DNA from: Octopus vulgaris
Lineage: Eukaryota
Assembly (NCBI GenBank): GCA_951406725.2
Contig: OX597830.1
Location: 57,784,001-57,848,000, forward strand
DNA length: 64,000 bases
Direction: 5' to 3'
Shown here piece by piece: positions 1-64,000 of this stretch; position 1 is the stretch's first letter, and each line of letters begins with the position of its first letter. Both the position numbers and the translations under genes were made by a program. The notes beneath the pieces are model-generated. The model did no database searches. It was not told the origin of the DNA and worked only from the letters and a program-made list of their open reading frames with translations.

Positions 1-157
1 GTAACATTAAAGTTAACTTATAAATGTTTTTGAATTTATGTTTCAACTTTTAGTTTAGACAAGTGTTTTTACCGAATATTACTGAAAGGAAAATGAAATA
101 CTTGCAGAGCAATGAAGGGAAACCATAAAGATCTGATTCATTAATTTATTCAATTAA

Positions 158-367
158 CCCTTTCGTTACCAACCTGGCTGAAACCGGCTCTGGCTCTGAG
201 TATAAATGTCTTGTTTTCACAAGTTTTAAATTAAAATCTTCCACCAAACCTAAGTCACAATTTATGTTCCTAACTTAATAAGTTATTTTACCAAATTCTT
301 TGTTATATTTAAAATAATTGAAAGAAACCCAGAAGAGCATCTCAACAGAAATACGGTAACAAAAGGG
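158..367. mobile_element. piggyBac-like MITE
   Basis: TTAA|CCCTTTCGTTACC at the left end and GGTAACAAAAGGG|TGAA at the right: 13-bp TIR with 1 mismatch, CCC/GGG termini, TTAA-like TSD. Confidence 0.75.
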
Positions 368-939
368 TGAATGTTGTTTGTATTTTAGACTATGGCAGAG
401 TCGACAGTGTGGTCTGTGTTAGCTATTGATTACATAGGCACTGGAAACAATTAGTGAAAATTATACAAAATACCAAGTCATACTAACGAATTTATGAATT
501 ATTTTTTTCACTTTAGAGTAAATTGAAGTTAACCTCTAACATCTTGTTTAGAGTTACAGTTATGTGTTTGACAATTTAGAATTGGACACAGGTTGTTTGG
601 TGTGTCGCTGGTCTCAGTTCAACTCGATAAGGATCGGTGAGGGACAGAGTTGTACTTTGTTAAAAGAAATAAAATTAACTTTGTTAACATTTTGTAATTT
701 CTCATTGAGTTAGGATTGGCATAAAACTTAGACCAGTGTTCTATCACCATTTCAAAATGGTTACAATAAGCTGTTTTTTACTTGAAGACATCAATTTACA
801 GCAACAAATATTCTGCTTCTAAATTGGTTAATTGGTCATGTAATTATTTTGATTAATGAGCATATTCTGTTCCTTTCCATACTCTGGGGTTCACTGTTTC
901 TAAAAGGAGGGAGTTGAGAGTAAGGTTTCGCTTCTTCCT

Positions 940-1340
940 AATTCTTTGAACTCCATGTGGAGCATAGGGCACCAACACAAGACCACTGTCCATCTTGATC
1001 TTTGGCATTGGATTGCATCTATCCCCAATGTGTAGCAACCTACCTCTGTGTCAGTTTCTGTGAACCTTCTCCATGCAGTTTTTGGTTTGCTTTGTAATTT
1101 TGGAACCATTACAAGGCAAACCTTATATCCCAGCCAACTCCATTTTTCTCCTCTTGATCTGGGTTTCAATAGGTTACTGATTCACCTGCTTCCCACAAAG
1201 CTTTGTGAATCTGTCTTGCCATCTTATCTGAAGAATGTTCCAGAGACATCTATTCACAAGCGTTTGGAGCTTGTCAATAGAGAACTTTGTGTCCTGCCAT
1301 GTCTCACTCTTATACAGCAGAACTATCTTCCTGGGACTAC
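940..1340 (-). mobile_element. RTE-clade LINE 3' fragment (decayed RT C-terminus)
   Basis: Manual minus-strand translation gives KIVLLYKSETWQDTKFSIDKLQTLVNRCLWNILQIRWQD, then KWSWLG and KPKTAWRR across frameshifts; these are typical RTE ORF C-terminal motifs. Confidence 0.8.
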
Positions 1341-1668
1341 TTTCAAACTCTTGTCTGCTGCCTTACTTTGTACCACTGCATTAGTGGGAATAACCTGTTG
1401 CCTGATTGAAACCCCTCAACTTGGTCCTTGTCTGCTTTTCACAAGAGTCCACTCTGTTGCAAGCATTGAAACCAGGTCTGCAATGAGAGGAGAGCTTCTG
1501 TTCTTCCTTCCACCAGTTTTGGAGGCCATAAAAAAAGGGTTAGGGTTGTTACTCTTCACCTTTTGTGACAAAAAGGAAATATTCCAGGAACTTCAACTTA
1601 GAGATGAAACTTGAATAATTTAAAATCAAATTGACATGCTAATGATAAATACTTTATTATTCTTGTAA

Positions 1669-1920
<252 letters not shown>

Positions 1921-2164
1921 TGAAATATTTTTGGCTTTTTCTTGCTTAAAAATTTAATATTAATTGTAATGTATGGTCTGTGAGACTGATGGATTGACAA
2001 TTACTGAAAGAATTGCTAGAGCATTGGACAAACCACCTTTGGAATTCAGTTAGTCTGAGTTTAAATTCCACTGATATCAACTTTGTCTTTCAACCTTTTT
2101 TGGTTAGTAAACTAGAGTACCAATCAAGTATAGACATCAGTTTAATATTCCTATAAACATTTCA

Positions 2165-2380
2165 GGCAGCAAGCTGGCAGAATTGTTAGCACACTGGACA
2201 AAATGCTTAGTGATATTTGCCCATCACTACATTCTGAGTTCAAATTCCGCTGAGGTCGACTTTTCCTTTCATCCTTTCAGGGTCAATAAATTAAGTACCA
2301 GTTGCATACTGGGGGGTTGATCTAATCAACTGAACCCCCTCCCCAAATTTTTGGGGCCTTGTGCCTAGAGTAGAAAAGAA
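2165..2380 (+). mobile_element. tRNA-derived SINE with Nin/Deu-like central domain (family A)
   Basis: GGCAGCAAGCTGGCAGAATTGTTAGC head, GAGTTCAAATTCC B box, CCTTTCATCCTTTC..GGTC.ATAAATTAAGTACCAG core; many copies in the window. Confidence 0.85.
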
Positions 2381-2687
2381 TATTCCTATAAAATGTCTAT
2401 GATGTGAATAGAACTATAATCAAAGATGAAGAAGGCCTTAATTTGTTCAATATTTCTCTCGTTCCTGACCAACTGAAATTTTCATAGAGTCAAAAAATAA
2501 ACTATCAAATAGCAAAGCAGCTTGCAAGTCATTAACTGGAGTTGTATTAATTAAAAGACTTTGATAGCAAAGCTTAATGAGATGGACTCTTTGATATTGG
2601 AGTAATTTCCAAATGGTGAAATAATTTGCCTCAATCTCATTTATTACTTGTAAATTCTGAATGTAATTTTGTTTTGTTATTTTGTAG

Positions 2688-2795
<108 letters not shown>

Positions 2796-3680
2796 TGACT
2801 TAATTAATGCTATTTTGATTGCATTTTCACATTATTGTAACTCTGTTGAAGTTATTGATTTCTTTTTGACTAAATACAAAGTCATATATTTTTAGAACTA
2901 AGTGTAAAGAGCTTTTCTATCACTTTTAAATAGTCCTTCTTTGAACTAGCTGGCTGTGTCCCACCCAGTGCGGTGTCTTCTCCTTTTCATCTGGTCTGCT
3001 GTCTCATTCTACAAACCCTGTACTAAACATGTTAACCAATCCTTCCTTTCCAGAACTGAAACAACCTTGATATCATTCCCTCTTCATCTTTTTTTTTCGC
3101 TATGCAGACACCAACTTGTAGAACTTAAGTGGAATGTTAGCAACATCACATTCATTATTCTAGGAGGGAGTCCCTCTCCCTCAAACTAAATTTCACCATC
3201 ATCATTGTTTCACAACCACTGACCAGTCTATGCCAACATGGGTTGGGTGTTTCACCATGCATCAAGTCAGTTCTTATCTTCGATTCATCAACAGACCATA
3301 TCTCATTTTTATTGTGTTGTGCTTTCCACAGCTGGATGCCCTTTCTAACACCAACTATTTACAGAATGTACAGGGAGAATTTTATCAGGGCACCATCACT
3401 AGAGGGGTTGTTGTGTCCCTGGCAACACTAAAAAGTCCTTTCAACCCTGCAATTGTCTCTACATGACTCACCAAGTATTTTACTGTATTTTGCTTTTTGT
3501 GTGGAACCATCATTAGTGAATAAAAGGGAGTTACTAGGAACCCACCTTTTACTTTATGGCCTTCACCACAACACTAATTGTATTGCAGACAAATTGAATG
3601 TGACGGAAGTAGCTGCCTCAGTAGAACATTAGACTAAATGCAATGTTATTATCAGTTTGAACCTGCTAAAAGCACGTTCG

Positions 3681-4211
3681 GACTGTTCTGGGAGACCTGG
3701 AACCAGCAGAACTGAGAAAAACATGGCAGATGTGCATGCAGCTGTGAGGGGAATTCATCAAATCACCATTTGTGAGTTATCAGAGGATGTGAAGATTAGT
3801 TCAGTCGATTATCAGTGAAGATTTGGGTATGAGAGGCGTGTCTGCCAAGTTTGTACCAAAACTACTTTCGGCTGATCAAAAAGACTCTTGGGTTTCAGTT
3901 GCACAAGATCTCTTTGATTGTGTTGAGAATGATGAAAACTTTGCATAGGTCCTTGAGCAGGTATCACCAAGCTTTTGGTAAAATATGATGCAGATTCTCT
4001 GCTCAACTTTCTCTGTCAGGGTCAATGCAACAATCACATGCTACACATGTTCCTTCCAAGCACTACTGTAAACAGCGGAATAGAGCTAGAATGTTGAAAC
4101 TTATGTATGCATGCATGGCAGAGTTCAACGTCAATCTGTGCCAAGCAGCTTCACCCTCTGTGCTTTAGCTTCGTTACTATAGCAACAGTCCACATACTTA
4201 TTGATCAGACC
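3681..4211 (+). mobile_element. Internally deleted mariner transposon remnant
   Basis: 3681-3942 translates to SGRPGTSRTEKN..ITICELSEDVKIS / SEDLGMRGVSAKFVPKLLSADQK..VAQDLFDCVENDENF (HTH plus WVPREL-like linker); TIR-like ATACTTATTGATCAGACC near 4194-4211. Confidence 0.8.
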
Positions 4212-4216
4212 ACATA

Positions 4217-4432
4217 ACTGGTAGAAACATTAGCACGCTGGGCGAAATGCTTATTGGTATTTCGTCTGTCTCTACGTTCTGAGTTCAAATTCCGTCGAGG
4301 TCGACTTTGCCTTTCATCCTTTCGGGGTCGATAAATTAAGTACCAGATACGCACTGGGGTCGATGTAATCGACTTAATCCCTTTGTCTGTCCTTGTTTGT
4401 CCCCTCTATGTTTAGCCCCTTGTGGGCAATAA
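4217..4432 (+). mobile_element. Family A SINE
   Basis: Well-preserved copy: GAGTTCAAATTCCGTCGAGGTCGACTTTGCCTTTCATCCTTTCGGGGTCGATAAATTAAGTACCAG. Confidence 0.85.
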
Positions 4433-4534
4433 AAAAAAAGAAAAAATATCTGTCCTCTCTGTACCTTAAATCTCTCAACTGGCACAAAGCCACACCCCAT
4501 CAATAGTCTCTCTTCTCCCAGTTGAGGGGTTTTT

Positions 4535-4790
4535 GATCTTGTAAGGTACTTGGTGATCCTGTCAATGCTGGTGCCACGTGTAGAGCATTGCTGCTTGTAC
4601 CACGCACTGGTATTGATGTCATGTAAAAAGTACCCAGTTCATGCTGTAAAGTGGTTGGTGTTCAGAAAAGCATCCAATGATAGAAACCCAACCAAAACAG
4701 ATTGTGATGTGGCTCCTGCCCTTGCTGTCTCCTCTTGAACTGTTCAGTCCATGCCAGCATGGAAAACGGATGTTAAATGATGATGATGAT
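4535..4790 (+). mobile_element. RTE-tailed non-autonomous retroposon (family C)
   Basis: CCATGCCAGCATGGAAAACGGATGTTAAATGATGATGATG 3' end, shared with many copies. Confidence 0.75.
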
Positions 4791-5124
4791 TAAAGAATGA
4801 TTTTCAGTAATTTTAGAACACTGGAAATGTTTACTTGATGAAAGTTAAATAATTTTGATGAATATTCTCACAGTTGGAAAAAGGTTTTTTTGTGTTTTCA
4901 TGGTTTCCATGCCTACAGCTTATAAAAATAATTCGATTTTCTTCAAATATTAAAATCTCAGTAGAAAGATTTTTACAGTGTTCAGAATCTTTCCAGAGGA
5001 GACTTTACTTTCTTTTTTCCATTGTGTATGAAGTATATACCAGTAATATACTGGTAACCATTACTACAAAAAAATTATCAAATTTGAGTTGTTAAAAACT
5101 TAATTTCAAACATATTACTTTCAA

Positions 5125-5325
5125 ATTCTGGCACAAGGCCAGCAAGTTTTGGGGGAGGGGATTTGTCGATTACATCAACCCCAGCGCATAACTGGTACTT
5201 ATTTTATTGACCCTGAAAGGATGAAGCACAAAGTCGATCTTAGTGGAGTCTGATCCCAGAACATGAATACAAATGAAATACTGCTAAGCATTTTGCCCAG
5301 CATGCTAACGAGCCTGCCATCTCTC
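5125..5325 (-). mobile_element. Family A SINE
   Basis: Reverse complement of the family A core (ACTGGTACTTATTTTATTGACCCTGAAAGGATGAA). Confidence 0.8.
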
Positions 5326-5407
5326 CACCTTAATTTCATTTCCAACATATTAGACCTGTTTATATATTCATTGAAGTGACTCACCTTAATTCCATTCTGT
5401 GTTACAG

Positions 5408-5542
5408 CTCCTACCAGACTTGAACTATCATGATGACATGTCAGTGTTATGCGTATACAACGGTCCCGCTATGTTACATCATAATGAATGGTATCTTCAT
5501 CGATTTCTGCGTCGCCGAAAACGTTTACTTGATGAAAGTTAA
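5408..5542 (+). CDS. SMC5: SMC5 terminal coding exon
   Basis: gttacag|LLPDLNYHDDMSVLCVYNGPAMLHHNEWYLHRFLRRRKRLLDES*; completes the conserved TPK-LLPxL..V..NGP motif; TAA at 5540-5542. Confidence 0.94.
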   Translation, partial: LLPDLNYHDDMSVLCVYNGPAMLHHNEWYLHRFLRRRKRLLDES

Positions 5543-5571
5543 ATAATTTTAAATAATATTTTCACAGTTAT

Positions 5572-5577
5572 AATAAA
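5572..5577 (+). terminator. Candidate polyadenylation signal of SMC5
   Basis: AATAAA 30 nt after the stop, followed by T/GT-rich sequence; the AT-rich background makes this weak. Confidence 0.3.
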
Positions 5578-7704
5578 TTTTTTAACTTTTATATTTTCGA
5601 ATGTTTCTTGTCTTCATTATTTTGATGCCTGAAGGTCTAATTCAATATTCTTCAAATATTTAATGTCTTTGTAAAAATGCAGAACTGCAAATGTCGCCAA
5701 ATCTTTCAAACGGTTTTGTCGGTCAGTTCTTATCTTTGTTTGCAGGACATTAAAAGCAGAAAATGGTGTCGGATTAAATTCTTTGTAGTTTTTTGTTCTG
5801 GCTTTTTATGCTCTCACTTCAGAGGTTAACTTTGTCTCTCATCCTTTGAAGCATCACTTAAATGAAATCCTAGTCCAGGGCAGTGGATTGATGGAATTCT
5901 TAGAGTGTCTGACAGAATAGTTTGTGGTGTCTGTTCTGATACTCTGTTTGCTGAATTGGAAACTCTGCCTTGACCCTCATTAGACACCAAACTGAAAAGC
6001 ATTTACTTCCTTATTGAGTAAGAATTATCTAAAGGCACCAAGTGCTCAATAGATGAGGATGATGATGATGATGGCGGCAGCATAAGGGCTTAATCTTCCA
6101 CTGAACAGAAGGTCAGTCTACAACAGGTAACTCCAAGATTATCTGGTATTGTTTCCAACATTTTGCTTATAGACATCAACTCTGATTGAGCAGATTTATG
6201 ATCAAAGACATTCCAGCCAAGACCATTCTGTCCTTTGTTCAGAAATAGTGTATCTCGGGCTACATTATCCTCTGTGTAGGTTGTGGAATGATGCGTTTTG
6301 GCATCAAAGGATTCTCTCTGCAAGTGAATAGATTGTTTGATGCTTGTGTATGATGTAGCAAGGAATTGAAATGGAGGAGGAAGAGAGTTTGATAAACAGG
6401 AGGTTGACCTGCACAAACGAGATGATGACGGGTTGCCAGAAGCGGCAGCTGGAGAAAACCCTCCAACTGAACCAAATATGGAAAAGTAAACTTTCCAACT
6501 GGGGTGGCTGGTTCCTATCCCTCCTCTGTCCTACTTCAACCTCTCATCCTCTGACATAAGGCAAACCCCCTCAATACTACCTCAGCATCAGTTGAGGAGC
6601 CTTGTCCTGCAAGTTACTTGGTAACCTCACCCACGCTGGTGCCATACCTGAAAAGTGGTTGGCATTAGGAAGGGCATCCAGCCATAGAAACCATGCCAAA
6701 GCAGACATTGCTTTATCGCTGGATCCTCACAAACCATCCATCTGATGCCAGCTTGGAACAAAAATGGTAAACAATGACGATGATGAGTTTGCCCAATGTC
6801 AGCCTTGGCTTATAACCAAAGGCATTCCAGTTGTGACCATCATGTCCTTTATTCAGGCATAGTGTACAGTCCAAGTGTATGTTATAGAATAATTCACTTT
6901 GATTTAATCTGTATTGGTTTCAAAATAAGGAATTTCGATTCCTGATTTGGTGAAAATATTTTGGCTTGTATTAATTTGTAATTTTCAATCTGGAAGATGG
7001 AGAAAAGAAGAAAGAAAATGATTTTTGTGTAAAGAAACGAGTTATTCTCAGAGCAGAGATTCGATTGGAATACTTGCAATGGAGTTAATAGGGCAAACGA
7101 TGCTGTTAAAACAGATGTGAAATTGTCCCTTTCACACGTTACCACTCAGTTTTGATCAACCAGGGCCTACAGTAGAACACCCTTTTCATAGGTGTCGAGC
7201 TGTAGAATCGAACTCAAATTGTCTCTCAGAGGAGTGCATATCAGAAATTGAGATAAATATTTTGTGCAAATAAACGATACACTAAATCCATTCCCAGATT
7301 GGATAACATGTGGTAACATGTTTCTTGTAATTAGAGCAGTTATACGTTCGAAAAAAAAAAATCTAAGAGTACTTTAGTGAAAACAAAATTCTCTCATGGA
7401 AGCCTTTTTTTTTTTAAATATTAAATAATTCATTTTTTTTCTGACATTTTAAAATTCACATTTTCAAACCAGAATAAAAGATGGAAGTAGCTGTTGTTGT
7501 CGTTTCTAAACTGCAGTTTAGCTTTCATTGCAATTCTACGATTAAAAGCATTCAACTGCGAAAGACTTTTATATTTTCAATCTTTCAAATATTGTGTCAA
7601 GGATTATTTGTCCTTCCTTATTTTTAAGATGCAGGTTGTAATCTGGAGAAAATTTCGTTGGAGCTGGCAGAAACGTTAGCACGCCGAGCGTTTCTGACAC
7701 ATAG

Positions 7705-7845
7705 TGTGACAAGATTTGGTGCCTGTGGGAAATTCTGTTTGAGGGTGTCTTTACAATCGAATCTGTTGTAGAATTAGAGAAGAAATTGCTGTTGTGCAAA
7801 CATAGAATGGAGAGGCTTCAATGCAAACTTAGGAAACATAAAGCA
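7705..7845 (+). mobile_element. Short RTE RT fragment
   Basis: ..IESVVELEKKLLLCKHRME.. and NLGNIK resemble the segment following YADD in RTE RTs. Confidence 0.5.
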
Positions 7846-8366
7846 TTGATATGAAAACAGAGAGGATCCAACATTATCATCATCATCATCATTTAATGTC
7901 AGTTTCCCATGCTGCTATGGGTGGAATGGTTTTTACAAGGAGCTGGCAAGGCCAGGAGCCGCACTAGGTTCCAGAGTCTGCTTTGGGGATGCCAGCCATT
8001 TTACAGAGTATACTTGATGGTTTTTATGTGGCACAACCATGGGCCATTTTTTTACATGGCACCATGGAAATATCTGTTCTGGATATGGAAACTAGAAGGA
8101 GGCAGAAATTCCATTCAATGTAATCAGGTCAGCTTATGGATGTACATAAGCCACACAAGAATCACAGAGAGGTGAATGGAAAAGAAAGATTTTCTACTTG
8201 AGAAATGGATGAAGCACAAACTCATGTGGGATTGAGTGATGGATCATAGAGTGCTCTGAGTTCAAATCTCATAAGGTTTAAATTTTCCAAACAAATTTGA
8301 AGGCCTGTTTAATTAACTGTGTTCTAACCCCTATAACTTGTAGGTTTTTGACAATGTTATTGAGTA

Positions 8367-8367
<1 letters not shown>

Positions 8368-8419
<52 letters not shown>
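8368..8419. repeat. (TG)n microsatellite
   Basis: Direct observation. Confidence 0.95.
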
Positions 8420-8420
<1 letters not shown>

Positions 8421-9446
8421 CATCTTATATTCTGATTGATGAAGAGTCTAAGTGATTCTGAGTATCTTATATGTATGTATCTATGTGTGTGTATGCATGT
8501 ATGTGGTGCATGGAAACAGGTGAGGGTTGGCAACAAGTAGGATGTCTGGCTGTAGAAACTCTGCCTCAGTGAATTCTGTCCGCCCCATGCAAGCATAGAA
8601 AAATGGGCATTAAATGATGTTGATTATGATGATATAAACATACATACATCTGCTGTCATCTCATGAGAGCCACAGAGTAGGGTGTGTGTGAGTGTGTGTG
8701 TGTGTGTGTGCTCTAATTGGTTAAAAGATTATGAAGAAATGTCACTGAAACCTTCATCAGATCATTTCTAGAATTGCCTTAAAAGGAAAGCAGCATTGGA
8801 TAATGGAGTCTTAGATACATTATGTCTTCAAATGTAATTGGAGAGGAGCCATGGTTTGGATTTCTTTGACTGGAGCTAACATTAGGCCATACCCCCCCCC
8901 CTACTAACAACAACAACAACCAAAACAACAATATATACAAGGAAGGAGCCTCTATTTAATCACCCAGAAATAGTAGCCAGTTTCTCTCAAAACACACCTT
9001 ACTATCTTATAAAAGGAAGGATGTTTTGAATAATTTAGTTCCAGATATGAAAAGGGTTGGGTGGTCACAATGGGAATGCTTTTTAATTATAGAGATGCAT
9101 TGAGGACAGACCTCAAGCTATGCAACAACAACAACAATAACTGTATATGCACACACACACACACACTGTTGTGTCTGATGACTAATAAAACAATATAGAA
9201 ATAAGTTTTAGTTTCAGGTGAAAGCAAACACCTGACCTCTTTCCTTTGCTTGTCATTTAATCTCAGCGATTCTGCTCTGCTTTCTTACAAACTCATCAAA
9301 TCCTTTCTTAAACACACTTTCAGCTGACATTTCTCCATAACTTGTTGTCCTGGAAATGCAGAATAACCCAACGAGACTAAGTAGTAATTAAATTGCTCGT
9401 TAGCAAAATTAGATTATTTGGTTTGTAATGAGGCACCAATTATTAA

Positions 9447-9492
<46 letters not shown>

Positions 9493-9503
9493 TATATAGT
9501 ATA

Positions 9504-9905
9504 TCATCATCATCATCATCGTTTAATGTCCGTTTTCCATGCTGGCATGGGTTGGATGGTTCGACTAGGGTCTGAGAAGCCAGGAGGTTGCACCAGGCTC
9601 CAATCAGAACTGGCAATGTTTCTACATCTGGATACCTTTCCTAACACCAACCACTCCTTGATTGTAGTGGGTGCTTTTTATGTGCCACCGGCACAGGGGC
9701 CAGAGGAGGCTGGCAATGGCCACGATTGGTTGGTGCTTTTTATGTGCCACTAGCACAAAAGCCAGTCAAGGTGGCGCTAGCATCGGCCGTGTTCAGATGG
9801 TGCTTTTTACATGCCACCGGCACGGCTATCACAACTACAATTTCCATTTGATTTCATTTTGATGTTGATGTACTTGACTCAATAGGTCTCCTCAAGCACA
9901 GCAGG
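9504..9905 (-). mobile_element. Family C retroposon with internal ~50-bp tandem units
   Basis: (CAT)n tail, then CGTTTAATGTCCGTTTTCCATGCTGGCATGGGTTGG; repeated GGTGCTTTTTATGTGCCAC units. Confidence 0.8.
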
Positions 9906-10455
9906 TCACCCTACAATACCAGGTACTTTTGAATAGGCTGAGGCTGGTTATGCAAAACCAATGTAGGATACAACTGTGAACTCATTTTATTTGCTGGGTC
10001 TTCGCAGTCACAACATATCACAGTCACACATATATATATATGTATATATATGTATATATATATATGTATATATATGTATATATATGTATATATATATATG
10101 TATATATATGTATATATATGTATATATATATCTATATATATATATCTCCTCCCTCCATCTATCCACAAATACTACCAATACATTCTCAAATGTTTCCTTC
10201 ACCCCACAAAACCCTTTCACACAAGCAACACTGATTCCATGGCTCCATACTTTGCAATGACCAAATATGAACTGCTATTGGAACTTACCATGTACAGGAA
10301 TCTTTCTTACCACTTCTATAAACCATTTCCCTTGAATAATGGAACTGCAACTACAATATCTTTATCTTATTTCTACTTTCATTCTCCTATTTCCCTCTAT
10401 ATTCCCCATCTCCTCCTTTTCCATTATAATTCGAACTCAAATATTTTCTCACACT

Positions 10456-10503
10456 GTCTCTGATGAAGGGAAATCCATAATATCCCAGAAACAGCTGTAA
10501 GAC
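10456..10503 (+). ncRNA. Minimal type I hammerhead ribozyme motif (Penelope-like)
   Basis: GUCU-CUGAUGA-A-GGGA..UCCC-A-GAAA-CAGCUG-UA-AGAC: stem I GUCU/AGAC, palindromic stem III, GUA cleavage triplet. Confidence 0.7.
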
Positions 10504-10544
10504 TATTTCATTATAAATCAGATTGGCTTTGTTATCTCATCCTG

Positions 10545-10609
<65 letters not shown>

Positions 10610-10612
<3 letters not shown>

Positions 10613-10972
10613 GCACTCCATTGGTTATGATGATGAGTGTTATGACGATCAACAGAACAGCCTGCTCATGAAATTAACATGCAAGTGGCTGAGCACTTCA
10701 CAGACACGTGTATCCTCAATGTAGTTCTTGGGGAGATACAGTGTGACAAGGCTGTCCCTTTGAAATACAGGTACAACAGAAACAGGAAGAAAGAGTGAGA
10801 GAAAGTTGTGGTGAAAGAGTACAGCAGGGTTCACCACCACCCCCTGCCAGAGCCTCGTGAATCTTTAGATGTTTTTGCTCAATAAACACTCACAACGCCC
10901 GGTCTGGGAATCGAAACTGTGATATTATGACTGCGAATCTGCTCCCCTAACCACTGGGCCATTGCGCCTCCA
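10610..10972 (-). mobile_element. tRNA-headed SINE (family D)
   Basis: Minus strand begins GGAGGCGCAATGGCCCAGTGGTTAGGG..GTTTCGATTCCCAGACCGGG (A and B boxes). Confidence 0.75.
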
Positions 10973-10989
10973 CGTGTATGCAAATATAT

Positions 10990-11219
10990 AAATAGTTCAA
11001 ATTTACAGAAAGCAAAAGACATAAACAGGTGTAGGAACAACAAGCAGGTGTGTTAGTTTAACGCTTGGGAAAAATGGAAAAGTCTTTATGTTTCAAGTCT
11101 ATGCTCTTCAACAGGAAGGAATAAGAGGGAAAAAATGAAGAAAGAATGAATAGAATGAAGAGAGAAAAAAAGTGCAGAGTTCAACAGTCCAACATGGTGA
11201 GATGACAGGAAAAAGAGGT

Positions 11220-11220
<1 letters not shown>
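10990..11220 (-). mobile_element. Dispersed repeat with hammerhead-like variant (second copy 37420-37595)
   Basis: Shares CAGGTGTA.GAACAACAA.CAGGTGT.TTAGTTT..AAAGTCTTT with 37450-37540; minus strand reads CUGUUGA..GAAAC(G/A)UA. Confidence 0.55.
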
Positions 11221-11221
<1 letters not shown>

Positions 11222-11252
<31 letters not shown>

Positions 11253-11670
11253 CATTGTGTACAGTGCTCAGGTGCACTACAACTCATCTAAAGTGTATGT
11301 ATAGTCCATAGGGTAATGTACAAGCATCAGGAAAAGAACAGTGCATGGGTCATGACATACATATATATGTATGAGTATGGAAAGGGGACAATCAGGTGTA
11401 GTTTCGGCGGATTTCGGAAAGCATGAGGGCCTTAAAGGATGCAGTGTCATGGCAGTCAACAACTGACGCAGGCTGTTTGTTCCATGCTTCAGCAACTCTG
11501 AGTGTGAAAAAATGTTTCAGAAAGTCATGGGAGCTCTGCTGTTTTCTGACTTTGTAGGCATGTCCACGTGTGTTGGACACAGGGAGATCAAAAAGGTGTT
11601 CAGTGTTGTTGTTGGTGAGGTGGTTGATAACTTTGTGGGTGTTTACCAAGTCCATCGCCAGACGCCGGAG
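11222..11670 (-). mobile_element. CR1/L2-group LINE 3' end
   Basis: ORF end DLVNTHKVIN..NTRGHAYKVRK..FFTLRVAEAWNKQPASVV..SFK, then 3' UTR and (ATT)n tail. Confidence 0.88.
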
Positions 11671-11699
11671 CTTCAGTGAATAGAAAGATAATTATAATG

Positions 11700-12163
11700 A
11701 TTTCAAATTTTTGCCACAAGGGCAGCTTGAAGGAGGGGATAAAGTTGATTATAATGATCCCAGTGCATAACTGGTACTTATTTAATCGAGCCAAAAGGCA
11801 AAGTCGACCTTGGTGGAATTTGAATTCTGAATGTAGTGGCAGACAAAATACTGAGGGGGCATTTCACCTGGCATGCTAATGATTCTGCCAGTTCACTGCC
11901 TTAATAATAATAATAATAATAATAATGACAATAATAATAATAATAGTAATTCTTTCAACTATAAGCATAAGGCCTGTAATTTGAGGGGAGGGGACTAATT
12001 GATTACATCGACCCCAGTGTTTCACTGATACTTAATTTATCAACCCCAAAAGGATGAAAAGCAAAGTTGACCTCAGTAGAATTTGAATTCAGAACGTAGC
12101 AATAGGTGAAAAACTGCTAAGTGTTTAGCTTGGTGTGCTACCAATTCTGCCAGTTCACTGCCT
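11700..12163 (-). mobile_element. Two tandem family A SINEs separated by (AAT)n
   Basis: Two reverse-complement copies at about 11700-11903 and 11955-12163. Confidence 0.8.
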
Positions 12164-12200
12164 TAATAATAATAATAATAATAACAACAACAGTATATTT

Positions 12201-12419
12201 GGGGCGCAGGAATGGGTGTGTGGTAAGTAGCTTGCTTACTAACCACATGGTTTCAGGATCAGTCTGACAGTGTGGCACCTTGGGCAAATGTCTTCTACTA
12301 CAGCCTTGTGAGTGGATTTGGTAGACAGAAACTGAAAGAAGCCCATAGTATATATATATATATATATATTTATTTATACACACACACACACACACACACA
12401 CATATTTGTCTGTATGTGT

Positions 12420-12455
<36 letters not shown>

Positions 12456-12656
12456 TTGTATGTCTGTGTTTGTCTCCCTACCTTCGCTTGACAACCAATG
12501 TTGGTGTGTTTACATCCCTATAACTTAGCGGTTCAGCAAAAGAGACCAATAGAATAAGTACTAGGTTTACAAAGAATAAATCCAGGGGTCAGTTTGTTTG
12601 ACTAAAGGTAGTGCTCCAGCATGGCCGCAGTCAAATGACTGAAACAAATAAAAGAA
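12201..12656 (+). mobile_element. tRNA/CORE-like SINE with internal microsatellite and conserved tail (family B)
   Basis: Head GGGGCGCAGGAATGGGTGTGTGGTAAG..TGGCACCTTGGGCAA, internal (TA)/(CA)/(TG) runs, tail GCTCCAGCATGGCCGCAGTCAAATGACTGAAACAA. Confidence 0.8.
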
Positions 12657-12864
12657 TATATATACTTTCATATGTATATTTGTGTGTGTGTGTGTGTGTG
12701 TGTCTATCATCATCATTATCATATATTGTATATAATAATGCAATACATAACGAACTAATTAGGGTGGTGAGCTGATAGAATTGGTACCATTTTGCAGAAG
12801 TGCTCAAGAAGACCCTAACCCCACAGCTGAAGAGTCAAGACCGGTCCTTCTGATAGCGTAAAGC

Positions 12865-13050
12865 AGTCATGTGGTGCCACATAAAAGTGCCCATCAGGTG
12901 CCACGTAGAAGCACCCAGTGCCACTCTGTAAAGTGGTTGGCATTAGGAAGGGCATCAAGCCGTAGAAACCCTGCCAAATCAGACGACTGGGGCCTGGTGC
13001 AGCTCTGGTCAAACTGTCCAACCCTGGCCAGCATGGACAAGAGATGTTAA
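12865..13050 (+). mobile_element. Family C retroposon
   Basis: GTGGTTGGCATTAGGAAGGGCATC..GTAGAAACC..CCAGCATGGA. Confidence 0.75.
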
Positions 13051-13272
13051 GTGATGATGGGGATGATGATGATGATGAAGATGAGGATGATGATGAAGAT
13101 GAGGATGATGATGAAGATGAGGATGATGATGAAGATGAGGATGATGATGAAGATGAGAATGATGATGAAGATGAGGATGATGATGATGAGGATGAAGATG
13201 ATGATGATAAGGATGATGATGATGATGTTGAGGAGGAGGAGGATGCTGATGATGATAAAAATGATGATGATG
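13051..13272. repeat. Expanded (GAT/GAA/GAG)n repeat with an 18-bp higher-order unit
   Basis: GATGAAGATGAGGATGAT reiterated; directly continues the (GAT)n tail of the family C element. Confidence 0.9.
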
Positions 13273-13521
13273 GTGTTGGAAAAGATGCTTAGTGGCATTT
13301 CTTCTGACTTTACATTCTGCGCTCAAAATCCTTTACCTTTCATCCTTTCAAGATCGATTAAATAGATACCAGCTGAGTACTGGGGAGTTACACCCGCCAC
13401 CAAAATTGCTGGCCTTGTGCCAGAATTTGAAACCAGTATGTAATGAGTCAATCTAGGGAGTATCAAGATTTAATACAGCAACCAAACCAATGAAAAGCAT
13501 TACATATGATGAGGTAGCATT

Positions 13522-13637
13522 TAATAAACCAACAATATATAACAGGGTACCTTATAATAAACCAACAATATATAACAGGGTACCTTATAATAAACCAACA
13601 ATATATAACAGGGTACCTTATAATAAACCAACAATAT
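13522..13637. repeat. 33-bp perfect tandem repeat, 3.5 copies
   Basis: TAATAAACCAACAATATATAACAGGGTACCTTA starting at 13522, 13555, 13588, partial at 13621. Confidence 0.95.
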
Positions 13638-15029
13638 GTATTTAAAAGAAAATAAACATGGTTTGGTTAGAGGAAGAAAAGTAGCATTTATGACCTTTTT
13701 GAGGGTTTATAAAGACCAGTTGAAAGATGTTATCTTTAGACTGGAGACTTAGTCTGAATGCTTCCAAGAAAGTGTTCTCTACTAATGGCATCCAAGGATA
13801 AGGTGATGTTAGACCAAATAAATGATTAAATCTATCACTCGGGAAAAGATTAAATCTTCACCCAGTTTCCATCTATCAAATTTCACTCACAAGGCCTCGG
13901 TAGACCAAAGCTTTGCTAGATCTTTGTCCAAGGAGCCACAACATGCAATTGAACTTGAAACCACATAATTCCAAAGACCTCACCCTCATCACACAACAAC
14001 ACTTCCATACATTATATGTAACATCCTTGTAGAACAATCTGTATTAGTTTGCAGTATGGGAGACTGTAGTGTATTAGGTTGTAGTATGGCATCCCCCCAC
14101 CAAACCCAGACAAACAAACAAAAACAAAAAAAATTCATCTACTGCTGGAAAACTATGTTTTGCAATGAACCTATGTAATAAAGCTCATAATTGCTGCATC
14201 ACTGGTCAGTTGGTAATGGAGGCCCAAACATGCCTGGTTAACTCTATTGATCACTTTTGCTACAACATCAAACCTCTTTTGGCATATTATGTTCCATGGT
14301 CTACTTTGGAATTGATCCAAATCCAGGCAATATATTTTGGTATCAACATATCAAATGAAATAGTTAATCTCCTCTGCCGAAATATTTATCTTTTTAATTT
14401 CTTTGCTTTATAAAACCATCAAGGTAAAAAAAAAAAGCTGATAGAGAAATGTATGTAAAAAGAATACTTCAAATTATGAAGGCATGTTAGGACTGACAAA
14501 ATGATTTAATAAACACTCTGAGGTTACTATAATCTGATTATGGCATACTTTATATTGCTCTTGGCCAAATGGTTAAGAAGTTTGCTTTTCAATCATGAGG
14601 TTTCAGGTTCAATCCCATTGTGTGGCATCTTGGGCAAAGCTCTCTATCATAGCTTTGGTTCTACCAAAGTTAAGTGGAATTGAGTAAATGGAAATTGTTT
14701 GGAAGCCTGTGAGATGGATTGTATTAGCAATTCAAAATTCAGTCTTGTCACCCTGAGTTGTGCTGATTCTGACTGAAGATTATGTTAAGGGGACATGAGT
14801 CTGTGGAATACTCAAGCACCTATGTGCTCATTCAGTTGATTAAATAATTGAAGCTGTTTTGACAAAAGAGACAGAGATCCATTTTAAATACTTTGGTTGT
14901 AGCAACACAGTTGGGTGACTTTACAATGGCTACATTTTGACAATGGATAAAGAATACAGTGCAGCAGTGTTCTAGCAATACAAAATAGAAACAGCAGCAG
15001 TAACAAACACATAACGAACCAACAATCAA

Positions 15030-15256
15030 TACCTGTTTCCTTATTACCCACAAAGGGTTAAACATAGAGGGGACAGACAAAGGGATTAAGTCGATTACAT
15101 CGACCCCAGTGCATAAATGGTACTTATTTAATCAACCCTGAAAGGATGAAAGGCAAAGTTGACCTTGGTGGAATTTGAACTTAGAATGTAATGGCAGACA
15201 AAATACCACTAAGTATTTTCACCCGGCATACTAACAATTCTGTCAGCTCGCTACCC
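15030..15256 (-). mobile_element. Family A SINE
   Basis: Reverse complement of the family A core; tail matches the 4380-4430 variant. Confidence 0.8.
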
Positions 15257-15952
15257 TCCAACAATTAGAATTGTAAACTGAACCTGGACTTTGTAGACCA
15301 AACTATGAACTGCCAACTATGTCAGACCACTACTATTTATATGTGATGGTCCCATCTATTCTCATCAGGGGGCATCGTAACTCTTGCCACAACAGTTGAT
15401 CTATCCACAGAGAAATTATGTAGTGAAAAATGTTAGAGAATCATGATTTTCTATGATTTGAGGAAAATTTTCTTTCTATAAAAACTAATGCCAGGTAAGA
15501 CTGGTTTCAATTACTTTGAATGATGAAACATTAAAATATGGTTATTAGCACTGGTGCTGGTGTTAGATTAAGGGCACTCTGTACACCCTGTGGAGAGTTT
15601 GGTATTAGGAAGGGCATCCAACTGTAGAAACCATGTCAAAATGGACTATGGAACCGGGTGTGGCTCCTGGCCTTACCAGCTCCTGTCAAAGCGTCCAACC
15701 CATGCTGACATGGAAAATGGACTTTAGATGATGATGATGATGATGATGATAGTTTCAATTCTGGTAAGGATGATTGTAATAACACTATTTGCCATACAAA
15801 GTTTTGGAAATTAATTGAGATCAACTTATACCTTGTCCTTAACTTATGACTAAGTTCCATTCCGACTGACCGTGGTTCGCCATACCTCAGTCAAATTGGC
15901 TGACCCATGGAAAGCAGATGTTAAACGATGATGATGATTATATATATATATA

Positions 15953-16295
15953 TGGGGCACTGGTTGGAGTGCCAGGCTCACAATCATGAGATAGCAAGTT
16001 CAATTCCAGGACGTGGCTGTATGTTTGTTCTTGAGCAAGACACTTTATTTCACATTGCTCCAGTTCACTTATCTGTAGAAATGAGTTGCGACGTCACAGG
16101 TGTCAAGCTGTATCGGCCCCTTTGCCTTTCCCTTGGATAACACTGGTGGTGTGGAGAGCAGAGGCCGGTATGCATGGGCGACTGCTGGTCTTCCATAAAC
16201 AACCTTGCCCAGACTTGTGCCTCAGAGGGTAACTTTGTAGGTGCAATCCCATGGTCATTCATAACTTAAAGGAGGAGGTCTTTACCTGTTACCCT
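15953..16295 (+). mobile_element. tRNA-headed SINE (family D2)
   Basis: AGTTCAATTCC B box, TTCTTGAGCAAGACACTTT..TTGCTCCAGTTCACT core; clear paralog at 41735-42075. Confidence 0.8.
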
Positions 16296-16296
16296 T

Positions 16297-16322
<26 letters not shown>

Positions 16323-16327
<5 letters not shown>

Positions 16328-17431
16328 TATTATAAAAGGCAGATTTTATCTGCCTCCCTTTGTCTCTTATAGAAATCTACAATATAGGATTTCTTCAATT
16401 ACAATTTACCTAGCATTTTTAAGAGTAGAATAAATCGGGTCGTGCCAGATCCAGTTTTTAAAATTTCAACCCCAATTAAGCAAAATTTAGAGAAAACTCA
16501 CATTGTGGTGTGTAAGTCAAGTGCTTTTCTTAGTGTGGGCTACAGCACACGCACACACACACACAAAAACGGAGCGATCTGCTTCACTCACGCTATCACT
16601 CTAATTTCTACTCCTTTCTCTTTGCAAGTGTGCAACGATTAAAGTGAAACTATTTCTATAAAACGAGAGAAGTGTACCTTAAACCACTACTAAAAAAGAA
16701 AAAAAACACAGCAAACAGAAACAAATAAATACGTAACGATTTACTCCTCACACAATTTCTTCAATTAGACTTTACCTATGATTTTTCAAAGTACTTCATT
16801 TCGGTCATGCCATACAAAATTTCTTTCAATTTCACCTCCAATTAAGACAAAATTTGAGAAAACTCAATATCTTAACATTTCACTCCGAAAGCATTGATGT
16901 ACATGTGTGCGTGCGTGAGTGTGTGTGTGTCATTCCTCACACACACGCATACACATACATATATGACAGTGACAAACACAAACGTTTCAAACAACTACAT
17001 ACAAACACGTGTGTGTTTGTTATTAGTAAAAAAGGCGCCAAACACAACTCACTTCTCATTCCAACACATTTGCAAAAACACACCGACGGTCGAATTGCTA
17101 TAACAATACAGAAAAGGTAAATTGGTTTCTAATTTACTTTCTGTCGTTAAATTTTGGTAGTATTAATTGGCGAGCCGAGCTTCTTTCAGTATATATTTAT
17201 ACATACATAAATATATACACATATTCTGTATATATTTTATTATATAATATTATATATAGATATATGTATATATAATTGCAGTATGAAACAGTGTTTATGT
17301 ATAAACAGACGACACTTTTAAAAGAAAAACCAAAAAATATTTTATTCTTTATAAATATTGTGTTCAAAATAACATTTTCTTTTAAGAATGTGTATATAAC
17401 AAAGTATGTGTATATAACTACGTGGCTTATA
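16323..17431 (+). mobile_element. Probable Helitron 5' portion with diverged internal duplication
   Basis: A|TCTCTTATTATAAAAGGCAG start resembles Helitron 5' ends; 16388-16500 is duplicated at 16756-16866; no own 3' CTAG end seen. Confidence 0.45.
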
Positions 17432-17829
17432 TCTTTATATATAAAAGTGAAGTTGTGTGTCTGTCTCCTACGATTTAGATTCCTAACTACTTCCACATTT
17501 TGCGGTGCAGTTTAACCAAAAGCGGGTATCTTATAGTCGTGATTCATATTGAGCCCTTCTGGGTATTAGCGCGCGTCTACGATTAGTCTACGATTTAAAA
17601 AAAATTTACCATCATATTTTTCCATTTTAATGCATTTTTTTCGCTATTATATAAGGGAAGTAACTCTCTAAAAATATCTACGATGTGTCAACGATTTAAA
17701 AAAAAATTTACCTTAATTTTTTTTCCATTTTTAATGCATTTTTTTGCTATTTTTTGGCTATAACTCTCTAAAAATGCTTATATAGTTATTTCCCTTACAA
17801 ACCCGAGCAACGCCGGGCGATACTGCTAG
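17432..17829 (+). mobile_element. Non-autonomous Helitron
   Basis: A|TCTTTATATATAAAAG start; 3' hairpin CCCGAGCAACGCCGGG, then CGATACTGCTAG|T; AT insertion site without TSD. Confidence 0.88.
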
Positions 17830-17841
17830 TCTTTATATATA

Positions 17842-17990
17842 GGCAGTGGGATGGCTCTGAGGTTAAGAAGTTTGCTTTTCAACCACATGGTTTCACATTC
17901 AGTCCCACTGTATGGCACCTTGGTCAAGGGTCTTCTACCATAGCCCTGGGCTGATCAAAACCTTGTGAGTGGATTTGAAAGAAAGCCCAT
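17842..17990 (+). mobile_element. Family B SINE head
   Basis: GGTTAAGAAGTTTGCTTTTCAACCACATGG..TCAGTCCCACTGTATGGCACCTTGG. Confidence 0.75.
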
Positions 17991-18024
17991 CATATCTGTG
18001 TGTGTGTGTATGTGAGTGTGCATG

Positions 18025-18099
<75 letters not shown>

Positions 18100-18458
18100 G
18101 TGTGTGTGTGTGTGTTTGTACACTGGTGTCTCCTTGTTTTGACACCACATGATGGTTGTAAATGATGTCAAGCAGTGTCATTCATTTCCAATGTTCAGCA
18201 AAAACATGTCTGGTCATGGAGAAATATTAATTGGCTTAGAAACAGATGAGGGATGGCTTCAGTGAGTCTGTTTGACCTGGAAGAGCAGAGGTTAAAATGA
18301 TGATCATGATAATGATGGTGTTGAATATGAATCAAGGAACAAGTTTTGGAGCTCTGTGTCTTTTTAATAGTATGGATAGAAAGCTATTGAGAAATTGTTG
18401 CTGAGATTAAAAAATTACTATTTTTAAATCTCACAAGAGATATTCAGCAACAATACTT

Positions 18459-18841
18459 TGGAGTAAAGATTGTTTGCCAACATAACATGGCAGTCCTGGT
18501 TTAGGACGAATGTTGCTGTAATTTAGCCCCAGGAGACATTGTCTCCAGCTGGCAATACAACACGATCTGTGTCCTTATATTTTCAAACAAGGGAATCTAG
18601 CACCCCCTCTCAGCTCAAAACGATATTTGTGTAAAGCAATTTCCGGGTTATTTCATCAGCACAGAATAATTGTTTGGCTAGAGCTGAGTGGCGGGTCCTA
18701 GATTCCCTTGTTTGAAAATATAAGGACCCAGATCATGTCGTATAGCCAGCTGGAGACAATGTCTCCTGGGGCTAAAATTACAGCAACATTCGTCCTAAAC
18801 CAGGACTGCCATGTTATGTTGGCAAATAATCTTTTACTCCA
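18459..18841. mobile_element. Foldback/MITE with ~160-bp inverted arms
   Basis: 18459-18616 is the near-perfect reverse complement of 18681-18841; 64-bp spacer; left-end sequence recurs at ~50349-50405. Confidence 0.85.
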
Positions 18842-19544
18842 GTTGCTGAGATGTTGAAATCTTTAAAATGAGTTGATAGTCATGAAGCTGATCAGCTACA
18901 AAAAAAAATCCAGCAGCCATAGGAGCCTGGACATTATCAATTGGGGGAACAGGTGAGACAGGGGGATATTAAGGTGATTCTCTGAAGACAGAGGGAACAA
19001 GAAGAAATAGACGAGATAAAAGATGGAGACAACAATTGAACCCACCCTGTCACCCACTCCTTTGTAAAAGAAAGTTGAAGATGACAGCAGAAATAAAGTA
19101 GTAGTAGTAGTAAAAAATGTTGATGATGATGATGATGTTGGTGGTATATAAGGAAACAAAAATGGAAAAGGACAAGACTTAGAAAAAAGAAAAAAACGAT
19201 AAACTATTTTAATTTCAGGTTACAGCAAAGTATTTCAAGGAAACTAGCTCTAAATCTTTTTCTTTCACTTTTATTCTACAAATTATTATTATTTTTTTTT
19301 TGTTTTCCTTCTTTTATTTTCTTAGATAATCCCCCAAAATGAGAAAACGTAAAAACGTTAAATCACGGTGTTTGAATGAACCGAAATATTTGCAGATTAA
19401 GTTCCTATCCCTTATCACTAATCTGCTGCAGAATAGTCATTAATACTTTTTTTCGAGATACGTGTTTTTTTCTTCTTCTCCCATCATTCTTACAGTGTGT
19501 TCGTGTAGAGGCGAGTGTCGTGTCAAGCAAGTGCCTGGTGCTCC

Positions 19545-19552
19545 TATATAAA
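19545..19552 (+). promoter_or_regulatory. TATA box of the spire-like gene
   Basis: CC-TATATAAA-GCCCCG in CpG-rich context, 78 and 123 nt upstream of two in-frame ATGs. Confidence 0.7.
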
Positions 19553-19667
19553 GCCCCGCATCTAACCATTGTCTCTCTCTCTCTCTCTGCTTTGCTGCTG
19601 ATTCTCGGTTGGTGGCGCGGTTATGTCCCTTCGCTGCCAGCGTCTCTCTGCCAGACACGGTTCGGTC

Positions 19668-19998
19668 ATGGCAGCGAACTGCGCCGCGGACGACGGATCC
19701 GACGAAGAGTCGACCACGAAAAGCCACAACAACCAGAATCATATATCTTTGGCAAGAGTTTTAAAGATATTCACTAGCTCCATTAGCGAAGAACAGGCTT
19801 GGGCTATATGTAACCAGTGTAGTAAATATTTCTTAAATACAAATTCCAAGCACAATGGTTATCGGATTCTGACCAAGCATCGCCTCGACGGTCTCCACAT
19901 CCAAAAAGACGGCGAAGTCGTCATTAAAAGCCCCCAATTAAGCAGAAGGAAAGAGGATAATTATAGCCATACACCAGAGGAACATATCTCAGAAAGTG
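19668..19998 (+). CDS. spire: First coding exon of a KIND-domain protein, most likely the actin nucleator Spire
   Basis: MAANCAADDGSDEES..ISLARVLKIFTSSISEEQAWAICNQC..LHIQKDGEV matches the Spire KIND start (LSLxEIL..PINEEQAWAxCxQC); GTCATGG Kozak context; donor G|GTAATG at 19999, phase 1; upstream in-frame ATG at 19623. Confidence 0.85.
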
Positions 19999-22900
19999 GT
20001 AATGTTGTTTTTCTATTTTATTTCTCTCTCTTTGAATTCTTTTCAGTAATTATTAAATACAGGAGACTTGGTTATTAAAAACCAATTCTCTGTGTTTTTC
20101 CCGAACCTCACAAAACACAACACAAAACACCTCAGACACAACACAAAACACCTGCTGCATCTCTCCTCGCTTCCTTAAAAAACAAACAGCATCTCAACCA
20201 CACACACACACATGGTGCTACAAAGAATTACGGTGAAATAATTGAGGTTTTCTCTTTCGTCTCACTTATTTTTTAGGTTTCTAATTAATTAACTCCGCAT
20301 CCACTCCTTTCAACATTAACGAATGTTTTTCCTTCCTAATTACTTCTTTATCGTAGTTTAAGGTCACCGAATGCTTACATTACAACACTTAAATATCCAA
20401 TAAGTTGCTCCTCTTTTCATGTCTTCCTTAATTTTTCTTTTAATGTTGACGACGCAATTTAAATACAATTTAGAATTGCATTTAAAAAAAAAAAAAAATG
20501 ATTCGAAGAATTTACTTGTTTGGTTTGAATTTTTATTGCAGTCATCCTGTCTCCTTGTCTTTTGACTTGTTTTTCTCTTCTCTCCAATATTAAACCTTGC
20601 AAACAGTTCTTTGCTGACCGCTGCAGGTTGTTCACCTCATTTCACATTTGGCTTTGGTCCATTCATTAGGAGAGGAGGAAAAACTTGTTGCATTTTTTTT
20701 GGGGGGGGGGGGGAAAGAATCTCTCCGTTTTTTCCCTCTCAATTTATTTTAACAGAACTGAACATTTCTGTGTTTTCTTTAGGCAACTGCCTTTTTTTTT
20801 TGTTAACTCCCGAGAACTTGCAAATAGTTTTTTTTAGTTTATTTGTGAGGTTTGTTTTTTGTAGATTCATAACAATACTTATTTGGTATAAACCAAAGCA
20901 TTCTACTCGGACAAATTCTAAAACTATATTTAACAAATACAACAAAACAAAACTATTAAATCAGCAAAGTTAAATTTTTATATTTAATTGTTCATGTTCC
21001 TCACTGGAAACTAATTTAGAGCTTAACTTTAATTGGAAATGAAATTTTGAATGAATGAATCGGTTGTACTCTTCCGTTTCTATCCAATCTGTAATTTCCT
21101 ATAAAGCAATTAACGATACAATTGATGTCCTAGTCTGCCTCACCGAGTACAAACATCTATTTTCCTCTTGTCGCACCATCCTCTCCTATTAATTAATTAA
21201 TTCTATTTAACGTTGCTTTCTTTTATTACATTAATCCAACCGGCTTCTTGTTCAGTTGGTCCCAACAGTCTCCACTTGAATTTGTATTCGATAAAATAGA
21301 ATTATATTTGCTATTCGGTGGAAGCTGCGCTGATATTTTCAACCAAAGAAGCTATTTATAGATTTATTTTACTTGTAAATACACTTTCTAATGTAACCTA
21401 AGCTGAAATGCTTTAGTATCGACTACCAAAACATCAACGCAATAATTGTTTTAGTAAAACCTGTCATTCGCTTCTTCTTTCACTCTTTTTATTTTTTTCT
21501 CTCTCTCACCTTCGGCTATTTCTTGAATGGATTCAAATATGAGAAGCAGAACATTTAGGATTTCTGCATTTGATTATCTGAATGCACCTTCCCACTCGTT
21601 GTTTACGAAACAAGCCTTGTGTTTATCGTGACTGAAAAATCTGAAATAACTGCTAATTGCTTTGTCAGGTGCTTGGTTACCAGTTAATAAAACAACAAAC
21701 GATGGTGTTTGTTGTGGGAATTACTTCTATTTTTAGTAACCAGATAGTTTTGCTTTTGTAATTTAGTTTTTGCTTCGGTAAGCTTCACCTGTGAACATTT
21801 CATCCCATAAATTGATATAAAGCAGAAAATACGCTCGTCCTGTATTTTCATAAAGTTTATGTATTCAGTGGAGCTGTTAAATTACTTTCACTTTCAAAAA
21901 TAACTTTGTACAGTTGTGTCGGCTTTTATGAAATACATAGAATCTGAATTAAAACTATTTTCAGGAGACTTATAGAAAAATCGGTTAGTATGCTGCGACA
22001 AGTATTTACAATCGATTTGGATCGGCCTTCATTAAAGGACGAAGGCATCTCTGCACCAATATAACTTGATATATATTATTGAACTGGTTTCTTCGATGCA
22101 GATCACTAGTTCCCTTCTGTCCTGGTGCTTGTGTGTGTGTGTGTGTGTGTGTTGTTTCTGTGTAAATATATAAGAATTGCACTGTTCAGTGGGTATTTTC
22201 ATATTTTAAAACGCTAAGGTGTGATTTAAAAGGAATTTGACTGCTATTTCTAGCAAGTCGAGCAGGTGCAAGCTGTGTTTCGGTTATATTTACATATACT
22301 TTCATTAGCATCATTATATATATTATATAACCATGCGTGGGCCAGCGCCTTGGAAACGAACTTTCTAGGTGCTAATACTTGCTCATCCCTAATCTACGCT
22401 AACCCTTAGCTTTAGCTAAATCTTTGAAGATTACAGATGATTTAGCGAAATCAAAGGAGAACTTGAGTCGTGTTTTTGAAATGGTGAGGGTTCATCTCAC
22501 ATTTTTCGTTCAAATTTTACGATTTGTTGTCTATTTTTAATTATCTGTTTTAGAGAAATGGAATTTGCCGAGAATATGATGGTAGAATAGCAATATGACA
22601 TTCAGGACTATACAAACTTGTTTTGTATTGTCTATTCCTTTTCACCTGTTATTGAATTGCACTCTTTGTCTACTGGTGGTAGGAATTCATTTTCTACCTG
22701 TTGAAATTTAATGTATGTAATTATTTTGTATACAATCAGAGGAATTATTGAGTAAATTCAGTGATTTCATTAAAATATAGTCAAACCTGAAATCTTCGGA
22801 ACAATGGTTTTTGTGGATCGGCATTTGAAGTTTGTTTGAAAAATGATGAATGTAACAAATCATTGATTTCATTTGTTAATAAAGAATATTGTGATCATAA

Positions 22901-25900
22901 CTTCTCTATTTTATTTAAATTACACGACCAGGGTGTAAAGTATTGTTTCAGAATGCTTTACACAGTTTCAATTTGGTGTCTGATATTAATAGGAAGTTAA
23001 AACCAATTTTTTTTTTTATCCCTGTTACATTTTTGCTTAATGATACTGAAAATAAAATGTAACCAAGTAAAACTGATTTCAACTCATCACTATCATTTCT
23101 GTTGAATACATTTGTCTTAATAAGTATTAGTCCTATTTTAGTAGTTTGCTCTTGCTGGCCAAATTTCGTAATTCTAAATAATTACTTTGATGTATTTAGC
23201 CTTGACACCATTTCCTTCCCGTCTATAATGTATCAATTGGTATCAATTTGGTGTTTCACTCGAATATTCTAAACATCATTGCTTTACAATAGCTTACTTA
23301 ACTCGTGTGTGAATGAATTCTCTCTCTCAACTGTTCATATTTAATTAATCCCTACGTCTCATCTTAGTAATTAAAGGACATTCCCGCTCTTTCATCGAAA
23401 CACATCATAAGCACTTATTCATTTCGTTGTTAGTTGGAATAGGAAATTTATTTTTAACTGAATTTACCTGTAAACATTATCACATGAAAAGCATGATAAT
23501 GTTTATAACTATATACACACACACGCACATGATCTTCCTTACCTACATACGCATAATTTATTTTTCGTTATTGAGAAATCGTAACTGCTTCGATCTAGCC
23601 AGCCTCTAATCAAAGGTGTTACCAGCTGGAACCATTCACTTTGTTTACATTATCAGGGACCACATCAGTGTTTCCCCTTTTTCTTTTTGTTTTTTGTTAA
23701 GTAGAATGTGATTTGTTCAAGGGTATGCGTGTATGTATGTATGTTACACTAAACATTGTCCATTGTTGTTGATATTTTCATTGATTTTGAGGACTCTGTA
23801 GTGATTGCCCACCACAGACCAGTGTTTTTAGCAATTCTACTTTAAGTGAACTAATTGTTTTAATGAGCAGTTTTAAGTGTATGCCCTCCTTTATCCAGTC
23901 AATCAAAGGTGTCCATTATTAGCTGACCGCCAGTTTAGGCAGTTGTCCTCTTCTCTGCAAGACTGTTATTAAATAAAACTGCAAAGGAAAGAAAATAGAC
24001 TGATTATCAGCAATTATTTTATATTATGATAACTGAAACTTGTTACTGTTGTGTAATTATGGTGCAGTGATAAGATGGAGTGTTAAAAAAAACATACAAA
24101 TGAAATGTATAGAAAAACGTAAAATTGTTATAATTAGAAGAAAATATTCCTGACATAGAATTCAGTCGTCTTCATCTTGAAGCTAAATTGCTTTATTCCT
24201 CCCTTCTTTTTATCGTTTTAAAACAACCCCTCCACTATAATTTATAATTAACATAATCAAGTTTCTACTGCATCATAACACGAGCCAGAAAGTCGCAAAT
24301 ACACAATTTTGTCTTTTCTATGAAGTCAGCTTTATAGTTAACCTGGCATAATTTAGCACTAGCTTGGGGTCCAATTTTAATCTATGTATGTTGTGGCTTG
24401 CTGTCAGTAAGATAAATACTATAGGGCCCGTATCAGTGATTTGAATCGGGATCCTACAATGCTGTCAAGACGGCACTGGCCATAATAGAAATTTGTTTTA
24501 AAAAATAGCTTCCTCAATTTTAACATTTTTAAATGACGTTCAAATGGCTTTTCTTTCTTTATCTTTGTTTATTAAAAAAATTACCATTGTAAATTGTTAT
24601 GAAGTAATTTTTTGACCAGTTATAAAATAGATCTTATTCTTTTCGATACTTCGTGGTATATTCGAGATGAAAGGAAAAATTAACGGGCGCCCTTTGCACC
24701 CAGTCATGATCAGCACGTTTTTCAAGATGCGCAACCTTTAGCCTCTATATTTCTAAAGCCTTAAGTTATATTTAAAAACCTTTGACGCACCTTTTCAGAA
24801 CAATTAGTGTGTGAGAGAGGTTGGGTAGAAACGAAACAATCGCCTTTGTTACAGATTCTTAAGGTACACTAGATTGATGACTGAATTCTTTCGTTTTTTT
24901 TCTTCACTATAATGTACAATTAAATTCTGGCACGTGCAGTTGAATTTTTTTTTGGGGGGGGGACTGTAGACATTATACTGTTTGTGGTTGGACTCTGAAC
25001 AATGGCTAACTCGAATAGTTATTTAATATATCATCGTATTCCAGTCTGCGGACCAACTTTTTGACTGTTGAAATACAATATTTGTTTGTTGTTTAACTTT
25101 AGGTCAGTTCTGATTAGGTATGCATATGATCAGAACGTTCCATTCATGGTCATCTTTATTTCGGCCAATGAATCCAATATGGTGTTGCATTTTGAAGATT
25201 GCAAGGAGTCGCTTGAGAACAATTCAACTGTTATTTCTTGCTTGTCAAGCCACTACATAGCAGCTCCTACTTTGACTCGAACAAAATTTGGTATATGGCA
25301 CGGCTATTCATAAGTGATCCAATTAAAATATTATAGTCATTATTAAATAGATTCATAAATCTCTATATATAATTATACTATATACGGTGTGAAACTGCTA
25401 GTCACAAGTTTAACCTATATTCCATGTTCTTGAGCAAGTGACTTTGCTCTTTGAGGCTCTGATATACTGCCAAGAGTTTAGCAGAAAGTGGAGGGGTGAT
25501 CAGGAGTCAAGACTTCACTTGACAATTTGGTGAATTGTTCATAGTTTATTCTTTAACGTTGATCCGTGAAATCTCTTCGGACCCTTTTATCTATTCTTTA
25601 ACAGGTTAAAGGATCACCGATTTTTGTATTTTTCATTTTGCAGTCTGTAAGATTGTTTTGCTTGTTGGTCGTTTGAATAAACGTGTTTGACTACATCATT
25701 TTTTTGCTCATTTGAACGCAACTAGTTTGCTCCATGTCACACACTGCTAAACTTATTAGGACCAAATGTTGTGCAAAAGTACTTGGGAGAAAAGGATTAA
25801 ACTTGTATTTAACATTAGTTTGGGGGTTAAAATAAAGGATTAATATTTCATTGTGTCAAAATGGAATTCTATATGAATAATCAGTTTATATTCTGGCTCA

Positions 25901-26070
25901 ACAACGGTTTCATTTAAACTTTGACTTTAGAAATATTTTTTCATACACGCATAACATTAATCCAAATTCCTTTAGATAAGCTTTCTTTTATAATACTTGA
26001 TAAATTTTGTTAGAACTTATATTACATTATTTACATTTGACTGATATTTGTCCTCATCTTGTTTGTTGTT

Positions 26071-26116
26071 AACACAACATTTCGGCTGATATACCCTCCA
26101 GCCTTCATCAGGTGTC
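26071..26116 (-). ncRNA. Minimal hammerhead motif, left arm of copy 1
   Basis: Minus strand GACAC-CUGAUGA-A-GGCUG..CAGCC-GAAA-UGUU-GUGUU; C>T change in the stem III palindrome. Confidence 0.6.
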
Positions 26117-26333
26117 TTGGGCAAATTTCGAACCTGGGTTCTCATTCCTAAGGTATTTTTCAATGTTGTTATTATCATTATTTAGGTCACTGCCTGGGCA
26201 TAGTGGTTAAGAGCGCGGGCTACTAACCCCAAGATTCTGAGCTCGATTCCAAGCAGTAAACTTAATAATAATATTAATATAACATTGAAAAATACCTTAC
26301 GAATGAGAACCCAGGTCTGAAATTTTCCCCCAA

Positions 26334-26379
26334 GACACCTGATGAAGGCTGGAGGGTATATCAGCCGAAACGTTGTGTT
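26334..26379 (+). ncRNA. Minimal type I hammerhead ribozyme motif, right arm of copy 1
   Basis: GACAC-CUGAUGA-A-GGCUG(GAGGGUAUAU)CAGCC-GAAA-CG-UU-GUGUU; stem I GACAC/GUGUU; palindromic AACGUU. Confidence 0.75.
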
Positions 26380-29300
26380 AACAGCAAACAAGATGAGGAC
26401 AAATATCAGTCAAATGTACATAATTCCTCATCTCAAACAGAACTGTAGAACTTATCTTGTTTGAAATTATATCTACAATGAATCTGTTTTTGAATTAGTT
26501 GCGGTTAAAAACTTCCATTTCTATTTGGCTTTGAGAGAACTATTCACTAGCGACTTGATGCGCAAAATCTCCATTTATTTTTCAGATTCAATTAAAACTT
26601 TTTCTTTTTTTTTCTTCTAACTTTATTCAATTTATTTTCACGCTAATGACTCAGCTCTAACGATAGATTAAATGTTTGAAAGCATGTTCATTCAATTTTA
26701 AATAGCGCCTCCATTATTTGGTTAGGATGGGAAGACAAGGATAGACAACATAACATACTAAAAGCTTTTAAATAAGTTCCTAGGCTGGGGCAGCAGTTTT
26801 TATTTTAAATTCTGTGTCATTTTAATTTCCTGTGCTGCGATCTTATTTTTTAACACACACGCGCGCTCGCGTGCACACAATTTTTCTGGCTTCTTTGTTT
26901 CACTATAGTTTTAATATTTTTGGAAAGTTATGCTAAACGAATTGATGTGGGTTTGGGAAATTTTAAAGCAAACGGATCCTTTGTCAGAGAAGTGATGCAG
27001 GAGTTTTTGTGATTTGTCATTAAAAAAAATGTTCAAAAATGTTAACCCTAAATTCAAAAGCAGCAGTTTTGATACAATTAAAAAAAATTTATATCTTGTC
27101 AATTTCATCATTATAATCCTTATTAAAGCTAATTTCCATATGAATTAGTCTCTGCTCCTTTTATACCTTGTTAATTTGTCGAGGGATAAAACTTACTGCC
27201 CCCCCCCCCCGCCTTTTTTTTTCATCTGAATTATTGTTGAGTCTGTTTTCACTTGCAATGGATTTCTTTCTGCTGCTTTTGTCACAATTTTCCTGCTTCG
27301 ATCTCGTTTAATATCACCAGTCTTGCATGACAACAATAACACTTGATGTTGTGTAATGATCTGATTCCAAATCTCTTCTGCATTCTCTTGCAAATTCCTT
27401 TATTATCTGGCTAATCTCATGGCCATTTGACATTCATTCATATTACATTCAAGTGCATTTGTGTATTATTTATCAGATAAACTTAGATGTATCACCACTC
27501 GGTAACCTTTCTTATTCTCACATGTCTTTCACATGGCACCTAATTTCCATTCTCATTTTCTTCTTCCACCTTTCCCCATCAGATATGGTATTATGCACAC
27601 ATTTTACCATTCATTCCTCTGCATTCTCTCAGCATCACTCATCATTTCCATCACGTTTCCCTTCCATTCGTAGTAATTATCAGCGCCTAGCCTATATTTA
27701 TTTACTCGCCGTTCATTCATTCATTCATTCGTACTTTTATTCTTCTCTGTTGTTTGCGTGTGTAAACAATAAATACTTTGCTTTCAGATTATCCTAACAA
27801 TTTCAATTTATTTTGTTATTTTGTTCTCCTTGTATTAACGCAACCAACGTTCGTTTTTTTCTTTCTTCTTTTTCATGTTTTATTGCAGACTCCTTCTGCC
27901 ATATTTACACTCGCATGAATAAATTTTACTTGAACATTTTCTAGTTATTCATATTGACATTTCATTACGGAAACAAGAAGAACAAACGACACAATCATTC
28001 GAGCATCGAGTAGAAATATTTTGAAGTATTTCTTCCAGCTCTTTATGTCTAAGTTCAAATTCCGCAGAAGTCAGCTTTGCCATTTTATCCTTCCGGGCCG
28101 ATAAAATGACGTATCGGTCAAGTACTTGGGTCAATCGTATTGCTGGACCTTTGGCCTCATTTACAAGTGATTGTTTTGAGAAGTAATCAACAATGTAATC
28201 GATGCTGAGTTCTTTTGAATCGTTTTTTCTTTCTTTATAAAGAAAACAGTTTAATTAAATTTAATAGGAATAATTATATAGGAAGTGACAATCTTGGTTT
28301 ATTACTGGTATTAATTAGTCAAGTTTATTTCAATGTTGAGAAACTATACTTTATAGACTTTGCAGATCTCAACTTTAGCAAAAGTGTTCTTAAACACCTG
28401 CTAACGTATTTTGTGCCCTCTTTTAGCTTCAGACTTTCGCTACAAACACTTTTACCTTGATTAATGTCGTTACATAGTTTTTTTTTTTGGTTTTTTGCCG
28501 GCATTAACATGTTCCAATTTGGTCAAACAAACAAACAAAGAAAACCTTCTGTCAAGTCACCTACTCAGGGCAGCAGTCGTATAACCCTAAACACTTCCTA
28601 CCATCTTTTAAAATGAAAATGACGTGTTGAAACTTGTAAAGTTTAGTCTTATTTGTCCAACGATAAATGCAAGAAGTCTCTGGTGAGAACACTGAAGGAA
28701 TCTTCATCATTTAACGTTCGTTTTCCATGCTGGTTTGACAGGAGCTGACAAGCTGGGGAGCCATACCAAACAACACTGTCTAGTTTGGCATGGTTTTTAT
28801 GACTGGATGCCCTTCCTAAACATCAACCACTTTACTGGGTGCTTTTTATGTGTCACCAGCACTGGTATGGTCTGATTTGGCATGGTTTTTCAGATTTATC
28901 TTGATACTATAGAATTATTCAACTGGTGCTGGCCAAACTGACATACTATAAACCACCACCTCTCACTGAATTTACATTTTCAAAAATTTAAAAGCAAATT
29001 TTATAACTTGAACTAAGCTCTACTGGCCAGTCCAACAGTTTGATGGCATTACGCAAATAAGGTTGCAGCCAACTGGCTGGGGACCAGTAAAAAACTATTC
29101 AGTTCACTTTTTGTATTCAAACAATGGAAGGGAATGGATTAGCAGTCCCAATAATGGGCTTTGGGGTATTTAGTTACATCTGGTTGTGTCCAATTCAATT
29201 TTACATCATCATCATCATCATATGTCCACGTTCTATGCTGGCATGGGTTGTATGGTTTGACAGGAACCAATGTGTCCAAGGACTGCATCAAACTCTGTCA

Positions 29301-30532
29301 GCTTTTGCATGGTTCCCACGGTTAGATGCCCTTCCTAACGTCAACCACTTTACAGTGTGGGCTGGGTACCTTTTTTTTTTTTTTTTTCATGTCACCTGCA
29401 CTTTTGAGATTGTCCTACAGTTTGCAGCAGGATTTGCAAACCCTGGAGTAGATGGGAAGAGGTTTCTGCAGAGCCATCTGTATAGCTGCTCACACCTAGT
29501 CTGGAAAAAAAAAATCCTTCCAGAATCTATAAGTACCAGTTAAATACTTGGGTTTAAGTTTCCCACAAAATTTATGTTTGAAATTATATTTCTTTTATGC
29601 TTATATTTTACCTTATTTTTTTTTATTTCTTCACATCAAAAATGCTTTTGAAATATTACTTGAGATTCCATACATTAAAATAGTTTTCAACTGACCATTC
29701 TTTTGACTTTGACAGTTTCTTGAAAGTTAAAAATCTTAAATCCTCATAATCTGCTTTCTATTATGAATGATGGACATGTTTTTATTACTGAAGAACTGTT
29801 GGAAAATTTAGTAAGGCCTTTGGTATATTTTAAGTTTTCTTTGTATTCTATAATGATCTGGTCAGAGATTCCCCCCTTTCCTCCATCTGGAGGTTTTTCT
29901 TTTCCATATCAACTAAGTAACCTGTAGTATGCAGTTGGTGTTTGAATGACTTGATAATAGAGACCACCTCTCACCTATCAGTTTACCTACCTGGCTGTCA
30001 TCTGGAATTTTCTTGAGTATAAATTTGTTTTTAGAACAAACACTTTACTGTTTACCTAAGCAATTCGCTACTATGTAACTGGGTAGATAACTAACTAATA
30101 ATATATGTACAAGTAATATGAGTATAAATATAAATGGAATGTTAGCTAGATGCAGCAGCAGCTAAGAATAGTTGATGTTTTAGCATCACAAACACTCTGA
30201 TAATCTGGCCAGCTCCTATCTTCATCATTGTTTTCTGTTAGGATTTGCAAAGATTAGATTTTATTTTCGTCTCCTATGAGTAGTAACTTTCTGATTGACT
30301 TTAAGGGTTCCTAATTTGTCAGTCAGTATGTACCTGGGTCTTCACTGTCTTCATATTATTTCTTAATCTGTTCAAAATAATTATTGCTTTGAAGGTTTAC
30401 GAAGTGTTTTTTTTTTTTATTTTGTTGGTCATATTGATTCTACAACTCTCTTACCAAATCACACATTTTCCATTTTTATTGTTATGTGTCTGTGGTGTTA
30501 GAAGCCTTTTTATCTGTCTTGGTACCACTTAG

Positions 30533-30582
<50 letters not shown>

Positions 30583-31089
30583 CCTTATGTATTTATGTAT
30601 ACTATAATAGTAAGAATGTGAAATAAGTTTTCTGTTTTGGAGTCAAGAGTGAGATGGCATGGTATTCCAAGCACAAAGTATTCTTTGTGGATTCAGAAAG
30701 GAATCCCAAAGTAGGTTCACTGCTGGCATTTTGGAAATATGTCTGAGGAAGAAAAACATCCAACTGTTAACTGTAAATCTCACCTTGATAAATATGCTAT
30801 TATAGTGTGTATAATATAGAGAGAAAGAAAGAGATGGGTGGGATTGAGAATATAACTCGGTGGAGCAATCTATGTCCTTGAAGTCCAGCTAAAGTAATGT
30901 CCTTGCACTTGAGTTTAAGAATTTCCTGCTTATCCACTGTAGTTTTTGGTGTCGGAGTTGAATGTTTCAGACCAAAATTTACTGCAATAAAAGGTAAATT
31001 GAGTTGAATCCTAAGACATCTTTGCAGAACCAAGACTTCCATGTGAAATGCAGCAGGATTTGGAGGGTGTCAGGGAAGACATAGCAAGA

Positions 31090-32170
31090 TTTTTTAAAGT
31101 TGGTGAAAAAGTATATATGAGGGCTTACAGAAATGGAAAGCAGAGTTGGGAAGATGGCGTAATTACCAAATGCATAAATAAGATGTCATCATCATCACTT
31201 AACATCCGCTTTTCATGCTGGCATGGGTTGGACGTTTTGACTGAGGACTGGTGAGCCAGAGGCTGCACCAGGCTCAATCTGATCTGGCAAAGTTTCTACA
31301 GCTGGATGCCCTTCTTAACGCTAACCGCTCCAAGAGTGTAATGAGTGCTTTTACATGACACCAGCACAAGGGCCAGTCAGGTAGTTCTGGCAACGACCAC
31401 ACTCAAAAGGTGTTTTTTACATGCTACCTGCATGGAAGCCAGTCCAGTGGCACCGGCAACGACCATGCTCAAATGTTTTACATGTGCCGGTAAGGCAACG
31501 CTGGCAATGATCATGCCTGAATGGTGCTTTTTACATGCTACCGGCATGGGAGCCAATCCATGGCCCTGGCAACGGTCACGCTCTCGTGTGCTTTTAATGT
31601 TCCACTTGGCGCAAGTGCCAATCAGGCGGTACTGTCATTGGCCACGTAAGCGATTTTGATTTAATTTCACTTGCCTCAATAGGTCTTCACAAACAATGTT
31701 CATTGTATTGGGTAAAAAGTAAAGGCATACAAAAGAGACCCAGGAACCGACGGAAAAAGAGATTCGTGGAGAGTGAGCCATAGAAGTTGGAGGAACCGAT
31801 GGAATGGTTGTACGATATGTTCCAAGTACCAATGCCACTACAGGTGACTGAACCCAGGCATACAAGTGAGAGGAAAAGAAAACATACAGAGTTCCTGAAA
31901 ATAGATGCCAAGCACAAAAAATACTAAATTGTATGGAAAAACTAAAAAAAGGGAGGTAGGGTGAATAAAAAAAATTACCACTAAGAAAAATTTAAAAGGG
32001 GAGACATGTATGAAATTAATAATGGTACACCCCTCCCACATGATGAATGGAATGACCTAGTCACTATAAGTAAAGAGAAGTATGAGAATACATAGCAGGC
32101 AGTCAGAGATAGTCATGTCTTTATTGGTTTTACTTTGTATACTGAAACGGGTGTTATAATAATCCAACAT
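31090..32170 (+). mobile_element. Gypsy-like LTR retrotransposon 3' remnant interrupted by a family C element
   Basis: FKVGEKVYMRAYRNGKQSWEDGVI (integrase C-terminal region); translation resumes after 31690 (EEPMEWLYDMFQVP..RKRK); polypurine tract AAAAAAAGGGAGG at 31944-31956. Confidence 0.65.
31187..31690 (-). mobile_element. Family C retroposon with multiple internal tandem units
   Basis: (CAT)n tail, CATGCTGGCATGGGTTGGA, repeated GGTGCTTTTTACATGC units. Confidence 0.8.
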
Positions 32171-32518
32171 TTAAAGGATTACAACAATGGCAACGAGGAT
32201 TATAACAAAGATAGTGACATTTGAATGCTTACACTATTACACTACATGAATTTGTATGCCAGAAAATGTGTTATAAACTTCATCTGTCATCCATCTGCTG
32301 CATTGGGGCTCTCTTCAGCCCCAAATCTATCGTAATAATTGTGTCTTGGAAGGCTTATTACACCAATAATGCGAAACACAAGCACTGTGTGTTTGTATGC
32401 ATGCATGATGACCCTTCCAAGACACCAGAAAATTCAATACAGTTCCATATTTAAGAGATGAGGAATTATGTACATTATTTACATTTGATGGATATTTGTC
32501 CTCATCTTGTTTGCTGTT

Positions 32519-32564
32519 AACACAACATTTCGGCTGATATATCCTCCAGCCTTCATCAGGTGTC
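32519..32564 (-). ncRNA. Minimal hammerhead motif, left arm of copy 2
   Basis: Minus strand GACAC-CUGAUGA-AGGCUGG..UCAGCC-GAAA-UGUU-GUGUU. Confidence 0.6.
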
Positions 32565-32834
32565 TTGGGGAAATTTCAAACCTGGGTTCTGATTCTTAAG
32601 GTATTTTTCGATGTTGTTGTTATTATTCAGGTCACTGCCAAGAATTGAACTCAGAATTTTGGGGTTAGTAGCCTGCGCCATTAACCACTATGCCCGTGGA
32701 CATATGGCACAGTGGTTACGAGCGCGGGCTACTAACCCCAAGATTCTGAGTTCAATTTCAGGAAGTGAACTGAATAATAATAATAATATCAAAAAATACC
32801 TTAGGAATCTGAACCAGGTTCAAAATTTCTCCAA

Positions 32835-32880
32835 GACACCTGATGAAGGCTGGAGAGTATATCAGCTGAAACGTTGTGTT
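32835..32880 (+). ncRNA. Minimal hammerhead motif, right arm of copy 2
   Basis: GACAC-CUGAUGA-AGGCUGG(AGAGUAUA)UCAGCU-GAAA-CGUU-GUGUU. Confidence 0.7.
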
Positions 32881-33432
32881 AACAGCAAACAAGATGAGGA
32901 CAAATATCCGTCAAATTTCAATAATGTACCAGAAAATTTGTTTCATCACACAAATTCACAAGTATCTTGCAAATCAAATAGAAAACTGAATTATCATAAT
33001 TTTGTTGTTTATACTATTTGATGTCAGACATGCTGTTCCCTCAAGAAATGCTCCCTCTTATGCTGATGGCATTCCTCTCATCATTCCTCCTTCGCTTCTC
33101 TACAGAAACAATCGCCCACATACAAAATCTCTTCCATTGGGATTATGGTGACCGAGAATCTTTCAATAGCAGCAGATACAATCTCTGCTTCTAGCAAGGA
33201 AACCATCCAGTGTCTTACCTTCCTTTATCTTGAACAATATACAATTAAAAACTGCTAATTATTACAAATGTTTGGTCTGAGAATCTCTGATAACTAATCC
33301 TCATTACTCTTCATATGATGACTAAAGCTACATTCCAAACATAAGTTTTACCCTCTACAAAGTTTCGGATCCACAATGGAATGTGGAACCAGCATCTGGG
33401 ACAGTGCCACTCTTTTTATCTGTGTGTGTGTG

Positions 33433-33490
<58 letters not shown>

Positions 33491-33493
33491 CTC

Positions 33494-33672
33494 ATCATTT
33501 AATGTCCACTGTCCATGCTGGCATGGGTTGGATGGTTTGACCAGGGCTGACAAGCTGCACTAGAGTCCAGTCTGATTTGGCATGGTTTCTATGACTGGAT
33601 GCCCTTCCTAATGCCAACCACTCTGATGGTGTAATCGGTGCTTTTACATGCCACCAGCATGGGTGCCATTTG
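33494..33672 (-). mobile_element. Family C retroposon
   Basis: CATTTAATGTCC..CCATGCTGGCATGGGTTGGATGGTTTGAC. Confidence 0.75.
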
Positions 33673-33939
33673 CATGACACACACATACATACACACTTGC
33701 AGACATCTGAGACTGCATCCAAAAGAAAACCTGTCCATCTGATTAACTGGCAAATATTTACTCTATAACGTTTTGGTCATTGGCTGAGTTTTCTTCTGTA
33801 TTCTGTCATTATCACAACTGCCTTTGTTCCTCTCCTCTTGCTACTTGGGTCCTGTAGCTGACCCCTAAATACTCCTCTTCCTGTCTCATTTGCTCAAATG
33901 TTCCTTTACAAAATATCAACTCCCAGAAATTATTTTTTT

Positions 33940-34362
33940 AATCTTTTACTTGTTTCAGTCTTTGGGACTGCAGCCGCGCTGGACAGCCTCCGGGGCCACG
34001 GCTGCGCTGGACAGCCTTTGGGGCTACAGCCATGAAGGGTTCACTTGAACATGGAGACCCTAGTACTTATTTTTGTATTTTTCAAAGTTTGATGTTTACT
34101 CTATTGGTCTCTTTGGCTGATCTGCTAAATTAGGGTGGTTAGGGGCTTAAACAGACCAACACTGGTTATCATGTGGTGGAGAGTGGGGACAAATACACAC
34201 ACACACACACACACACACAATAGGCTTCCTCACAGTTTCTGTCAACCAAATTCACTCGCAAGGCATTGGTCAGCCTAGGGCTGTAGAAAGCATTTGCCCA
34301 AGGCAGTGGGACTGAACCTGAAACCATGTGGTCGTAAAGCCAACTTCTTACCACACAGCCAT
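33940..34362 (-). mobile_element. Family B SINE (head, (CA)n, tail)
   Basis: TCTTTTACTTGTTTCAGTC tail, (CA)n, AACTTCTTACCACACAGCCA head on the reverse strand. Confidence 0.75.
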
Positions 34363-36354
34363 CAGTGTGCCTTCCACGTTTCTCCAACATTGATTTGCAG
34401 TTGTTAAAACTGAATATAAACAGCATTAATCTTACCATCTCATGTCTGCAGAGGTCATGAGGACAGCTTGTCCTTTGAAGTAAGACAAAAACAGGGTTGC
34501 ATGAGGAAGAAGTATTAATTTGTTCTAATTTTAGTGTGTTCCATTCATCACCTGGGAATTGGGAATCTTTCCAGTTCAAACTTCTCAGGTGAGGTCTTAT
34601 TGCTGAAGAAGAATCTGAAGTAGACATCAAAACATTTTTTTATCTCATTCTTCTTGTGAAATGCCGTTGATTGGTGCCAGGATTTTGGTCAGGCAAAGAC
34701 GAGGTTTACTTTATATAGTACAGGTGTTATAGGATTTGTCATTTACCTGTTTGTCATTGGACTGTGGCCATGCTGGGGCACCACTTTGAAAAGTTATTCT
34801 GGTATTTATTCTGTTGGTTCTTTTGCTGAACTGCTAAGTTAGGGGGTTATAAACAAACCAATGTGGTGGTGTGTGGAGACACAGACGCCCTTCATGAACA
34901 CCCACCCACCCACGCACAGAATGTGTGTGTGATTGTGTTCCACCACTGCTTAACAACCAGTGTTGGTGTGTTTACATTCCTGTAATTTTGCAGTTTGGCA
35001 AAAGAGACTAATGGAATGAATACTGCACTTAAAATGTAAGTCTTGGAGTTGATTCATCTGACTGAAAAAAAAATGGCAGTTCCCCAACATGGCTACAGTT
35101 ATTAGGCTGTAGCCATGTTGGAGAACCAAGAAAGAGTAAAGGAAATTTGGAAGATTTTAACTTAAATCCTTTTAAAAAGAAGTTTGTATCAGAGAACCGA
35201 AGACAGTATCAAAAAGGTTAAATTTCTCCAAAATTTATGAAAGTGAAAGTAAAACTTGAGAGAAGAAAAAACTCTGCATTCTGGAAGATTTTACAAAAGT
35301 TAGTAAAATGTAGTCAATTTGTGTAGGGATGGATGGAGGGAACCTGTGGCTGCTGTTTCTAGATGAAACAAAAGCTGTTATCCTAAACTGAAAGTGATTG
35401 AGGAAATTATCATGGTGAATATTGATTCTTTAGTTGCTGGTGTATTTCTGGCCGGTACCAAACTGCAGTGGTCAGGTTGTTTGTCAATTCATTCTGGGAA
35501 GTACTTCACTTCATTTATTTATCTTATCAATGTTTTATGAGAGACACATAAACACGGTTGTTACTCTCCTGCTCTCCACCATTAACCGTTTTCCTGAATG
35601 CATGTTTTTATGACACACGTTGTTGGGCGTGAATTGATTTTGAAAATATTTAAGAATTGGTGGTGGTGGGAGAGTGTTTTTAGTTAAATATCGACATGGC
35701 TGTGTGGTTAAGAAGCTCCCTTTGCATCCAGGTGGCTTTTGGTCCAGTTTGCTATGTGGCGCTTTGGCCAAGTGTTTTCTACTATAGCCCTAGGATAACT
35801 AATGCCTTGTGAAGGAAAAACTTGCTGTAGGAAATTTCCCCATGAAGGAGGCATACAAGCAGACTGTAAACTAGACAACTCGTTTTAAAGAAATTACCTT
35901 TCTCTAATTAGGTTACCTGATGAAGTTGCCATTTTAAGAAAACAGCTAATCTATTGTTTTTTGCAATTTTTTTTTACAGTGAATTTTCCTATGGTAAAAA
36001 TGTTTATGGCAAAATTTCCTTTGAAAATTGGCAGCTTTTGAATTACAGAACCAGCGATTGTCTCAGACAGGCTGGTATCTGAAGGGTTAAAGATCTTGGA
36101 TTTCCTAAAAAAAAAATATTGTTTTAGGATTTGATGTTGTGGTATTTATATTTTCTTTCTGTGACCACATCTATGTTCATGTCCAGGTCATTGAAAGACT
36201 GAAGTGCTGCAGTCTTTGTTTGCATAACAGTAAACATCTATTATTAATATGTTGTATTGCTTCGTTAATCACTTTCTGACAAATGATCTTAATAATAATA
36301 ATTCTTTTATTAGCCACAAGAGCTTACATAAAACATAAATGATAATAATAATAA

Positions 36355-36530
36355 GAAGAGCACTCAGAGTGCAAACCTCTGCCAAGACAACACCAACACC
36401 CTCTCAACGATTAGCCAGAGATGATTTTTAAAATGAGAATACTAAAAATGAACCCGACTGCTCTCAAAAATTAAATAAAAGAACCAGAGCAATAATCCAG
36501 TATCATTGTCCTGTACCTGATCGATCCCAG
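36355..36530 (+). mobile_element. Helentron/DINE-like repeat fragment
   Basis: AAGAGCACTCAGAGTGCAAACCTCTGCCAAG start; AATAATCCAG..TTGTCC..GATC.ATCCCA segment recurs at 37155-37225. Confidence 0.4.
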
Positions 36531-36670
36531 TGGTAGTTGTGGAATGTGAAGGTGGATGTGCAGGCTGTGTTTGTAACGCTGTATGTGTGTCATCTGCAGT
36601 GGGAACAGGGACAGTTTTCTTTGTGAAAACCTTTTTTAGTCTATCCACTGATATTGTCTTTATTACCATT
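36530..36670 (-). mobile_element. Gypsy integrase C-terminal fragment
   Basis: TISVDRLKKVF resembles the conserved VSxDRLKP motif, followed by a Pro/Thr-rich tail. Confidence 0.5.
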
Positions 36671-37248
36671 AAGGTCTATAGTGAAAAATTTATCTGTATG
36701 AAAGAAAACAGAAAGTACCTGCATACGATGCTGTTAACGCAGGTTTAACGACATCGTTGCGCACAAAAACATGAGTCCAAGAAGTAAAGCTTCCTTCAAG
36801 GCAGAGCTAGAAATGTAATTGTCAAGTAGGTAAGAGGTTTTACACAGGAGTGATATATTCAAAATTGGTAAAACTAAAAATTGTGGAGGATAAATTAAAT
36901 TTATTATTGCTACTAAATACGTTAGCATTATTTAATTTCTGAATGGTTTTGCTGCCATTTATGTAGTTTGATTTCTTTATCCATCAGTTTCTACTAAGAT
37001 AAATGTGAGTAAAATAAATAAGAGAAATGAAAATACAACTTTGGGAACAGCAACATTGCCATAACTTACGTGGAAACCACGAGCGTGCTTTCAAAGGAGA
37101 TAATCAGAGAAAGACTTGAAAATGAGGGTAAGATCATAATACTTCATGTAAAGTAAATAATCCAGAATCCTTGTCCAGCACCGGATCAATCCCAAAATCT
37201 AATCAGTTCATTGCCAGTCATGGGGCCAATACACACACACACACACAC

Positions 37249-37282
<34 letters not shown>

Positions 37283-37289
37283 GCGTGCA

Positions 37290-37332
<43 letters not shown>

Positions 37333-37599
37333 GAGTGTGTATATATTTGTGTATATATATACACACACACATGTGTGTGTGTATATATATACACACACAC
37401 ACACACGTATGTACACACACTTTAGTTGAAATTTATAAAAGAAAATACTGACAGGTGTATGAACAACAAACAGGTGTATTAGTTTGGTGCTCGGGAAAGT
37501 GAGAAAGTCTTTTACGTTTCAAGCTTTCAACAGAAAGGGACACGAGAAAATAAACAGAGAGAGAATAAAGAAAACTTGTGGATTTAGTGGTCAAGCATG

Positions 37600-37634
<35 letters not shown>

Positions 37635-38506
37635 GCACATATATATATATGCACACATGCATGCACACACACACACACACTCACATATATATAATATATG
37701 CATATGTATACACACATACATATACACACGTGCATACACCACACACACACATGCTGTTCATCCTCATTAGGTACGTGTCTAGATATAGATGTACAGGTGA
37801 TATTGTTGGAGCTCTCTTAAGTTATTTCTGTTATAAAACATTGAAGAGAAAATGAAATATTGTTTTTCTGACAATCACTTTATTATCATAAAGAAATCTG
37901 TTGACACATTTCTTAATAATTCCTTTAAGATCGATGCTGGTTATGTCTTCACTATTAATAAATATCCCCTTTTTTTGTTTTGTTTTCATAAAAATAAAAA
38001 CGTAAAACCATTAGTATTGTTAAAAATGTCTTTCTTGTTCAAGTTGCAAGTTGATGGCATTCTCACTAAATGAAATTAACAAAGACTTCATTATACAGGT
38101 GTGGCTGTGTGGTAAGAATCTTGCTTCCCAATCATGTGGTTTCACTTTTGGTCCCATTGCGTGGAATTCTGGGCAAGTGTCTTTTATAACCTTGAGCTGA
38201 CTTGTGGATTTGGTAGACAGAAACTGAAAGAAGCCTGTTATATATATATATATATTAAAAAAGGAGATGTGGAACACGAGTTGTGATATATAAAAAAGGA
38301 AATGAAGAAAATGCTGACAAAATAATTTAAGTAGGTGAAAGTTCTTTTTACCGGTTGCGCATTTGTTATGCTTATCAAAAGATTGTTATGCTTGTAGAAC
38401 AGCTTTTGTTATATTTCTGCTGCTTTTAAATAAAGCATATTACTCTACCTCTGGTATTTGAGTACTCTTTTTTTACACCTTGTTTCACATTTATGTGCTT
38501 ACTCCA

Positions 38507-38553
<47 letters not shown>

Positions 38554-38559
38554 AGTGCA

Positions 38560-38930
38560 GCATAACCAGCCCATTTAAAAGTACCTTTCGATCATTGGCA
38601 ATAAACTGTGCTTGCAAAGACCTGTTGAGTCAAGTGAAGTCGTTGTTGTGGCCAGTGACAGGACGGCCTGATTGGCATCTGTCTTGGTGGCATGTAAAAA
38701 GCACCATTCCAACGTGATCATTGCCAGTTTTGCCTGGCTGGCTCCCTTGCTGGTGGCATGTAAAAAACACCCACTACACTCTCGGAATGGTTGGTGTTAG
38801 GAAGGGCATCCATCTGTAGAAACCTTGCCAGATCAGAATGGAGCCTGGTGCAGCCTTCTGGCTTGCCAGACCTCAGTCAAACTGTCCAACCCATGTCAGC
38901 ATGGAAAGCGGACGTTAAGCGGTGCTGATG

Positions 38931-38932
<2 letters not shown>
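38560..38932 (+). mobile_element. Family C retroposon
   Basis: GGCATGTAAAAAGCACC units; AACCCATGTCAGCATGGAAAGCGGACGTTAA end. Confidence 0.8.
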
Positions 38933-38965
<33 letters not shown>

Positions 38966-39861
38966 TGTATAATATGTCTGTGTGCCTTTGTATCTGTGTT
39001 TGTCCTCCATCCCTGCTTGACAACTGTTTTGCTTATGCCCCTGTAACTTAGTGGTTCAGCAAAAGAGAATGAAAGAATAAATACCAGGTTTTGTAAAAAA
39101 ATAAGCACTGGGGCTGATTCATTTGACTAAAATTTCTTCAAGATGGTGCTCCAGTGTGGTCACAGTCTAATGACTGAGACAAAAGTCGTTTTGATAGGAT
39201 ATAGTGTGACAGACTAGTTGAACAAGAATACAAAATAACGAGTCTTCTTAATGAAAAATAGAAATATGAATCACTGCTCTGAAAGCCATGAACAGACCAG
39301 AATTTGTCTTTTTCTTGAGATTCTGATTGTCAAAGTCTGGATGTTGAAGCTAGTTTTTGGCCGTGTGTTCTGGCCGAGGTCAACTGCCCCAAAACTGGTT
39401 GTCAATTCAGTCTTTTGTGTTTTCTTTTCCAGTTCTCGTTGTTTGAAAAGTGACGTGAGTTTGGTTGATGGTGTTAAATGTGAAAATTATTGAAGTAAGG
39501 TAAAGAATAGGAGCAGGCAGTGAGAAATTAAGAACTGTTTGTGGTATTTTCTGTGAAGTTTAGAGAGAGAAAATCAAGATTCTGGTTGGTGAAAGAATGA
39601 AATGGTTGCAAATAATGGGTTGCATAGGAATATAGCCAACAGGTTCTGAGCAACTGAGTATATTGTGATAACAGATACACAGGGTGCTGTGGAATTGGAT
39701 ACAGATTGGTGATATTCAGTGTCTTCTGAAAACGGATCTCATCATTTAATGTCCACTTCGTATCCTTGTATGGCTCAAGCGGAGTTTATTGAGGCTGATT
39801 TTTCTTTGGCTGTCATCACCTTTTACCTGCTTCCAAGTAAGGTAATATTTTTCTGTAGCAA

Positions 39862-40077
39862 GGCAGCGAGCTGGCAGAATTGGTAACTCACTGGGTAAAA
39901 TACTTGGCACCATTTTGTCCCTCTTTCCATTCTGAGTTCAAATTCTATTGAGGTTGACTTTGCCTGTCATTCATTCAGGGTAGATAAAATAAATACCAGC
40001 TGGTTATTGGGGTTGATGTAATTGACTTAACCCCCACCCCCTGAAATTGCTGGCTGTGTCCCAAAATTTGAAACCAA
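39862..40077 (+). mobile_element. Family A SINE
   Basis: GGCAGCGAGCTGGCAGAATTG..GAGTTCAAATTC..GACTTTGCC. Confidence 0.8.
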
Positions 40078-41734
40078 TATTTTTCCATAGCTAGACCAGT
40101 TTTTTTTTCTTTTTCTTATACAGAAGACTGGAAATCAACCACCTCACTTGTATAACAGTGACACTCATTTACAACTGTCATGTGATGTCTGGACAAAAGT
40201 ACATACCAGTACATATATGACAGGCTTTTTTCTGTTTCTGTCTACCAAATCCATTCACAAGGTGCTGTGCAGGTGGAACTGAATCCAAGACTTCCTGGTT
40301 GAGAAACAAGATTTTTAACCACACAGCCATACCTCCACCTATACAGTATTGCAAATAATTGAAGGCAGGTGAGACAGTCTACCATTTTGGATATGACAAC
40401 AGCACTTGGCAACGTATTAGATTGTCTAGAGTTAGCTGTTGCTCAGAGCTGAAGTGTTTTTAGCTTTGGTGAAAGCCAAGTTTTATTGTTGTGAATATTG
40501 GATTTCAGGAGATATTATTGGAGACTAGCAGAGAATGACAGTTGTCAAACTCTATAAAGATAAGATATGAGCTAAAAACAAAAATAACAAGATCTCGTGT
40601 TAATAAATCAAGTTAAAAAATAATTAAGTTCATGAGAGTTTAGTTGAATAGGAAGGATGTCTGCATTTGGCTCAAAATGTGTAACCAGAGGTACCATATC
40701 TCTTAAGAGACAGTTACAAAAGTACATTTAGACATATATTTTTGTTGATCTTGAGACAGTCTTCAGCAACATCTTGTTTTATTAAGTGCAAAGCCTAAAC
40801 AGAATTATTTAGTTCTTGTGAAGAGGTTGTTGAAAGTGAGGTTCCAGTTAGAAGTGAAATCAGTAGTTATTGTTTAACCCAAAATCTTTCTTGATTGAGA
40901 AGTCCAGCATAACCACACCTTTTTTTCTGTCTAGGACAACATTATCTAATATTTATTACCTTTTTAAGATTGTAAAATTGTAGTTTGAGGAAGAATTAAT
41001 GCTATTTCTGACAGGTTAAACAACCATGCAGAGTTGGAGGTAGGGAACCTTTTTAGTAACAGGGGCATCATCAATAGGGTTTATAGAGGTTCTGCCCATG
41101 ACAATCTTTTATTTATTATAGTGAAACATGGGGCATGAACCAATATCAGAGGTTTTTAGGCAGCCATAGTGGCAGGGTAAGAAAGATATTTGCAGAAGTG
41201 ATTAACTTTGAGACTATTGAGTTTCTCAATGAAAATAATACCTCGGTGGAATACACAGAAATGTTTTCTAAATCCACAGTATCTCTGTACATGTATGAGT
41301 TAGGGGATTTTTATTATGGGCCAGTTTATTATGTCCTTCCTATTGTGAACTACTTTCAAGTAAAAATGGAACATCTTGTCAGCTTAAAAGGTACAAGCAG
41401 CTGTATTCTTGGTTTAGGTGCACATTACAACCTTGTGATAACTAATCTAGAACCCTCTAAAACAACCTTGCCTGGACTTGTGCCTGGGAGGGTAACTTTC
41501 TAGGTGCAATCCCATGGTCAGTCATGACCAACGGGAGTCTCAGCAATTGTTCTTAAACCACTTTCTAAATGGCATACTTGAATTGAAACCAGCATATATA
41601 GCCTTCTCCAACTTATGGACCCAGGAAGAAGCTTCTATGAGGTCACTCAACCTGCATCTGAGTCAGTGCTATGGGACACATATTCTAGAATGCATCCAGA
41701 AAAGGGCCACATAACTGATTAGCTTAAAGGTACT

Positions 41735-42075
41735 ATAGCGCAGTGGTTAGTGTTGGATTCACAATCATGAGATAGTGAGTTCAATTCCCAGACCTAGCTG
41801 TGTGTTGGGTTCTTGAGCAAGACACTTTTTCATGTTGCTCCAGTTCACTCAGCTGTAGAAATGAGTCTTGATGTCACTGGTGCCAAACTGTATCGGGGCC
41901 CCTTTGCCTTTCCTTTGGATAACATCAGTGGCATGGGAAAGGGGAGGTTGGTATGCATGGGTGACTGTTAGTCTTCTATAAACAACCTTGCCCAGATTTG
42001 TGCCTCAGACGGGAACTTACTTGGTGCAATCCCATGGTCATTCATGCCCGAAGGGGGTCTTTGCCCTTTACCCTT
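41735..42075 (+). mobile_element. Family D2 SINE
   Basis: TAGCGCAGTGG A box, GAGTTCAATTCC B box; paralog of 15953-16295. Confidence 0.8.
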
Positions 42076-42787
42076 TTACTCACAGGCACAATTCAGTCTG
42101 GCCTTCAGACGCACTATCTCTCCCTCTCTGTCTGCCTTTTCATCATCTTAGAAACTAAAATCCAACAACAAACTCCACCTTGTTATTCCCTCATCTAGAT
42201 TTCCTTTCCAACAAATTCTCTGTAATTTCAATTTTCTGTTCGGTCAAAGAGACTGCTCGCTTTCCAAACCTTGTCTATTCTTTAAAAGGAGCAAGAACTT
42301 GCCTGGCTTCTCTTCTCTTTAACTTTTCCGTTCCATTCAGAACTCGAGGCTGTTCTTGTATTAGATGCTGTACCTGTTCTTCTATCATAACCAGTCCTAA
42401 TATTCACTTCTAGGTCATCAGAAACATAATTGCATCTCTTCTCACCTCCCTCCTATCTTACAAAAACTTTGCCATGTATTAGATATCAGTTAACTAGCAA
42501 GATTTTTAGGTGACAATTTTCGCTGACACCTTAATGTTCAGAATAATAAGCAAGAGCCCTCTCAGCCGGTAAACCTGACGCTTCCTTATTTGATTGTATT
42601 TCAGTCTTTAGTGTCGTTTTACCCGATGAATCTTGCAATACTCAGACAAGGAATGAAGTTTGTTTTTCACCAAGAAATTTACATCCAGGTTTGATTGGAT
42701 GGATGTCAAGTAGAGATTCTTTTTCAAAGTTTTTCAATCCTTGACATATTAAAAAAAAGTGCTAAGTTTTTTGGTCCACCATTGGTA

Positions 42788-43049
42788 TTTGGTTGGTGCA
42801 TAATTATTGCGGCTTTTTGTTTTTTTTCAACAAATTTTATTCAACAAAAACAATAACAATATTTAACAAAAACATCTTTAAATGATGGTCTGACTGTCTG
42901 CCAAACAAATGGGAAGCAGTAATTGAAGTAGATGGTGAATATGCTCCGGAATAATCATTTAAAGATGTTTTTGTTACATGTTGTTATTGTTTTTGTTGAA
43001 TAAAATTTGTTGTAAAAAAATTTGCAATAATTATGCCCCACCAACCCAA
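42788..43049. mobile_element. Mariner-derived MITE with ~105-bp TIRs
   Basis: TA|TTTGGTTGGTGCATAATTATTGC ... GCAATAATTATGCCCCACCAACCCAA|TA; core encodes LPNKWEAVIEVDGEYAPE* (mariner transposase C-terminus). Confidence 0.88.
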
Positions 43050-43119
43050 TAGTTCCATGTCAGAGAACCACTGATACTCCTTATAGTGTGGCAACTGCAA
43101 GACTAGTTCCTAGTCAAGA

Positions 43120-44190
43120 TTAAGATTCTCTACCCAACATTTACAGAGTACCACATTCTATGATCTAATGGTCATTGAGAAACAAGAGAAAGAGTGGATG
43201 GTCAGAGAAGTGCAATCCTTGTACAGAAATGCAGTCAGCAAAGTGAGATTTGGCAATGAGTTTAGTGAGGAATTTGGAGTGCTAGTTAATGTTCACCAAA
43301 GCTTGGTTCTTAGCCATCCCCTCATCCTCTTATGCCATAACAATGATATTTAAAACTTGATCTCTATATGCTGAAGACCAAGTTTTTAAAGCAGGATCAG
43401 TGGAAGATTTACAGGAAAGATACGGGATATGGAAACAAGAGTTGGAATAAACTTAGTGAAAATTAATGTTTTAGTGAATAGAAAAGAAGGCTTCTGATAG
43501 CATCAAAGAAATGACTGTCAATATACAGGTGAGTAGATAGAAATTCCATTCAGTGTACCCTAGGTGATTTAAGTGGAATGGAATCAAAGGTAGGATGATT
43601 GTGAATAAAAAAAGTTGTGAGGGAGGGTACACTGAAAGCATAGTGACTGGAATTAGAATAGGGTGGAAAAAGTTCAGAGAAAGTAATACCACAGCTGACA
43701 ACAAAGAATCCTCTGTCTCCTTCCCTCTCTCTCTCTGAGAAAGGTAGATTGTAGGATGATTGGGTGTGAACTACAATGCTGCATGCTAGTGACATGTGGG
43801 GATTGAATGTAGATGTGTGAAAGTTGGAAAGAAATGGGGCATGCAGGATTTGCTGCACATGTAATGTTATCATGCATAAATGATGAGAGATAGAAGAATT
43901 GAGAGAATAATGGGGTATAAAACGAATTAAATGCAGTGTACAAGAGTACTGGCTACACTGGAATGGAGATGTAATGTATATGGGTGGCGAAATGCCAAGA
44001 GAATCGGGTATGAGGATTCAAGACAGGAAAAAAACAAACTGCGAAACACTTGGGTAGCTGTGGTTAAGGTTGATCTCGGGAAGCTAAACCACACAAAGTA
44101 AATGGCAAGAGGAAGCAACAATGGGATGAGATGTGTTGGCGAGGACTCCTCCAACCCATCCAAACATGGAGAAACAGATGTGAAAGTGAG
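43120..44190 (+). mobile_element. Decayed RTE LINE (RT domain to 3' end)
   Basis: EWMVREVQSLYRNAVSKVRFGNEFSEEFGVLVNVHQSLVLS, YAED, GWKKFRE; ends CCAACCCATCCAAACATGGAGAAACAGATG. Confidence 0.85.
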
Positions 44191-45124
44191 GGTGTTATGT
44201 CTAAAATAAAAGGAAACTGTTTTAAAATTGATGATGTGTGCATTACTGATTGCTGTCAATGAATCTATATTCACTAGTGGTGCATTAACAATTTTGTTTT
44301 GTTTTTTAATGTTCTGGTATTTTCTGATTTATCTCAAAACTTGTGCTGCACCCATACTGCAGCAGAGTAGTTAGAAATATCTGATCTACAGCAATAGGTT
44401 TAGTGATTTTGGTTAAGGATATAGATTGGTATTTGTAGCTAAAATTTATTTAGTTATTTATTTGGCCATTTGACCCTTATCAATTGTGTGTTACCATGCA
44501 ATACTCTATGGAATAAAACCCTTAATATCAGTGGAAGAATGGTGTAACTGAAACAGTGGCTCTAGGTTTTATTTAGTTGCATGACCACCTGCCTGTTGAT
44601 CATGGCTAACCTTGGGTTAAACAATTACTGAAAAAAAAAGCACCAAAAGGGTTCATGACCATTGTTATTTACATAACAGGATTGAATATATTTCTTGTCT
44701 GGAAGAACAGGTTGTGTGTTTATTTGACTTCGTGCCAGTCTTGGCAATGACTGCAAATGGACCAACAGTTAGTTATGGTATAATTAATTGATATCTACAA
44801 ATGGAGCATTGTAACTATATCGAAATTTATGCTGCAATGTTTGAATAAATTACTGTGTTGAGCGAATTGAACTGTGCTGTGGAATCAGTATTGACTATTT
44901 AGAGACCATTGTCAATGCTGGTGTGTGAAGTGATGCTGTGAATAGGCAAAGCTGAAAGCTTTGCAAAATCTGTTTTATTTTCATTCTAAGAAAGTATAGT
45001 TGTGTCATTTGATGGCAATTTCATGTGGGACCCTAATAATTCCATTTTGGAATTGGAAATCTTGTTATTCTCCTCTTTGCTAGAAATTCCTTATTGAACT
45101 TTTTCCAAGAATATTCCCCAATGA

Positions 45125-45401
45125 TGTCAGTGCTGCCTGACTGGCTCCTGTGACAGTGGCACATAAAAAGCACCATTCGAGCATGGTCGATGCCAGTGAA
45201 CCTAACTGGTCCCTCTGTTGGTAGCACATAAAAAGCAACCATTACATTCTCGGAGTGGTTGGCATTAGAAAGAGTATTCAGTTATAGAAACCTTGCCAGA
45301 TCAGATTGGAGCCTGGTGCAGCCTCCCAGCCTGCCAGTTCTCGGTCAAACCATCCAACCCATGCCAGCATGGAAAGTGGACATTAAATGATGATGATGAT
45401 G
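45125..45401 (+). mobile_element. Family C retroposon
   Basis: CCAACCCATGCCAGCATGGAAAGTGGACATTAAATGATGATGATG end. Confidence 0.8.
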
Positions 45402-46435
45402 CTTTCACCAGAGAACCCCAGGAACCTGCATTAAACCCTCAGTGCAGCTTCTACATAATTATTCGAGCCGTTCAGTTCACATTTAAATCTCTCGAATTCT
45501 TTGCTGTTTCCCAAATGGATATTGTGTGTCTTAAACATTAAGACAGTATGTACCACAAAGGAGGAGGATAGTCATGGCTAGAGAATATTTTGAATAATTC
45601 CTTTTAGTTATCACTGTGATATCGATTCTAGGATAATAACCCCTAAGGATAACAGATGATGATTTAAAACTTTATTGGAGAGGGCTTAATTAACCAAGAG
45701 GCATAATTGTCCTAGAGGGTAGTTGGCATTGGGCGGGGGTGGAATTGTCCTATGGGGGGTAATTGTCCTGATACGATATCACATTTACTTGAGATAACTG
45801 TTGCTATTAAACATTAATAACAACACTAACAAAAACATATTTTTTGAAGTGAATATTGAATCTAAGACTGATTTTTACACAAATTACAAACCTCAATTGA
45901 GAAAGCAGCATAAATTTTTCTTTAACAAAACTGAAGCTGATATGATTAGTGAAAGCAATGTAATGCAACACTCAAAGTCACTGATAAGAATGGATAAACA
46001 ATGTATTAGATCCTGCTTTTCTCTTGGGAGATTGGTACAACTCTCAAATATCAGATAATATTATAGACGTCTTTTAGATTAAAGAAGTCAGAGCTATCAC
46101 TGTTGTATTGGGTGTTGGTTATTAGCTTGTTATAACTGTGTCCAAAGAAATGATATCCATATAACTTACATAGAACGATTTTCTTTTGTTAGCCTATTTC
46201 ATCCTCTAAATGAATATCTTGCAGTACATAGGAACTCTGGTATTATTCATTCATTGATTTCTTCAATGACGCCTGTGGTTTCATAGAGGTGAGTTCTTGG
46301 CTAAAAATATGTGCAATATTTTCCCTCGCTAAGTCCAGTCAGCAAATAGGACATTTATCCAACACTGTCCAGTTTCTCTACGGATTCTTCCGAGTCTGCT
46401 CATTATACTGGCAATTCATTTAAGACTTAGATCTT

Positions 46436-46820
46436 TTATCTTTTACCTGTTTCATTCATTAGCCATGCTGCAGCACCATTTTTAGGTGAATGCATCCACC
46501 CCAACACCCTTTTATTTTTTTTAAAGCCTGGTATTCATTCTATCAGTCTCTTTTTCCAAACCATTAAGTTACAGGGACATAAATACACCAACACCAGTTA
46601 TCAAGCAGTAAACGACTGTTATGGGGACATAAACATACAAACACTGGTTGTCAAACTGTGATTTGTCTCACACACACATGACTGGCTTCTTTCAGTTTCC
46701 AATCACAAGGCTTTGGTCGGTCTGAAGCTAAAGTAGAAGACGCTTACTCCAGATGCCATCCAGTGAGACTGAACCTGGAACCATGTGGTTGGGAAGCAAA
46801 CTTCTTACCACACAGCCACG
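46436..46820 (-). mobile_element. Family B SINE
   Basis: Tail at 46436-46660, head at 46680-46820 on the reverse strand. Confidence 0.7.
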
Positions 46821-47482
46821 TCTCTGCCTATATACTACGCCTGCACCTATATAATAGACACAGACTAAGAATCAAAATTTACATTCAAACCAAGCCTCCT
46901 GAGTGGTTATGTGCTTTTATAGAAGTTAGAGCCAGAAATTTTCAAAGAAATGAAATGAGATTCTGAGTTTGTTTTCAAAATGAGTTTGGAAAATCAGATG
47001 ATGATGATGATGATGATGGTTCCTTATTGTTGCAAGATTTTCTATCAAATTTTAAGATTTTTTTCTTTCGAGTTCAATATGCTATTTTGGGGCTCTATGA
47101 CATCTCTTCCATTTCTGTGCAAAGCGTCATTTCCTTTCTATTATTGTTCTGCTTTGCTTTTGCCAAAGTATTTATCACTAATCAAAAGTTAAAAATTTTC
47201 TAATGTTCCTCTGGAAATGGAGTTTAAGATTTTTTATTGTATGACAGTTAATTTCTGCAATGGTCAGGACAGTAATGTCTTCTGAGCTGCTTGTTAGATA
47301 AAGAAATTGTGTGTATTGTCTTATTTGTTTCAGTCATTTGACTGCAGTTATGCTGGAGCACTGCCTTTAGTTGAGCAAATCGACACCAGGACTTATAGTC
47401 TGTCCATAGCACTTACTCAGCATTACCTGACACCTTTGGGTCTTCTTGACACCATTACCTCTCATAACATATATTATATATA

Positions 47483-47868
47483 TCTCTCTCTATATAAACG
47501 GCAGTTTGTCTGTGTGTGTTTCTGTGTGTCTGTTTGCTTGTACCCTCACCCTGACCACAGCTTTCAACCGATTCTGATGAAACTTGACACACACATAGCC
47601 CAATGTCATAATTCAAAACTAACGCAGCGAAAATTTTGAAAAGTTCCCCCAGTTCTGAAAAAGATCGATAAATTCGACATGGGGTCGACAATCAGAAACA
47701 CAAACCACAGATGGTCTAGGAGACGCAACTCGACCTTTTTAACTATCAAAAAAAAATTTACCATCATTTTTCCCCCCATTTTTTTGCTATTTTTTTGGCT
47801 ATAACTCTCTAAAAATGCTTTATAGTTATTTCCCTTACAAACCCGAGCAACGCCGGGCGATACTGCTA

Positions 47869-47869
<1 letters not shown>
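47483..47869 (+). mobile_element. Non-autonomous Helitron
   Basis: A|TCTCTCTCTATATAAACGGCAG start; CCCGAGCAACGCCGGG hairpin, CTAG|T end. Confidence 0.9.
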
Positions 47870-47919
<50 letters not shown>

Positions 47920-47924
47920 CACAT

Positions 47925-48080
47925 ACAGCAGGCTTTTTAAAGTTTCTGCCTACCAGATCCACTCACAAGGCTTTGGTCAGCCTGAGGCTATAGTAGAAGA
48001 CACTTGCCCAATGTGCCATGCAGTGGGACTGATCCTGGAACCATGTGGTTGGTACGCAAGCTACTTACCACACACCCACT
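47925..48080 (-). mobile_element. Family B SINE head
   Basis: CACTTGCCCAATGTGCCATGCAGTGGGACTGA..GCTACTTACCACACA. Confidence 0.8.
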
Positions 48081-48202
48081 ATATATATATATGTCTCATT
48101 TATAACTACATATTAACCTATCACACATGGCTAATATGAGCATAATGAGACACCCATATCTGCATGGCTGAAACAGCTGTAAGATGTAGTTTATATTTGT
48201 AA

Positions 48203-48585
48203 TCTCTCTCTATATAAACGGCAGTTTGTCTGTGCGTGTTTCTGTGTGTCTGTTTGCTTGTACCCTCACCCTGACCACGGCTTTCAACCGATTCTGATGA
48301 AACTTGACACACACATAGCCCAATGTCATAATTCAAAACTAACGCAGCGAAAATTTTGAAAAGTTCCCCCAGTTCTGAAAAATATCGATATATTCGACAT
48401 GGGGTCGAGAATCAGAAACACAAACCGCAAACTGTCTAGGGGACACAGCTCCACCTTTTTTAACTAAAAAAAAAATTTACCATCATTTTTTTCCATTTTT
48501 TTGCTATTTTTTGGCTATAACTCTCTAAAAATGCTTTATAGTTATTTCCCTTACAAACCTGAGCAACGCCGGGCGATACTGCTAG
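48203..48585 (+). mobile_element. Non-autonomous Helitron, close paralog of 47483-47869
   Basis: Same 5' TC start, internal sequence, and 3' hairpin + CTAG|T. Confidence 0.9.
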
Positions 48586-50799
48586 TTATTTATATTCACT
48601 TATACATACTGTACTTATTGTATCATATTACTCATTGATGCACATTGTTTTTTTTCTATATTATTATGTTTGACCTTAATGTTCATATGTAGTGGTTTAA
48701 TAAATTATGTGATTGGGTATTATCTGGTAGTTGATTATTGATTAAGATGTATTTCTCCATTTTCTTATTCTGTATATATATATATATATGTATATATATA
48801 ATGCACACTTCTCTCTCACACACAAATTTCAATAGATTAATATTAAAAAAATTCTGTATGAAGTATTAATTTTTCAAGCTGTAAAGACATTCAATTACAG
48901 AATTAGCTTTCTCAGATTCATTAAAGATATTTATATACTTGGATTATTTAGAAAAATATTGGCCTTATTCTGGGTTTATTTTAAATAACAAGCTATTGTT
49001 TTAAATAGCTATGGCTGATACAGCTTTTAAAACTTCCTGGTTTGTGATTATTATAAATGCTTTGTAGATTTTGCTATAACTCAACCAATACCTGTTACTG
49101 GAATGTCAGTAACTAAGTACATGTAAGCTTTCTTTACCCTTTCTTGTAACCCGACTCTTCTGAAGTGTTGGGGTCAGGGATCCTGTTTAGTTATTTATCT
49201 TATCAGTGGTATGACATAGGCATCACACAAAAATGCTGCACTAAGCTTTTGTCAATATATTCAATCTATGAGTGAGTTAACTCTTTCTAGTTGAAACCTG
49301 TACACACACACTCGTATTAACAAATTCCTGTTATGTAGCTACTTATAAATTACAAGTTCCACTTTGTATGGGATTTAGGCCAACTTGTTCCTGAATTTTC
49401 TTTAGATATAGTCCATGTCTTTTCATCGAATTGCTTTTTTTCTTTTCTATTTTGCTCTGTGTTTCTAAAGAAAAATCGTATGGGATCAGATTTTCCAAGC
49501 TAAACTTTAAAGAGGTGTCATTCTGAATGAGACAGTTCATATATTAAAGTATTAAATCAGCTGCTGGCATTAGGCAAAACTCCTCATCAAGCATAAAATG
49601 AATGTTGTTAATGAACACTTAGCTGTGTATCTCTTTAGCTTTGTTGGACTTTCAGATATATATTTTGGTAACATATTTCAACTTGTATTGCCAGTCCATA
49701 TAGTATACAACACATTCCGGTGTCTTCATTTTGTACATCTCTTCAATTCCTGATGATTTTGATAGCCTTCTTCTCATTGTTCTCCTCCTCCTCCTACTAC
49801 TACTGGGCAGTTCAGAGATACAGGAAAAGCACCAATGCCAAATTTAATGATTTGAAGTATTTAGTTGTCCCTTCTTTTCCAGTTCATATCTCACTAAGGT
49901 TCACTTGCACTTCTATCTCTTTGGGGTCAGTAAGTACTAGAAGTGTACCAGTGTTGACCTCAATCAATAACTCTGTGCATCATCCTTTAATCTGTTCTCA
50001 ACCAAAGGAATCCTAAGTGCTGTCATATTACCACATTGTCTATTGATTACTATTTGCTTTCACATCAATGAGGGTGCCTCTACTTAGTTTGACATACTAA
50101 AAATAACAGCTAAATCTCACAAAACAATGCATTGGGTAATGTAGTTTAGAGAAAAACTGGAGCACTTTTAGATCCTCGATGTTTGTTTAGACTTAACCCA
50201 GGATTCATCTTTCGACCCATCGACTGCTTCTTCACCGATTTGTTTTTGCTTGTTTGTTCTACTGGGTGAAAATGTCTTGATTAACTCTTAAAATCCTATT
50301 CCACAAACATCTGCAATTGTTGCCAAATTTTTAACCATATAGCGCTGTAGTAAAGATTGTTTGCCAACATAACATGGCAGTCCTAGTTTAGGATGAATGT
50401 TGCTGAATATCTCACATTGTGAGATTTAAAAATAGTACTTTTCTATGTCATAGATCAGTGACTAGTTGTCACTTTGAAAACTATATATTTCGAATGGGAA
50501 TTTGGCAGTGCCACCACCTCCAGCTGAACAATCTTTTTTCTTCTGTGACATGTCGTTTTTTTTCATTTTTCTACCCAATGTTATGTGAGTTCGTTTCTGT
50601 CTGTTTCTTGTATATTTGTGTTATCTGTTTTATACCATACCTGGATTTGAACTGTTGTCTTTTGGCAAACAGTAATTTTCGCCCTACGGGGCAGAAAATT
50701 TCTGATAATTTTTATATTTTTGTGAACTGTTTATTGTTTGTTAACCTTTACTGGTTATTTTTCTGAAAATTTTTCTTGTCATTTGTGACAAGTTTCAAT

Positions 50800-51780
50800 A
50801 TGGAATTTGACCTTGCATCCAAAAAGAATTTTGCCGAGATGGGAGAAGGAAATTCAAGTATAAATCAACAAGATACCAGGGAAAAACAGATTTTCAGCCG
50901 CCATCTTCGGAAACGTTACTGAACTTGAAGTAGCAATGGACCAGTTATTCAAGTTTAGAAATTTAATTTAAAAAAGTGGAGAGGAGACCAAGTTGGTGCC
51001 GCCCCTTGAGACAGTACAAGCCATAAAGGAAAAAACAGTTGTGTACAAGGTCTAAAACATCAAAGAAAAGAGGATAACGGAGATAAAAAAATGAAGCAGT
51101 GGAAAAGTGCATGGCGCCTATATGGAACAAGGTACGCTATGTTAGCCGAGGAGTAAGAAGTGCCACAATTGAGGCACATTTCAAGTTGGCTAGCATAGCA
51201 AAGGAGGTGTCTATGCAAACATTGAAGAACGAGGAGATAATGCTGCTGCCTACTTACTTAGGTTGCAGGACTGCAAAGGTGATAGTATAGGAGATCTCTG
51301 TAGGGTATGAGGTAGCGGCTGCAGTAGTGTACGATGTGGAGGAGAAAATTACAATCCTGCAAATGAGGAAAAAGGAACCGGTTAAGTGGAGAGGAGAATC
51401 TTTAGAGATGGTCATTCAAGTGGACAATGCAGCCCCTGAAAATTTGTGTTTGTAGGGGAGGGAAAATTTGTGTGTGTTGGTAGAGGGACGTAGGCCCAGA
51501 TGCTTTAAGTGTGGATAGAAGGGCCATGTTCACTCTATGTGTACTAAGAAAAAAGGAAATAAAACCCCTTCTCAAAACACAGAAAGAAGGACATGCTGGA
51601 ATAATACCAACGAAAGGAAGAAAATGAGAAAAACCAAACGAAAGAAAATACACAAGAGGCAACAGAAGAGATGGAGTTTACCCAGATAACTCACAAGAGG
51701 AAGAAAATAAACACCCTGGACTCCCCACCCCTCCAAAAAATAACTACAGATGAACAACACAAAAAAATTCTGCAGTCCCA
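50800..51780 (+). mobile_element. Decayed LINE ORF1 (gag-like) remnant
   Basis: Purine-rich stop-interrupted frame ..LLPTYLGCRTAKVIV..VLVEGRRPR-CFKCG*KGHVHSMC (CX2CX4HX4C knuckle at 51501-51542). Confidence 0.7.
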
Positions 51781-53390
51781 CCCTGTTGGCACTACATTAA
51801 TTAGAAAAGTTTGCTGTTTACACTTCCTGTTTACAAGTTTCTCCAGTGTAAACTTCCTGTTTACACTGTTTTTGTATTTTTTCAAGTGAATTTCTCTGGA
51901 TTTTTTTCTTTTGATTTTTGAGCATAATTGTGGTTTAATATCTCAAGAAGTGAGAATTTAGTGATAATATTTATTGATGATTTATTAATTCAATTAGTGA
52001 GACTGAACTCGGACTTAGATAAAATACGGGTATTTCAGTGTCATCTATAAACCCTAGATCTAAATGATATTGAGATTTGTTAATTCCAAGTTGAGAAGAA
52101 GAATTAATCATGTCGTTAACATTGAATTGCTTTCATCAGTGAATGGTAAGGATTAAAACAAAAAAACATTTACTTTTTAAATGTAAGGTCCCTACATACA
52201 GTATGGGTTATGAAGGGGTGGGGAGCAAGCAATTGTTGTAGTAAGAATAACATTTGTTAGGCCTTACACAACCTTTGAATGGAGGAGACTAAGGAATATC
52301 TTGGAATGCTTTTTGTAACAGGAGTTGTGCAGCTTTCAAACACTTTTAGCTCTGAGACAGGAAACTGATGTGAAAATGATTGTATAATCAACTGCATTCA
52401 ATCTATCTGGACAGGTGAAAGTTATATGGCAACAGGTAAAAAGCATATTCACAATATACACCAATGGTCATTATATCACATCAGCAAATTTCATCCAAAA
52501 TTCATACAAAAGTGATAACCTAATAAGGTTTTAAACTGAACTGCATTTCATCAGAATCTCTGGTTTCTAATAGGTTTGGGAAATTTATTAAGAAAAAGCA
52601 CTACAAGACTAAGAGTTAATTATGAAGACATTGTGAATGAGAAGTGTCGACTATCTGAACCAACATGATTTTGGAGATAAGTTGGATTGGTTATAGGAAA
52701 ATTTACCATCAACATTTTTGCCGTAAGAAAATTCATTTTGAATGACTTCATCGCATTTGTTTTAATATTTGACATTGAATAAAGACTTAACTCTTTAATG
52801 CTTTTATAAAACCTTTGGTCATTCTCTTTTTTTATTATTATTATTATTTTTAGAAAGTGCTGATACAATGCACTTTGTCATTGTTCATATGGATGAATTT
52901 TCTTGTATGGCAAAATTTCTTAGCACAAATTGAATTAGTGGAACTCCATTGGATTAACCTAAACCAGTTTCTTGAAAGATCTTTTTACTCTTTACGTTTA
53001 CATACTTGGTTTCCTTTGTGACTTATTTATTATTCACATTCCCTTTCTCACACTTGACTGATTTCATTGCAATGAGGAAGTGTGTACCTGTCCCAATCAA
53101 ATTGCTAAGTAAATATATAAGGTCATATTTTTTCTGGCATAAGAAAATAAAACCAAGAAATTAAATAATTCAAAGAAACTATCTGCATGAAAAGCAATGG
53201 CTAAGTAGGTTAATGCCGACCTGTTTAATACAGGGCATCAAAACATGTCCAGGGTTGTTTACCCCTGCTTAAACTTGTCACAGAATTGAAAATATCAATG
53301 ACTTTTTTTCCTCATGTATTTATTTTTATTTAGCTTTTCTGTGCACCCTGCATTAAATGTGTTAGCATTAACTTACCTGTTGATAAGACT

Positions 53391-53593
53391 GAGACATTGC
53401 ATCCTTTAAAACCTCCATGCTTCCTGAAATTCGCCAACACTACACCTGATATCCCCCCCTCCATACGCATGCACACCTGTATATCATGACTCATAAACTG
53501 TTCACTTTCCTGACTTTTGTACATAATTCTATGTGCTGTACCTGCACCTTTGATGGGTTGTAGTGCACCTGAGCTCTATACTCAATATTATTA
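53391..53593 (+). mobile_element. CR1/L2-group LINE 3' end, same family as 11222-11670
   Basis: GCATCCTTTAA..CATGCTTCCTGAAATTCGCC..ACTACACCTGA..GTTGTAGTGCACCTGAGC. Confidence 0.75.
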
Positions 53594-54401
53594 AACTGGG
53601 TGACTTCTGTTTAATCTGCAATTCTCAATATTTTGTGAAGAATCGGATCCTTTGTTGGTTCTGGAAATTCACATATCTATATAGAGATGTCAGAGTAAAT
53701 GTGATTAAAAAATTCTTCCAGTCGAACTGAACCTGGAACCATGTGATTGGGAAACAATCTTCTTACTCCCCCCCCCCTCACACTGCTAAATATTTTGACA
53801 TACTTCATGTCCCATCCTATTTATAATTTACATGTAAAAACTTCACTGATGTATACAGACACATCTGTTATTAATTGGGTCAGGTGGCAGGGTTGTCTCA
53901 GTAATTAGTTAGAATTCTGTAGACTATTGATACTGTAGTAGACCACACTCATATGATAGTTGCATTTCCATTTATTTTGAAATTTATAACTTCCAAAAGG
54001 GTTGGATCATGTTGAAACCGTTTTTAAGAATTATATAAAATCCAAAAAATCTATTTGGATTTAACAAGAATTAAATACAAGTTGATATCTTCTTGGGAGG
54101 TTTCTTAGTGCCTACTGCTTACATGTCTAACGTAACCTCATATTAGTGTTGAAAAATGGATATTTCTCAGAGAAAATCTTCGACACCAGAGCAATGTTCA
54201 TCGTGTGTGCTGATAGCATGTAATCTTTTAAAAGTACTGGATCTATCTGTGACACACACATATACACTTGTTCTTACATATTTCCATATCTATGAACTCA
54301 CACACACACACTACTATAACTAAATAGTTGATTTCATTGACCTCAACATTGTATTTGTCAACATAGTCTCGCTGATCAGTTATCACTTCCACCCTTATCT
54401 A

Positions 54402-54871
<470 letters not shown>

Positions 54872-55224
54872 GGAAAAATTAGAGTTTAAAATGTTGAAAT
54901 ATTTTAAGGTATTTGCCTTCTGAGTTCAAAGTCTGCTGACTTCAACTTAATCTTTCATCCTTTCTGGGATAATGAATTAAATATCTGTCACTACTACAGT
55001 TTTTTTTTTTATCAAACTCTTCGGAAGATATTGGACATGATTAGACTTGGAGATTGTGTTTGCCATTTCTGTTCTCATCTGAATCCAGTATTTGAAGAGT
55101 ACCTTAGTTAGAAGAATGAGAGAGGAGCAGGTGTTAGGAAGATGAGAAGTGGGGGGAGGATTCTTGGGGATAATCTGGATGCAAGAGAAGGGCCCAGTAG
55201 GTGTATAGATAAAATGATTTCAGA

Positions 55225-55580
55225 TCTAAAAGTTTGCCATGACAGATGGGTCTTGAACCCATCAAATTATCTTGGTCTTTTTGTGTCTCCTCTATGAGAC
55301 TCAACATCTTGTGATCAGCCTTTGCTACATCATCCCCTGTCTTGTTAGCTTTCACTCTTCCATAATTTCCATCCACATTTCATAATCAGCATCCCTTGAT
55401 ACATATCACACAACCAAATCGGTATAAATCTTCTCTTTTGCGCACTCCATTTGATTCCTCTTATGCTCAGTTTTTCTCTCAATATATATGCACTTTGTTG
55501 CTCATACACACTAACGATGCACATCTAATGGACCATATTAGCTTCATTCCTCTCTTGTCATTGCATGTCTTGTATAATGC
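55225..55580 (-). mobile_element. RTE LINE 3' fragment
   Basis: Minus strand KTGDDVAKADHKMLSLIEETQKDQD parallels the C-terminal region of the 43-44 kb RTE copy. Confidence 0.6.
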
Positions 55581-57789
55581 AAGCATAACTTTGTAGTTAA
55601 GAATTATGAAGAACAGATTTTAAGTCCCATTCCGTAGCATGGCACTATGGCCAAGTGTCTTCTATACTCTAGGCTAATCAGAACCTTGAGATTAAGATGG
55701 AAACTGAAACAAGCCTGTTATATATATCATCTTCATCCTTTAACATCCATTTTCCATGCTGCTGTGTGTTTTTCATATCTCTTTGTCTTGATATTACATA
55801 GTAATTGTAAACTTCACCATCCTGCAAGTGGTGTCATTCTCTGCATATCCAGCCACTGTGCTGTTCATGCTCGGAACCCTGTGAAGATGGGTGAGATAGG
55901 AAAAGCAACCAGCTATAGATCTGCTTCAACAAATTTCAATTGACACATGTAAGCATGGACAAATGGATGTTAAAACAATTATGTATGTGTGATTTAGCAG
56001 AATTATTAATATGGATAAAATGCACAATGGTATTATATCTAAGTTTGAATCTTTTCAGTTCTTCATTACCATTATACGCAAAGGTAAAAAAGTAAGATTT
56101 GTATTTTTTCTATTTTATATAGCTTTCTCTATCTTTTGTGAATATATAGCTCTATTTATAACAATGAACCATTACTAGTGTATGTAATAATGTGTTTGGT
56201 CTCTTGACAGGATTGTGGAGGTGCAAAAATATGATTGTCAGATATAATACGGCAGATTTTTCTATGGTTAGCTATTCAGTTCAAACTAGATTCTTGAAAT
56301 ATCTGTAAGTAATTTCTGTAATAAGGGTGTTTTACTTTTAGAACAGAAAAGAAAAATGGTCTTAGAAATTAAGGATAACTTTTTTGTTTTTTGGTCACAT
56401 TATTGTATGTTGTTACACTATTTACTTTCATAATTTATTATATAATCTGTCATAGGTTCATTTATTAAAGTATTAAAGAAAAAGCTTGCCGAAGAGGGAG
56501 ATACTTCAATGAAGTACAAATTGTTGAAGTTTTACAAGAAATTTAGAAAAACAGTTTCAACCTTGTAATACTGACCTGTGCTCTGAGAATTTCCATTTTC
56601 AAGTGTTTGTACCTAAATTTAAATCTTGTTCAAAATCTCATTAAAACTTGATTTCATGAGATTTCAGTTGGTAAACACTATTGTTATCCATGAATGCATG
56701 AAGTCAAAGATAGTTTATTAAGCTCCTAAGTTTTGATTACATTAAAAAATTAATTGAAACAAATGGTGTACTCATCAGAAGTCTATTATGTTCATGCATC
56801 TATCAAGAAAAAATATGAAAATCATTTTGTTTTGTTTTTGAAATCCAATTTAAAACAAATGATGATTGTGAAGATAATTATTATTTGCCTTCATTGAGAG
56901 AAGAACAATGATGAGAAATGTTTCAATTCAGAATGAAGTCATGGAATATAATAGCTAACAATATCACCTTTTAGTGCCTTGCTTTCATGCTGGTGTGGGT
57001 TGGGCAGCTTGACTGAAGCTGGTCAGTTAAGGACTACCAAACTACTTTCTGCTTTGGAATGGTTTCTATGGTAAGGTACCCATCCTAATGCCAACCACTC
57101 CACAAAGTGTACTGGGTACTTTTTATGTGGCACCATCACCAGGGAGGTTACCAAGTAACTTGCAGGACAAACACCCATCGACTGAGAGGAAATAAGTTAG
57201 AGGAGGAGAGATGATGTTGTCAGGGGCACACCTTCAAGTTACAGGGAGGGGTACTTAAAGGAAGTGGTACAGAGACTTGGCTAGGATGAGGGGGCAGGCG
57301 TGTGAAAGAGTAGATGGTAGAGTGGGCAAGGCAGTTAGTGAACATGGGTGGAAGGAGGGAGGGATGTTATGAAGCGGAGTTGGGGGAAGAGAGGCATAGA
57401 CATGAATGGTGTCCCTTTTGGGGCTTCATTTTTACTTAGAAGGATAAATCTTCTCAAACACAACAAATCGTTAAATATCTTGGTCCTTTGTCATTTGGAA
57501 AATTATTTGTCATTTGGAAAATTATTTGTCATTTTGACTTTTTTGAGGTTTATTATAATCCTGAATCTCAATCCTGGACCACAATCAATAAAGACAAAAA
57601 AAAAAATAACCTGCATAGTTACAGCTGAAACTAGTAACAGTTAATTATTTTTAGAATAAACTCTGGAATCTGAGGAAATTGGTGATGGTCTGCATTGGCA
57701 ACAATTCATCTGTAGAATTCGATAAATTCAATAGTCATGGAGTAAAGAATCTAACATGATGATTCTCACTGCGGAATTTTAAAAATATA

Positions 57790-58208
57790 AAATCAAAATC
57801 GCTGACGTGGCTAATGACAGTACCGCCTGACTGGCTCCTGTGCCAGTGGCACCTAAAAAGCACCATTCAAGCGTGATTGTTGCCAGCATCTCCTTACTGG
57901 CACGTGAAAAACAGCATTCAAGTGTGGTTGTTGCCAGTGCCGCCAGACTGGCTCTCGTGCAGGTGGCATGTTAAAAGCACCATTTGAGCATGTTCGTTGC
58001 CAGTACTGCCTGACTGGCCCTTGTGCCAGTGGCACATAAAAGCACCCTCTACACTCTCGGAGTGGTTGGCATTAGGAAGGGCTTTCAGCTGTGGAAACTG
58101 TCAAATTAGATTGGAGCCTGGTGCAGCCTTCTGGCTCGCCAGTCCCCAGTCAAACTGTCCAACCCATGCCAGCATGGAAAGCAGACATTAAACAACGATG
58201 ATGATGAT
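57790..58208 (+). mobile_element. Family C retroposon with internal tandem units
   Basis: Repeated TGCCAGT..TGACTGGCTCC..GTGGCAC.TAAAAAGCACCATT units; (GAT)n tail. Confidence 0.82.
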
Positions 58209-59019
58209 AAGGCTTTAGAAAATCCATATTAATTCTTCAACACCTTGAAACCAATGTTATTTATAATTTCTTCTTAAACTCATACCAAAAGAAACACTGG
58301 TGCTTGACCCAGTCATCTGACCTCTTGGATCCTCTCAAACCGTCTAACCCATGCCAGCATGGAATATGGGCACTAAATGATGTTTTTTTTTCCCCCCCCA
58401 TTATTTTTCACACCTTTTATGTGAAGTGTGTTAGTAATTTTTTGATTGATCTCCAGTTTGCCACAAAATTAGTGAAACCTTGAGCTTAATGTTTCGGTTC
58501 CTTGTTTGGCTGACAAAGAAAGTGGAAATGGTGTTGTCCTTTTAGTTGTAGGAGAGTAATTAATTTTGAGTCCTTTTTCCAAAAAAGTAATTTTAAGGTA
58601 CTTTATTTCCTGCCACACTATCTTGTGTCCCATGCAAGTTGTGGATTTGTTCCATTTTGAACGATAATGATTGTTACTGTTTTGGGCTGAAAGTAAACCT
58701 CAGTTATGATAACCGAGGTTTTGAGCAATAACTGTGTGCATGTTTTATTGCTAGGTAGATGTAAAAATGAAAGAATCTTGGTTGTGGTGTTACAGTTTAT
58801 GGTGTTGGCCTGTTTAAATTATTGCTGTAAAGCCTCTGGGCTAAGCATGACCACTGATCAAAGCTAGTCTTGCCATTACTCTCCTATCTCCTAATTTGAC
58901 TACAAAATTTCCCCTGTCCCTACCTTTTTTCATTTTCTTTTTTATTTTAACTTGATCATTTTGAACGTTGGGCCTCACAGACGCAGTGACCAAGACCTTT
59001 GGCATTGTTGTGCTTGAGA

Positions 59020-59366
59020 AGAGCCATGAAGCCAAGTAAAATCACAGTTGTGGCTGGTGCTGGTGTCATGCAAATGGCACCCGTGCTGGTGGCACATAAA
59101 AGCACCCATTACACTCTGAGTGGTTGGCATTAGGAAAGGCATCCAGCTGTAGAAACCATGCTAAATCAGATTGGAGCCTGGTGCAGCCTTCCAGCTTGCC
59201 ATCCCTGGTCAAACTGTCCAACCAATGACTAAGGGTCGCTTGTCGGCGCCTGCAAAGGTGCTTGAAATGCACCGCGCACTTCGCACCAGATAATGAACCA
59301 CCGCTCGGCAACGGCCCGATCCCTTCTCCATCGAATGAGCGACAACGGATACTAAATGATGATGAT
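59020..59366 (+). mobile_element. Family C retroposon with a foreign GC-rich insert in its tail
   Basis: Consensus up to CAAACTGTCCAACCAATG, ~116 bp of unrelated sequence, then AACGGATACTAAATGATGATG. Confidence 0.75.
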
Positions 59367-59655
59367 TGAGATTTGAGAGATTTGATTGCTATTTCTTGCA
59401 GATTGAGTCACCATGTAGAGGCTCTAAATGGCTTGGCCTAATTAGATTTGAAATAATATTTTAGCAAAAATATTGATAAGAAAAAACTTACTACAGCAAC
59501 ATATATTCAGATCTGACATCATAGCTGACAGTTTTCACCTCATGTTACAGGAAACGTAATATGGTGTGGACATCTTGTTACATCACATCTGATATAGGAG
59601 ATTTTTTTACAAAACCTGACCACAACAAAGCACCAGTTAAATGAGAACACCTTAA

Positions 59656-59872
59656 CCTTTAACATTCAGGTTTCTTTGTCAAGTGTAATCTGTATTTATT
59701 TCCTTTGTTCTGAATCAGTCATGCATTATCTTGTAGTTTCAAGATTTCAATGGTGCTTTTGTATATTTTTAGAATGACATTGTAGGGTAGGTGTGATAGA
59801 TTGGATCTGGTCAATTTTAGCATAAAACGGGATATTAAATGGGCTGGATATGCTGGATTAAATGCTAAAGGG
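59656..59872. mobile_element. piggyBac-like MITE
   Basis: TTAA|CCTTTAACATT ... AATGCTAAAGGG|TTAA. Confidence 0.7.
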
Positions 59873-60245
59873 TTAAAGAATACCTCTTTTAGCCAATGTA
59901 GGAGTCAGCCTATATATGGTTGCCTGACCTGCTAGACATAGCAGCCAAATCACACCTCATTGTTTTAAAAAAAAACATTAAAAAAATAATCACCGATGGA
60001 CCAAAATACTGAATAGTGATAGTCATGGCTGGAATATTTTCAATCATCTGTCTGCTTGATCACAGCTGACCTAGAGCTAAACAGTAGTATACCATTTCCT
60101 CAAAGAGAAAAAAAAGCTGTTCTATATGTCTGTTTTGCTAATGACCAGTGTGACACATGAGAAGCATTTGCTTAGGAAGTTCTCTGAATCTTTTGTAAAA
60201 TTCCATAACTTAATGTTCCTGTTGAGTGTATTATTTAGTATGGTA

Positions 60246-60450
60246 AGGCGGTGAGTTGGTAGAATTTTTAGCATGCCAGACAAAATGCTTTGAGGCATTT
60301 TGTCTGTTTTTGCATTCGGTGTTCAGATTCCACTGAGGTTGACTGCTTTCCATCCATTTGGGGTCAGTAAGTACCAGTTGAATACTGGGGGTTATGCAAG
60401 TGATTTTCCTTTCCATCAAAATTTGCTGGCCTTGTTCCAAAATTTGAAAT
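60246..60450 (+). mobile_element. Family A SINE
   Basis: GGCGGTGAGTTGGTAGAATT..TTCCATCCATTTGGGGTCAGTAAGTACCAG. Confidence 0.75.
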
Positions 60451-61269
60451 CACTATATTATTTGGTATTGCAATCAAGGTGTTTAACTCTAATACAGCAA
60501 TTAACCTTGACAGTTCAGATTTAGTTTCATTAATTACTTACAGGAATCATTAAATATGTACATTTTTTACATTGATAGAGAAAATTTTTTTCCACTCCTA
60601 TAATTTTTGCTACTAAAAGCTTCAGATAACTCTGACACCATTTTGATTACAAATCAATATCCTACCACCATACTTCCTAATTTGTCATTCATAGAGATAC
60701 ATTTCCATGTATCTCAATGTCTCTCAGCCCAAGATGTATTTCAAGTTGTTGACAGCTTTGCTAAGACTTATGGAAGATAAATCTGTGATATCATCTGTTT
60801 TCTCTCTCTTCCAGGAACCATGAAAATATTATTTATTAATCATTTCATGTTATTATGAAACAAGATATTCCAGTGGTAGTTTTCAATTACTAAAGCTATT
60901 AAATAATGAACTTGTAATAATATTTATTATGAAGGAGATAATGGCAATATGTTGTTATATGAATATATGGTGGAACTTAGTTATTCAAATCATCATCATT
61001 TAGTGTCTGCTTTTCCATGCTGGCATGAGTTGGTTGGTTTGACACTTAGTTGGCAAACCAGAGGACTAGTCCAACTATTCCACAGTGTGTACAGGGTGCT
61101 AATTATGCGGCACCAGTGAGGTTACCAAGTAACTTGCAAGTCAAGACCCCACTCCCCAATTGAGAGGGGGGTATTGAGGGAGGTGGCTTTGTGCCAGATG
61201 ATGAGATGTTAAAGTATGGGTGAGGGACAGAAGCAAGTGTGTTGCTGTAGAAGAGGAGATGCCAGACTC

Positions 61270-61540
61270 ATTTGGAAAAGGGGAGGAGAGATATGGCGAA
61301 GATATTCTTGGTGCACAGAATTACATTGAGGGAACAGATTGCTATGGATAGGACAGCCTGGAGGACTGGTATCTGTAATGGAGCCAGCTCCTTCGAGCAC
61401 AACAGACAACAGAATGTGGAGGTAAAATGCAGAAGAAAAGAGCATCTTCAATATCCTTGACCTGCATCAACCATCCTGTGCAAGTTCTGTCCACAATTCT
61501 TTCACCATTGACTTGGACTCCAAAGTCACTTTTGACACAA
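61270..61540 (+). mobile_element. RTE/BovB-like LINE C-terminal fragment
   Basis: EQIAMDRTAWRTGICNGASSFEHNR..RRKE, followed by a CKFC zinc-finger start. Confidence 0.7.
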
Positions 61541-61852
61541 ACAGCTGCTGAGGAGACTGGATAGAAACTGACGGACCCATGTTTGGATACGAGCTGGAGA
61601 CAAGATATAAGTGCTACAGAGGATTGGATTGGCTGAGTGGGTGGATAAGTTTGTGAAAGGAGGATGGCAGATGGTGGGGAGGGGGTGGTTTAGGAAGATG
61701 AGATGTGGGAGAGATAGTTTTTATCATTTAAAAAAATAATTTTTAACATTTAGGTTTGAAAGTTTAGAATTTCACATATTACAACACACAGCATATTCAC
61801 CAAAAAATGATCCATTTCATTGTTATATTTTCAGCATTAAATATTTAAAATC

Positions 61853-62213
61853 TAAAAAGCATCATTCAACCATGGCCAATGCCAGTGCCACCTGACTGGC
61901 ACCTGTACTGGTTGCACGTAAAAGTACCATTTGGGTGTGGCTGATGCCAGTGCCACCTGGCTAGCTCCCATGCAGGTGGTATGTAAAAAGCACCATTTGA
62001 GCATGGTCAATGCAAGTGCTGCTTGACGGCTCCCATGCCGGTGGCACGTAAAAGCACCCACTACACTCTCAGAGTGGTTGGAAGGGCATCTAGCTGTAGA
62101 AACCTTGCCAAATTAGATTGAAGCCTGGTGCAGCCTCCCGGCTTGCCAGTCCTCAGTCAACCCATCCAATCCATACCAGCATGGAAAGCAGACATTAAAC
62201 AATGATGATGATG
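61853..62213 (+). mobile_element. Family C retroposon
   Basis: Internal AAAAGCACCATT units and CAGCATGGAAAGCAGACATTAAACAATGATGATG end. Confidence 0.8.
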
Positions 62214-62390
62214 TTTCTCCATTCTGTGTTGCATGTGTTGGTTTAGGAGACTGATTCTATAAAAGGACCGAGTTTTACATCCATTCCAAGAGAAATTGAT
62301 TACTGGCCATGCTGGAATATATCCAAAACCATAATAGTTTATACCAACTAAAGAATTCTCACATCCTTGTTTTTCTTTGTTTTTTTTCAG

Positions 62391-62428
62391 ATTTATTCAA
62401 AGACAAAAGTATTATCAAGGACAAAGAT
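62391..62428 (+). CDS. spire: Candidate 38-nt exon 2 of the spire-like gene
   Basis: Long polypyrimidine tract TTTTTCTTTGTTTTTTTTCAG, then GAT|GTAAGT donor; phase-1 join to exon 1 gives the open peptide (G+AT)D-LFKDKSIIKDKD, ending phase 0. Confidence 0.6.
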
Positions 62429-62909
62429 GTAAGTTGTTTTTTTTATATATATTTTTTCATTTACAAAAGTCATATTTCTTGTGGAGTTTTTTTTTTGTGT
62501 AGAATTTTTAGCTTTAAATACTGGAAATGTTTTTATCATTCAAAGACAGGACAAACCTTTAAGTTATTTTTGATCTCCTTGTCTCATTTTTGAATTCTAC
62601 TCTACAAAGTCTAAAACTTTAACTTGCCATAATTTTTTTCTTTTTTTTTAAATTTGGAAAAAGGCTCAGTTTCGTAAAGGAGTGATGCATTGACTCAGTT
62701 TCCCCTGTCTAGTACTGGGTCAAATAAATTATTTCTTGTATTTATTTTTATTGATCTTGGTGAGTTTATATTTAGATGAAACTAAACAGAATAGAGCATT
62801 AGTATTCTGTTCCACCATTTCTGTCAAATTGCCACTTGTTACTGTTCTTTAGAAGAGATCTATGGCTATTGCTTTGATTTTTATCTATTTCAGTGGCTTG
62901 CAAAATTGT

Positions 62910-63105
62910 TTAGTTGTGAGTTAATCCTGATTGAATAGCTTTGTTAAAGGCATTCCAGCTATGACCATCCTGTCTTTTTGTAATATCTGGAACTACATTA
63001 TCTGTGGTGCCCTTTCCTTAAGATGTTAGAGTATCATCTGAGAGAATTTAGCTGCTATTTTTAGCAAGTTGAGTTATCAAGTAGAGATTCTCTTGTTAGC
63101 TCAGC
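62910..63105. repeat. Unclassified dispersed repeat (other copies near 6800, 8760-9130, 22200, 23600, 40900, 59890-60085)
   Basis: Recurrent AAAGGCATTCCAGCTATGACCATCC and GCTGCTATTTCTAGCAAGT motifs. Confidence 0.55.
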
Positions 63106-64000
63106 TTGTAAAATTCTTGTTGATTCAGATGAACAGATTGATTTGAAATAGTCAATTAGTATTTTGAATTCCAAGATTACTTCTACAAAGATCTGTTTAC
63201 ATTTCTACACACCAAATAGTTTTGCTTTAGTTTGTAATAATGTCAGAACAAAGTGTTTCTACTGAAGTGGACGGCCTGGTTGTCTTCTTTCTAAAAGCAT
63301 TCTTAATGTTTCCTTTATTTGCGTTTCAGTATAACTGTTGGTTTGTCATTAAGTCTGAGAAGTATGCATTGTTATCATTTATTTTTCTATTAGAAAGTAT
63401 TGTTGAATAAAGCTATGATCTCCCTGTTCTCATGGTTCTACTTCATTGAAGTTATGTTCTCTTATCCTATCATTAGAGACAGTTAAAAGACCAGAAAGTC
63501 TTTGCCAATATAATTATACGTTTCTCTTTTAGAGAGAATTTAGTGAAATTTTGTTTTCCTGGAGACAAATTGTACTTTCCAGTGTACAAGTTGTAGAATT
63601 TGTAAGCATGGAGAGTAAACATTCAAACATCGTCAAAATCTTTCCAAATCCTGCTGCATTTCACATGGAATTTTTGGTCTACCAAAATTGTTTTGGCATA
63701 AGTCAACCCCTCTTTTTATTTATTTTTTTGTTTTTTCTGTAAATTTTGGTTTGGAAAATTTGAGTTGTAGGCCAGAGAATATGGTATTAAATCTCTTTAA
63801 GAATTAATGTCTCCAAGGAAACTAATTGCGATGTTTATCTTCTTTCATAAGCATATATTTATCATCATTTAACATTCTTTTTTCCCTGCTGCCATGGGTT
63901 GGATGGTTCAACGTGAACAGATGCACTGGAGGGTTACACTGAGCAGCTTCAATCTCTACTTTGGCATGGTTTCTGCTGTTGGATGCTCTTTTTTATGAGG

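What the first reader, a model, noticed from the sequence alone, without database searches (positions are those of the whole stretch)
32424..32938. Palindromic mobile unit of two outward-facing tRNA-promoter + hammerhead-ribozyme arms, apparently inserted as one piece
Seen: a ~490-bp inverted repeat in which each arm reads outward from the centre. Each arm has a tRNA-like head (A box, GGG-CTACTAA-CCC anticodon-like stem-loop, B box), an (AAT)n linker, a minimal hammerhead (CUGAUGA / stem II GGCUG-CAGCC / GAAA-CG-UU, stem I GACAC:GUGUU) and a short tail. An 11-bp direct repeat ACCAGAAAATT flanks the whole palindrome, not each arm. Established: minimal type I hammerheads with a palindromic stem III are characteristic of Penelope-like elements and retrozymes and are proposed to cleave as dimers; tRNA heads supply Pol III promoters in SINEs. 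Inference: this is a Pol III-driven, ribozyme-processed SINE mobilised by Penelope machinery, whose propagated form is a fixed head-to-head dimer. I do not recognise it as a described family but cannot confirm novelty.
Basis: partly seen in the sequence, partly recalled or inferred. Interest (0 to 1): 0.9.

Follow-up and report, generated by a model that had tools for sequence, protein, structure and literature searches.

The report
Penelope retrotransposon with tRNA-type promoter
The palindrome is two back-to-back copies of the terminal repeat of an abundant Penelope-type retrotransposon, not a fixed dimeric SINE; what is unusual is that this protein-coding element carries a tRNA-like head where its transcript likely starts, so it may be made by RNA polymerase III.

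Summary
The inverted repeat, tRNA-like heads, minimal hammerheads and 11-bp target duplication are real. The interpretation needs changing. Each arm is the ~270-nt terminal repeat (pLTR) of a 2.65-kb Penelope/Poseidon element (RT + GIY-YIG-type ORF): the arm follows the ORF in 17 of 20 longer copies, and the hammerhead and tail are the first codons of that ORF. The palindrome is asymmetric: the left arm has a 34-nt extra tail. Of 90 sampled insertions, 61 have an inverted partner, 51 of 54 classifiable pairs have one long and one short end, and junctions vary; only 7 of 42 tightly joined pairs have two whole arms. This is the published PLE insertion geometry. New: 68 of 81 arms that reach the head stop within 29 nt of its start, behind a TATAAG and in front of A/B boxes, and the element's sense strand lacks T4 runs (weak, P 0.04-0.19). 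I infer the tRNA-like head is the element's own promoter and that short arms are copies of the RNA's 5' end. Pol III use and ribozyme cleavage are untested. I found no report of such an element.

The parts
32424..32434 (.). Left target-site duplication (11 bp)
   Evidence: sequence
32436..32469 (-). 34-nt 'tail' present only on the left arm (long 3' end); in full-length elements this sequence runs on into the ORF
32436..32694 (-). Left arm: pLTR copy, element positions 15 to about 275, long end
32519..32564 (-). Left minimal type I hammerhead; stem III palindrome broken by a CpG change; predicted cut between 32524 and 32523
   Evidence: sequence; fold
32628..32694 (-). Left tRNA-like head (A box clipped at the junction, B box 32641-32652)
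   Evidence: 17.3 bits, E 0.003, model from host tRNAs
32691..32694 (.). Junction of the two arms, 4-nt microhomology
   Evidence: sequence
32691..32929 (+). Right arm: pLTR copy, element positions 0 to 241, short end
32692..32772 (+). Right tRNA-like head: inferred start 32692, A box 32705-32715, anticodon-like stem-loop 32726-32738, B box 32748-32759
   Evidence: sequence; (13.2 bits, E 0.07)
32773..32790 (+). (AAT)n linker; expands and is invaded by other elements in other copies
32807..32809 (+). Place of the ORF start codon (element position 118); reads ATC here, the same change as in the left arm
32835..32880 (+). Right minimal type I hammerhead, predicted cut after 32875; overlaps the first codons of the PLE ORF
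   Evidence: sequence
32928..32938 (.). Right target-site duplication (first 2 nt shared with the element end)
   Evidence: sequence
26011..26454 (.). Second insertion of the family in the window: 5'-truncated short-ended arm (-, 26023-26197) joined to a long-ended arm (+, 26197-26447), 9-bp duplication

Best explanation
The locus is a heavily 5'-truncated insertion of a Penelope/Poseidon-type retrotransposon, made of two inverted copies of its terminal repeat (pLTR), which likely arose when the enzyme primed reverse transcription at both nicks of one target cut. SHOWN: the arm is both the 3' end and the 5' end of a 2.65-kb element (head, AAT linker, ATG at position 118, 835-codon RT + GIY-YIG-type frame, 23-nt spacer, next head); insertions have one long and one short 3' end, an 8-20-bp duplication around the whole unit and variable junctions; 5' ends pile up at the start of the head. 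INFERRED: transcription starts at the head, most likely from the TATAAG + A box + B box (tRNA-type, Pol III) promoter, about 55:45 over Pol II from the TATA alone. The protein binds the RNA in the first codons of the ORF, nicks both target strands about 12 nt apart, and starts one cDNA at the short site and one at the long site, as shown in vitro for the anole element PAc. When it primes near the RNA's 5' end it copies only about 240-275 nt and runs off at the start site, which gives SINE-like solo arms; the two cDNAs join through microhomology, which gives the head-to-head palindrome. The hammerhead is the ordinary pLTR ribozyme; the template is uncut RNA. This copy is dead (arms 14% apart, start codon lost).
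For: Arm directly follows the ORF on the same strand in 17 of 20 longer loci. Tail continues into the ORF, and the full-length relative P0003 aligns from its residue 18 inside the arm in 6 of 20 loci; the window's own arm frame matches P0003 (E 3e-4). Near-full-length copies begin at head positions 5 and 10 (L281, L280). 3' ends are bimodal, 238-247 and 269-275 (155 ends). 51 long+short, 3 short+short among 54 classifiable pairs. The short-ended arm reaches further 5' in 18 pairs and the long-ended arm in 9, so neither arm is simply a fold-back copy of the other. Arms of one insertion share non-CpG variants: 14 against 4.1 +/- 1.9 in 49 pairs, as expected from one source RNA. 68 of 81 arms at risk end in positions -3 to 25: 0.061 per nt against 0.004 just downstream and 0.0004-0.003 upstream. 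No variant separates 79 solo from 49 body-linked arms (best p 0.019 of 42 tests). Head scores as tRNA-like (ARAGORN at 85% threshold, 5 of 300 shuffles; 12-20 bits). Zero T4 runs in the 2648-nt column-majority unit. Geometry and two start sites match PMC8557442 (passages) and PMC11167929.
Against: No RNA evidence for the start site: 8108 and 5643 reads from a related organism lie equally on both strands, follow the DNA copy gradient and show no pile-up at the head or the cut site; strandedness of the library is not known and the family looks old. T4 absence is weak (synonymous shuffle P 0.04; Markov nulls P 0.055 and 0.19). A TATAAG at -28 allows Pol II starting at the same place. Shared variants could come from later gene conversion between arms. 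29 of 90 insertions show no partner, 3 pairs are short+short, and one search had 2 long+long. No intact single copy was seen; the 835-codon frame is that of the column majority. The endonuclease has no Pfam GIY-YIG hit and rests on a profile comparison (92.5%, E 5e-7).
Confidence: 0.72

Rival explanations
1. Same element and insertion mechanism, but the RNA is made by Pol II from the TATAAG at -28; the tRNA-like head is a captured SINE head riding at the start of the 5' UTR.
For: TATAAG-like word at -28 in 65 of 77 copies that cover it; 4 of 18 related pLTRs have a TATA 40-42 nt before the hammerhead and no boxes; D. virilis Penelope has an internal promoter like those of LINEs (PMC2377424, passages); Kojima argues that autonomous elements must use Pol II (PMC10886601, passages). 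The start-site pile-up fits either polymerase.
Against: A and B boxes match consensus at tRNA spacing with the inferred start 13 nt before the A box; no T4 run on the sense strand, whereas 13 of the 14 other PLE frames tested have T4 counts near or above expectation, and the exception (L203, 2 against 4.4) also has TATAAG + A/B-like boxes in both pLTRs.
Confidence: 0.3
2. Solo arms are a true SINE: Pol III transcribes inserted solo arms, and these short RNAs are retrotransposed in trans by the element's protein, independently of full-length RNA.
For: Arms have SINE anatomy and far outnumber element bodies (13 of 94 head-containing arms run on into the body); 5' ends pile up at the head.
Against: No solo-specific subfamily; long ends stop sharply at 269-276 with no shared flank carried along in the 67 ends listed; for PAc the template must include ORF sequence beyond the start sites (PMC11167929), which solo copies lack.
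Confidence: 0.17
3. The 5'-end pile-up is not an RNA end but a stall or template-switch hot spot at the short GC palindrome in front of the head; the head is then a passenger in the 3' UTR.
For: Positions 1-10 are self-complementary and many full dimers are joined there; 24 of 94 ends fall at -3 to 5.
Against: 44 further ends lie at 6-25; arms ending there are also joined to partners cut elsewhere (L002, L003, L006, L021); near-full-length copies start in the same window.
Confidence: 0.08
4. One reading: a ribozyme-processed SINE that propagates as a fixed head-to-head dimer.
For: Inverted partner in 61 of 90 insertions; head-to-head junctions are common in RNA reads of a related organism (380 and 281 loose ends).
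Against: Variable junctions; 7 of 42 pairs have two whole arms; the two ends differ (long and short); an RNA through the palindrome would be one long hairpin (-336 kcal/mol) with one sense hammerhead; arms are part of the coding element.
Confidence: 0.03

Closest known systems
Penelope/Poseidon PLEs, e.g. PAc of Anolis (PMC11167929) and Penelope of D. virilis (PMC2377424)
   Same: RT + C-terminal GIY-YIG-type domain without the Zn-finger linker; pLTR overlapping the ORF start; minimal hammerhead in the first codons; two 3' end points 30-40 nt apart; inverted 5'-truncated copy; tail at one end only.
   Different: pLTR holds a tRNA-like A/B-box head and an (AAT)n linker; strong pile-up of 5' ends at the head; most copies are solo pLTR pairs. 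The passages I read describe an internal LINE-like promoter for Penelope and no Pol III promoter.
Opposite-strand minimal hammerhead pairs 100-700 bp apart in Schistosoma (PMC4209133)
   Same: Same head-to-head arrangement, there ascribed to truncated PLEs.
   Different: No tRNA head, duplication or long/short asymmetry was described in the parts read.
Schistosome Sm-alpha / Sj-alpha SINE-like repeats (review PMC6765202, passages)
   Same: Pol III-type promoter next to a hammerhead.
   Different: Those are non-coding tandem repeats freed by cleavage; here the unit is the terminal repeat of a coding element and inserts uncut and inverted.
Helenus / Ajax / Cassandra TRIMs with small-RNA-derived LTRs (PMC10886601)
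   Same: A tRNA- or 5S-derived promoter inside a terminal repeat, possibly from SINE capture.
   Different: Those are non-autonomous LTR elements; that paper expects the autonomous partners to use Pol II and not share the repeat. Here the coding element itself has the head.
Non-LTR retrozymes (bioRxiv 10.64898/2026.07.22.740005)
   Same: Type I hammerhead, link to PLE pLTRs.
   Different: Retrozymes are head-to-tail tandem arrays; this family is dispersed, inverted and starts at the tRNA-like head.
Octopus tRNA-derived SINEs OK, OR1, OR2 (Ohshima and Okada 1994; only the title seen in reference lists)
   Same: tRNA-derived heads; the head here is closest to host tRNA-Arg among 27 tRNA sequences compared. 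That OR1/OR2 derive from tRNA-Arg is recalled, not from a call.
   Different: Sequences not available to me; identity with one of them is not excluded. OR2 is listed as a CORE SINE (PMC4758252, passage).

Membership tests
Penelope-like element (EN+) | RT and GIY-YIG endonuclease in one ORF | tested here: met
   RVT_1 hit; endonuclease aligns with the genome's Pfam-positive PLE GIY-YIG domains (92.5%, E 5e-7); 835-codon majority frame
Penelope-like element (EN+) | pLTR: terminal repeat formed by partial tandem copy | tested here: met
   arm sequence at both ends of L281, L282, L285, L288
Penelope-like element (EN+) | Inverted 5'-truncated copy and 30-40-bp tail at one end | tested here: met
   51 of 54 classifiable pairs
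Penelope-like element (EN+) | Minimal type I hammerhead in the pLTR | tested here: met
   motif and stems in sequence; activity not tested
Penelope/Poseidon clade | No CX2-5CxxC linker between RT and endonuclease | tested here: met
   absent here, present in the genome's Neptune-like ORF; criterion from PMC8557442
Penelope/Poseidon clade | RT groups with named Penelope/Poseidon references | tested here: inconclusive
   quick tree separates it from two Neptune-like ORFs but holds no named reference
tRNA-derived SINE | tRNA-derived head with A and B boxes | tested here: met
tRNA-derived SINE | Non-autonomous family with its own lineage, sharing only a 3' tail with the partner | tested here: not met
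   whole arm is in the coding element; no diagnostic variants
tRNA-derived SINE | Transcribed by Pol III | not testable with these tools
   only indirect signs; RNA-seq uninformative
Non-LTR retrozyme | Head-to-tail tandem units each with a hammerhead | tested here: not met
   dispersed inverted pairs; only occasional partial tandems
Non-LTR retrozyme | Self-cleavage and circular RNA | not testable with these tools
   no end pile-up at the cut site and no joint across it among the rows shown, which is weak
MITE / TIR transposon | Symmetric terminal inverted repeats with fixed-length duplication | tested here: not met
   ends asymmetric, duplications 8-20 bp

The most novel reading that the evidence does not exclude
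A protein-coding retrotransposon transcribed by RNA polymerase III: a Penelope/Poseidon element replaced its promoter with a TATA-assisted tRNA-type promoter, purged T4 terminators from 2.6 kb of coding strand, and, because its RT primes near the 5' end of its own RNA, sheds tens of thousands of SINE-like copies of its own promoter. A 38%-identical relative (L203) with the same layout suggests this is a recurring or old design.
Probability: 0.3. Interest if true: 0.85.

Novelty: new variant of a known kind. Interest (0 to 1): 0.62.

Why it matters
Two things. First, small-RNA promoters are thought to be confined to short non-coding elements; a coding retrotransposon with a tRNA-type head at its inferred start, and no T4 run, is a direct test of whether Pol III can drive an autonomous element, and it blurs the SINE/partner split (part of what is counted as SINE in such genomes may be PLE terminal repeats). 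Second, how PLEs make inverted copies and one-sided tails is still open. This family gives an estimated 35,000 insertions (range 11,000-82,000) with readable duplications; one long plus one short end per insertion and shared variants between arms are what double priming by a dimeric enzyme predicts, and can be tested genome-wide. The palindrome itself is ordinary PLE geometry and this copy is dead.

Tried and rejected
Rfam and default ARAGORN: no tRNA or hammerhead hit. Pfam GIY-YIG search of G000 returned a young Neptune-like family with intact 781-aa frames; its ends do not share the arm, so it is not the partner. Same-strand core pairs 3-5 kb apart on C1 were separate insertions, not one element. 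RNA: no listed holder was on record as RNA; two raw RNA runs of a related organism gave no strand bias or end pile-up. The C142T variant looked solo-specific but was a selection effect of the first query; it faded when those 29 loci and the window were dropped (8 of 79 against 1 of 47, p 0.15). L203's head is weak as a tRNA: missed by the host-tRNA model, found by ARAGORN only at 70%, where shuffles often pass (42 of 300 already at 75%); the box pattern alone occurs in 16 of 20,000 shuffles. The quick tree does not make L203 a sister of this family (long branch, open fork; L202 without boxes is nearer). Hammerhead folds are not more stable than shuffles (z -1.05 to -2.0), and the active dimer (-22.1 kcal/mol) is less stable than two monomer folds (-26.6). 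Viral contigs gave no relative; prokaryote genomes gave one contig. Earlier-findings look-ups were empty. Literature searches listed no paper on a PLE with a tRNA-type promoter; Repbase, Dfam, SINEBase, subscription journals, the octopus genome paper (not held) and bioRxiv supplements were not seen and could hold this family. The DNA around the closest relatives (P0001-P0022, 53-68% identity) could not be obtained.

Full report
Observation. It missed that the left arm has 34 more nt (32436-32469), so the unit is asymmetric. A second insertion lies at 26011-26454. Rfam and default ARAGORN found nothing. G000 is 2.8 Gb; I take it to be an octopus from recalled repeat motifs, not from a call.

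Abundance. One arm gave 2868 candidates, 40 scored. A 38-nt hammerhead core occurs 1620 times exactly, control 0. Forty 10-kb stretches chosen at round coordinates held 5 insertions, about 35,000 genome-wide (95% range 11,000-82,000). Tails differ from the column majority by 4.7% on average (360 tails); most frequent variants are at CpG.

Not a fixed dimer. I fetched 90 stretches around the 100 listed core matches, all on C1; this sampling slightly favours insertions with two hammerheads. 61 of 90 have an inverted partner within 2.6 kb: 51 long+short, 3 short+short, 7 unclassifiable; 29 show none, some because other elements sit in the (AAT)n linker. An earlier, overlapping set of 58 pairs gave 51 long+short and 2 long+long. 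3' ends cluster at positions 238-247 and 269-275. Duplications score 8 or more in 42 of 61 pairs, 8-20 bp, mode 12-13; control 10 of 300. Among 42 tightly joined pairs both arms start in the head in 7, the window's copy included; the short-ended arm reaches further 5' in 18, the long-ended in 9, equal in 11. An inverted 5'-truncated copy and a 30-40-bp tail at one end only are the described PLE pattern (PMC8557442, passages; PMC8969392, passages); opposite-strand minimal hammerheads 100-700 bp apart were already put down to truncated PLEs (PMC4209133, part 1 of 4 and passages).

The parent element. The Pfam GIY-YIG search led to a Neptune-like family that does not share the arm. A more distant fragment in L090 led to the right family. 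There the ORF runs, 23 nt after its stop, into the whole arm, head included (output cut; 17 of 20 longer loci). At the other end the tail runs on into the ORF. The full-length relative P0003 (847 aa) aligns from residue 18 inside the arm in 6 of 20 loci; the hammerhead core reads as TPDEG...PKR in both. Copies with arm sequence at both ends exist (L281, L282, L285, L288), and L281 and L280 start at head positions 5 and 10. The column majority of 19 segments is a 2648-nt unit with ATG at 118 and 835 open codons; no single intact copy was seen, and copies average 92.4% identity to it. RT is found by Pfam; the endonuclease by profile comparison (92.5%); the Zn-finger linker of Neptune/Nematis is absent, which by PMC8557442 places it in Penelope/Poseidon. 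The quick tree separates it from the Neptune-like ORFs but has no named reference.

Mechanism. For the anole element PAc, the protein cuts and extends both target strands, is predicted to be a dimer, starts reverse transcription at two internal sites within the first codons that define the tail, needs ORF sequence behind them, and uses uncut RNA (PMC11167929, parts 1-2 of 4). Applied here (inference): one cDNA from each nick, one per start site, joined by microhomology. Three results fit: long+short in 51 of 54; either arm can be the longer one, which simple fold-back cannot give; and arms of one insertion share non-CpG variants (14 against 4.1 +/- 1.9, maximum 11.2 in 1000 shuffles, 49 pairs, 29 similarity-selected loci dropped). 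Later gene conversion could also give the last. In the window both arms lost the start codon by the same change.

The head. It is tRNA-like: ARAGORN calls it at 85% threshold (5 of 300 shuffles), a model of 22 host tRNAs scores ten heads at 12-20 bits, and the closest of 27 host tRNA sequences is tRNA-Arg (isotypes incomplete). Of 94 head-containing arms, 13 end at 26-60, 68 at -3 to 25 and 13 run on into the body; the per-nt end rate jumps about 15-fold. That marks an RNA 5' end, 13 nt before the A box and 28 nt behind a TATAAG (65 of 77 copies). Solo and body-linked arms show no diagnostic variant (79 against 49), so I read solo arms as copies of the 5' end of the element's own RNA rather than an independent SINE. 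The unit has no T4 run on its sense strand (expected 2.8 in the ORF by synonymous shuffle, P 0.04; Markov nulls 0.055 and 0.19); natural copies have about one per unit, never at a shared place. Of 14 other PLE frames, 13 have T4 counts near or above expectation; L203 has 2 against 4.4.

Relatives. Among 18 hammerhead-bearing repeats in 80 related loci, only L203 (38% protein identity) has A/B-like boxes, in both of its pLTRs, 38 nt behind a TATAAG and followed by an AAT-rich linker, hammerhead and ORF start; four others have a TATA 40-42 nt before the hammerhead and no boxes. L203's head is weak as a tRNA and its place in the tree is open, so it is a lead only.

Against. RNA reads of a related organism (about 6% of two runs) lie equally on both strands, track DNA abundance and show no pile-up at the head or cut site; this neither supports nor excludes the promoter for an old family. 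Pol II from the TATA remains possible (PMC2377424, passages; PMC10886601, passages). Ribozyme activity is untested; the active dimer is not the favoured fold.

Comparison and novelty. Works like, and by the tested features is, a Penelope/Poseidon PLE; fails the tests for an independent SINE, a retrozyme and a MITE. Promoter-plus-hammerhead repeats are known from schistosomes (review PMC6765202, passages) and tRNA-derived terminal repeats from non-autonomous TRIMs (PMC10886601). Ten searches listed no paper on a coding PLE with a tRNA-type head. Octopus repeat papers (PMC13282606 part 1 of 3, passages and one supplement search; PMC8967140 and PMC4758252, passages) and the retrozyme preprint (part 1 of 5 and passages) do not describe it in what I read. 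Repbase, Dfam, SINEBase and preprint supplements were not seen. Verdict: new variant of a known kind, interest 0.62.

Noticed in passing
window 19602-20078 (+): Exon encoding a KIND domain (PF16474, E 1.6e-13), Spire-like by recall; both insertions may lie in an intron of this gene, not checked.
   Followed up: partly
L051-L056 (e.g. L053:581-4281): Young Neptune-like PLE family, many copies with an intact 781-aa RT + GIY-YIG frame, an upstream 479-codon frame without Pfam hit, and a variant hammerhead-like core near its 3' end, beside (TA)n.
   Followed up: partly
L088, L106, L120, L334, L335, L358 (AAT linker): The (AAT)n linker is repeatedly invaded by at least three other repeat families, one LINE-like, suggesting AAT-targeting elements.
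   Followed up: no
L203:1951-2200 and 4742-5022: Distant PLE relative with TATAAG, A/B-like boxes, AAT-rich linker and hammerhead at the ORF start in both pLTRs.
   Followed up: partly
L068:3655 (+): A different hammerhead with a palindromic stem III in a short tandem repeat inside (TA)n; retrozyme-like.
   Followed up: no
L397 (-) and L295 (+, 3508): A third minimal-hammerhead repeat family in G000, unrelated to this arm.
   Followed up: no
element positions 156 and 225: A T-to-A change at the variable hammerhead position 7 is linked to a change at 225 (8 against 1.0 expected) and is somewhat richer in body-linked arms; a minor subfamily with an intact core.
   Followed up: partly
L410: A PLE with TATA and hammerhead sits in a contig of a bacterial genome bin; probably host contamination.
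   Followed up: no
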